Shown here piece by piece: positions 1 to 64,000 of a stretch of 64,000 nucleotides of DNA. The notes beneath the pieces were generated by a model. The model saw only the letters and a list, made by a program, of their open reading frames with translations, was not told the origin of the DNA and did not search any database. The DNA comes from Eledone cirrhosa. Its lineage: Eukaryota. How positions within the stretch are numbered: position 1 is the stretch's first letter; each line of letters begins with the position of its first letter. Where the stretch lies: positions 31,496,001-31,560,000 of the forward strand of contig OZ024745.1 of NCBI GenBank assembly GCA_964016885.1. Reading direction: 5' to 3'. Made by a program: the position numbers and the translations under genes.

Positions 1-23
1 TTGTTACTCTCGTAACTGACTAT

Positions 24-197
24 TACCATATACACTCAAATATAAGCCAAAAATTCAATTGTAAAATGGGGGAGGGGGTATATACACCATCTAAACAATG
101 GCTGATTAACTGCCTTAGCTTATTAATGGGGTTTGGAGTTTTGCCCATTTCTTAGACATAAAATAGGAGTTCGGGTTATATTTGAATATATACAATA
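24..197. mobile_element. Tc2/pogo-type MITE (degenerate)
   Basis: Imperfect terminal inverted repeats CCATATACACTCAAATATAAGCC ... GGGTTATATTTGAATATATAC with TA flanks. A partial second copy of the right end lies at about 44688-44756. Confidence 0.5.
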
Positions 198-326
198 ATA
201 TTTTTTTTATATTCTGTTATATAAACCACAAGCTATCTATTTTTACTATATCACAAAACTTCAAAATACACTAATTTAGTTTTGTCATCTTAAAATACAA
301 AGATCATTTTCAAAAAATTAACTTAC

Positions 327-387
327 ATTCACTTTCATCTGCAGTTAAATTGTGCCAAAACAGTAAGGTGCCATCAGGTTCAAAAAA
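327..387 (-). CDS. WDR54: WD repeat-containing protein 54-like, coding exon 3 (gene continues beyond window start)
   Basis: TTTCAG acceptor and GTAAGT donor. Encodes FFEPDGTLLFWHNLTADESE in phase 0, continuing exon 2; resembles the WDR54 segment 'MYESNGYTMVYWHAL' as recalled. Confidence 0.8.
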
Positions 388-416
388 CTGAAAAAAAAAA
401 ACTGAAAACGTTTAGA

Positions 417-637
417 ACATTGCTTATACCTTGCAAGCAATATATATTGCTTACACATTGCAAGCAAGATTCTTGCTTACACATTGCAAGCAAGATTCTT
501 TCTCAGACATTGCATGCAATATATATTGCTTACACATTGCAAGCAAGGCACATTTCTCATACATTTCAAGCAATGAACCTTGTTTAGACATTGCAAGCAA
601 TGTGCTTTGCTCAGACATTGCAAGCAATGTGCATTGC
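417..637. repeat. Degenerate tandem repeat of about 27 bp (about 8 units) with palindromic core
   Basis: Repeated ACATTGCAAGCAA-[variable]-TTGCTTAC units in WDR54 intron 2. Confidence 0.8.
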
Positions 638-1160
638 TCTACTAACATAGATAAATTGTTACAAGTTTCATGTTATAGTTGACTGTCTGATATTGTGAGT
701 AATTTGTTTAGCTGTAAATTTCAGCTAACCTGAGTTGATATACATCCCAGATAAATTGTCAATAATTTGTCAGTTTGTGTTGTGACACTGGTACTACACT
801 GTCTATAGTCAAAACATTTAACTCTGATATGGCCCAGTTCACCTAGCTGTATGTACTGTAAATACAAGGTAGGAACAATGACATATATAACTGACAAGTG
901 TTTTATTAGCTTGCAATAATGATTTCAGCACACACACATACACACCTCTGAAAGCATGGCTTGGATATGAATCGGCTCTTCCAAGCTGACTAGTCCTTGC
1001 TATGCTGTTTTATGAAGACAAACATCTTCAGCAGTAACCCAACAACTTAAATAGCTTTGATACTCAACATTCACCAGTGGCAGAAGTTTTATTCCCTAAA
1101 TTCCTAATAAAATCATATTTGCAGGATGGACCTTATAAAAGAAAATCCAAAATAACATAC

Positions 1161-1226
1161 CTGAATTCCTTTTTGTGCAGTAATCACCAAAAGAGTTCTC
1201 TGGATACCTAATGTGACCCATTTTGC
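1161..1226 (-). CDS. WDR54: WDR54-like coding exon 2
   Basis: TTTTCAG|...CAG|GTATGT; 66 nt encoding AKWVTLGIQRTLLVITAQKGIQ, similar to WDR54 'VHWCVLPFRVLLVLTSHRGIQ'. The ORF track reads this exon in the wrong frame. Confidence 0.85.
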
Positions 1227-2552
1227 CTGAAAACCCCACAAAAAAAGAAAATGTGTTATTTTGAATAAGCATTGCATAACAAGCTTTACATGATAAACAC
1301 TCAGTACACTCTAAAAGTGGTTGGTGACAGGAAGAGCAACCAGCCATAGAAAACTTGTCAAACAAAGGGTTGGAAAGACTCTATGAGTATATCAAAGACA
1401 TGACAACTACCCTAGTGCTGGTGTTAAATAAAATGCACTCAGCACACTCTGTAAAATGCACTTAGCCCACATGTAAAGAATGGGATTATATGTCAGATGC
1501 ACCCCAACAAATCTGTCTGAGAAACCAGTGACTCCATCTAAATATTGATGATCTGTGATGACCAGTCAAACCCTTGCTAGCAGGGAAAAATCAACTTTAA
1601 ATGTTGATGTTGCTTTTTATTCTGGCCACTGACATTTTATATAGTAGATTATACCAAATAATATGGCAAGGTATATTTTTCCTACTTCTATGCTCATTCA
1701 TAATGTAATCTATCCCATCACTAAATCTGCAATGAGAGAGCTATACAGCTTCATTATAGTATGAAGAGTAATCATTAAAAATGTGTTCATTGGCAGATAA
1801 ACAGGTTAGCCTCAATGAAATATTTCTAACCAGATTATTTGTTATATTCCTGGAATGGCTTGAGAATTTACTGGTGTAATTTCACTGTCTCATTGGGCTT
1901 TTTGTATAGATAAAACAAGACATTGGATAGGTTTGCATATACTGATATCAAAAGGTTGAGGTCTTTTTAAAAAAGTGATCCCCTCCTTCCTGAACCTATC
2001 TATAGCTTGGAGTCCACACATGCTTATAATCAACATATCATGATCATAAGAGACCAGTAAGGTCTATGACCTTTGCAAAATCACTTCCCTCTTTGTTCCC
2101 ATCAGATATATTTTTATAGAAATAGAATAACCATATTCTTCTGTGTATTGTGCACATTCATGTATAACACCCACCCTTTTTAACCAGAAAAATGTCTGGA
2201 AAAACCTAGTTTTTGGTGTATAACACATAGGACAAACCGGGGAAAATCTGTTGCTGGATGTTCAAGCTAGAGAACATTGATGAATGCAGAGATGTCTATA
2301 CAATGTGTTATTTTTCAATAAAAATATAATTAGCCAGTTGATTCAATTTTTGACAACTGTGACATGTGAACCTAACAGATTAGTGATTTATGTTCACACC
2401 TTGTATAATGATTCCTTTGATCAAAGGTGATAAAAGATGGCTGGAACAGGCCTGAAAAAAAGCTGGAAACAGTTATGGTGTATATTGTGCAACCCCGCAA
2501 ACAAACAAGGAAAAAAAATGAAAAAACTGTGCAGTATACAAGAAGAATACGG

Positions 2553-2721
2553 TAATTGAAAGTTATCACAGTTTTCCTAGCATTAATTATAACATCAACT
2601 TCAAAAAGGTAAAGTTATGGAAGAACAATAGATGTTGATGTAATATTGTTCTTCCATAACCATAACATTTCGAAATTGATGCTACACTTAATGCTTGGAA
2701 GACTGTGATAAATTTCAATTA
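2553..2721. repeat. Imperfect long inverted repeat (hairpin) in WDR54 intron 1
   Basis: Perfect 17-bp inner stem GTTATGGAAGAACAATA (2614-2630) / TATTGTTCTTCCATAAC (2644-2660), plus outer arms TAATTGAAAGTTATCACAGT / ACTGTGATAAATTTCAATTA. Confidence 0.8.
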
Positions 2722-2938
2722 ATTCTATTTGGATATTAAAAATAATAGTTGTTGATATCAGATTGGGAGCATTGCTAAGAGGTATATGTTTGTTTCATGG
2801 ACCTTGGAAAGTCATATAATTGTGTTTCATGAGACTTGTGGAAGGTTCTGCAGGAGTATGGAATCGACAGCTTCTTGTTATCTTGAAGTCCCTATATTTA
2901 TGTAGTATTTTTCAAAGCAAACTCCTTAATCACAGGAC

Positions 2939-3364
2939 CATGACTGCCTATACGCCCTCATACGCATCACATGTCCATACCAATGCAATCTCCTCTCCAG
3001 AACATACCTCTTATGCTTAGTCTCTCTCTTAGTTCATTTATGCTTCGCCTTTCGCACATGTTTCTATTACACATCCATCGGAGCATGCAAGCTTCATTTC
3101 TTTCTAATCCATGCACGTCTTCAGTACACAACGCCCAAGTCTCACTACCATGTAATATCGCCGTCCGTATACATGCATCATACAATCTACCTTTCATTTT
3201 TAGAGAGAAACCCCTTGTGGCCAACAGCAGTATTAGCACTTTCTAACTCTGGCTACTACACTTTCAGAGCACTCCCTTCCACTGCTGATTTTGTCACCCA
3301 GGTAACGGAAGGTGTCTACCATTTCTATAGAACCATCTGGGCAGTTGAAGGAGATATCATCCAG
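2939..3364 (-). mobile_element. RTE-clade LINE fragment (RT C-terminal region)
   Basis: Translation KGRLYDACIRTAILHGSETW...MLRWMC; near-copy of 14100-14510; frameshifted. Confidence 0.85.
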
Positions 3365-3380
3365 TGGGTCCTTATATATA

Positions 3381-3706
3381 TCATCATCATCATCATTTTA
3401 CGTCCACTTTTCCCTGCTTGCAAGGGTGGGACAGGAACTGTTTCTGGCTTGATTACAGCTGGATGCCCTTCCTAACACCAACCTCATTTACAGTGAGTGC
3501 TGGGTGCTTTTTTTCCGTGGCACCTACACGACCACTTTACAGTGGAATGATAGGGACCCCAGTCCTATCATCTTATTTCTACAACTGAGTAAACTGGAGC
3601 AATGTGAAATAAAGTGTCTTGCTCAAGGAAACAACACATCACCCGGTCTGAGAATTGAACTCACAACCTTTCGATTACAAGGCCAATGCTCTAACCACTA
3701 AGCCAT
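3381..3706 (-). mobile_element. tRNA-derived SINE with CORE-like domain and RTE-like (ATG)n tail
   Basis: On the - strand: A box TGGCTTAGTGG, B box GAGTTCAATTC, CORE-like CCTTGAGCAAGACACTT, (ATG)n tail. A near-identical copy lies at 54983-55328. Confidence 0.8.
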
Positions 3707-3964
3707 GTATATATATATGTAAAATATATATATGTATATATATATAAAACATTGTTTCATTTATGAAGTAGTAAAGAAAACTGAAAATACATTTTGCTTT
3801 TTGAAAAGTCAAGAAAATGTAAATGAACTATAAACAATAGTGAAATAAGTTGTGGGCAGATCTGCTTGTGGGTATTGCACTGTGTAAGATCAATGCAAAT
3901 GATGTATAGAAGTGCTGTCAGTAAAATGAGTTTAGTGGGAAACTCAATGTAAATGTAGGTGTTC

Positions 3965-4969
3965 ATCAGGGCTTTGTTATCAGCCCATTCCTGTTTATTA
4001 TAGTTCTCCAGGCCATAACAGAACAGCTTGGGAACTTCTGAATGCTAAAGATCTAGTTCTTATAGCCAAATCTGTAGAAGAGCTTGAGAAGAAATTCCTG
4101 TTGTGGAAATACTACTTGAAATTAAAAGAAATCAGAGTAAACTTAGCAAAGACCAACATTTTAGTAAGTAGGAAAGAAAATAAGACGCTGATACCATTGG
4201 GATAATAAACATGCTTGGTATTTAAAAAAAGTGTCTGTAGGACGTTTATGCAGTGTTATGTAAAATATGAGATGTAAGGCAATAGTAGACAGGCTAATAG
4301 AAAAAGTAAACTTTGTATATAGTAGATACACAGGGATAGGTGATAGTATGGTACCAATTAAATAAAAGGGGAATGTCCTATTGAAATAGTTGATAGCTTC
4401 TGTCATCTAGGCAAAGTAGAGAATCTTAATCTGAAAGCATATTAGCTAGAATAAGAACAGGAGAGGAAAGTTCAAGGAGTTACTGTCACTGTTGAAAATA
4501 ATAGGATTTTCTCTCTAATCGAAAAGTAGGTTGTTTGATACCGTGCGCTGTTGCACGGTGATGCATAGTGAAACATGTGTAGCAAATGCAGAAGGCATGT
4601 GAAAACTGAACAGAAACAAAATGAGCATGATCTACTGAATGTGTAATGCTAGTGGGTATAAACGAAGTTGAGAGAAAAACTGGGCATAAAAAGAATCAAA
4701 TTTAGTGTACAAGAGAGAAGACTGCGCTGGTACAGACAGTAATGCGTATGGATGATGATCGTTGGCAGATGAAGTGTCAAGAAATCTCTGTGGAAGGAAA
4801 CCTTAGTAGAGAAAAACTGGGTATAAGTACTGAGAGCTGATCACAAAATGCTGAACCACACAGAGGAGATGACGAATAAATGCAACGGGTGGAAGTTGTG
4901 TGTTACAGAAGACCCGTCCATCCCATTCAAACATGAAAAAGGAAAAAAAAACAAAATGAACGTAAAATG

Positions 4970-4970
<1 letters not shown>
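3965..4970 (+). mobile_element. Highly decayed RTE LINE fragment
   Basis: Remnants of V.VHQGF.ISPFLFIIVLQAI, GDLSFC-like and RRLRWY motifs with many stops; RTE-like 3' end followed by (AT)n. Confidence 0.7.

Positions 4971-4971
<1 letters not shown>

Positions 4972-5033
<62 letters not shown>
4972..5033. repeat. (AT)n microsatellite
   Basis: Perfect dinucleotide run. Further (GA)n/(AT)n runs at 5771-5810, 6034-6170 and 25878-25906. Confidence 0.95.
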
Positions 5034-5035
<2 letters not shown>

Positions 5036-6121
5036 CTTAAAAGATGTGCCATATATTATCAACAATTACCAGTAGCTTCAAGAATAGTTACAAAGAAATG
5101 GTTACTTCGGTTAATATATGCCAGAGAAAATAAAGTGTAAAATGAAAGAAAAGCTCGTACAGAATAAGAACGCATCTATTTAGCATTATTAACTAATTTG
5201 ATTCAATAATTAGGTAAATTTGAAAATTTTAGATAAATTAATCTCTACAAAAACACCCCCACTCCCACCTAATTCCATCGGAAATAATAATTCGAACATT
5301 ATCCAAAGAAATTTTGGACAGAATGAGCCTACCAAATTAAAGACAGATGACACAGAATGAATGAAGCATATGCAATAGCGGAAGAGTCAAATCGCGAAGT
5401 GAAAAATACAAAAAGAAACAAAGAAAAGAAAGAATGAGAAATCGCTGAGAGTAAAAAAATGTGACTGTAGCCGAAGTATGACTAACAACAGAGCGATTGA
5501 ATAAAACAATGAAAGAACCAAACAAATTAAATTAGCCAAGTATTATTTTTCCTATAAAAATGTCATAGCAATAATAATAGTAAACGAGACAAAATGAAAA
5601 GACAATTTATGGAACCACAGATTTCCATAAATGTCTCGTGATTTAAAATCTGACTGGGAAATAGTAAAGCTTGAAAAATGCAACTAACTAGACAATAACA
5701 TTTTAGGAAACACTTTTTCCCATATAACAAATTTACTAATTTGATCATATAATATTAGTAATCAATATGTGAGAGAGAGAGAGAGAGAGAGAGAGAGTGA
5801 GAGAGAAAGAGAAGAAAGTTTTGATATTATAATGAAATCAAATGTATTCGCTCTTCAACTAAAATAGATATATTTTCTGTGGCATTTATTATAACAGCGA
5901 TTTATAAACAAAGGAATTTTGGTAAAAACTGTGCGAGTGGTTGTGGAGTGCCATAACGGGAACCATAGATCGATATTGTGTTAGATAATTTAAAATAAAT
6001 AATTCTTGATTAGCAATATTCAAAGGCATCCTTTTCTTTCTCTCTCTCTCTCACTATATATATATATAGAGAGAGAGAGATAGAGAGAGCGAGAGAGAGA
6101 GAAAGAGACAGACAGACACAC

Positions 6122-6176
<55 letters not shown>

Positions 6177-6571
6177 AGGTTTCGTTGCATAATGAATATG
6201 TAGTTGGATTAAAATTAACAAGTACCACTCTAAGAACGCAGAATGGTAATTGATTGAGAGTATTTCAGAAGGTACTAAATTCTAAATATACTCTACCATA
6301 TACATTCATTTATCCTGGTCACTAAACAGAAAACATCTTTTGTGAATTTGTAGTAATAGCAATTTTAATTCGACAACGATATACATATAATACACAAATA
6401 ACATGACAGTCCATAATGTTATGCATTTAACACATACAACCAATGCGCGTGCATGCATGCATACATACATACATACACATATATACATGCATATATTCCG
6501 GCATACATACATACATACATGTGCCATTTTCAACTTGCTAATAAATTGTTGCAAAGGGTTGTTTTTTTTAC

Positions 6572-6811
6572 CTGCATGACAGTCTGCATAGAGCTACCTG
6601 GCACCGATGGATCCTTGAAATAAATTTGCTTGCTCGTTACCATGGAGCCATCGAGTGTAGCTGTCACGATGTCAACCAGCGTTTTGTGTACGATTCCATA
6701 ACGAACTGAGCTTTCTGATAAAAGCACTTGCACAGTCAGATTGTTACTAAGTAAAGATGCACTATGTTTTGACTTGAGAGACTTTTCTTTCTTGTACAAT
6801 TCGGTACTCAT
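6572..6811 (-). CDS. WDR54: WDR54-like coding exon 1
   Basis: ATG at 6811; 80 codons MSTELYKKEKSLKSKHSASLLSNNLTV...YGIVH...TVMQ|GTAAAA donor. Resembles the WDR54 N-terminus (SAAALCNNL...FGVVH) as recalled. Confidence 0.85.
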
Positions 6812-7349
6812 GTTGGCAAAAAACGGTTAGAAAAGCTCACAGATCTCTTATGACAACATAGAACATTCCTAACCAACGTCTTCAAACAGCTTCCACTTTT
6901 TAAAAAATATATAGATATAGATAAATTAGACACTGAATGCAACTATCTAGCACTTCAGTAATTTGACACAATCACTGCATTAATTAATATAATTCTGCAA
7001 CTGGGAGTAGCAGTGATAGAATTATACAAAGTTGATAGACATATATCACAGAGCAATTCTGTCATCTGTTGTTGTTGTTAACAGTGCATATGACCGAACT
7101 ACGAGTACACAAGCGACCAATTACTTGCAAAACAAAAATTAAATTATGAGTGTCACGGTTTTTTTTTTTTGGTTTTTTTTAGCACGGACTTTAATTAGCA
7201 AAGATATAGATATTTTAAAATCAGGTTTTGGGATGAACCTTCAATTTCAATGTTTCGCTATGATATGAAATTAAATTACAATAAGACTAAAATGTATTAT
7301 CTTATGAAAGACGTAAGCGGCTAAAATTATAAGAGGATCTGCTTCTAAT
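6812..7349. promoter_or_regulatory. Putative bidirectional promoter / 5' UTR region between WDR54 and FAM204A
   Basis: Only 538 bp separate the divergent ATGs, and the interval has no recognisable transposon. Confidence 0.6.
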
Positions 7350-7388
7350 ATGGAGAAACCTGCTAGCGTTCGCACCGACTTATGGGAG
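7350..7388 (+). CDS. FAM204A: FAM204A coding exon 1
   Basis: ATG GAG AAA...TTA TGG GAG|GTATAC encodes MEKPASVRTDLWE; an in-frame stop lies upstream. Joins KFKKLEKK, giving the family-like 'LWxKF' motif. Confidence 0.7.
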
Positions 7389-9669
7389 GTATACTTAGCA
7401 TTTTCATTCATTCGATAAAAGCTACTTTTTAAATAGATTATCATTTATAAATTTTATTCGAAAAGTAGTAATAGATATGTATATTAATAAATGCTTAAAT
7501 GCATTTTAGTTGACTGGTCATAAGTTTAAATTTATACTGATCACGAACAAAACATTTTAATAACATTGACGCACGTTTTCATTTAATTATTTCTTATAGT
7601 ATCCCGAATAATGGGATATATTTTCACATAATTTATGATAAAATAAATTAAGCTTGAAATGGGAAATATATTAACTATAGAAATATGTCAATCATTTAAA
7701 AACTGCACAAAATTATCCACGTTTTCTCTCGTTTGTTCTTTCTAATTTTTATTGACTTGTTTTTGTAAATCATATTTATATTATTTGTTTATAAACGCTA
7801 AACTTTGTTTAACAGCTAGGTGATATAAATACAATTTATATAATATATATGAATCACAAAATAAATCAATAAAAATATAGAAAAAAAGATGTTATAAGAT
7901 ATAAATATAATTAATAAGATGATTAAATATACTGTAACTAAAGATATTTCAATAAAGAGACAGCTATTTATTATAATTTTATTTAATGTATTTATAGATT
8001 CACAAAATCTATCTGTTCAACGACCCACATTGGCCTTTATGTGAAAATAAAATGGTTATACAAGTGCTAGATTCGATATTGGTAAAGTTTCGCACCTTTT
8101 CAATTATGAGGGTGCCTCTCAGCGGTGGTGGTGATAGTTGTTTAGCTCCAAGTCAACTCTGGTCGAGTAGATCTACGATCAAAGACATTCTAGTCGTGAC
8201 TATCCCGTCTTTTAAGTGTATGTCGAAGACATTCCTTTTTTTTTTTTCTTTTTTATAAAGTGAGTTCACGGCGACTGAATTGAATTGGTTTTAATAGTTT
8301 CAAATAGGGGGGAAAATATATCGTGTTCTGATTTGCCGGATTCATTGCGTATTTACACGTTAAATAAGGTTAAGAAATGTATTTTGCACTTTGTAGATAC
8401 GAAACTAAATTAACACACCATCGTCGTAAGCTTGTTAGATTTACTTTCATTTTCTCCGTACTAATAACGAAGTATTATCCTATGCTAGAATGTAATTTAA
8501 GGAGGATTTAGTTGCTATTTCTAGCAGATCAAGTGACCATATATTTCGCTTCTCTTCGTGGACCTTTTAGAAATAAAAACAATTGTTGCTATCGTCACTC
8601 AAAACTGCCTTATAACAGGAAAGATACATTCAATAATAAATGTAGTCATAGATACACTGCTTGAACAAGAATGTTTGCAGCTGACAGGTTGTTGATCACA
8701 TGTCAGTTCAATCACAGCTAATCTGGAGTTAAATAAATATCAGCCACGATAAAAAAAAGCCCTATGTCCACCATTTTAGGTGATAGTAGTGGCGACACGA
8801 TTACATGCACGTAGTATATGCTGGAAAATGCATTCAACTTTAGAAACCAAGCTAAAAATGGAACCTATGAGTTAAACGTTGCCACCTAGCTGGTCTAGCA
8901 TCAGAATGTGACAACCATCTAACTAATGCGAACGTAGAAAATGGTGATGTTGATGATGATCATTAATTATTCAGATTTTATTTGTTATAAACATCACATT
9001 TTGGGTTAACTATTGTTAAGCCTCACGAAGGCCCTCAATCAGCAGACTTATGATCAATGGCATTCCAGCTGAAACCATTCCATCTTTTTGTATATCAAGA
9101 ACATAGTCTAATCTATTCTTTTTTTAAGATGGTATGGTGTAACTTGAGAAATTTTATTTTAATTGAAATGCAAACCTAGATTCATTTTAAGATATCTTCA
9201 TTAAACTATGATTATGTATTATGAACCCATAGCTCCTGCTGGAGTCATAGGGGTGTTTTAGTGACGCACAATGTCTCTTCGGCATTTAAAACCTGGTGAA
9301 GCCCATCCCTCTCAGATTTGAACACAGCCGATTTCTTTCAAAGAAGAAGAGGAAGCTTGAAAGAGATATAGAGAAAGAATCGACCTCAGTACTAGACCAA
9401 TACTTTTTTTATCGATCTTGAAAGAATGAAAGGCTAAGTTGACTTCGGCAGGATTTGAACTCAGAGTACAGTGAGCCAGAAAAAACACCACAAAGTTCTA
9501 ACAACTCTTCCAAATTTACCACCTCAAACTATGATTATATATGGACCAATTTAGAATAATATGAAAACCTCTTCCCTACTGTATTACAGGTAAAATTGCC
9601 AGCTTAAGGAGTACAAGTGTCCAGTTGAATGTTTTAGTTGTCCTTAGCTGAAGCATATAGACAATATTC

Positions 9670-9952
9670 CCCCACACCCTCCCACTGCAAAGTGGTCGTG
9701 GAGGTGCCACGGCAAAAAAGCACCCAGCCCACACTGTAAAGTAAATGTGTAGGTACCACGGAAAAAAGCACCCAGCACTCACTGTAAATGAGGTTGGTGT
9801 TAGGAAGGGCATCCAGCTGTAGAAATCAAGCCAGAATCAGTTCCTGTATGAGCAAGGCATGGTCAGCCAACCAGATACTGCCCACAACAGGACAACCCAT
9901 CTAACCCATGCTAGCATGGAAGAACGGACGTAAAACGGTGATGATGATGATG
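9670..9952 (+). mobile_element. RTE-tail-related SINE/LINE 3' element with internal sub-repeats of about 43 bp
   Basis: CACCCAGCCCACACTGTAAA sub-repeats, GGTGTTAGGAAGGGCATCCAGCTGTAGAAA core, (ATG)n tail. Related copies at 10620-10855, 15625-15826, 19795-20065, 29503-29733, 57705-57940 and 59050-59270. Confidence 0.75.
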
Positions 9953-11020
9953 TGTCTGTCACTCATTATCATCATGTCTTACTCTTAGATGCATCAGACA
10001 CGACATATTGCATCAGAGTGTTATTATCTATAGCTTCGAAATAAAGGTTCTTAGTTCAAATTCAGTCTGATATTATATACATGTTCAAGAATAAGACCAT
10101 TGGATATCAAAATGATCGGAATAGAAAGTGAATGCAAATATTCTAAAGTTGAAGTTAACCCTTTTAAGACCAAATCAACTGAAACCACCTCTGGTTTTAT
10201 GATACAAAACATTTTGTTTTAAAGTGTTTATATATATATATATATATATTTGTGGGGAGAATGTCAACAAAAAGAAAAAGCAGTCTATATATAAACAGCT
10301 AATTTATCATGATTCATACACATGAAAATTCATTGTGTAACCTAAGATTTCATGGTCTGACAGTCTTACCTATGTGCAAACAATGTTTGTCAGCCATATC
10401 ATCTATTGAACACAGAGCACAGAGAACTGGAACAAATACTGCAAGCCATTCTATCTGACTTTCTAACAACTGTGCCAATTCACCACCTCATATATATAAA
10501 TCATAAAATAATATATATGTATAATTACCTGTCCCAGCCCATGGGTTGTGGTCATGCTGGGGCACTGCCATTATATATATATTTATATATGTATGTATGT
10601 ATATATATGATGGGCACAAGACAAAAAATGCCCAGTCCACACTAAAGTGGTCATGTAGGTGTCATGACAAAAAGCACCCAGTATATACTGTAAATGTGGT
10701 TGGCATTATGAAGGGCATTCAGCCATAGAAACCAAGCCAGAATCAGTTCTGATGAGCAGGACATGGTCATCAGACCTGGCTTATCTCATAAAGGGACAAC
10801 TTGTCTAACCCATCTAGCATGGAAAAATGGACATTAAATAGTGATGATGATGACAATGAATATATATATTATAGTAAAAGTTTGTTAAAATGAAGAACAA
10901 ACATATACTTTACAAAATATAAGTAACTTGATAGTCTTTATTATGAGGCTGTAGTCATTTATTTTGTTTAATGATAATAGAACTAAAAACTTCATAAGTA
11001 ACATAACTTGTCATTTTTAG

Positions 11021-11108
11021 AAATTTAAAAAGCTAGAAAAGAAAACAGATGATTTACTGAATAGACATTCCAAATCGAAATTGAAGACTTTAGAAGAGGA
11101 TAAAATAG
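11021..11108 (+). CDS. FAM204A: FAM204A coding exon 2
   Basis: TTTTTAG|...G|GTAAGT; encodes KFKKLEKKTDDLLNRHSKSKLKTLEEDKI. Confidence 0.8.
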
Positions 11109-11205
11109 GTAAGTAAAGCAATATTTTTCGAATTTGTTCAAAATTTTCAGAATATATTGTTTTGTTTTCAAAATTTCTTTCTTTTTATTTTATATATATA
11201 TGTAG

Positions 11206-11323
11206 ATAATTTAAAAGATGGTAGTGAAAAGCACCAATGTTCTTCAGTTGCTTCTCAGAAAAATAAACATTCTCTTGAAGTAGAACCTTCAGCTGATAGT
11301 GAAGAAATTAAAAAATTTAAACT
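11206..11323 (+). CDS. FAM204A: FAM204A coding exon 3
   Basis: TGTAG|...CT|GTAAGT; open frame, phase 1 to 2, consistent with the flanking exons. Confidence 0.8.
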
Positions 11324-11383
11324 GTAAGTAGTTTAATTCTTCTACATGTTAGGGTTAGATTATGGAATACATGGGCCAAACAC

Positions 11384-11597
11384 TTAACCCTTTCAATACC
11401 TGCCTAAAACCACTTCTGATTGTGCAGTACAAAACTGTTTATTTTAATGCATATATATTTATCTAAAAACCTTCCATTATAACTTTATGTAAGAACCCTT
11501 GTTAAGTTATATTACAAACACCAGTTTAATAATGAGAAAGTTAGTTCCTCCAAATTCTTGATTATTTTCATTGGAAATATAGTAACAAAAAGGTTAA
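11384..11597. mobile_element. TTAA-flanked piggyBac-like MITE (degenerate)
   Basis: TTAACCCTTT...AAAAGGTTAA ends. Related copies at about 10155-10230 (partial) and 36551-36944. Confidence 0.5.
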
Positions 11598-11844
11598 GAT
11601 GGCTAACATTTGTTTGAAGAAAATAGAGCTATTAAAAAATGTTCCTTGTTTGGGATATAGTACAGTACCAAGGATGGAATAAGAACCACTAGTACTTATC
11701 TGACTTCTTCCCTATTTTACTTTGTCAGCTGAGGTTCTCAAAACATTTTACTGTTGTCTGAGAGTAGATATTTTATGTCATATTCTTGTGAAGGAAATCA
11801 TTCACTCATTCAGCTTTATTTTATGTTTCAATTTTCTTTCATAG

Positions 11845-12043
11845 ATCAAACTCCGAGGATGCTAATTGTGAACACGAATGGAACAATCTGAAACAATATC
11901 TTGATGTGAACAGCCATTTAAATTACAATCCTGCTTCCACGTCAGTTCCTAAATCTGGTTTGGAGAAGCAAATTAATGAAGCTATTACAAACGGAGACTT
12001 TGAAATAGCAGAAACTCTTAGTGACAAATTGTCTAGAAGAGAG
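11845..12043 (+). CDS. FAM204A: FAM204A coding exon 4
   Basis: Encodes WNNLKQYLDVNSHL...KSGLEKQINEAITNGDFEIAETLSDKLSRRE, the conserved FAM204A core; AG/GT boundaries. Confidence 0.92.
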
Positions 12044-12457
12044 GTAAATATCTGAAGGCTTTCTTTGATGTTTTAATTCATTGTTGTTTGATCACTGGTA
12101 GAAAAAGTATAAGGTAAGTTGAATGCATGCAGTTCGGACCATAATAAATTTTTAAATAATATTTATTAGAAGACAATAACCCGTGAAAATGATTCCGAAA
12201 GCAATAAGTTGCTTTATATGTATGAATGCAGATTAAAAATTATTATCATTTTACATCCATTTTCTATGCTGGCATGGATTAGATTGATCAAATAACTCTA
12301 TCTTGCTCATACATTTCATATTTTGAATTGGTTTCTATGGCTCAATACCCTTCCTAAGCCCAGCACTTCACAGAGTATACTGGGTGCATTTTATCATAGC
12401 ACCAGCACTACTACTTTACAAACTGTATTGTGTACATTCCTTTTTTTTATTTTGCAG

Positions 12458-12514
12458 TTTGCTGTAAAAATTACAGGTTCTTTTGATGCAAGGGAATACT
12501 TGAAACAGAAAAAG
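12458..12514 (+). CDS. FAM204A: FAM204A coding exon 5
   Basis: TTTGCAG|FAVKITGSFDAREYLKQKK|GTAACC. Confidence 0.9.
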
Positions 12515-12768
12515 GTAACCAAATTCTTCTATTTATTAATTTTCAACTCCTTTTCTTTGTCATTTTTAATATGAGACATTTGTTCAATAACCTATTCTTA
12601 TCAGTTTGGGGTTTTGTGCCTTTGTTCTTATTCCTTGTTGATGGGGTTTCACAGATTGGTTTGCAGTAGCTTAAAACTTTTTATAGAAATATAATATATT
12701 TGAATACCAGTTTCTTATAATAACTATAATTTATTTTATAAATATTTTATTTTTCTGGGTTTTTTTAG

Positions 12769-12818
12769 GCCAAAGAAATGACTGCCAAAGCTAAGAAAAA
12801 GAAAAAGCTGCACTGGGG
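12769..12818 (+). CDS. FAM204A: FAM204A coding exon 6
   Basis: TTTTTAG|AKEMTAKAKKKKKLHWG|GTATGA. Confidence 0.9.
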
Positions 12819-12885
12819 GTATGAATTATACATTATTGAGAATATAAATATATTATTGCTGTTGTTATTATTATTACTATTATTA

Positions 12886-13101
12886 AGGTGGTGGTTTGGC
12901 AGTATCAGTAGAACGTCAGACACCATGCTTTGCAGCATAGAGTTATGGCCCTTTGTGTTCTGAATTCAAATCCGCCAAGGTTAACTTCATCTTTATAGGG
13001 TCGATAAAATGAAGTACCAGTCACGCACTGGGGTCGATTTAGTCGACTTTCCCCTCCCCCAAAATTGCTGGCCTTGTGCCTATATAAGAAACCATTATTA
13101 T
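12886..13101 (+). mobile_element. tRNA-derived SINE (second family)
   Basis: A box TGGCAGTATCAGTAG, B box GAATTCAAATCC, body GGGTCGATAAAA..AAGTACCAGT, tail GGCCTTGTGCC..AGAAAC. More than 10 further copies, e.g. 9375-9525, 18585-18745, 26133-26310, 35177-35385, 38305-38470, 44432-44645. Confidence 0.8.
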
Positions 13102-13495
13102 TGACTGTTTACATGTTTACAAACACAAACCTTACAAATTACACGGCCATTAAACACAAACAAGAAGCTAATGTACATAGATGTCGTGGCCTTCAGTGAG
13201 ACCAGAATTTCCTTCGCACCTATCTTCAGCAGCTACAAGATGTACACATCTCCAAGCCATCCAGGATCACTATAGAATCACTATGTTGTTTTGGAAAGGC
13301 TTGGATTTCACAATACAGGCTATCTTCCTGGACTCGGAAGGTACATTGGTGGTGTTGGACATGTCAAGCAGTCAAGGGCATGCTTTAAGGCTAGTGGTTG
13401 TCTATGCTCTAGCAGGAGCAGGATGACCTGGTGCCATCGGGTGCCTGGAGACCTTTCTAAAAACATCCTGCTCTTTAGTATTAGTGAGTAACTGG

Positions 13496-14880
13496 AATCA
13501 TCATCATCTTCGTTTTACGTCCATCTTCCACGCTAGCATGGGTTAGACGGGAGTTGTCCCACTTGAGGCAAGGTTGGTCGGGTGACCATGTCTTGCTCAT
13601 ATAGGACTATCTGGCAGGTTTTCTACGGCTGGATGCCCTTCCTAACACCAACCACATTTACAGTGTGGACTGGGAACTTTTTACCGTGTTACCTACACGG
13701 TCACATTACAGAGTGGACTGTGTGTTTTTTTTGTGACACCTACACGATCTCGATCTCATTATCTCATTTATTTGGACTGGATGTTGTGGTACCAACTTTA
13801 CAGAGAGAGGTTGGTGAGAGTGGGAGTGGAAGGATAGGGTAGGGGTAGTGGATTGGGGTGTATATTTGGTTAAGAGGTGCCTACTGACTGTAGGTTTCGC
13901 TTTGTACATAGGCAAGGCGGGTCTTCTGTATTACTGCGTAGTGCCAAAGATCTCGGTCCAGTGACATTGTCTTAGAGAAGTGTAAGTGTGTAAGTACGGA
14001 ATTTATCAGATCGTCCCAGGTTTTTCTGAGTCTACCTACTCCGTAACTTCCATCAATTTTGATCACCCTCACTTTTTTTATACAGCTGTCGTCTTTCATG
14101 CACATCATGTGTCCATACCAACGTAGTCTTCTCTCAAGTAAACAGCATCTGATCCCTCTTATTCCTAATTTCTCACTTAGTTCATTTATGCTTTGCCGTT
14201 CACGTATATTACTATTACACATCCAACGGAGCATGCATGCTTCATTCCTTTCCAGTCTACACAGGTCCTCTGCACGCAATGCCCATATCTCACTGCCATA
14301 TAGCATTGCTGTTCGTATACAGGTATCATACAATCTGCCTTTCATTTTTAGAGAGAAACCTTTTGTGGCCAACAGCGGTATAAGCTCTCTGAACTTTTTC
14401 CATCCCGTTCTGACTCTAGCTACTGTACTTTCAGAGCACCCTCCACCACTGCTGATTTTGTCACCCAGGTAACGGAAAGTGTCCACTATTTCTATAGAAC
14501 CATCTGGGCAATAGAAGGAGCTAGTATCCTGTGGGCACTTGCTACTTATTGCACCTGAGCATCAGCCACATATAAAATCTACGTTCTTAGATAGTTTACC
14601 TGTGATCCCACTACATCTTTTATGTACCCATAGTTTGCATTTGGGACATAAAATGGAATTTCTGCCTACTCCTTTCCTACACACTGAGCATGGCCATTTC
14701 CTTGAGGGCACCTGTGCCCTATTTTCCTTTCTACAAACTAGAACTTTTGTCTTAGACAAGTTAACTTTAAGGCCTTTTGATTCTAGGCTATTCTTCCATG
14801 TTTGGAATTTCTTCTTTAGTTCAGCCATAGATTCAGCTATGAGAGTTAGATCATCTACATATAGGAGTTCCCATGGGCAG
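13496..14880 (-). mobile_element. 5'-truncated RTE LINE (RT C-terminus, PHD-like Cys motif, 3' UTR) in FAM204A intron 6
   Basis: Translation CPWELLYVDDL...GLKVNLSKTK...CSVCRKGVG...C..C..WVH..C, one TGA stop, then FRYLG...RRLRWYGH...GRLRKTW; 3' UTR ends in (ATG)n. Confidence 0.9.
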
Positions 14881-15947
14881 CATGCACACTGGGACTGTGT
14901 AGTGCTAACAAATAGAGACGGCTGTAAAAGCCTCCCAAATCTGCTCAGACGTTTCCAGCTGTGATAGGTAGTGACTGGATTTCCTGAATGTGCCACTGTG
15001 GACATGTTCAAACTGGATCAGGTCATCCAGATTGTATCTAGATAGGATATTCCATTAGGAAATAGATAAGGGTAGTATAGGTTGTCACATTTCAAAATAG
15101 TTGACTTCACAGACCACAACTTTGTAATTTGTAGAGCAAAGCTTAGATATAGGAGTTACTATTTTTAGTTTCATATCTCTTGGTTCAGAGTGCAAATTTC
15201 GCCAGAGATTATTTTGCCTTTCATCTTCTAAGTTTTATCAAATCAATGAAGCAATATTTCTGAGATGGAATCTATTGAATATATATCTCTTGTATAGTAT
15301 CTCATGAAATTAAATCTATATTTTATTATTATCATTGGAAAGAAAGTTTGATGTTGTTATATGTGATTGTATGCTGGCATGGAAAGTGGACGTTAAACGA
15401 TGATGATGATGATGTATATATTATTAGCAATGTTTAAAATGATCTAATTCATTTATCATTCCATTAATGTAATTCTCCTGCTGTTGATTGTAAATTCCAT
15501 ATATACAGCGGGCCAACTGGCCAGACCTTCCTCAAAATGCTACCATCCAGCTTCCAAAATATGGTTCTGCTATGAGCAGGGTACAGTGCAACTAACTGGC
15601 CAGACCCTCCTCATAACAGGACCACCCAGTCCCACTGTAAACGTGGTTGGTGTTAAGAAAGGCATCCAGCTGTAAAGCTGGAAAAATAAAATAGCCAAAA
15701 TACAGTTCTGTTTGATCAATGTATGGCATGTCCAACTGGCCAGACTTGTCTCATAATGTGGATGACCCGTTTAACTCATGCAATTATGGAAAAATAGACA
15801 TTAAATGGTGATGATGATGATGATGAGTCCTTGAAATTTTAACTGTCCGTGATGATAAGTTGAATTAGTATTTTTAATGGGATACTACTTTGAAAATTGT
15901 TTTTATTTTTAACGTGTGTATAATTTGAGATTTTCTTTATTTTATAG

Positions 15948-15990
15948 ATTTGAACACAAACAACGTTGGGAGATGAAAGGAAATATGTGA
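15948..15990 (+). CDS. FAM204A: FAM204A coding exon 7 (terminal)
   Basis: TTTATAG|A TTT GAA CAC...ATG TGA encodes GFEHKQRWEMKGNM*, similar to the human C-terminus 'GFEAKKRWETKSNM' as recalled. Confidence 0.92.
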
Positions 15991-16380
15991 TAGTATTTTA
16001 TTTCCCAAGAATGTCTTTAAAATGGAAGGTGCTTTATAAGCACTGAATGGACTAATGAACAGGCAGGTCTTCTGTCATTGAGATGAGAAAGATGATATCA
16101 GACATCATGTAAACATAGTCCTACGAGCAATATAGATGGAAATCTATAGACACCATTATTATTATCAGTCCTGTAACATGGGTTGTTTGGATACTTCTCA
16201 AGACCACCAGCTTAACATTCTCTATTCCTTGTAATTTTTAAAACTTGGTGAAATGCATGATACTCTCATGCTAAAGATATCGTTCCATCCTTTTCATAAT
16301 TATGAAATGTTTATGAACAGTGCTCAGGTGTACTAAAACATCTTGACTCTCCTGTTTCTTTCTGGAATTAACCCTTAGAA

Positions 16381-16651
16381 CGGCAGTCCCCAACCTTTTT
16401 GCACCTCAGACCGGTGACTCATTAATCCTCCTTAACAATTGTACCTCACTGGCCTCCACTATTTCATCAATTTGTCCAGTTATGGTGCTAGCAAAAAGGG
16501 GAACCATTGCTATCTTTTTAACTGCAGCCTTTCCAAAAACTTCTTGGCAAATATTCTTAGCAGCAGGCAGGATCAACTCTTCACCAACAGTGATGGGCTT
16601 CTTAGCAGTTTGGTACCAAATGGTCCATGGCCCGGTGGTTGGGGACTGCCA
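16381..16651. mobile_element. hAT (Charlie/MER1-like) MITE
   Basis: TIRs GGCAGTCCCCAACC / GGTTGGGGACTGCC; 8-bp TSD CCTTAGAA / CCTTAAAA with one mismatch. Confidence 0.8.
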
Positions 16652-17099
16652 CCTTAAAAGATGGTTTTAGCAAGATATTCTGACTGATATACTCCCACTC
16701 CATGCCAGTTTTGTCTTCCTGGTTGTAAATTAATCCAGTTACTTCACAAATTCTTTTTTCAACTCCTTTATTAAAGCTGCAGTTAAAGACATAGAAAATC
16801 TTACAATAACATTTCTTGTATAAGCTGTTTTTAGCAGTTTCAGTGAGTTGTTCAGGATTTGCAAGTATAAGAACTGGTATTGCAAAACAACAAATTGGTT
16901 TATAACTGATATCCTACATATATTTTTCATGGGCCTTAATCTCATCAGAGTTTCAACTCCAATGCTTCCTGCATCACTTATGATCTGCTCTAAAATGTTC
17001 TAAATGCGGAAGAGAAGGCAGCTCTGACAGATTCCTACAGTGTTAAGGAACTATTTCGCGATGAATGAATGGTGCTCTGGTTGTATTGGATGGTATGAG

Positions 17100-17580
17100 T
17101 CAACCTGCAACATATACTTTGTCTCCCAGGATAGATACCACTCATTGATTAAAAATAGCCTGACCTCCTCTTACAAAAAATCCAACCCCTGTATGATCCA
17201 GGAAATTAATGCTGAGGGATGCTACATCACCTGCAGCCTCAACATCCATGTCCATGATCAAACTGAATCTCTCAACCCACATGTTCCCTATTTCACTATC
17301 AAGGACCATAAATTGGACTTCAACTACAAAACCACCATCTGGTTCATCAACCTGACGAAGTCTGACATAGGGAGGATTAGTAAAAGGATCCTGGATAAAA
17401 TCATACTCCAAGTAAAGCAATGAGCTAGGCTCAGCTTATGAACCACAAAGGTCATATCCTGGTTCCAAGACATCGCTGATAAAGAGAACACCAAATTCAT
17501 CCAATTTGATATTGAAAATTACTATTCTTCTACAACACAACCATTGATGGAAGCCATGATAGATTACACCCAAAACATTA
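17100..17580 (+). mobile_element. Penelope-like element RT fragment
   Basis: YFTIKDHK..F......INLTKSDIGRISKRILDKI followed by WFQDIADKENTKFIQFDIENYY, typical of Penelope-like RT N-terminal regions. Confidence 0.75.
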
Positions 17581-17879
17581 TATATACATAATAGAAAAAA
17601 ATGATGAAGTTTCGTTCACATATTATTATTATTGACCTGTTATGTACGTTGCACAAGTGAATGGCTCAAGGTCATGTATAGAAGCTATAGACCTAACTCC
17701 AGTATCGATCTGCTTGTCAGACTTGGTGGTTCAACATAAAAACAGCGTGTTTGAGGTGGTTGGTAAATTGCTGTGTGTGTGTAAATATCAGCCCTATTTT
17801 TTGCAGACTCATTCATAAAACAGATGAGATGGCATGTGTTCCACTTTGACAGAAAGAGCAGCAATAACACATCTATTTG

Positions 17880-18445
17880 CACCTGAAGGAATTTGAAGAA
17901 ATCATTATAAACATGATTAAAAAAATCTTCAATTCAAATCTCGTATGTAATATGGACACAACACGACCTACCTGAATGAGCTGGATAAACTAATCACCCG
18001 ACTGAAGGAACCCACTGGAATTATCGTATCCACCACTAAGACTGGCAACCTTTACTCTATGGATTACTGGACTACCAAAACTACATCAGGAAAGAAAGTA
18101 CAAAGTTACCACCAAAACTACATCAGGAAAGAAAGTACAAAGTTACCACCAACACTAACTTCTACAATATCAATATGATGGAATGTGACATTATGACAGA
18201 ATTACATACCAAAGACAGAACCGAACCCTATAAACCTAGGACACTCCACATAGCGATTAAACACCATAGACCTGACTTTGAAAGCTAACTCCCAGTAAGA
18301 TTAATAGCTCTTTTGAAATCAGATTTAGGTAAGAACTTAAGACTAAACTAGGAACTAGTGTATGGATATGCACAAAGTACGTAATTGACTGGTTTAATAA
18401 CATGGAATGTAAACATGGCTCTAGTTTCATCTAATTAGACATTTC
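17880..18445 (+). mobile_element. Second, more decayed Penelope-like RT fragment
   Basis: DKTGNLY-like motif, IAIKHHRPDF..LPVRLI..KSDLGK and VIDWFNN...LDI remnants; contains a 37-bp tandem duplication at 18074-18150. Confidence 0.6.
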
Positions 18446-19409
18446 TGTGAAACATGTAACAGGTTGATAATCAATAAAAACACATAAACAAAATTTCATT
18501 GTTCTTTCTTATTATATACACTCTGCCTGCTCACAGAGCTGTGCTCAGTAATCCAGTGATGACAAACAATAAAAATAAATATAATAATTGTTTTTACTTT
18601 AGGCACAAGGTCAGCAATTTGAAGGGGAGAGAAAAGTCAATTAAATTGACCACAGTGCTTACTGGTACATTATTTTATCGACTCCCGTAAGGATGAAAGA
18701 CAAAGCTAACCTTGACAGGATTTGAACCCAGAACGTAAAGGACAATAATAATATCAGAAATTTGTGGGAGAGAGGAAAGTCAATTAAATCAATTCTAGTA
18801 ATTTATTTTGTTGAAAGGGAAAATCGATCTCGGTAAAATTTGAATTCAGAACATAAAGAGCCAAAACAAATGCTGCAAAGTATTTTGTCTGATGCTCTAA
18901 CAATTCTGCAGATCCGCATATTATAAAAAAAAGAGAATTTAAAAGGAGGCACAACAAAATTACATGCATACTTCATTGGAAACTGGAAATATAATTTGGA
19001 CAGACTTAATAGGCGGTACAAGCAAAAGCAGTGGGAGATAAAATTCTTGTGTAATTTCAATGCCCAATGTGATCAAATTATTGAGGCTAGAAACCAGATA
19101 TTGTTAACTTAAGAAAATCTTTTAAAAAAGCACCACAATAATAGGTGTGGTATTCCTGAATGACAGGAGTGTGTGAGAACAAACAAAAACAGTTGAAATT
19201 GTACAATGAGGAAGAAAATGAAAGTATGGGGATATTTTTTAAAAATAGCAAAATACATAATCTTTTTATTTACCATTATACAAACAATTGATATATCTAT
19301 ATAAAAAAATAATTTAAAAAGAAGAAAAATGTGAGAAGACCTGCACACTTAATCAAACACTACAAGGGATGTTAGTGTTTCTCTCTAATAATGTTTTAGG
19401 TAAACCAAT

Positions 19410-19600
19410 ACTCATGTAGCTTTGCCATAGGTGACCTTGAGACTAAAACCCAGGAATAACAAAGCACCCTCATGGACATCACCTGATGTATTGGTAATGC
19501 TACCTGCCAACAATGACAAGAACTTTGTTGTCAGTAGCCTAGATCCCCCAAACATCTCAAATGCCACAGGCTGCAAGAATAGTTTGCCAATAATTCCTGG
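19410..19600 (-). mobile_element. CRE-like non-LTR retrotransposon 3' fragment (restriction-like endonuclease tail)
   Basis: FLQPVAFEMFGG...KFLSLLAGSI...GD..EGALLF, homologous to 39100-39270. Confidence 0.6.
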
Positions 19601-19794
19601 TATTTTAGAAGATTGGGATAAAAATTCAAACAGATCCATTATAGAAAACCTCATTATTTGAAACAACAAGGACCCTAAAGTATTCAAATATTGACTGATG
19701 AAAGAATCTTTGGGTGTTGTTTTTCTTTCTGACAATTTCTTTATTTAACATACCTCATTTAACACACACACACATATATATATATATTATGTAG

Positions 19795-20065
19795 GTGACA
19801 TGACAAAAAGTGACCAGCCCACACTGTAAAATAGTTGTGTAGGTGTCATGACAAAAAACATCCAGCCCACATTGTAAAGTGGTTGTATAGGTGTCATAAG
19901 AAAATGGAGACATGATAAAAAGCACCCAACCCCCACTGTAAAGTGGTCTTGTAGGTGCTGCAACAAAAAGCATCCAGCCCACACTGTAAAGTGATTGTGC
20001 AGATGTCATGACAAAAAGTACACATCACACACTGTAGAGTGGTTGAATAGGTGTCACGATAAAAG
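19795..20065 (+). repeat. Tandem expansion (about 6 units) of the ~43-bp SINE/RTE sub-repeat
   Basis: Repeated GTAGGTGTCATGACAAAAAGCACCCAGCCCACACTGTAAAGTGGTT. Confidence 0.75.
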
Positions 20066-21384
20066 TTGTACTCGTAGTCAATCCCATTTTTTATTGCTAT
20101 TTTCCGAAATTATGGCATATTTATGTATCATACATCCATCACTTCTGGCCGGTGTCAAGGACTCCCTTCTCATATAAAAGATGATCCTCATAGTGATCTC
20201 TCTTTTAATTCAATAGCAGATTTTGTCTGTAACAGTTGTCCAAAATGGCCAACCAGAAAGACAATATCTTTACTTTCTTGCATTCTCTATACTCATATCT
20301 TTAAATTTCTCTCTCCTGGTAAACCGTGTGCATGATACATTTTGTTTGCAACTAAATATTTACATTCCAAAGAAAATACTTTCCTTTCTTGAATTCTGTA
20401 GTTTAATATAATGTTACATGGTTTCATAGTATTCCATGACAACAAATAAATATATCAAAGATACTTTTGGTTTTCCTAGTGGAGAAATCCCTTTTCTAGC
20501 TTCAATTACGCATCAACATTGGCACACATAACCAATACAACTAACAATTTTGCTAATCATACATATCACTGTAATCATCACCATTTAATGTCTATTTTCC
20601 ATGCTTGCATGGGTTAGACAGGTTGTCACATTATGGGGTTAGACCAGGTGATCATGTCTTACTCACATGCTCTGTTTTTGGCTTCGTTTCTATGTCCTTT
20701 CTAATACCAACTACTTTACAGTGTGTTCTATCACCTTATGGGATGGACTGGGTGCTTTTCATCAGAGCAACAGCATTACCATTTTACAAGGACGGGTTTC
20801 ATTTTATTGTGGCATCAGCACTACTTTACTATGACACTAAAGTGCTCATTTTATCCTTGGCAAGGCTAGGGAAGCATTGATGGGAGTGGGGGCTGGATAT
20901 ATGCTTTTTGTCAAGGGAACGAGAGAGATGTGACCATGAGTGAGGAATCATTGAGTCATGAGGGTAGCCTTGAAGAAAGTGAGTGGTGTTTAGGATTACA
21001 GGATGTGCCAGGCTTTTCATATTGGCATTGGTTTGGCGGGGAAGGTGAATTGGAAAAATTAATGGAAGAGGGTGGGAGATTTCCCCTGACTTCCATGCTG
21101 GGATGAGTTAGATGAGGAAAGAAGAGTGTGAGTGGGATGGGGGTAATTAAAGTGGAGGAGAGTGGATGGGTGACAGAGAGCATGGGAGTGTGCCATCCTT
21201 GTTTCATGTTGCTATATACACATATACACATCTCATTATATATCCATTGATCAGTTTAAGGGACAATCCGTATCAATCATGCCCGACTTTGGAATCAATA
21301 GCTCATCACACTCATGGTTTCCTTAATGCATTGAGTGCTAAAGATGGTGAACCAATAGTAACATAAAGTTACAAATCATTACTC

Positions 21385-21990
21385 GAGAGAAGGCTACGTT
21401 GGTATGGTCACGTGATGCGCATGAAAGAGGACAGCTGTATAAAAAAGTGCAGAGCAATAAAGATAGATGGTAGCCACGGAGTAGGCAGACCCAGAAAAAC
21501 CTGGGACGACCTGATAAATTCCGACCTCACACACTTACACCTCTCCAAGACAATGTCACTGGACCGAGATCTTTGGCGGTACTCAGTAATAGAGAAGACC
21601 CGCCTTACCTGAATACAAAGTAAAACCTACTACAGTCAGTAGGCATCTCTAACAAAATACACCCCCACTCCATCCGCACCGCCCCTTTCAATGTAAAGTT
21701 ATGTTGGTGCCACAACATCCAGGCCGAAACAAATGAGATCGTGTAGGTGTCACGACAAAAAAACACACAGTCCACGCTGTAATGTGGCCATGTAGGCAAC
21801 ACGGTAAAAATCTCCCAGCCCCACACTGTAAATGTGGTTGGTGTTAGGAAGGGCATCCAGCTGTAGAAAACCCGCCAGACAGTCCTATGCGAGCAAGACA
21901 ACCACTCTTGCCTCAAGTGGGAAAACTCCCGTCCAAACCCATGCAAGCGTGGAACATGGACGTTAAACGATGATGATGATGATGATGATG
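21385..21990 (+). mobile_element. RTE LINE 3' end (inverted relative to 13496-14135)
   Basis: Translation RRLRWYGHVMRMKEDSCIKK...GRPRKTWDDLI; same 3' UTR and (ATG)n tail. Confidence 0.88.
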
Positions 21991-22756
21991 ATATGTGGTG
22001 GTATGGATATGTGATGCATATGGAAGATGATAGATGTGTAAAAAAGTGTAGGCACTCAAAGTTGACATATGAAATCTTTGGATGAAGTGATAAAAACTGA
22101 TCTTGCACATTTAAACCTCTCAAAGGAGATAGCACAGGATCAAGATTGTTGCTGGTATGCCACACTGCAGAAACCTCGCCTTTCCATGTATACAGGATGA
22201 AACAAACATATAGAGGTGACTAGTCTGTACTAATCTTCTCCCTACTCCTTGCCAATTCAACATTCCTAGATTTAAAACTCCCCTCCCACCAGCTAAATAT
22301 CCTACTCACCTCATCTACGTCCAACTTGTTTCCCCACCAACTTTCACCTTCCTCACTCCTGATACATGTCTTTTGTCCAACCCATGCACATAAGCGTGGA
22401 AAGCTGGACATGCTCCATATTTTCTCTCCGATGATGCCACTGCCATTGACAAAGGTCTACCCTGTATGGTGCCACAGCAAAAACACCCAGTCCACTCTGT
22501 AAGTTCCTAGTGAAATGTCATGAGGAAGTGTAGGAACATATCTTTGCATCTCTACTCGAGTCTGGATGGAAGATCCCTGCGCAGATGTTCATCTGTTTTA
22601 TGTCTGACAAAAAAATACAGAGTCTCTCTTACACACAATCATAGCAGTATGAACAAGCATGTCCACACGGAACCACATCCTGACCAAAGGGAGCACAAAA
22701 AGCCCACAAACTCTGATGTCATCCACTGCCCCTCACTTCTGTCAAGACCTCACACC

Positions 22757-23590
22757 AAAAATAAGCCACTAGATTTAGCTTTTGTTGATTTAGAAATAGC
22801 CTTTGGCAGAGTACCTCTATCTATTATCTGGTAGTCCTTAAGGAAATTAGGTGTAGAAGAATGGCTTGTGGGAGCAGTGCAAGTTATGTGCAGAGGAGCT
22901 GTTAGTAAAGAGAGAGTAGGAAATGAATCTCATGAGGAATTCAAGGTACAGGTAGGAGTTTATCAAGGTTTGGTTCTTAGCCCACTGCTATTCATCATAG
23001 TCCTCCAGGCCATAAAAGAGGAGTTTAAAATGGGCTGTTTGTGGGAACTTTTCTATGCAGATGATTTGGTCCTTGTAGCTGAAACCAAAAAAGAACTAGA
23101 AAACAAATTCCAATTATGGAAACTTAATTTGGAAACAAAAGGTCTAAGAGTAAGCTTAGCCAAAACTAAAGTGCTAGTGAGTAGGAAAGAAGATAGGACC
23201 CAGATTCCTTCAGGGAAGTGGTCCTGCTCAATATTTTGAAAAGGAGGAGGCATAAACTCCATACAATGTAAATCAAAGAGATGTAGTGGGATAATGGGTA
23301 GACGAAAAGGAAAAGACTTTGAATGTAGAAGATGCACTGGAGTAATTGAGGGAAAGAACGTCAGTGATATAAACCTCTTCAAGTCACAAAAAGGGTTGTA
23401 GAAGTGGTTGATAGCTTCTGCTATCTAGGTGATTTAATAAGCAGTGGAGGAGGGTGCTCTGAGTGCATAATAGCTAGAATAAGAATTGCAAAGGAAATGA
23501 CGATGGAACGCAACGAGTAGAGTGAGCTGTGCTGAAAAAGATCCGTCCAACCCTTTCAAACGTGGAAAAATGGACGTAAAAACGATGATG
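22757..23590 (+). mobile_element. Decayed RTE LINE RT fragment
   Basis: AFVDLEIAFGRVP, VGVYQGLVLSPLLF, LFYADDL and GLRVSLAKTK motifs, with stops. Confidence 0.88.
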
Positions 23591-25044
23591 TATATATATA
23601 TATATAAATATATACACATACATTACAAGCATATATATCATCATCGCCGTTTAACGTCTATTTTCCATGTTTGCATGCCGCAAAGGACAATTTTCTCCGG
23701 AATACGGAGGAGGAAGGGCTAGACCCTTGGACATTAACCCCCCCCCCCCCCCAGGAGTTTTCTTTACCCCATGGACCTAACCCTAAGTGAGAGGTGTGTG
23801 TGAAAAGTCCGAGCATCCCCCCTCTCCCCGTTTTCTAGAAAAAAAGTCTTTTGTGGCATATTCGGAGGTAAGTTTAATTGATACCACGAAAAAAACATAA
23901 AAAAAGGAAAAATAATTATTTCCCATTGAAATCGATGGGAGTGTTCTATGATAGCCAATGTGGCATAGGCGTCTTAAACACTAGGCTCGCGGGCAGCAAA
24001 GTACTTTTCTATGGCCTACGGCAGAACAATTTCCGGGACTAATTAAGGAAAATTTGCCCTCCAGAATTTTGTATTAATTCACATATCCCACTATCATATG
24101 TGTATTCATTTTGATGAAAAATAAATAAATAGCATCCTCTCAACTGTATTGTGGATTAACATTATAACTGGCGGAAATCACACAATCACCTCTCATCTCA
24201 ATTTTGTTTGTGAAACTACTCCAAGGCGTAATAACTCCTTTGAGTCCTTGAGTTTGAGAACTCCAGATATAGAATGTAGCCTTTTTGTAACGAGCCGACA
24301 CCATCAGAAAATACAGTTTATATCTGAATTTAAATTAATTTCAAAACACGCAAAACTAATATCGTCGCGCGTACGGCGTTTCATATTGCATACACAAGAA
24401 AGCTTTCGCGTCACAACTTCCAATGTACCATGATCTACAAACCTTATGATTAACGTATTTAAAATCTAATATATATGTGTTGGATTTCATATAGAAAAGA
24501 CTTGCACACGACAAGAAGTCATTTCTTTTTATATGAAATAAATTACATACTTTCTCTACCAATGTATTGAGTACCTCATTTAACTGTGGTCTCTTTTCCT
24601 CCGTTCCTCTGGAAAACCATTCTTAATTATATATATATACAACATATAAATAAGCGTGTATATATGTATACATACATAATAGAAATAGAGAACAGAAACA
24701 ATAGCTATTTTTAACCCAGGCCTTTGATTTACTGCAGGATATAAATGAACTCCGATATATTCTTTTCTTTCTTGTAATTAGCGAACAAGTAGATTGATGA
24801 AGAGATGCAGTGACATGTAATTCACATATACAGCAACAATAATAATGATAATAATTTGAAAGTAATTAAGTTTTTGCGTATTTGGAAGCTAAATGCCGTA
24901 AAGCGGTACGAAAGTGTGTTTATCATCAGCGTCCTGCCGAAAAACAGCAGCTTTATCAGAACGTAAGTGTATTCGCTGAATTTTACTTCTGATTTGAGCG
25001 AGGGATAGTCTTTTTCCAGTAAAGAAGCTTTCCATTCACAAAGT

Positions 25045-25225
25045 ATGACATGGAGGGACAGACTAGAAAATCTCCTTGACATTGCCTTGAGAATCCCTCC
25101 TCTTTTCGTGATGGATGCTATACTAAATAAGCAAACATCTGTAGGACTTTGGTTGCTTTTCAACATCAAAGAGCCGCCAGATTCGTGGGGATTTAGTACC
25201 ATCACGTTTCTCTTTGATTTTGCAG
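25045..25225 (+). CDS. RNF139: TRC8/RNF139-like E3 ubiquitin ligase, coding exon 1
   Basis: Encodes MTWRDRLENLLDIALRIPPLFVMDAIL, the TRC8_N-type 'LRVPxxFxxD' motif. Donor GCAG|GTAAAC in phase 1 matches the acceptor at 31177/31178. Confidence 0.85.
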
Positions 25226-25538
25226 GTAAACACTATCATTTACCAAGTTATTGTTTATTTTGTCATTGTTTTAAAATTGTCAATCCATTGAAATGTCATA
25301 TAATCTGCCTGCATTATTACTTACGAATGATTCACAGTATTCCTAAAATGGAAAAGTTGAAAAAATCAGCAAGATGTTACTTGTTAATGTTGATTTACCT
25401 GTGTGTGTGTGTGTACGACCACCTAGCAAAAGAATATGCTATGTTATTTGTATTCCCTCATAATACATTTGTGTATTTCATCATAGCAGTTGTCCTTCTT
25501 TAGGCCTATATTAAATTACCCCAACAACTGAAAATAAT

Positions 25539-25722
25539 TGTTTCTACTTTAGGCACAATGCCAGCAATAACCCAGTGCATTACTGGTACTTTATTTTATC
25601 GACACCGTAAGGATGAAAGACAAAGTTAACCTCGACGGGGTTTGAACTCAGATCGTAAAGGGACGTAACTATGCTGGAAAGCATGGCGTCCGACCCTCTA
25701 CCGATACTGCCAATTCACCGCC
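25539..25722 (-). mobile_element. Full-length tRNA-derived SINE with target-site duplication
   Basis: Flanked by the direct repeat CAACAACTGAAAATAAT (25522-25538 and 25723-25739); A/B boxes on the - strand. Confidence 0.85.
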
Positions 25723-25875
25723 CAACAACTGAAAATAATACATAGTGGTAGCAGAAGAAAAATGTCAACTTATAATAATAGCCTTTCGGATTGTTTTATT
25801 TTGTGAAAAATTCTGTTTGCCACTCATCTTCATTTGAGATACTTTAGTTAACAGTTTAGCTAGTAATAAACACGG

Positions 25876-25909
<34 letters not shown>

Positions 25910-26934
25910 AATAGTCAGGACCCCGACGCAGTGTAGTTGACGGCCGAGAGAAAAGAGTACTCAATACCGAAGTAGAGTTTAAATATTCATTTATTAAGGC
26001 TAAATAGTTAGTCTTACTCTTTAATTTCACCTATTTCTCGCAGGGTCATCAGACAAGAACCTTGTGAGAAGCAGGCGAAACTCCAGAGTAATTATGTATG
26101 TATGTATGTATGTACATACATTCATACACAATAATTGTTTCTACTTTAGGCACAAGGCCAGCAAATTACTCAGTACATTACTGGTACTTTATTTTATCGA
26201 CCCCGTAAGGATGAAAGGCAAAGTTAACCTCGGCGGGATTTGAACTCAGACTGTAAAGAGACGTAACTATGCTAGAAAGCATGGCGTCCAACCCTCTACC
26301 GATACTGCCAATTTTGATTTAGACACAAGGCCAGCAATTTGTGCAAAGGGCAAAAGTGATTATATCCACCTCAATATTTGACTGGTACTTCCTTTTATCG
26401 ACCGCAGTAGAATGAAAGCCAAGTTGATTTCGGCGGGATTTTAATTCAGAACGTTAACAGATAATAGTAATAACAATTTCTTACATAAAAACAAAAGTAA
26501 ATATTTGTGGGGAGGTGACTAGTCGTTTAAATTATTTCCATTACTTGATCGATTGTTTATTTCATTGACCCCCTGAATGGATGAAAGGCTAAGTTGTTTT
26601 CGTCTTGAATTCGATCTCGGTCAGAATGTAAAGGGCCATAACTAAACACCACTATATATTTTCTCTGATGCTCTGAGTTGTATATTAATAGCCTTGGGGT
26701 GCTATTATTATTGCACAATATTTTACATTCAGTAAGAATGTTGGTCATGAACACTTCTGGCCTGTGTCACACATAATCAGTTTCCTTTAACAGTGACTAA
26801 TATTTGTCACACAGCATAAAGACGAAACAAATAAAAACACTTAATCTTCATAGAGTAAAAATCAACTTTTGAATTTGAATTATTGTAATTTTTAAAATCT
26901 ATATTAACGATTGACTAATTTTATGTTCTTTCTT

Positions 26935-27790
26935 CGATTGGTTCAACCACTGCTTTACATATCTGATGTGAAAAAATACCATGAGAAGGTGATGTCATTT
27001 AAGGTCCTTCTTATCATTGGTAATGCTATCAGCCATCCTGAATCCCAGATGTATGAGGACGAACACATTAGAGTGCTGTCCCTACCTCTAAACACAACAA
27101 AGCTGCATCCACTTGATCAAAGCATCATAAAGTAAAGGCAACATGCACCAACCAGCCTTACCTTTGCCATGATTCATGAAGGTACATGGCTTAGTGGTTA
27201 GAGAATTGGATTCACAATCGTGAGGTTGTTAATTCGATTCCTGGACCAGGTGATGTGTTGTCCTTAAGCAAGACACTTTATTTCATGTTGGAACTGGTAG
27301 ATAGTAGCAGCAATATAAAGACTAATTGAAACATTCAACAGCAAGTGAATGAGATTGGATCTTGTTGATCGATGATTCCTTACTTCCTTGCTGCTGTTGA
27401 TGCAGCATCATGGATTTATGGAATAAATTTACAACTGTGGTTGAGTCAGTTGATGCCCTAAAGCCTCAGATTTAATGTCTTATTGAGTGAGACTTCAAAT
27501 TGAAAATGTGAAGGAAGTTTTACAGGTTTCCAAAGAAGTTTGTCGAGAAAACTTCAACATAATTGAGGAAGATGGTGAAAAGTACATTGTAGAGAACAAG
27601 GAAACCCTTACTGCTGTTGACAGAAGATAAAGAAGCAGGGGCCCATCTATCACTAGAAGTTTTGCAGCAGTTTTGAAGGAGTATGACCTTTCTATGGAAT
27701 GAAGCCTATGTATAAATCCTTGCAACCACATCAGACATAGAGTTATTTGGCAAACTCAAGAGAAAGAAGAATCACTCTCTAAACTATGTT
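26935..27790 (+). mobile_element. Tigger/pogo transposase remnant interrupted by a SINE (27178-27290)
   Basis: KVLLIIGNAISHP...LPLNTTKLHPLDQSIIK resembles the DDE_1 motif 'LLILDNAPGHP..LPPNTTS..QPLDQGII'. Confidence 0.75.
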
Positions 27791-28134
27791 TTTATTTACC
27801 AAGAAATTTACAATTGCAAAACCTCATTCCACTTTCGAAAAACCTCAGCGATCAAATAATTAAAAGAGGAGGAGGACAAAGAGAAGTGCAGTGGTGCACA
27901 GAAGTGACTAGAAGAAGGAATGCATATACAATACATATATATAATATAAGATGTAACAGAGTAACTGTGAGAAATAAAGGTGGGGGCAAAGCCATGTCTG
28001 TCAAACTGGAAGCTGGTGGATATGGGGCATATGGGTGGAGTACTGTGATGATGTGGGGCTTGTATGAAAATTGGTGTTGATAAGACAAAAAAAACTAACT
28101 ATTAAAACTTTTGCCCCCCAATTTCTCAAACGAT

Positions 28135-28320
28135 CTCAAAAATTTTGTTAAACTATTTGTGGAAATTTTTTTCGAAACATTTTGATAAAATTTTAAAGAA
28201 AAATTTGAAAAGTTTTGAGAAATTTTTCAGGAAAGTTTTGAAAAATTTTGAGGACAATTTAAAGAAAGTTTTTTTGAAAAATTTTGATGAAATATTTGGA
28301 AAAAATGTTGAGAAATTTGT
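28135..28320. repeat. Low-complexity degenerate repeat of about 12 bp (TTTTGAAAAATT-like)
   Basis: Alternating A and T tracts with roughly 12-bp periodicity. Confidence 0.6.
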
Positions 28321-28830
28321 GTGCAAGAGGAGGAGGAAGGTGGCATGATCATATGGATGTGTTGTGTGTGTAGAGGATGACAGCTATATAAGGAGATGCA
28401 GAGAAATCATGGTGGGACTTGTGGAATTGTCATTTCGTATCCCTTCCCATCCCCCTTCTCTTAGTCACATCACATCTGTTATACACCCATGACTTATTTA
28501 TCTCCCTCATCATGGCATTATAGTGTTGTCCTCCCATCCACCTATTGTCACTTACTCATACTTATCCCCCTCATATGGTAGAGGTTTCTTCAGTTGAGTC
28601 AATGACTGACAACCTCCCTAGAGCTTGTGTCACAATAAAATGTACCCAGAACACTGTAAAGCGATTAGTATTAGGAAGGGCTTCCACCCATAGAAGCCAT
28701 GCCAAAATGGTTTCAGAGGACCCTTTAGTCATGACATGACAACCTTATTTCTCTCTAATATACTCTTTTACTTGTTCCAGCTATCCGTTTGAGGTCAATA
28801 AAAAGATAAAATATTAGCTCAGCGAATCAA

Positions 28831-29315
28831 TTAACCATATTAAACTTAAGCCAAAATCTTAATTTAGGGGATACAAACTAAACAAAAAAGTCAGTTTTAC
28901 TCATATACTACCCACAACTGTAGTTGAATATATTAGAGACAAATAACTTTTAATTGATATTGACTACTGCTTCATTGTTGAGGTGATTTAGATGGGTTTT
29001 GTGTGCTATTTCTAGCATTATTAAAAGCCCATTGTATTATCTGTCCTAATATATATAGAGAGATTTATTCATTTAGGAGTTCAATGTCTTACACTGTTGG
29101 ACACCAAGCAGTTTCAACAATGACATGGTCTGTATGCTTTCTATTCAATATGTTCACTACTTCCAGTGACTTTTCTCTTGAAGACGAATAATTCTTTCAA
29201 TATTGGTTGTTTTATCTATTGAGATAATTAATAGTATATGAGTAAAGCTGACTTATTTTAGTTTGTCTGGCTTATATGCCCCATTGAGATTTTGGCTTAA
29301 GTTTAATATGTTTAA
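28831..29315. mobile_element. Foldback/MITE-like element with inverted arms of about 80 bp
   Basis: CATATTAAACTTAAGCCAAAATCT / AGATTTTGGCTTAAGTTTAATATG and AGTCAGTTTTACTCATATACTA / TAGTATATGAGTAAAGCTGACT. Confidence 0.65.
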
Positions 29316-29502
29316 CCCTTTCATGACTGCATTTCTAATGAAATGCACTCTATTTCAATTAATTAATGAAGAATGTTGATTTACTAAAATTATTAATTAT
29401 TTCATTAGTAAGATAGTAACTTAATATAAAATTATGTTGGAAGATTTTATTTTAAATTGTCTGATTATATTAGAGACAAATAACTTTTTGATATATATAT
29501 AT

Positions 29503-30065
29503 CAAAAGCACCCAGCCCACACTGTAAAGTGGACGTGTAAGTGCCACAGAAAAAAGCACCCAGCACTCACTGTAAAAGAGGTTGCTGTTAGGAAGGGCAT
29601 CCAGCTGTAGAAATCAAGCCAGAATCAGTTCCTGTATGAGCAAGACAAGGTCAGCCGACCGGACACTGCCCACAACAGGACAACCCGTCTAACCCATGCT
29701 AGCATCGAAGAACGGACGTAAAAAAACGGTGATATCATCATCATCACCGTTTTACGTCAATTATTCCACACTAGCAAGGGTTAGATGAGTTGTCCTGTTA
29801 TGGGCAATGCTAGGTCAGGTTACCATGTCTTGCACATACAGAACTGATTTTGGCTTGGTTTCTTTCCCTTCCTAATGCCAACCTCATTTACAGTGAGTAA
29901 TGAGTGCTTTTGTCGTGTCACCAACACAACCACTTTACAGTGTGTGCTGGGTGCTTTTTGTCACACCACCAACACAACCACCTTACAGTGTGGGCTGGGT
30001 GCTTTTTGTCGTGACATCTACACAACCACTTTACTGTGTGGGCTGGGTGCTTTTTGCTGTCACCA
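29503..30065. mobile_element. Tail-to-tail inverted pair of RTE-tail SINE copies
   Basis: A + copy (29503-29733) abuts a - copy (29734-30065) at GACGTAAAAAAACGGTGAT|ATCATCATCATCACCGTTTTACGTC. Confidence 0.8.
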
Positions 30066-30091
30066 TCATGACTTATATACACCATCTAAAC

Positions 30092-30763
30092 CAAAGGTTC
30101 TCAACGGGGGGCATATGCACCCCCAGGGGGCGTTTCGGAACTCCAGGGTAGGCGTTTGGGAGCAAGGTCGCGTTAGGGGGCGATTGGAGCTGGGGGAGGG
30201 GGGTTAGGGGGCGCTGGAAGGCTCTTTATTTTGGTAAGTTTTATAAGCCATATTTGTATGTCTTTGAGACAGCCAGTCTGAATGCATTTGAATGAGCTTG
30301 CATAACTAGAGTCTGACCGCAGGTGTGCAGGCATGTCCAGTAATTGAGATCCTAAAAATGGAAAAACCCACAGTCAACTGGGTCAAAGACACTTTTGGCG
30401 CAGCCAGTTAGAATCTTATCTTTCCTTCACCGATAACAATGTATTTCATGTCTGAAATTATTGACTCAACTGGAACGAGTTAACACTATGTAGATCTATT
30501 TTATTCCCTATTGTATAATTAATATTACAAATAAAAAAAAAGAAAAGAAAAAACAGAAGCGAGTAGCACACACATCTAGGACCACATACAACACATAATC
30601 AGATAATACACACAACTTTGGAATATTGTTAATCAATTTTTTAGTAATCTACTGATATAAAAATCAATAGTATATTGAAAAATGGAAAAATGGGGGGGGG
30701 GGGCGTTTCGTGATTTTGAGGGACAAAAGGGGGCGTTTGGCCTAAATGGGTTGAGAACCTGTG
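30092..30763. mobile_element. Non-autonomous hAT element (Charlie/Buster-type)
   Basis: TIRs CAAAGGTTCTCAAC / GTTGAGAACCTGTG; perfect 8-bp TSD ATCTAAAC (30084-30091 and 30764-30771); subterminal GGGGGCG motifs. Confidence 0.9.
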
Positions 30764-31177
30764 ATCTAAACAATATTGTGCCCCTACCACTCCATCAGGA
30801 GTTACAGAATTATACATACTATCTCTTCAAAAAAATCTTTGAAAATAGTTAAATATTTTAAATACTATATTTAGTAAGTATGTATAAAATATGTTTTTAA
30901 TTATTGATAAAATGAGTAGTATATGAGATAAAAATTCTTTAAAATTTTAAGCTTTTTAACAGGAAAAAGTGTTATAAAAAATGAATTTTTCATTGGCCAT
31001 CTTTTGTTTTTTGTTGGTGTTTGATTTAATTAATATTATCCTTTCCAAGCTTTAAATATGATAATTCAATATTGATATTTTATATTGAATTTTGTAAATA
31101 TTTAAATTAATTAATTTAATGTTTCTCCTAGACATTTTGTTGCTTTGGTTTTAAAACAGTTTTCTTTTTTATTTCAG

Positions 31178-32847
31178 GTTTCCTGTCCTCTTTGTTTGTC
31201 TTCTGCCTTGAGCTCAACTACATCCAATTGGTTTATTCTTACATCTTCTCAGGAGGAATAATTATTTTGTGTCAACATATAAATTCCTCATATACACTGA
31301 TGCCATTAACCTATAGTATTTGGTTTTTCAAAGAAGAAACAGCCTTAAGAAGTTTAAAGCACTTTCTATTCTTTGTTGTAATTAATTTCTCTTCACAAAG
31401 GCTTTTTATTCATTTTCGAAGAAAGGGCCGGTTGTGGACATACCTTGAAGGAAATTACCTAGAATTTAGTATTTACATTTCTTTTCTTTTGGTAGTATTT
31501 AGTAAATTAGTTACAGACATTTACATACCTCAAATTTTAATATATCTACACACTTTTTACACATTTTCTTTGCTACTTTTTGAAATAATCTTAGAAAGAA
31601 ATAATATTTTTATGTTTATTCAAGGCTCCTATCAGTCTGTTCGTGAAGATTTGGCAAATTTTGGAATTCAAATATTTCTTGAATCCCATTGGATTCGTCT
31701 TCATTTTCCACAAGTATTTCGTTTGTTCTGGTTCAGTCGTTTCATGTATCATTTAATCTTTTATGTCAATATGATAGCTTTACCAGAGAATGCAAATACG
31801 GATGATGAAGTTTTTTCAAAATTAATTTCAGGAAAGATACCTGAAAACACTTTTGAACTTTATGCTGTGATTAGTAAAAGTCTACTTGTCCGTGGCTGTG
31901 ATACATTTATTGCTCTCTTTGGACTTACATGCATTGTTTCCCTCATCTCACATTATATAGGCATCTTTGTTGCATATTTTGTTGGTTGTGATGTTGAGGA
32001 TGATCGAAATGCTGATCGTAATGTTGGCCTGTTATCTGCTATGTTGTTTTTAGTTCTAGCTTTACAAACAGGTCTAACTAGTCTTGAGGTTAATGCACGT
32101 TTAGTAAGACTGTTCCGTAACTTTTGTTTATTATCGACTGCTATCTTTCATTTTGTTCACAGTATGGTGCATCCTATTCTAATGTCAGTAAGTGCATCTC
32201 GAAATTCTGTGCCCAGTCGACACATACGACCATTATTGATGTGCTTTATTCTAAGCCTTTTCCCTTGTCTTCTCTTGAAATATCTTTGGAGTCACCATTC
32301 TACCAGTACTTGGCTTTTGGCTGTTTCTGCATTTAGTATTGAGATCATTGTCAAAGTTCTTGTTACAGTAACTGTGTACATTTTATTTATGATAGATGCT
32401 TACAGAAATAGCTTCTGGGAAGGTTTAGATGATTATGTCTATTATATTCAGTCCGCTGGTAATACTGTTGAGTTTTTGTTTGGAATCTTCTTATTTTGCA
32501 ATGGCACATGGATTATGTTGTTTGAATCTGGTGGTACCATCCGTGCAATCATGATGTGTATTCATGCTTACTTCAATATATGGTTGCAAGCAAAAAAGGG
32601 CTGGAAAATGTTTATGCACCGTCGGACTGCTGTGAGTAAAATCAATTCTCTTCCTGATGCATCTGAAGGACAATTACAGGAACTTAACGATCTTTGTGCT
32701 ATTTGTTTTGAACAGCTGAATTCAGCAAAGATTACACCCTGCAATCATTTCTTTCATGGAGTATGTTTGCGTAAATGGCTCTATATCCAAGACAAATGTC
32801 CAATGTGCCATAGTTTGATATATGAAATAAGACAGTTAGATGAATAA
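31178..32847 (+). CDS. RNF139: TRC8/RNF139-like E3 ubiquitin ligase, coding exon 2 (multi-TM domain + RING-H2)
   Basis: TTTCAG|GT TTC; many hydrophobic segments; DDYVYY and HAYFNIW motifs; RING-H2 CAIC...CNHFFH..C...CPMC. The two-exon structure favours RNF139 over the multi-exon RNF145. Confidence 0.9.
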
Positions 32848-34481
32848 TGTTATAAACAATGACATTCTGAATGTATAACAACAAAAGGTAGCAGCAACAG
32901 CATCGTGTTCTGAACATTTCTCCAGACCTGTCAGATTTTTCTTTAAGGATTTCATTGTCACCATTTTATGCATATCTCAGGAAGAAATGAAACTAAAAGG
33001 TGAGCTGGAAGTTTGTTCTGAAGTCTGGGGGTTGAGGAAATCTCTCAGCTCTGTACACCGTGGATATTTTGCAAACAACATCTGGCTGTTTAAAACAATA
33101 CATGATCTGCCTTTAACAAATATGAATGTTTATATCCACCAGCAAAGGATCTAACCAATAACTTTCATGTTTCTACATATGACAAAAAGGGATTATCTGT
33201 ATAAGTTTTAAAGAATTTCCTTTGTGTAAACAAGATAGTTCTTATCACAAATCCCTTGACTATTATTAGTCTGTAAATATGTAATATACGGAAAATTGAT
33301 CTCTGAACTTATTTATGCAAAGAGAAATATAAAAAAAATTAAGATTGAACATTCATGTAGAAGTAGCATAACAGAAACTTAGCTACATTTTTTGTTATAG
33401 ATTAAAACAAAAATTATAAAATAACATTATCCTTTCAAAATAAAATTTACATATTATAAGGTATATTTTAAATATAAGTTTTTTTTTTCTTGCAAAAATT
33501 ACCTTCATATATTTAAAAAAACCTCCATATATTTTTGCTCATTTCTTTTAGCTGTTTCATTGTAATGTACTTTCTGCATATTTACTTCTACATCTTATTT
33601 TATAGATACAACAACAATTTAGACTATGATGATGATAATTATGTTAGTCCTTGTTGGAGAAATTGTTGCTTCTGTCAGTTCCTATATGTTAGTTTAAGTT
33701 ATCAAAAGTTTAACTTTTATTTAAGATGGGATTAGTATGATTAACCATTTTTACTACTACTACTACCACCACCACCACCACCCTCACTACTACTATTACT
33801 ACTGCTATTTTTTATTGTTAAATGTTTTTGTTGTTTTATATTAGGTTTTTATTTGAATTGATACATCAAAATTAACAACAATTAATACAAAGAGAATCTA
33901 ACTAATTATAAAAAACAAAACAAAACATCCTTCAATTCTAAATAGATACCTGGTTGTGATGCTGGAGAGTGATGACAACAACTGCGATATTAATGATTAA
34001 TAAATATAATCAATAATTTATACCTACGGATTTAGTTTAATACTGTAGAATAATTGGTTGTTTTTGAAGTTTATTTAGTTTTGTTTTTACCAAAATCAGT
34101 GAGTAAATATAATTTTTGTTATGGCTTGATCAGAAGAGGAAGAAAAGCACCTACAATTTTTTTTGTAGGGGCCTCAAAGTCTGGGATGTGGGAAGAGAAA
34201 CCACATCCTGAACCAAATGCTTGCACTGAAAGCTAAAAGCCCCCAAGAACCGAACCAGATGAGCTTTTTAAACTGGGTGATGGATTTAGTCAGCTACTCC
34301 ACCACCTAAAAAAAACCCTAATAAAACCAGGTACAATCTACCTGATAAGCATCTGCACAGTTTCCAACTACCTGGTTGGACAAATAAAGTTAGGGCTGTC
34401 CCAAAACTATGGTAGAAAAAAATTGCTAAGGAACGCTGTGCCCAGGGATTGAACCATTTGATCATAAAGCAAACTTCTTAA

Positions 34482-34677
34482 CCCTTCAGCATTTACATTA
34501 CTCTATATATACTATTGTATTTTCGTAGTAAAGGCTTTATCTCACATAATATCGAATCTATGATATTTTGATGTTATTTATTTTGAGAACAATACCTTAA
34601 CATCAGTATGGATGGTGCCAGTTACGGCCGGTTTGAACAGAAAAAGGTGAGATATGGCTGGTTTAAATGCTAAAAGG
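34482..34677. mobile_element. piggyBac-like MITE inserted at TTAA inside a SINE
   Basis: TTAA|CCCTTCAGCATTTA...TAAATGCTAAAAGG|TTAA; the flanks rejoin as the SINE head AAACTTCTTAA-ACCACATGGCCATGC. Confidence 0.75.
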
Positions 34678-35789
34678 TTAAACCACATGGCCATGCTTAT
34701 GTTCATGAAATATCTACTAGAATATTGTTTTATTGAAAATTATTTAGATCAGCAAAATAGAAAAAGTTGTCTAATAAATAGATTTGAGAAACCTGAAATT
34801 TTTTGGGAGTGTCTACTATCATTTAAAAAAAATTTGAATTTAATTATAGATTATGTGGGATTTAAATAGCTCATTGAATGGTGTCTTCTTGGGCAATAAG
34901 GGACATCATATTTAACTGACCAAGCATAAGATCCTGTCTCAATTTAGTCCAATTGATTTTTAAGCATAAAAATGATAGAATAATACCTTATTCAGAAGTA
35001 TATGATTTAGTTCTACCCTTTGTGTTTGTTTATTTGTTTTTCTATCTCTATTATTGTTTGTGCATTAAATTATCAAGATATAACTAGGTGAAATTTGAAT
35101 TTGATCTTACTAATAAGATTATAATTTTTTCATATTATTAACATCATCTTGTGTTTAATAATTACATCTGCACTAAAGGTGGTGAATTGGCAGAATTGGA
35201 TAAAATGCCATTGTGGTATTTATTCTGGCTCTTTACACTCTGAATTCAAATCTTGACAGGATCAAGTTTGCCTTTCATCCCTCCGAGGGTCAATAAACTG
35301 AAGTATCAGTCAAGTATTGGGGTTGATTTACTCTATTTCACCCTTTTCCCAAATTTACTGGCCTTGTGCCTAAATTAGAAACCAATATTTATATCTGCAC
35401 TACATCTCGTTTGTCATCAGGTGTGTTATTCCATACTGTCAAGCTAAGAACCTTTATTTCTAAACCATGGGTTCTAATACCCTTAGTTTAAAAATAGACG
35501 GTCCTAGTTCAAATCGAATCTGGAACTATATTCATGTCCAGAAATAAGGTGATACAATCAGAGATCAAATCAATGAAAATGTAGTGTAAGTGTAAACATA
35601 GGGAGATCTTTAACCCTTTCTTTACTATATTCCTTATGAGATACACTGTATTTGAATTAATCAATGAAGAATTGGGGGGGGGGGTACTAAAATGATTAAT
35701 TATTTCATTATTTAAGATGGCATTTGTAACATAACTTGACAAAAAAAACAAAAGTAAATAAGTGTTGATGTTCTTTCCTTCACTCATTT

Positions 35790-36250
35790 CCTCTGTCTCT
35801 CTCTCCTCATCTCCCACTATTGTAAGCAAATGGGGGCCCATGCTTTGGTCGCCACGGTGGACGGAATAGAGAAGGCGTTTCTCTGGAGGATAGTGAGGGA
35901 GACGGGTTAGAAGAGTCATTCCAGCTTGCAAGGCTCACTCCTGTGGGTAGCCAACTCTGTGCCAATGGTAGTGAGTTGGGAGGTGGTCCTAGGGCCAAGG
36001 ACACCAGAAATGTCCACTGCTCTGGGCTTGATCAGAGAGCGATCGATATTTGGTGAGTTTGCCCTCTAGAGCCTATATTAGTCGCAGACTGCACCAGGTT
36101 GCTGCTGGAGAAAATGTCGCTGCATGTGACATCCCAGCTGAGGGGTTTACTATTGTGGAATAGGAAGATGGTCATGCCATCTGGCCTTTTGCCATCCCCT
36201 TGGTTCAGCCCCACTGGCTTGAGCTGGAAGGAGAAGCCTGAGCATCCAAA
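35790..36250 (-). mobile_element. CRE-like RLE retrotransposon 3' fragment
   Basis: P.GLNQGDGKRPDGMT....LSWDVTCSD is a PD-(D/E)xK endonuclease motif; the 3' segment is shared with 60740-60830. Confidence 0.7.
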
Positions 36251-36688
36251 CCATGATTTATGATCTCAAAAGGTTTTTTTATATATTATGTTGGAATATT
36301 TTAATTTAAACAGGAACCCATTAAAATGGGTGGTTTTGTTTCATAGAACCAAAGGTTGCTTTTTGGGGGTTAAAGGGTTAATCTTTCGAAATGTGATTGA
36401 TAGTTTGAAAACTTACAATTTTATTAACAAATCATCTCAGATTTTTAGATATTTAAATTTCGTTAGGTCTGTCTTATATTAGACATCTTGAAAAATGTAC
36501 ATGTTGCTTTTAAATCTATTATTTCAAGTACTTGTGACATTAAAACAAAATTAACCCTTTCGAGACCAAACTAGATGATACGAAACTGTTCGTTTCGAAG
36601 TGTTTATATTTATCTAAAAATCTTCCATAATTTTTTTTATGTAAGAACGTTTGTTAAGTTATGCTCCAAACACCAATGTAATAGTTAT

Positions 36689-36862
36689 ATGAGGATCAGC
36701 TGAACAGTTTATAGGCTGATTGTGAAGTATTGATGCTAGAGCTGTGAAATCTTGTTAATAACTGCATTGTTTCTTTTCAGGGACTATGTTAAAAAGTAAA
36801 CCTCATTTGGTTATTCCATGAGTATCTTGGTCAGCCTATGAACTTTTCAGCCGACCCCCTTA
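36689..36862. mobile_element. Mariner-like MITE nested in a TTAA-flanked MITE
   Basis: TIRs GAGGATCAGCTGAACAGTTTATAGGCTGA / TCAGCCTATGAACTTTTCAGCCGACCCC; TA flanks; partial copy at about 58990-59045. Confidence 0.7.
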
Positions 36863-38894
36863 TTACTAAATCCTTGATTACTTTCAAAATTATTTGAAAA
36901 TGCTAGTCAGTCTTTCATTAGAAGCATAGGAATAAAAAGATTAATGGTGTTATAGCATTTACGTTTTGTCCATTTTATTTTCTCCTTTTTTTAAACCATA
37001 TGTAGTTGATAAAATAAGATCCAGTAATATACTGCAGTAAATACACTTGGCTATTATAACTCCTCCTCTTTTAGGTGTTGCTTCCATTTCTGTTTCAGAT
37101 AATTTATTTAAAGTATATTTTTTATTGAAACTAATTTGTGCACATGCATTCATTTTCATCCTTATTCTAAGTCTACAACTGGCCAATTATTTTATTCGAA
37201 CTCACCATATCTTTACTGTAAACTGTGAATATATTTAAATAATACATTTATTCTTACAAAATGAAGATAAAAAAACTTGTACAAATAGAGTTCACAAACA
37301 AACAAAATAAATAAATGTTTTTGTTTTTTTAAAATAACAGATTGTTGTTATCAGTTGTGTATTAAATAAATATGACCTGCAAAAATTATTGATCTTCATT
37401 ATAAAATCTAGAGATACATGTATGTAGAAGGTGCTTGGCTTAGTGGTTAAAGAGTGGATTCACAACTTCATGGTTGTGAGTTTGATTCCTGGACTATGCG
37501 ATGCATTATGTCCTTGAGCAAGACACTCTATTTCACATTGCTCTTCCTACCAGGTGTTATGATTGGTAGATAGCATCAGCAATGGAAAGACCAATGAAAA
37601 CATTGTTTCTTTGGTCCGATTTGACGAGTTCCACCCCACTCGATACACGAATGAGGCCTGGGATCTTGTTCATTGAACCTACTATTTTACATGTATGTAG
37701 TACAGACAATATTGTAGTAACATACTGCAATTCACATTTTTGTAATTTGAATTTAATTTTCAAGATGTTTGCACGAGGCAGACTAATCCTTAAATAGTGA
37801 GTAGTCTTTATAACAGTATTTAAAAACATCGGAATTAAAGAGGTCCATAAGGTGAAAAAAGGTTAAGAATGAACCTCATGATATGCAATAGGAATGAAAT
37901 TAAATCAATCAGAATTCATTTTAGTAGTACAATTTTATAGAAAAAACAGGGATTATGTCTTAGGTAAATTCTCATAAGGTTTTATTATAATCTGACATAT
38001 CAAAGTTGAAATCATGGATGTACTACATTACATATATTTAAATGTTTACACCAAATGTATCAATGCACCGTCAATATAAGGAGTCAAGGGAAGTAAGTCA
38101 GTATCCATGGTAATGGTGTTGGTGGTATATGGTAAATAGAAAGAGTGAGAGCGGAATATCACTAGTAACCAAAGTAACCACCACAACATTAAACGTTGCC
38201 ACTCTCTCTCTCCCATACATCACCTACCTACATCATTACGTTGGCTTACTCAGAGTTATTAGTCTTAATGTAACGACACTTTACGTTAAAAGCACAAGTA
38301 TATTAATTGTTTCTACTTTTGGTACAAGGCTAGCAATTACTCAGTACATTACTAGTACTTTATTTTATCGACCCCGTAAGGATGAAAGGCAAAGTTAACC
38401 TCGACGGGATTTGAACTCAGATCGTAAAGGGACGTAACTATGCTGGAAAGTATGGCGTCCGACCCTCTACAAGTGTATTAATATAACAAACGTTTATTAT
38501 CTATTCCTAGTTTTATGTAACATAGCTGATATTTCCATTCCAGATCTTGTATGTGTGTGTGGGTGTCTTCTTTTTTCTTTGTATAATTAATGAAACACTA
38601 AATATTAATTTATGAAACAAATCTAACCTTTTCATTTCTTACAAGGTTTTAAAAAGAAAATACTAGTTTTTTTTGTCAAATTGAAATTTTACAATATCTC
38701 TTTTTAATTCAAATGATTTATATATTTTTTTAAATCTAGAATATGAGGAATTCTACTATTTTACTGTGTTGTAAAACTCATCGTAATGTTTGATCTTTAA
38801 AATAGAAAAAGAAATTCAATAAATAAAACTTGATATATTTTGTTATATTTTTATGTACTATGAATTCAGCTAGACACAGTTCATAAAAACAGCT

Positions 38895-39410
38895 TATCTA
38901 CGAAGAGGGAACCATCTGGGTTGTCCAGAAGTGACGGCAAAGACCTGACGGACTTACCCTTGTGTCCCTGGTCGAGAGGCAGGTGCCTTGTCTGGGACGT
39001 CACTGTTAGTGACTCTTTTCCACATCCTGGATGCTGCGGTTAGGACGAGAGCCACAGCTTCTGCAGCCGAGCGGAGTAAGACCCTCAAATACTCTGATCT
39101 GTCGGCCAGCTACATTTTTAAGCCTGTGGTTTTCGAGACGTTTGGGGGAGTCGGGCCGCTGACTGCGAGGTTCCTCTCTTCACTGGCGGCTCGCCTAATA
39201 GAGGTAACTGGCGAATCTCGCGAGGGCGCTTGGCTGTTTCAGCGCATCAGCCTCACCATCACCTGAGGTAACACTGACAGTGTGCTGGCTTGCCTCAAAA
39301 ATCATTAGAGAGGTTGCCCAGTACTCGCGACGTTGCTGTCTTTTGCTCTGGTGTTAGCTACGTTGTTCACCCCTTCCTTTACATTTTCTTTAATATTGTA
39401 ACATTAAAGG
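38895..39410 (+). mobile_element. CRE-like RLE retrotransposon 3' end (endonuclease domain only)
   Basis: EPSGLSRSDG.RPDGLTL..W..G.CLVWDVT...AAERSKTLKYSDL...PVVFETFGG...WLFQRISL, with frameshifts; GC-rich relative to the host. Confidence 0.8.
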
Positions 39411-39537
39411 AATATATCTTTCTGAAGGACGAGCTATTTATAATGTTATCGAAGCATTTGTAATGTTATTTATGTATATATTTGAAACATATTTGTTATG
39501 TTATTCTACTGTAAATTTATATGCTCTGTTTATATTT

Positions 39538-40340
39538 TCATCATCGTTTTACGTCCGCTTTTCCATGCTTGTATGAGTTGGACGGGCCCTTCTCAGCACA
39601 ACATCTCTTCACTTGCTGCGTTTCTTCATCTCTTCTGAGTCTCAGCAATTTGAGGTCACTCTCACAAACACTGCCCAGTCTTTTCTTAGTCTACCCTTAT
39701 TGCGACTTCCTTCCACTGGCATTTCATCATCCATGCGCATCACATGCCCATATCAACGCAGTCCCTTCTCCTGTACATCACCTCGGATTTCTCTTAAATC
39801 AAGTTTCTCCTTCAGTTCATCCAAGCTCTGCCTTTCTCTCACACATTGCACATCAACGAAGCATGGCTGCTTCATTTCTCTCCAGTCTACGCATGTCTTC
39901 TGCGGTCACTGCCCATGTTTCACTACCATGTAGCATCACACTTCGCATCCAGGCATCATACAGTTGTCGTTTTATACGTAGGGAGAAACCTTTTGTTGTC
40001 AACAGTGGGAGTAGCTCTATAAACTTCTATTCTATCCTTATTCTAGCTATTATGCTGTCAGAGCACCCTCCTCCACTGCTAATTAAGTCACCTAGATAGC
40101 AGAAGCTATCAACCACTTCTATGGACACTTCCTGTGACTTGAAGAGGTTTATATCACTGACGCTATTCACCATTCTTCAGCCCTTCGATTGCTTCTTTGG
40201 CCCTATAACTGTCAACTTCAATAGCTGATCCTTCTGTTGGGTAATTTCTCTTCCTCTCATAGTAACATTTCCAGCCCTCTTTCTTTTGGGAATCAGTGGT
40301 GCTATGTGTACCAGCGTCATTCCTAACACATTTTCCCCCA
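39538..40340 (-). mobile_element. RTE LINE fragments
   Basis: Reverse strand FCYLGD..SSGGGCS..LYDA..SETW...RRLR; RTE tail at 39538-39600. Confidence 0.8.
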
Positions 40341-40789
40341 ACATTTCGATTTACACTAACACATTGCCTTGCAATAAGAAACACTTCACAGCTCAAAACA
40401 TTGACAAACTTTCTTTTTTCAGCCTCTCTCCTATCTGTGTATAATTGTCACCTAGCTTCTCTCTTAGGTACCTGGTACTGGTCTCTGTTACCCCCATTTT
40501 TCCTGTCTTTCCACACCTGACACTTTTCGTTAATGGCTCTATCCATTGTGTTGTTCCACCACCAGGTCACCCTTTGTCTGGCTGGCACTTTACTCAAGCT
40601 ACAAGTCTTGTCAGTGGTTTACAAAAGGTTGTCATGTAGGAATTTCCAGTTGTCCGCTACATTATATGTACCTAGTTTGTCACCCCTCGTCTGCATCCTG
40701 TAGGGTCTTTCTAAACCTATATTTAACTGAAGGGTCCTTTAGTTTCCATATTTACAGGTTCTACGAGTCCTTAATGCAACACTACTTCC

Positions 40790-42555
40790 CAAATAACTGA
40801 CAGTGACTTCATATTCATTGCAGGCAACTTTAATGGATTTGTTGGGCAACACTGCAATCAATGGCTTCAATGGGATCCATGGGGGGTTTGGCGCTAGAAA
40901 TGAGGATGTTTCAGATTCCTGGAATTCTGTGACACTAATGACCTATCTATCTGTAATACAAACTTCAAAAAACAAGACAACCACTTAATCACCTATAGAT
41001 CAGGTGAGCACACACCAGCCAGATAGATTTTATTCTTACTAGAAGATGTGACAGAGTTACGGTTGGGAACACAATGTACCAACCCGGTGAAGAATACACC
41101 TCTCAACATAACTTAGTAGTTAGTGATCTTATAGTTAGGACTAGAAGAATATGGAAGTTGAAGGACCCATCAAAAGTAACAAATTTAGAAGTATGTTCAT
41201 TGATGCTTTCAACCTGATGGTGAAATAGTAAGGTAGATGAAACAATTAAGGCCAAAAGAAAGGTATGGAAGGAATGGCAAAATAGGTGAAGTAGAGAAGT
41301 CTACTAGAATGCTAAGAGAGAAGCTAGGCAACAAGTATACCTTGCAAGAAGGGAAGTGAAAAATAAAACAATTTAAGCATATTTTACATGTGGTGTTCAG
41401 TATTGCAAGGCAGTGTCAGGGAAAATTATGATGTTGGTGGAGAGAAGTGTGTCCAAAATAATAATAGCGAACTTGCCCTCATTGACGCTGAAAAAAAGGT
41501 AACATGGAAGTGCCGGTATGAAAGCTTACTGAACAAAGAGAATGCATAGGAAAAAGATAGTTTGCCCCAAGTTGACCCAACTGAGGGAGAAGCTGTACAG
41601 GTCATCTGTTGTATAGTAAGGCAATCAAGGATATGAAGACAGGCGAGGCAGCTGGATCATCGGGGATAGTTGCCAAGATGTTGAAAGCATTGGAAATAGT
41701 GGGTTACAACATAGTCACGCATATCGTAAACCAAGTAATACAAAATGGTGTCATATCCAATGACTGGCATAGCATCATCATTGTTAACTTGGTAATTGAC
41801 CAGGTTATGAAGGTCACATAAAGAGTTATAGCACAACTGATAAAGGATCAAGTTAACCTAGATGAGATGCAGTTTGGATTTGTGCCAGGTAAAAGTACCA
41901 TAGTTGCCCTCTTCCTTGTGAGGCAACTGCAGGATAAGTGCTTAGCTAAACATAAACCCCTTTACTTGGCTTTTGTGGACCAGGAGAATGCTTTTGACAA
42001 AGTCTGCCATTCCATTATCTGGTGGGCTCTTCGAAAACTAGGAGTAGACGAGTGGCTTGTAAGAACTATACAAGCCATGTTTAGAGGAACAGTCAGTAAG
42101 GTCAGAAAATTAACAATGACAATAGTGAAGAATTTAGCATACAGGTTGGTGTCCATCAGGTCTCAGTTCTTAGCCCTCTCCTGTTTATTATTGTTCTGTA
42201 GGCTATAACAGAGGAATTTAAGACTGGCTGTTCATGGATGTGCAATCTAAATGTGAAAGAAAGGCAGAGCTTGGATGAACTAAGGGAGAACTAGGGTTTA
42301 AGAGGAATCCAAGGTGGTGTGCAAGATAGAAGATTGCGTTGGTACTGATGTGATGCGCATGGATGATGATCAGGAAATCCCAGTGGAAGGAAGCCACAGT
42401 AGAGGTACACCAATGACTGGGCTGAAGTGGTGACTCACAGAGGAGATGACAAAAGAACAACATGGCGAGTGAAGAGATGCTGTGCTGAAAGGGACCTACC
42501 TGTCCAACCTATACAAACATGGAAAAAGGATGTAAAAACAAAGATGATGATGAAC
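40790..42555 (+). mobile_element. Long decayed RTE LINE (APE endonuclease and RT remnants)
   Basis: GxFNG..G...HGGFG.RNE (APE), MKTGEAAGSSG, MQFGFVPGKST, LAFVD.ENAFD; many stops and indels. Confidence 0.85.
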
Positions 42556-43081
42556 AGGCTTCTGCAATTTCTGTTAACCAAATTCCACCCACAAAACATT
42601 GGTCAACCCGAGGCTATAGAAGATACTTGCTCAAGGTGCCGCACTGTGGGACTGAACTCATAATCCTTGATGGAATAAATGTAAAATATAAGCCATTAAG
42701 ATTTACTGTAAAAATCACAAATTTTTTTTAATTATTGTTGCATTTTCAAATGAGTGTTTGATAATAAACTACACATTGCAAATACATAAGAAATATATAA
42801 TTTAATTATTTTCTTTTAATATATATTTTTACTGTTTTTGATTCATTTTACCATGTGTGCAGGGAGGGAAAACTTTATTTTTACAAATTTATGTCCAAGC
42901 CCTACAAGCATGGAAAAGCAGATGTAAAATGATGATGATGATACATATTGTTGGGACAATGTTTTCTTCCTTTCTACAGCTAACGGCTTCCTTGTTGTTA
43001 ACTATTCAACCACAAAGTATGATTGGACCCATTCAATAGGCAGTCAAAATGACTGATAGTTTAGCCATAATTCATAAAATA

Positions 43082-44229
43082 TTACTGCATTTGTGTATTT
43101 TCTTCATTGTCTAAATTTTGCAATACAAATGATAAATGTTCACAGATGATTGTATGGAGATCACTGGAAATATACATAAGAATCCTGAAATTGTCTTTGT
43201 CTGCTAAAACACCACTTGGTGTTGCCATCACATCAGATAAAGTCTTGTGAACTTGACTGATCTTTTGAAAATGATCAGGATTCAGTGGCATTGGTAACAC
43301 CTTACAGACTTCAGTAAAGTTAGACAACCAGTCATAGTATTCTTGGCTACTGAAATCTGGTTTTGATACAAAATCTACCTGCCCTTCAAGTTTATCACTA
43401 TGTAGATGTTGGGAATCTGTTGTAATTTCTTCTTGTTTCACGGAATCGTTTTCTTCATAATGAACTTCAACAAAATGAGGCTGATTATCACCCTTTACAT
43501 TTTCTATAAGTTGTTGAGCATATTCCACTGGCACTTCTACTTGCTCTGCACAAGCTTGATTTGAATTTTGCTCAATGTCTTCCAAGCTGACAATAGTTAT
43601 TACAGTAGCGCCATCTGTAGTGTTTTCAATCAATGAAGGGAGGTCTTGTTCAACAATTGTTGCAGCAATTTGATTTGCAGTGTTTTCATAGTTAGCAGCA
43701 TGTTCATGTGATGTAGCTTGGCAAATAGCAGAGAACTGCTCTCGCTCATTTGCAGAGATAGTGCCAATGCCAGCAGATTGCATTGCAGTAGCTACCACTT
43801 GAGCCACAGTCTGTGAACTTGGACCATCAGTTTCTTCTAGGATAACATCTCCACTACTGATTGGTGTGGCTATGTGTGTCACTTCACTACCTGTTAAACC
43901 TTCAACTATCTGTGCTAATTTTTTGTGATATGCTGTTGGTTTATTGTCTATTTCAACTCTAGAAACAGCCCCACTTTGGATTTTGTCATTTTCCTTATGA
44001 GAGAACTGAGAACTAGATTTTGTTTTTTGTTTTTCAATTTTAAAATTGCTCTCCTGTTCTGAATGCTTCCGTGTCATATGAACTTTCAGTTGTCCAGCCC
44101 TTTTAAAAGAATCACCACAGAGATCACAAGAGTATGGTTTGGAACCCAAATGTTCTTTAACATGACGTCTTTTGCTGGAAGGGTCACTGAACCGTGCATG
44201 GCATAAATTACAAACAAATGGTTTCTTTC
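43082..44229 (-). CDS. AT-hook/C2H2 zinc-finger protein, terminal coding exon (fingers 7-8, acidic linker, C-terminal domain)
   Basis: TTTCAG|GA AAG AAA CCA; fingers CNLC..SKRRHVKEH and CDLC..HMTRKH; TAA stop at 43082-43084. Confidence 0.9.
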
Positions 44230-45575
44230 CTGAAAGAAAAAAAAACAATAAAAAAAGTTAAAACTGTATTTATATGAAGAAAAAAAAGGAAAAGAAAAAT
44301 AATCTTATTATCTACATCATAAAAACTTTCTGGAGTCAATAAAATACTAGTTAAATATTGGATGTTGCTCTAACTGACTATAATTTATGGCTTTGTGCCT
44401 TAGTGAAAAATAATTATTACTACTATTATTAGGGTGGTGGATTGGCAGTATTGGTAGAGCGTCGAACAACATGCTTTGCGTTATAGTCTTACACCCTTTA
44501 CATTTTGAATTCAAACCCCACAGGTTAGCTTTGCCTTTCATTCTTAAGGGATTGATAAAATAAAGTACCAGTAATGCACTGGGGTCAATTTAATCAACTT
44601 TTCTCTCCCCCAAAATTGTTGGCCTTGTGCCTAAATCAGAAACCATATTTTGATGATTCTGTCCACCTTCAAATTCTACATAAATAAGGTTTGGATTTTT
44701 GCCCAGTTCTCAGACATAAAATAGTGGAGTCAACTTATATTTGAGTATCTAAGGTAAATCACTCAGGCAATATATTTTATTAGAAATATAGTAACAAAAG
44801 AGTTAAGAGTTATGGTTAAAAGTTTGATATATGATTTTACAACACGATAATAAACGCTGTAATAACTTAGCCTGAATTACTTAGACAAGTTTATTAACGG
44901 AATTTTGTGTGTATATATATATATATTTTTTTTGGTCTTGAATATTATTTTTTGTATACTTATAAAAAAAAATTAAATACATTTGTTGGTGTTTAATCCC
45001 AGGTCAGGAACATATGGTAGTAACCATTCAGTATCTTTTATACGACTATATTGTCCAAACTGACTTTTTAGTCAGTAGGTAGTGTGATTCGAGGGGCATT
45101 TAGTTGATACTTCTAGCAAATCAAGCAGCCACATAATAGCTCCCTTGTTGGTTCAGTTAAACAGTAGTCTTTGTCATGTAGTTAATTTGAATGACAATGT
45201 CATCAATAGTCAGTGTACAATATCTGTAAATGGGAGCATTAGAACTGTGAAATTGATGAACATTAACTTTGCCTTTCATCCTTACGGGGTCGATAAAATA
45301 AAGTACCAGTCATACACTGGAATAATTGCTGGCCTTGTGCCAAAAGTAGAAACAATTAATTACATAATTACTGTGTTAATTGAACAATTTATCTATTCAT
45401 CATTACATTAAGTCTCTTTCCAACACAATATATTTGATTATGTTTATTTAATACAGGAATGTGGTGGAGTTGTAAACAGTTTCATCTATATACATTATAC
45501 GTGGATGAGGACTTTCAAACCCATATATAAATATTTCCTATGTATAATCACATACATAGGTTTTTATTACCATTC

Positions 45576-45652
45576 CTACTGTTGACTTACCATCAACAGT
45601 GGATGGTATACAACTACTAATGACTTACCATCAACAGTGGATGGTATACAAC
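45576..45652. repeat. Two units of the 38-bp minisatellite upstream of the LINE
   Basis: Identical to units of the array at 47484-51389. Confidence 0.95.
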
Positions 45653-47483
45653 AAGGTGTTCTGGAAGTATGTTCACTCAAAGCAGAGGCCTCACTCTCCA
45701 GTTAGTCCTCTTCGCAATCCCCACACAAGCCAGGTTACTGACGACCCCAAGGAATGCGCAGAGCTCATTGCTGAATGCTATGCAGGCATTTTCACCATTG
45801 AAGACCAGAGTGTACCATCTCCACCACCTATGACACCGGACTCTATTACAACCATGGAATTTACACCTGCAATGCTGCGACGTCACCTAAAAAATAAACG
45901 CAACCATGCCTCTCCTGGTCTTGATGGTGTTACGTACCTGCTTCTTAAACGTGGTGGGTACTTCCTTCTACACCAGTTATCACGCTTCTTCCAATTCTGT
46001 CTGAACAACAGTGCTACTCCAGAACAGTGGAAAACTGCCAGTGTCATTCCTCTGTTCAAAAAGGGTGACCGCACATCACCTGTGAACTATCGTCCAGTCA
46101 GTCTTACTAGTTGCATCGCCAAACTGATGGAATCCTGTGTCAGAGAAACACTTTGGAACTTCTGGAGCTCTCACAGTCTTATCCGGCCCTCGCAATTTGG
46201 ATTTATCCCCAACTCCAGCTGCTGTGATCAACTTATAGAGTTTCTTGAGGACATCACCCGGATCACTGATGGCGGCTCATGGGTGGATGTTGTTTATCTT
46301 GACTTTGCGAAGGCCTTCAATTCTGTGCCACACAAAAGGCTTATGGCAAAACTCTCTGCAATGGGTGTGAAGGATGATCTTTTTAACTGGTTGAAGTCCT
46401 TCATTCTCAGTCGAAGAGAGGTAGTCACGGTTCTGGGACAGCATTCCTCACCATATGAGATGTCATCTGGTGTACCTCAGGGATCTGTTCTTGGCCCCCT
46501 TTTGTTTGTGGCATATATTAATGACATAGATGCCAACTTAAGGAATGCCACAGTACTAAAGTACGCAGACGACATCAAGCTGTACCTTGAGATAAAAAGG
46601 ACAGATCCTGAACACTATAGATCTTGCTTGCAGTCTGACCTGGACACAATGCAACAGTGGATCTCAGACTGGCAACTCAAGCTAGCTGTGGACAAGTGCA
46701 CCACCATGCATTTTGGGAGTAAAAACCCAGTGTCCACATACTCTCTCCACAGCACTAATATCAAGAAGTCTTCCTGTGAACGTGACCTGGGCATTACGGT
46801 CAGCAGCGATTTGCGTTGGACGAGGCACGTCTCTAAAATTGTCAAGAGGGCCGAGGGTGTCTTAGCATCACTCAGCAAGACCTTTGTCAGCCGCTCTCCA
46901 GATATCTATTTAAGGCTGTATACAGCTATGGTGCGACCACACTTAGAATTTGCATCACCAGTCTGGAACCCCTATCTTGCTCAGGACATTGACCGCCTGG
47001 AAACTGTTCAGAGACATGCAACCAAGCGAATACCCTCCATCAGGCATCTACCATACTCTGAGCGCCTTGCTTCCCTGGGCATGGATTCATTGAAGCTCCG
47101 ACGCCTGGCAACTGACTTGGTAAACACCCACAAAATTGTTAACCATGTTGCCAACAACAACCCTGAGTGCCTTTTCGATTTCCATGTGTCTAACACACGT
47201 GGACATGCCCACAAAGTAAGAAAACAGCACAGTTCCCATGACTTTCGGAAACATTTTTTCACGCTCAGAGTTGCTGAAGCATGGAACAAACTACCTGCAT
47301 CAGTTGTTAGCTGTCGAGACACTGCATCCTTTAAGGCCTCCATGCTTCCCGAGATCCGCCAACACTACAGCTAACACATACAAACATGTACTTCCCTGGC
47401 ATTTGTGTATTATTCTATGTACTATATTGACGAGTTGTAGTGCACCTGAGGACTTTACACAATAATTTCATTATTATTATTAT
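45653..47483 (+). mobile_element. 5'-truncated CR1/L2-group LINE with an uninterrupted RT ORF (stop at 47372-47374), short 3' UTR and (TTA)n tail
   Basis: Motifs PGLDG, KKGDR..NYRPVSLTS, QFGF, LDFAKAF, GVPQGSVLGPLLF, YADD, VRPHLEFASPVW and FFTLRV..WNKLP. No endonuclease or ORF1. Antisense within the last intron of the zinc-finger gene. Confidence 0.93.
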
Positions 47484-50400
47484 TACTGTTGACTTACCAT
47501 CAACAGTGGATGGTATACAACTACTAATGACCTACCATCAACAGTGGATGGTATACAACTACTAATGACCTACCATCAACAGTGGATGGTATACAACTAC
47601 TAATGACTTACCATCAACAGTGGATGGTATACAACTACTGTTGACTTACCATCAACAGTGGATGGTATACAACTACTGTTGACTTACCATCAACAGTGGA
47701 TGGTATACAACTACTGTTGACTTACCATCAACAGTGGATGGTATACAACTACTAATGACTTACCATCAACAGTGGATGGTATACAACTACTAATGACTTA
47801 CCATCAACAGTGGATGGTATACAACTACTAATGACTTACCATCAACAGTGGATGGTATACAACTACTAATGACCTACCATCAACAGTGGATGGTATACAA
47901 CTACTAATGACTTACCATCAACAGTGGATGGTATACAACTACTAATGACCTACCATCAACAGTGGATGGTATACAACTACTGTTGACTTACCATCAACAG
48001 TGGATGGTATACAACTACTAATGACTTACCATCAACAGTGGATGGTATACAACTACTAATGACCTACCATCAACAGTGGATGGTATACAACTACTAATGA
48101 CCTACCATCAACAGTGGATGGTATACAACTACTGTTGACTTACCATCAACAGTGGATGGTATACAACTACTGTTGACTTACCATCAACAGTGGATGGTAT
48201 ACAACTACTAATGACTTACCATCAACAGTGGATGGTATACAACTACTAATGACCTACCATCAACAGTGGATGGTATACAACTACTAATGACCTACCATCA
48301 ACAGTGGATGGTATACAACTACTAATGACCTACCATCAACAGTGGATGGTATACAACTACTAATGACCTACCATCAACAGTGGATGGTATACAACTACTA
48401 ATGACCTACCATCAACAGTGGATGGTATACAACTACTAATGACCTACCATCAACAGTGGATGGTATACAACTACTGTTGACTTACCATCAACAGTGGATG
48501 GTATACAACTACTAATGACCTACCATCAACAGTGGATGGTATACAACTACTAATGACTTACCATCAACAGTGGATGGTATACAACTACTAATGACCTACC
48601 ATCAACAGTGGATGGTATACAACTACTGTTGACTTACCAACAACAGTGGATGGTATACAACTACTAATGACTTACCATCAACAGTGGATGGTATACAACT
48701 ACTAATGACCTACCATCAACAGTGGATGGTATACAACTACTAATGACCTACCATCAACAGTGGATGGTATACAACTACTGTTGACTTACCATCAACAGTG
48801 GATGGTATACAACTACTGTTGACTTACCATCAACAGTGGATGGTATACAACTACTAATGACTTACCATCAACAGTGGATGGTATACAACTACTAATGACC
48901 TACCATCAACAGTGGATGGTATACAACTACTAATGACCTACCATCAACAGTGGATGGTATACAACTACTAATGACCTCCCATCAACAGTGGATGGTATAC
49001 AACTACTAATGACCTACCATCAACAGTGGATGGTATACAACTACTAATGACCTACCATCAACAGTGGATGGTATACAACTACTAATGACCTACCATCAAC
49101 AGTGGATGGTATACAACTACTAATGACCTACCATCAACAGTGGATGGTATACAACTACTGTTGACTTACCATCAACAGTGGATGGTATACAACTACTAAT
49201 GACCTACCATCAACAGTGGATGGTATACAACTACTGTTGACTTACCATCAACAGTGGATGGTATACAACTACTAATGACCTACCATCAACAGTGGATGGT
49301 ATACAACTACTAATGACTTACCATCAACAGTGGATGGTATACAACTACTGTTGACTTACCATCAACAGTGGATGGTATACAACTACTGTTGACTTACCAT
49401 CAACAGTGGATGGTATACAACTACTAATGACTTACCATCAACAGTGGATGGTATACAACTACTGTTGACTTACCATCAACAGTGGATGGTATACAACTAC
49501 TAATGACTTACCATCAACAGTGGATGGTATACAACTACTAATGACCTACCATCAACAGTGGATGGTATACAACTACTAATGACTTACCATCAACAGTGGA
49601 TGGTATACAACTACTAATGACCTACCATCAACAGTGGATGGTATACAACTACTAATGACCTACCATCAACAGTGGATGGTATACAACTACTGTTGACTTA
49701 CCATCAACAGTGGATGGTATACAACTACTAATGACTTACCATCAACAGTGGATGGTATACAACTACTGTTGACTTACCATCAACAGTGGATGGTATACAA
49801 CTACTAATGACTTACCATCAACAGTGGATGGTATACAACTACTAATGACCTACCATCAACAGTGGATGGTATACAACTACTAATGACCTACCATCAACAG
49901 TGGATGGTATACAACTACTGTTGACTTACCATCAACAGTGGATGGTATACAACTACTGTTGACTTACCATCAACAGTGGATGGTATACAACTACTAATGA
50001 CTTACCATCAACAGTGGATGGTATACAACTACTAATGACCTACCATCAACAGTGGATGGTATACAACTACTAATGACCTACCATCAACAGTGGATGGTAT
50101 ACAACTACTAATGACCTCCCATCAACAGTGGATGGTATACAACTACTAATGACCTACCATCAACAGTGGATGGTATACAACTACTAATGACCTACCATCA
50201 ACAGTGGATGGTATACAACTACTAATGACCTACCATCAACAGTGGATGGTATACAACTACTAATGACCTACCATCAACAGTGGATGGTATACAACTACTG
50301 TTGACTTACCATCAACAGTGGATGGTATACAACTACTAATGACCTACCATCAACAGTGGATGGTATACAACTACTGTTGACTTACCATCAACAGTGGATG

Positions 50401-51389
50401 GTATACAACTACTAATGACCTACCATCAACAGTGGATGGTATACAACTACTAATGACTTACCATCAACAGTGGATGGTATACAACTACTGTTGACTTACC
50501 ATCAACAGTGGATGGTATACAACTACTGTTGACTTACCATCAACAGTGGATGGTATACAACTACTAATGACTTACCATCAACAGTGGATGGTATACAACT
50601 ACTAATGACTTACCATCAACAGTGGATGGTATACAACTACTGTTGACTTACCATCAACAGTGGATGGTATACAACTACTAATGACTTACCATCAACAGTG
50701 GATGGTATACAACTACTAATGACCTACCATCAACAGTGGATGGTATACAACTACTAATGACTTACCATCAACAGTGGATGGTATACAACTACTAATGACC
50801 TACCATCAACAGTGGATGGTATACAACTACTAATGACCTACCATCAACAGTGGATGGTATACAACTACTAATGACCTACCATCAACAGTGGATGGTATAC
50901 AACTACTAATGACCTACCATCAACAGTGGATGGTATACAACTACTGTTGACTTACCATCAACAGTGGATGGTATACAACTACTAATGACTTACCATCAAC
51001 AGTGGATGGTATACAACTACTAATGACTTACCATCAACAGTGGATGGTATACAACTACTAATGACTTACCATCAACAGTGGATGGTATACAACTACTAAT
51101 GACCTACCATCAACAGTGGATGGTATACAACTACTAATGACCTACCATCAACAGTGGATGGTATACAACTACTAATGACCTACCATCAACAGTGGATGGT
51201 ATACAACTACTGTTGACTTACCATCAACAGTGGATGGTATACAACTACTAATGACTTACCATCAACAGTGGATGGTATACAACTACTGTTGACTTACCAT
51301 CAACAGTGGATGGTATACAACTACTAATGACTTACCATCAACAGTGGATGGTATACAACTACTAATGACCTACCATCAACAGTGGATGG
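47484..51389. repeat. 38-bp tandem minisatellite, about 103 units
   Basis: Unit TAC(TAAT|TGTT)GAC(T|C)TACCATCAACAGTGGATGGTATACAAC, nearly invariant, with the internal inverted repeat TACCATC/GATGGTA. Confidence 0.97.
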
Positions 51390-51399
51390 CATATGGAGT

Positions 51400-51511
51400 G
51401 GATTGCCATCAGTTTTGACGATGAGTGTTCTGAGTATTCCGGTTGTTCAATCAATGGAACAGACTGCTCATGAAATTAATGTTTAAGTGGTTGAGCATGC
51501 CATACTGACAC
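51400..51511 (-). mobile_element. 3' fragment of a cephalopod-type SINE abutting the array
   Basis: ATCAATGGAACAG.CTGCTC.TGAAATTAA...AAGTGG.TGAGCA resembles a common octopus SINE 3' region as recalled; not verified. Confidence 0.45.
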
Positions 51512-51636
51512 TAGGGATAAGCCCATGGAACTAGGATAAGCTGTGGGTTTTATCTAACTCATACATAATACGATAGACATAATAAAATAATTTTAAGTTA
51601 TGGTGAGAAACAAGATTAAGTGAAGGAGAAAGTTAC

Positions 51637-51720
51637 CTGTATGAATGATCTTATGCCTAGTTACGTCTGACTGGTGAGCAAAACCTCGGTTGCAGTGATC
51701 ACAGAGAAATGGCTTTTCAC
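51637..51720 (-). CDS. Zinc-finger gene coding exon 7 (finger 6)
   Basis: TTTCAG|G EKPFLCDHCNRGFAHQSDVTRHKIIHT G|GTAACT; 84 nt, phase 1-1; missed by the ORF track. Confidence 0.92.
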
Positions 51721-52473
51721 CTGAAAGTTAATATTAAAAATGACATATTTTAGAAAGAGAGAGAAAAAACAACAACAAAAAACTTGTTAAAGCTAAAATA
51801 TAATTTTGCATAAATTTCTAAGATGTGCTTTTAAAATCATCATCATCACCATTGTACATGTTTTTCCATACTTGCATGGGTTGGATGGGTCTTTTCCAGT
51901 ACAACTTCCCCTCACTCAAAGGAATGCAGCAAGTGGAGAGAGGCTGTGCTGAAATGGACCTGTTCAACTCATGCAAAGCATGGAAAGATGGCCAGAGGAG
52001 GAGGAGGAGAAGGATGATGATGAAAAGTTGAATGCAAGGGAATTAAAGAAGTGGATGAGAATCAGAAGCCATGATCAGTATATAATGGGGAAGGTGACAA
52101 TGTGGGTATGTGAATGGATGTTGGTTGGATAGAAAGTGCTCCATGTTGATAAAGAAAACTACATGTATAAGGACATATGAGACACTACTTGTATTAAAGA
52201 GAAAAACAAACATAATTTAATAGCCCCTGACAACATTTTTTCCATTACTAAGGGTCTTTACTTGATTTTTATAAGCTATTTTATAGCAATTGACTGTAAT
52301 TGCAGTTATTTTCTGTGCCTGAGCTTCCTACATCTTCTTATGAATATATTTCCTCTCTGCTTTCATAAGTTTGAAATTTTGAGCTTGACACACAGTGTTT
52401 GTTTATAATTTAATATATATCAAATTAAAAAATTTAACACATTATGGCAGTTTTAATTAAAATTGAAAATTAC

Positions 52474-52725
52474 CTGTATGTACTTTAGAATGAGATTTTA
52501 AATATACCATCTGAGAAAATCTCTGGCCACACTTGTTGCACTCATAGGGTTTCTCTGAAGAGTGAGTGATGAGATGACGTCGTAGACAACTGATCTGACG
52601 GAAGGGAAGCTGGCAAATATGGCAAACATGTGGTTTGGAGTTTGTATGAATTGCTACATGTTCCAACAGGCTTATCTTACTTGAGAACTTGTTATCACAT
52701 ATTTCACATGAAAAAGGTTTGATTC
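52474..52725 (-). CDS. Zinc-finger gene coding exon 6 (fingers 3-5)
   Basis: CTGCAG|G IKPFSCEIC...SLLEHVAIH...CHIC...HLITH...CNKC...HSKVHT G|GTAATT; 252 nt. Confidence 0.93.
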
Positions 52726-52816
52726 CTGCAGAAATTGATAAAAAAAAAAGAACATTTAAAAAATCATCATTACAGTAACAATGGATTTATTTGGATAAAG
52801 TAGAATGTCAATATTT

Positions 52817-54604
52817 GTAGAAGAGGGATGATGTATGGTGCACTAAAGCTGGATGAGTGTAGAGTTAACAGAGGAGGGGTGTTGTGTGGTTCACTAAAGC
52901 TGGGTGAGTGTATAGTAGAGGAGGGGTGTTGTGTAGTTCACTAAAGCTGGGTGAGTGTATAGTAGAGGAGGGGTGTTGTGTAGTTCACTAAAGCTGGATG
53001 AGTGTAGAGTTAACAGAGGAGGGGTGTTGTATGGTTCACTAAAGCTGGGTGAGTGTATAGTTAACAGAGGAGGGGTGTTGTGTGGTTCACTAAAGCTGGG
53101 TGAGTGTATAGTAGAGGAGGGGTGTTGTGTAGTTCACTAAAGCTGGGTGAGTGTAGAGTTAACAGAGGAGGGGTGTTGTGTGGTTCACTAAAGCTGGGTG
53201 AGTGTATAGTAGAGGAGGGGTGTTGTGTGGTTCACTAAAGCTGGGTGAGTGTATAGTAGAGGAGGGGTGTTGTGTAGTTCACTAAAGCTGGGTGAGTGTA
53301 TAGTAGAGGAGGGGTGTTGTGTAGTTCACTAAAGCTGGGTGAGTGTATAGTAGAGGAGGGGTGTTGTGTGGTTCACTAAAGCTGGGTGAGTGTATAGTAG
53401 AGGAGGGGTGTTGTGTAGTTCACTAAAGCTGGGTGAGTGTAGAGTTAACAGAGGAGGGGTGTTGTGTGGTTCACTAAAGCTGGGTGAGTGTATAGTAGAG
53501 GAGGGGTGTTGTGTAGTTCACTAAAGCTGGGTGAGTGTATAGTAGAGGAGGGGTGTTGTGTAGTTCACTAAAGCTGGGTAAGTGTATAGTTAGTAGAGGA
53601 GGGGTGTTGTGTAGTTCACTAAAGCTGGGTGAGTGTAGAGTTAACAGAGGAGGGGTGTTGTGTGGTTCACTAAAGCTGGGTGAGTGTATAGTTAGTAGAG
53701 GAGGGGTGTTGTGTGGTTCACTAAAGCTGGGTGAGTGTATAGTAGAGGAGGGGTGTTGTGTAGTTTATTAAAGCTGGGTGAGTGTATAGTAGAGGAGGGG
53801 TGTTGTGTAGTTCACTAAAGCTGGGTGAGTGTATAGTAGAGGAGGGGTGTTGTGTAGTTCACTAAAGCTGGGTGAGTGTATAGTAGAGGAGGGGTGTTGT
53901 GTAGTTCACTAAAGCTGGGTGAGTGTATAGTAGAGGAGGGCTGTTGTGTGGTTCACTAAAGCTGGGTGAGTGTATAGTAGAGGAGGGGTGTTGTGTAGTT
54001 CACTAAAGCTGGGTGAGTGTATAGTTAGTAGAGGAGGGGTGTTGTGTAGTTCACTAAAGCTGGGTGAGTGTAGAGTTAACAGAGGAGGGGTGTTGTGTGG
54101 TTCACTAAAGCTGGGTGAGTGTATAGTTAGTAGAGGAGGGGTGTTGTGTGGTTCACTAAAGCTGGGTGAGTGTATAGTAGAGGAGGGGTGTTGTGTAGTT
54201 TATTAAAGCTGGGTGAGTGTATAGTAGAGGAGGGGTGTTGTGTAGTTCACTAAAGCTGGGTGAGTGTATAGTAGAGGAGGGGTGTTGTGTAGTTCACTAA
54301 AGCTGGGTGAGTGTATAGTAGAGGAGGGGTGTTGTGTAGTTCACTAAAGCTGGGTGAGTGTATAGTAGAGGAGGGGTGTTGTGTAGTTCACTAAAGCTGG
54401 GTGAGTGTATAGTTAGTAGAGGAGGGGTGTTGTGTAGTTCACTCAAGCTAGGTGAGTGTATAGTAGAGGAGGGGTGTTGTGTGGTTCACTCAAGCTAGGT
54501 GAGTGTATAGTAGAGGAGGGGTGTTGTGTAGTTCACTAAAGCTGGGTGAGTGTATAGTAGAGGAGGGGTGTTGTGTAGTTCACTCAAGCTAGGTGAGTGT
54601 ATAG
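52817..54604. repeat. 47/51-bp G-rich tandem minisatellite, about 37 units
   Basis: Unit GTAGAGGAGGGGTGTTGTGT(A/G)GTTCACTAAAGCTGGGTGAGTGTATA, with variants carrying a 4-bp insertion. Confidence 0.95.
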
Positions 54605-54982
54605 TTAATAGTTATTTTATTGACTTCTAGAATGATGAAAACCAAAGCCAATTGTAATAAAATTGGAACTGAAAACATAAAAGACTGAAACTAAATACTG
54701 CAATGTGTCACTGACTAAGGTATTTTATGGAGTGAGGTGGGAGATGAAGGCACAACAATTGCTACAGCAGGAAGCTGTACTTCAAAATATCACCAGAGGC
54801 ATCATTCATTGCTTGTAACAGAGTAGACATTACTAAAAGTACCCAAGGGCCAGTGGTGGTGAATGTGGTGCAGTTAAACTAGGTGACAACATCTATGTTA
54901 AGTCTATGATGAATATATTTGAATAAATTTTCATTTCAATAATTCACAAAATGAAGGATTACTGAAAATCAAAAATACAAAT

Positions 54983-55595
<613 letters not shown>

Positions 55596-56421
55596 CTATG
55601 ATTAAATGGTCAACCCTGACCATTTTGTTTATTTTTTTTTCATATCAGAGACTACATTATCTAAAATGATATTCTTTTAAAGACAGTACTGGCATTGTAT
55701 GGATATTTAGCTGTAAATTCTAGTAAGTCAAGTGACTGGTATATATTTTGAAAGATTATTAATGATAATATGTCTCATAACCCATAGGTATATAGGGATA
55801 ATACTGAAAACGTCTTTGACATGCAGTACATATGAGCTAGTAAGTGCTAGTCACTTTTCAGTATGTATCATCAGCAGGTCTGCTTTGCAAGTGGACATAG
55901 ATTTAATGGGTTGTTATAGTCGAAGACTAGACAGGTCAGAGAAGTATGTCTTTCTAATATGTTCCATATTTTGGTATGGTTTCTATGATTGGATGCCCTT
56001 CCCAACACCAACCTCTTTACAGAATAGATTTTACTATACATCAACACTAGAGATTTTGCTTAGTCTACTGCAAGATTAAAAGGGAGCTCTCTACTCCATG
56101 CAGTCTCACAGTCATTTCTTTGATAGGGGAAGAGGCCTAGTTGCTTTCCTATTAGGAAAAAAGTCAAACTATATTTGTGCCAGGAAGGAGTACCATAGAT
56201 GCTTTCTAACTTTTCTAAAAAAGAAAGGCAAGGCAGTTAACTTCAATAAGATTGGTTGATCAAAATTTTTAGACATAAATGCAGTTTAGTGTAGATTTGG
56301 TCATTAAATCTAAATGGAGAAAGCAATAAAGCCAACTGCTGAAACACAGAAAAAGGAGAACAGAGGTGAAACTAAAGAAATATATATAAATATAACGGTT
56401 AATGAATCAAATGTATAATAC

Positions 56422-56751
56422 CTTTTTGAGTAAATTCTCGCTGACAAATTTTGCAAGAGAAATTACTTTTATTTGAAGAAACAGCTCCATCCATATTTTT
56501 TGTACAAGCAATGTCCACTGATGAAGGTAACTTGTCCTCTGTAACAGTCACTGTGACAGATTCCATGTGTTCAGTACTTTCACTTTCTGATTGATCAGTG
56601 AGCTCAACTAACGCAGTTATAGATTCTGTTGCTGTTGATATTGCTGCTATTTCTGCTGCAGTTGTAGTTGTTGCTGCTGTTGTTTCTGCTATTGTTGTTG
56701 CTGTTGTCACCATTGTTGTTGTAAGAGGAGGTGGTGGAATCAGAAGAGGCG
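56422..56751 (-). CDS. Zinc-finger gene coding exon 4 (Pro/Thr/Ala-rich region, start of finger 1)
   Basis: TTACAG|APLLIPPPPLTTT...FSCKICQREFTQK G|GTATTA; 330 nt, phase 1-1. Confidence 0.85.
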
Positions 56752-57368
56752 CTGTAATGGAAACAAGATTTTATTTTCAAGGTGGCATAACTGACCACAA
56801 GACAACAAATAAATATTTCATTCATGATAGCAATATCTACTTTCGCAATTTTACAGTTGTTTAACTCCAGGTCAACTCTGATGAAACAGACCTATTATGA
56901 TTAAAGCATTCATTATCTAATGTGTCCTCATTTTTGTTTTCTTTTTGACATGGTAAGGTGCATTTAAGGAGGAATTTAGCTGCTATTTCAAACAGGTCAA
57001 GTTACCATTGCAAGAATCATCCAAGGTATCAGGAAAATGCATTGCAGCATCTTTTCTGACTCTCTGTGTTCAGATTTTTAAATCCCACGGAGGTCAATTT
57101 TGCTAGCATAGAAAAATGAACATCAAACGTTGATGGTGATGATGAAACCTGTTTTTAGATATGTTCAGCAAAGTCATAAGAGGATGTTAAGAGTTACGTT
57201 ACTGTTGATTAGGTTGTTGTACCACACCCCATCTTTCACTTCAAACACATCAAATGAATTATTTATGAATGCATATAATAAAACAAAAAATAAAAATGTT
57301 GATGGTAATAAATCTTGCTTAGAAATGGAAGAAAACAAATAAAAAATTAAGTACAAGTAAAAACTTAC

Positions 57369-57413
57369 CTGGTTCATCTTCTGTTTTTTCAATGCGAACT
57401 TTTCGGGGTCTTC
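57369..57413 (-). CDS. Zinc-finger gene coding exon 3 (AT-hook core)
   Basis: CTACAG|G RPRKVRIEKTEDEP |GTAAGT; completes RRPGRPRK. Confidence 0.85.
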
Positions 57414-58218
57414 CTGTAGGATAGTAAAAATATTTTAGAAATATAAAACTGATTTTTTATGATAAAATTTCTTTAACCCATCGGCAACTATCTTCTTACC
57501 AGAAAGACAGCCTAGTTGTTTCATTAATTTTCAATATAATCTGAATTTTGGAGAGGTCCAGTAAAACATCTGTAACTTTATATATTCTGATAACCCAACT
57601 CCTCTTTCATAATATCTGGAAGATAACCAGACAGCTCTGTCATAGTAGTTGGCACACTCTATCTAGTGTTGCTGAACTACAAGATAAATACAGCCATTTT
57701 GCTATGACAAAAAGCAGCCAGTCCACACTGTAAAGTGCCCAGTCCACATTGTAAAATGGTCATGTAGGTGTTATGACAAAAAGCACCCAATCAACACTGT
57801 AGAAAGGTTTTGTAGGTGTTATGATAAAAAGCACCTTGTCAACTTTGTAAATGTGGTTGGGATTAGGAAGGACATCCAGCCGTAAAAACCAATTCTGTAT
57901 ACTAGCATGGAAAAATGTATGTTAAACGGTGATGGTGATGATACTCTTTAAAGTGGTTGGTGATAGGAAAGTCATCCAGCTGTAGAAAACCTGTCAAACA
58001 AAGGGTCAAGAGGACTCTTTAGATGTGTCAAAAACAAGAAAACCTCCCTCTGTAGAGTGCAGAAACAGATACAGTAAGTGAGATGCAGGCCTGTGGCCCA
58101 TCTGAGAGGTCAGTAGCTCTGATTAAGTACTGACTTGGTTTATGATGACCTGTCAAACCCATGCTGCCAGGGATGTATTAAATGATGATGATGATAGTTG
58201 TTAGTATACAACACTTAC

Positions 58219-58352
58219 CTGGTCGCCGTCCTGTTGGAGTTGGAGTTGGGTTAGTTTTCCGTTTTTTAAGTGTTTTTGTTTCTCCCTCTGTTGGATAGTA
58301 ATCAGCATCATTATCATTTGTTTGCTCCACTAAATCAACATTCCGGTAATCT
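58219..58352 (-). CDS. Zinc-finger gene coding exon 2
   Basis: GGCAG|A DYRNVDL...KKRKTNPTPTPTGRRP G|GTAAGT; phase 2 to 1. Confidence 0.82.
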
Positions 58353-59336
58353 CTGCCAAAATTTGGTAACAGTAGAAGCAAGATGTTGAAAAACATTACA
58401 TTCAAATAAAATACGAAATACAGTTTTTTAAATCGTCACATTACATTTTTTTTATATTTCTATTTAAATATGTTTCAATTAACTTTGAATCAATTATTGA
58501 AGAATTTGGTGAGATTTACTCAAGTTATTAATTACTGCGATGGTATTAGTAACATATTAAAAGGTAAAAATATGCTGAAAAGTTTTACATAGGAATTCTT
58601 TAAAATGGGTGGTTTCGTTTTATAAAAACAGAGGTAGTTTTAGGCAGGCTGGTCTCAAATGGGTAAAAGCAACTAGAACAGTTTTATACAATCTGTACCA
58701 CTGGTCACACATTTTTGAGAAAGGGTGTGGACAATTTTATCTGTTCAATTCTTGACTAGTACTTCTTTTATTGACCCATAACCATACCAGCATGGTCTTT
58801 TCTCCTGAACACTTAGGCTGATGTCTATAATATTTAGACAATCTCTTAGCTCACCATGCAGGTTGCCTTTCATCTTTTTGGTACAGATAATAAAATTAAA
58901 AATCAATACAAAAAAATCAATAACATTTTAAAAAAAAGATGTAAAGTAAGGGAGGCGACTCTCGTCGCTTCTTGTTTAAAGTTTATATACGTAGGTAGGT
59001 TGAACAGTTCATAGGCTGACTATGAATGAGGGATGCTAAAGTTGGTGACACAACAAAAAGTGGTCATGTTGGTGCCAAAATAAAAAAGCACCCAGTCCAC
59101 ACAGTAAATGTGGTTGATGTTAGGAAGGGCATCCAGTCATAGACACCAAGCTAGAGACATTTCTGTATGAGCAAGACATGGTTACCTGATCTGACTTGTC
59201 TCAAACGCGACAACTAGTCTAACCCATGTTAGAATTGAGAAATGGACCTTAAACGATGATGATGATGATGAGAATGAGAGACTACAATGCATACTTAATC
59301 CATGTATTACAAATGACACAAACACAAATTAATTAC

Positions 59337-60430
59337 CTAAATTTGTAGGGTATAACACGACGTCTAGCTGGAACCTTCCCTGACCTTCTCTCAATTTCAT
59401 AGTCATTTGCTTGAATGCCAATTTCTACACTAACGGGGGGAGTTTGTGGCTTTCTCAGTCCCGTTTCATTTTCTTTTGTATCTACTTCATTAAGATTACT
59501 GTTGTTGGTTTGATTATCATTGCCGGGGTCACTCAATTGCTCAGTGCTTTTGTTAACATTTATATTATCTAAATTGTTCTGTAAGATAGATATTGCAATT
59601 AAAGTCTCTGCAGTAATAGCATCTTCACAGTTAGTGTCAATCTTCACAGTATTGTCACCAACAGTAGAATGTGTGCCATCCTCAACAACAGATATATTGT
59701 TTTCAGTACTTTTAGTAGTTTCAGGGTGACTTTCTTCTATCTCTATATGAGTATTTTCAGTTGTTGAATTATTAGAACTTTTGGAATGCAAAAGATTACT
59801 TGAATTATCCCATTCTGTTGCTTCTTTTACTGGTACTTCGTTTGATTCTGCTGCACTCTGGCATTCAGTAACTGCTACTGACATAGGCACCATGATTATA
59901 TCCTTACATTCAATTGTGCTTGGATCTTTTTCAATTTCACCGACGACATCAATCTTTTCAGTGATGGTCTCCACTGAAAGGTGTGTTTCATTGGTTACAG
60001 TCAAGAGATTATTTTCTATTATTTCAACAGAATGTATGGACTGTTCACAATCACCAGTTTTTCCATCTGAGAGAGTAATATAATTGCCAACAACTGGCGA
60101 ATCAGTTAGAGATGATTCAATGTCTTTCTTTGCAGAAACAACATTACTTTCTGCTTGATGCAATTCTTCTATCCTCACAGCAGGAGACTCTTCTTTTTCA
60201 ACAGGATTCATATGAACTTCGCTGATATGCCAAGCACCTTCGTTACAAACATTACCTTCTGATGTTACTTGGACCACTGTTTTTGGCTCTGGACAAGCTT
60301 CTATTGAGCTATCTAAAGAGGAGGAGCTGTTGACAGCATTTGAAGAATCCTTTTTATAATTGTTTTCTACATTTGTTATGGAAGATGGTTCCAATACATT
60401 GCAAGTGGCTTCTATTGAGCAAGCTTCCAT
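59337..60430 (-). CDS. Zinc-finger gene coding exon 1 (acidic, low-complexity N-terminus)
   Basis: ATG at 60430; 364-codon open frame ending RRRVIPYKF R|GTAATT; probable acceptor upstream at 60504/60505. Confidence 0.85.
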
Positions 60431-61609
60431 CTTTATTAAATTAGAATAGAAGAAATGCAGTTTAAAATCTGGGATATATTTTTATTCATATCACAGAAAA
60501 TGTTCTGAAACAATAAAAGAAATTGGAAAGCATTAATAAAACAAATGTTTAAATGTCCAATGAAGCAAATTGAATAGGGTAGAGTGACAGAAATAATTGA
60601 ATTATTTTATTAGTACTTCTTTGATCACCCTCAAAGATGAAAGGCCAAGTAGAGCCTAATGAGATTTTAATTCAGGATATAGAGTAAAAGACAATAAATA
60701 GATACATATACATCAGATCCGAATACAATGGAACCAAACTCCTACTGTCACTGCCTCCATCTCTCACTATTATAAGCAAATGGGGGCCTATGCACTGGCC
60801 ACCCCACAACCCTGGAGGACAGAATAGAGTAAACAACAATTATATATGTATTCTAAAGTTTGAAAGACCAGTGATTAATTTGTTTTTATGATGTGAAACA
60901 GAGGAGAGGAACAATGTACCATTGGATACGATACCTGTCTATACCACATGATCTGTTACCTATTCTTGATATATCTGCCAATAAAAAAGCCTCTAACATG
61001 GTTGCTGTTGCCTGCATTAATTTCAACTCTTCTTATTAATAACCCTTTGTTTGGTAAGCTTTCTATGGCTGGATGCTCTTCCTATCACCAACCACTTTAC
61101 AGAGTGTACTGGGTGTGTTTATCATGTAGATCACCCACACTAGAGGTTGCTGTACCATGGCATGACTGAAGGGTCCTCTTTAGACATGGTTTCTACAGCA
61201 GAGTGCTCTTCCTGTCACCAACCAAATGTGTGCATTTTTGTGGTGCCGTCACAAGCGAGGTTGCTGGTCATAGACCCAACTGTAGAGCCTTCTTTGCTGT
61301 GGGGAAGAGAGCAACAGGGTGGGAAATAGGTATGAAATTATAGGTGTATGTGGTTGATAAATATGTATATACATACATATACACAGAAACGTGTATATAT
61401 CTATATATATTGCACTAAAATCACAAGGACCTACAGAGGTTGATTGATGAGAAGGGCCTGTCCTGTAATTTGCTGTCTTCGCCCACCTTTTTGTAAATTA
61501 TATACATTGGTGCGCACCGTTCAGTGACTGATGGTTCATCAGTTTGAGCATTCAATGCTAATATGTGAATCGAGGATTTGCGTCGTCACCAGTGTTAATA
61601 ATAAGAGCG

Positions 61610-61827
61610 AAGTATCAATATAACATTAATATATTTTTATTCACACATGACTTGTTTCGCGATCGATCAGCTGAAGGTATTATTATGGTCGGGCCTGCTC
61701 ATTCGAGAATCCACAAGTCTGATGAGCAATCGTTTCCAGAGTCGGGCCCGATCATACCTTGAGCTGATTGATTGCGAAGCACGCGTCACGTATACATAAA
61801 AAATATATTGGTGTTATATTGATACTT
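61610..61827. repeat. Long imperfect inverted repeat (Penelope pLTR-like hairpin)
   Basis: Arms AAGTATCAATATAACA / TGTTATATTGATACTT and TTCGCGATCGATCAGCT..AGGTAT / ATACCT..AGCTGATTGATTGCGAA. Confidence 0.75.
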
Positions 61828-62797
61828 GTTCCCGATATATATTTTATATATTCTTTATTATGGCTAATTGAAGAGTGATATTACCCGGGAGTTTCACCCG
61901 TGTACTCACAGGTATATTCCTGGGTTTTATTATGAATTTTGTATGGTGTTCACACATTGTCTTTGCCCCTGCACAACCTCTTCGAAATTGATTAATTAAT
62001 TGCCACTCTGAAACCACTTATTTTGTGTTGATTGAACTATTCTAGGTATATCGACTCGTGTTGTCTTCCTGAAAATACAATGATAGGTTCTTAATATATA
62101 TATGATATACACATAACCAGGTGTTTCCGAATTGATAAACTCCACATGCATTTGCTTGTTTGTAACCCTAAACAAGTGTGACGACTTGTGTTGTCTTCCT
62201 GCGAATATGATATCAATAGATTCCTTATATATATTATATTAGGAATCTATCGATGTCATATTCGCAGCTGATAATGTGTATATTGTACACATATATATGT
62301 ACTATATATACACATTACCAGCTGTTTACAAATAGAAAAACTCCACATGCATTTCCTTGTTTGTCATCCTAAGCATATATGTATGTTTATATTACACGTT
62401 TTCATCTATTGAAAACAACTAGTAAAAAATAAAATTATTTCGTAAAATGGTGCTTAAATATGTTCCTCCTCCTTCTTCAATAGATACAGCTACATTTTCA
62501 ATTTACACTTTTTAGGTGATTTAATTATTTAAATGAGAAAATCTGATATTAAGAAGACAGAATAAATCGTAAAACAAATGCATTCATGTCAACATAAATC
62601 TGAGAAGGCCTCTTCATTCAAAGAAAAAGTCCTCTTGTCCACTTACGACATTGACTATTATATAGAAAAGCAACTCTACATGACTACCTGCATCTCTTGG
62701 ATAATGAAAAAAAATAAGAACTCTACAAAAAATAAACTTCCAACAATAATTTTGTTCCTAAATATAATTGGATATTTTTCGAAAGAAAATAAATACT

Positions 62798-62916
62798 ACT
62801 TACGAAGAGATTTTGCAGGAAAAATACTGCATAGATAATATAATACAGACAATTGGCTAAATATCGCAAGCGACAGCCATTTTTGTTACTGAACTTATTT
62901 CGAATTCCCGGAAGTA
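62798..62916 (-). promoter_or_regulatory. Putative TSS / non-coding first exon of the zinc-finger gene
   Basis: ETS-type CCGGAAGT (about 62908-62915); YY1-like AAAATGGC on the - strand (about 62876-62885); donor GTAAGT at 62798-62803. Confidence 0.5.
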
Positions 62917-63639
62917 TGTAAGGGAGACAATTATTTGGTTAATATTCAGCTTTACATGGTATTCTTTATGGAGAATTTTCTGTTTGATATTTCTAAAATT
63001 ATTGCTTCATTTTAAAATTTACACAAAAAAGAACTAGAATATTTAATTAAAATATTGCTGCGTTTTACTTGTTTATAGTACTAATTTTTTAATATCAATT
63101 TGGATTATCTCCCTTAATTTCTTAAGCCGACTTCTAAGCTGTTTCTTATCCAGTCTCTTATTGATGTTTATTTTCATTACTTGGTGAGCGAATAACACTA
63201 TATTATCACATGCACTACACATACCTACTTTGATTACTAATAAAAATTGAAGCTGTTATTAAAAAAACAAACATTATCCCAAGAGTTACTTGACGCCGCG
63301 TTAAACAACGATGTATCAAAAATAAGATTTTGAAAAGAAATAAAACAATAGAAATTTATCAGAGAAAAATAAAACTGGACAAGACATGTACATACAATTC
63401 AAGGGCGGTGGAAGCATTTCTGATTGTGGGGGTGGGTAAATTTGGTCAATTTAGATGTAGTGATTAGTTTAGCTGTTTAAAATACTGTTTCAGTCTTTAT
63501 TCACTGTTGTATAAAAAGAAATATAATAATACAATATTTACAGAACGAAAGCACAAACAAATATAATATTAAAAAAAAACCCACTGAAGCGATCACATAC
63601 AACAAAAAGCAGGCGAAAAGGGTGGGCAACCGAGCCGCT

Positions 63640-64000
63640 ACCAAAGTAAAAGATAACAGTATCGCGAGGAGCACTGGGAAACCTCTCCAATAATTTTTTA
63701 TGCAAACCTCCAGAAGAACCTTGATAGAATTGGAATCAGTCCCAGCATTACGACATTGCAGAAAACAATATATTTGAGAGCAGCAAATATCCTGCAGAAA
63801 GTACTGTCTATCTGAGGTTACATAACTTGATAGGGAGTCAAATGATCCAGTGTTAATAAGATCATCACTGTGCAAACGAATAATAGTAATAACGACAACA
63901 ACAATAATAGACCTAAAATATACAATCCTCAAGTGCTGGAAAAAACTATTTGGCATGGTCATTATCTTTCTAATTGTTATTGGAATCTCGGGAACCATGA
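63640..64000 (+). mobile_element. RLE-type (R4-like) LINE C-terminal remnants
   Basis: GALG...LDRIGI...LQKTIYLRAANILQKVL and DLKY....W....IVIGISGT resemble RLE-domain ends. Confidence 0.45.

What the first reader, a model, noticed from the sequence alone, without database searches (positions are those of the whole stretch)
45576..51389. Intact endonuclease-less reverse transcriptase ORF embedded in a 38-bp hairpin array that supplies its start codons
Seen: two array units precede the RT and about 103 follow it. The junctions ...GTATACAAC|AAGGTG (45652/45653) and (TTA)n|TACTGTTGAC (47484) rejoin into one continuous unit, so there is no obvious TSD. The 5'-truncated ORF has no stops or frameshifts over about 574 codons and keeps YADD. 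ATGs inside the repeat (45620, 45641) are in frame, giving a potential MTYHQQWMVYN-KVFWKY... RT-only protein. Every other LINE in the window is decayed. Known: CR1-group LINEs are often 5'-truncated, end in short tandem repeats and often lack TSDs. Inference: the simplest reading is a young insertion into a minisatellite. More novel alternatives are (a) a LINE lineage that targets this hairpin repeat, (b) an expressed RT-only fusion, or (c) array expansion driven by reiterative RT copying, which would fit the 2-versus-103 asymmetry.
Basis: partly seen in the sequence, partly recalled or inferred. Interest (0 to 1): 0.72.

Follow-up and report, generated by a model that had tools for sequence, protein, structure and literature searches.

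The report
Truncated young LINE inside a minisatellite
This is a cut-short copy of a young, common jumping gene (a LINE) that likely landed by chance in a local DNA repeat inside an octopus gene; its unbroken reading frame and borrowed start codons are what youth and chance would give, so it is ordinary.

Summary
The anatomy is real; the novel readings fail. Bases 45653-47483 are the last 1.8 kb of a young LINE family in an octopod genome. Full-length copies (about 4.97 kb) carry ORF1 plus an APE endonuclease and RT, so the missing endonuclease here is simple 5' truncation (29 of 29 best relatives run further 5'). An open frame is normal at this age: 27 of 29 relatives, and 6 of 6 unselected copies at 99% identity or more; private changes are near neutral (dN/dS 0.85). 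An in-frame ATG from the flank occurs in 21 of 63 truncated copies (random 29%). The 38-mer occurs only here (105 of 105 matches), so no lineage targets it. Family copies lie in minisatellites no more often (3 of 19, 4 of 80) than random DNA does (15-19%). A related species has about two diverged units at single-copy depth here, so the unit predates the LINE. The array has three interspersed variants and a 21-unit block duplication, which points to DNA-level turnover rather than RT copying. The copy lies antisense in a zinc-finger gene intron. Still open: whether the array grew mainly after the insertion.

The parts
45577..45652 (+). Two 38-bp minisatellite units (variants B and C) left on the 5' side of the insertion
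45620..45622 (+). In-frame ATG inside repeat unit 2 (another at 45641); an out-of-frame ATG lies upstream at 45603
45653..47483 (+). 5'-truncated LINE copy: last 1,817 bp of a 4,969-bp family plus (ATT)n tail; starts at ORF2 residue 373, after the endonuclease
45653..47374 (+). Open remainder of ORF2 (573 codons + stop), RT domain with YADD
47469..47485 (+). (ATT)n 3' tail; its last two bases are shared with the first array unit
47484..51393 (+). Single-locus 38-bp minisatellite, 102.7 units: variants A45, B27, C27, D2, E1 and a terminal partial unit; 21-unit block duplicated at an offset of 30 units
44230..51636 (-). Inferred GT-AG intron of a C2H2 zinc-finger gene that holds the LINE and the array; the LINE is antisense to it
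   Evidence: zinc-finger exons at 44063-44212, 51641-51703, 52478-52708 and 55359-55463; splice motifs; one contig of run X4 covers 42913-44230 and goes on with 758 letters that lie elsewhere

Best explanation
This is a 5'-truncated, likely dead-on-arrival copy of a young and probably still active LINE family of CR1 type that likely inserted by chance between two units of a single-locus minisatellite in a zinc-finger gene intron. Shown: the family, its full-length form with endonuclease, the truncation, the single-locus repeat and the antisense position. Inferred from the known LINE cycle: an intact copy elsewhere supplied endonuclease and RT, a nick at an AT-rich step primed reverse transcription on the (ATT)n tail with two bases of microhomology, synthesis stopped after 1.8 kb, and the 5' end joined without a visible duplication. 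Inferred: the frame is open because only about 4 private changes have accumulated; the ATGs are chance; the long 3' block kept turning over by ordinary DNA slippage or recombination while the two-unit stub stayed fixed.
For: 40 of 40 scored matches are 99-100% identical over nearly all 1,832 bp; a mid-ORF2 39-mer has 1,066 exact matches, older subfamilies included. 29 of 29 fetched relatives continue 5'. Full-length copies have ORF1 (442 codons) and ORF2 (945) with Exo_endo_phos E 5.6e-14 and RVT_1; two are 99.96% identical. 23 of 80 unselected copies have also lost the endonuclease start but kept the RT start. Open frame in 27 of 29 best relatives and 6 of 6 unselected copies at 99% or more, against 7 of 74 below 99%. 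Private changes 21 synonymous, 61 non-synonymous, dN/dS 0.85; this copy 1 and 2. Flank ATG in 21 of 63 copies, random 29%. Repeat core 105 of 105 in this window. Copies in arrays: 3 of 19 and 4 of 80, against 15-19% of random DNA. Organism B has one 990-base contig at depth 14.7 over 45407-45648 with diverged units.
Against: The 2-versus-103 split is more lopsided than in the three other arrays examined (11|17, 27|104, 12|26 units); a uniform insertion into a 105-unit array would leave two units or fewer on one side about 4% of the time. The array has fewer private mutations (2) than the LINE's rate predicts (6.9, P 0.03), so much of its length may be younger than the insertion. The empty site folds better than 92% of random 80-mers. 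No empty allele was seen in this species, and transcription was not tested. The 29 best relatives were ranked by score, which favours gapless copies. The letters of B's contig beyond 45648 were not shown, so 'no LINE in B' is inferred.
Confidence: 0.9

Rival explanations
1. The LINE entered a short array (a few units) and the insertion promoted or preceded a one-sided expansion on its 3' side by DNA-level repair or slippage.
For: Organism B appears to have about 1.9 units, its alignment stopping at unit offset 34, exactly where this array's last unit ends. Few private mutations in the array. Strong asymmetry.
Against: Variants B and C lie on both sides, so the array was already diversified at insertion. 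Other copies sit in arrays that are long on both sides. Low diversity is also expected from normal turnover, and the LINE's private changes may include RT errors and unsampled source variants. Order of events is not causation.
Confidence: 0.15
2. Reiterative copying by the RT made the array during insertion.
For: The array begins exactly at the 3' tail and is 96% homogeneous.
Against: There is no donor locus for a 3' transduction. The unit exists, diverged, in organism B. Three variants are interspersed, with a 21-unit block repeated 30 units later that carries the same private change; the longest repeat in 500 shuffles was 13. Arrays that start at other copies' tails continue on their 5' side.
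Confidence: 0.02
3. An expressed RT-only fusion protein is made from the repeat's ATGs.
For: 584-aa open frame with an intact RT domain and YADD.
Against: The combination is at chance level; copy L117 likewise takes in-frame ATGs from a flanking repeat. No sign of purifying selection, though only 3 private coding changes exist. Antisense to the host gene; the family's own 5' end is lost; an out-of-frame ATG lies upstream, and neither in-frame ATG has a purine at -3 (Kozak rule recalled).
Confidence: 0.03
4. A LINE lineage targets this hairpin repeat, or hairpins in general.
For: This one empty site folds at -12.7 kcal/mol, within the strongest 8% of random 80-mers.
Against: The repeat is single-locus; 0 of 29 relatives have it nearby. 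21 other young insertion sites fold no better than random (median -4.8 against -5.6, p 0.36). No enrichment in minisatellites.
Confidence: 0.01

Closest known systems
CR1-clade LINEs (Jockey/CR1/L2 group); recently active CR1 families in Octopus vulgaris (13 families, 787 insertions; PMC13282606, Table 1, first third of the text read)
   Same: Two ORFs, ORF2 with APE endonuclease and RT, short tandem-repeat tail, frequent 5' truncation, short or no target duplication (3-5 bp peak for L2 and CR1 clades; PMC4245944, passages read). RT and C-terminal motifs look like CR1 (recalled).
   Different: No difference found. Clade placement was not tested on a tree, and the family was not matched to a named library entry. 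The genome is an octopod other than O. vulgaris (TRC8 94% identical).
Sequence-specific non-LTR elements that target tandem repeats (R1, R2, SART/TRAS; recalled)
   Same: This one copy sits in a tandem array.
   Different: Family copies sit in unrelated sites, and the repeat is single-locus.
Endonuclease-less Penelope-like elements (PMC8557442, start of abstract in a search listing only)
   Same: An RT without an endonuclease in this copy.
   Different: Here the loss is a truncation of one copy; the family encodes an APE endonuclease.
Single-locus minisatellites with interspersed variant repeats (recalled)
   Same: Interspersed variants and a block duplication.
   Different: Interrupted by a LINE after unit 2.

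Membership tests
CR1-clade LINE | ORF2 with N-terminal APE endonuclease followed by RT | tested here: met
   In a full-length family copy: Exo_endo_phos 28-229, RVT_1 510-738. The window copy starts at residue 373.
CR1-clade LINE | 3' end in a short tandem repeat, not poly(A) | tested here: met
   (ATT)n tail in 30 of 30 loci.
CR1-clade LINE | Most copies 5'-truncated | tested here: met
   61 of 80 unselected copies start inside ORF2 beyond its first 80 bp.
CR1-clade LINE | Short (about 3-5 bp) or absent target-site duplication | tested here: inconclusive
   Of 19 copies, 3 had no usable 5' junction; of 16, 10 had no match of 5 bp or more and 6 had 5-12 bp AT-rich matches. Matches under 5 bp were not sought.
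CR1-clade LINE | ORF1 with PHD or esterase domain | tested here: inconclusive
   A cysteine-rich stretch is present, but Pfam gives only FYVE_2 at E 0.78.
CR1-clade LINE | RT phylogeny inside CR1 rather than L2 or Jockey | not tested
   The 12 homologues found carry no clade names; the motif likeness is recalled.
Repeat-targeting non-LTR element | Most copies in the same target repeat | tested here: not met
   0 of 29 relatives; repeat single-locus, 105 of 105.
Domesticated or expressed RT-only gene | Purifying selection and conservation at the orthologous site | tested here: not met
   1 synonymous and 2 non-synonymous private changes, low power; the LINE appears absent at the site in organism B (inferred).
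Domesticated or expressed RT-only gene | + strand transcript and translation | not testable with these tools
   No stranded raw RNA reads were available.

The most novel reading that the evidence does not exclude
A dated minisatellite birth: a two-unit ancestor (as in the related species) gained a hairpin-perfecting variant, a LINE inserted while the array was still short, and the insertion itself triggered a one-sided expansion to about 100 units next to its 3' tail.
Probability: 0.12. Interest if true: 0.4.

Novelty: new member of a known kind. Interest (0 to 1): 0.1.

Why it matters
As read here it matters little: one of many truncated copies of a young LINE family. Minor uses: it marks a probably active family in an octopod (two full-length copies 99.96% identical), and insertions into minisatellites let the empty site be read from the repeat register. 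If the expansion followed from the insertion, it would be a clean natural case of a retrotransposon driving minisatellite growth.

Tried and rejected
1. Lead that this family seeds arrays at its 3' tail: 3 of 29 relatives had long minisatellites starting at the tail and a fourth a two-unit repeat. Rejected: the three long arrays continue on the 5' side and the rate is not above background.
2. A 3'-end 40-mer gave 2,222 matches and a 37-mer 2,846. The first is shared with short elements and older subfamilies, and the second was not checked, so neither is used as a copy number.
3. Expression: no RNA holder listed. Run X4 (kind not on record) has no contig depth at 45407-45577; a hole in contigs is not counted as evidence.
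4. Empty allele in this species: run X1 lists no contig across the 45652/45653 junction, and the RAD run X8 does not cover the unique flank. Contigs drop variants, so this is inconclusive. X1 has an array contig at depth 263 against about 11 for unique contigs; depth is not a copy number, so the length of 103 units is not independently confirmed.
5. Organism C (X6) covers only 36 bases of the flank; not used.
6. A 76-bp or 38-bp target duplication cannot be excluded inside a tandem array, but would need one or two mismatches and is far longer than in other copies.
7. One search stopped on a length error after printing the open-frame count, and the C1 open-frame tally had an offset error; searches give the corrected results.
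8. No structure or complex prediction was run; nothing depended on it. Four paper searches were made; no claim of absence from print is made, and no supplements were read.

Full report
Observation. The anatomy is as described. Two 38-bp units (45577-45652) precede a 1.83-kb element ending in (ATT)n, and 102.7 units follow (47484-51393). The frame from 45653 is open for 573 codons, has only an RVT_1 domain and keeps YADD. ATGs at 45620 and 45641 are in frame; one at 45603 is not. Single units fold only modestly (z -1.0 to -2.1).

Setting. The genome is 3.0 Gb and a neighbouring TRC8 protein is 94% identical to that of Octopus vulgaris, so this is an octopod. C2H2 zinc-finger exons lie on the minus strand on both sides, with splice motifs at 51636 and 44230. 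One contig of run X4 covers 42913-44230 and continues with letters from elsewhere. The LINE is therefore, by inference, antisense in a 7.4-kb intron.

The element is a truncated family member. All 40 scored matches (of 4,847 candidates) are 99-100% identical over nearly the whole 1,832 bp. All 29 other fetched copies continue 5' with the same sequence. Extending 19 of them gave a full length of about 4,969 bp with ORF1 (442 codons) and ORF2 (945 codons); two copies are 99.96% identical. ORF2 has an APE endonuclease (residues 28-229) and RT (510-738); the window copy starts at residue 373. In the first 80 of 1,066 exact matches to a mid-ORF2 39-mer, 23 have likewise lost the endonuclease start but kept the RT start. 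'Endonuclease-less' describes a common truncation class.

The open frame reflects youth. 27 of 29 best relatives are open over the same codons. That set is biased by ranking, but among the 80 unselected copies 6 of 6 at 99% identity or more are open, against 1 of 7 at 98-99%, 2 of 18 at 96-98% and 4 of 49 below. Private changes in the 29 relatives are near neutral (21 synonymous, 61 non-synonymous, dN/dS 0.85); the window copy has 1 and 2. It carries 4 private changes in 1,817 bp; the median is 3.

The start codons are chance. 21 of 63 copies truncated inside ORF2 have an in-frame ATG upstream before any stop; random positions give 29% (some older copies have imprecise junctions). Copy L117 also takes ATGs from a flanking repeat into a frame open to the stop. 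Transcription could not be tested.

No targeting. A 30-mer of the unit has 100 exact matches and a 21-mer 105 matches with up to one mismatch, all in this window. None of 29 relatives has the core within about 1.5 kb (one lies at a contig end). Three of 19 young copies sit in unrelated minisatellites, with 11|17, 27|104 and 12|26 units on the two sides, and 4 of 80 unselected copies do (older copies with a different 3' end may hide some). Forty random 10-kb stretches are 18.9% minisatellite (bootstrap 9-30%), or 14.6% by a stricter rule (5-25%). Twenty-one other young insertion sites fold no better than random DNA (p 0.36), though this site is in the strongest 8%. Sites are AT-rich, and long duplications are absent, in line with the 3-5 bp peak reported for L2 and CR1 clades (PMC4245944, passages read).

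Origin of the array. In organism B one 990-base contig at depth 14.7 aligns over 45407-45648, with changes in the first unit, and runs on for 452 more letters; there is no extra depth on the units. It stops at unit offset 34, exactly where this array's terminal unit ends. I infer that B has about 1.9 units, no long array and no LINE here; the continuing letters were not shown. The unit therefore predates the insertion. The 3' array mixes three variants (45, 27, 27) and holds a 21-unit block repeated 30 units later with the same private change; shuffles reach at most 13. This is the pattern of DNA-level duplication, or of an assembly repeat, not of an RT stuttering on one template, and no donor locus exists for a 3' transduction.

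What remains open. The split of 2 versus 103 is lopsided, and the array has fewer private mutations than the LINE's rate predicts (2 against 6.9, P 0.03). Much of the array may be younger than the insertion. Ordinary turnover of the long side explains this without any role for the LINE, but no empty allele of this species was seen, so an effect of the insertion is not excluded.

Comparison and verdict. The element works like a CR1-type LINE and meets three tested features; clade placement by tree was not done. Recently active CR1 families are already reported in O. vulgaris (PMC13282606, Table 1), and CR1 is widespread in molluscs (PMC10294476, passages read). This is an ordinary recent insertion with a chance in-frame ATG. 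Interest 0.1.

Noticed in passing
L051-L080 (G000 C1): The LINE's last 45-90 bases are shared with many short elements and with an older subfamily that has a different 3' UTR middle; a candidate SINE-LINE tail pair.
   Followed up: partly
window 45577-45600: The TGTT variant of the unit perfects an 8-bp inverted repeat, whereas organism B has the TAAT form at this position: a candidate quasi-palindrome template-switch change.
   Followed up: partly
window 52817-54605: A second minisatellite (47 bp, 37 copies, G-rich strand) in another intron of the same zinc-finger gene.
   Followed up: no
L083 and L096: Two full-length copies on different contigs, 99.96% identical over 4,969 bp with both ORFs open: the family is probably still active.
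   Followed up: partly
L181-L220: 5 of 40 random 10-kb stretches of contig C1 are minisatellite from end to end.
   Followed up: no
window 13881-15017 (-): Remnant of a different LINE with partial RT followed by a PHD finger, split by a stop.
   Followed up: no
window 25009-25503 and 31132-32847 (+): Exons of a TRC8/RNF139 ubiquitin ligase gene.
   Followed up: partly
L166 and L167: Two copies 330 kb apart have the same length and the same flanks: likely a segmental duplication.
   Followed up: no
L006 and L025, 3' flank: L006 has a second, diverged 3'-end fragment right after its tail; L025 has a perfect 36-bp tandem duplication right after its tail.
   Followed up: no
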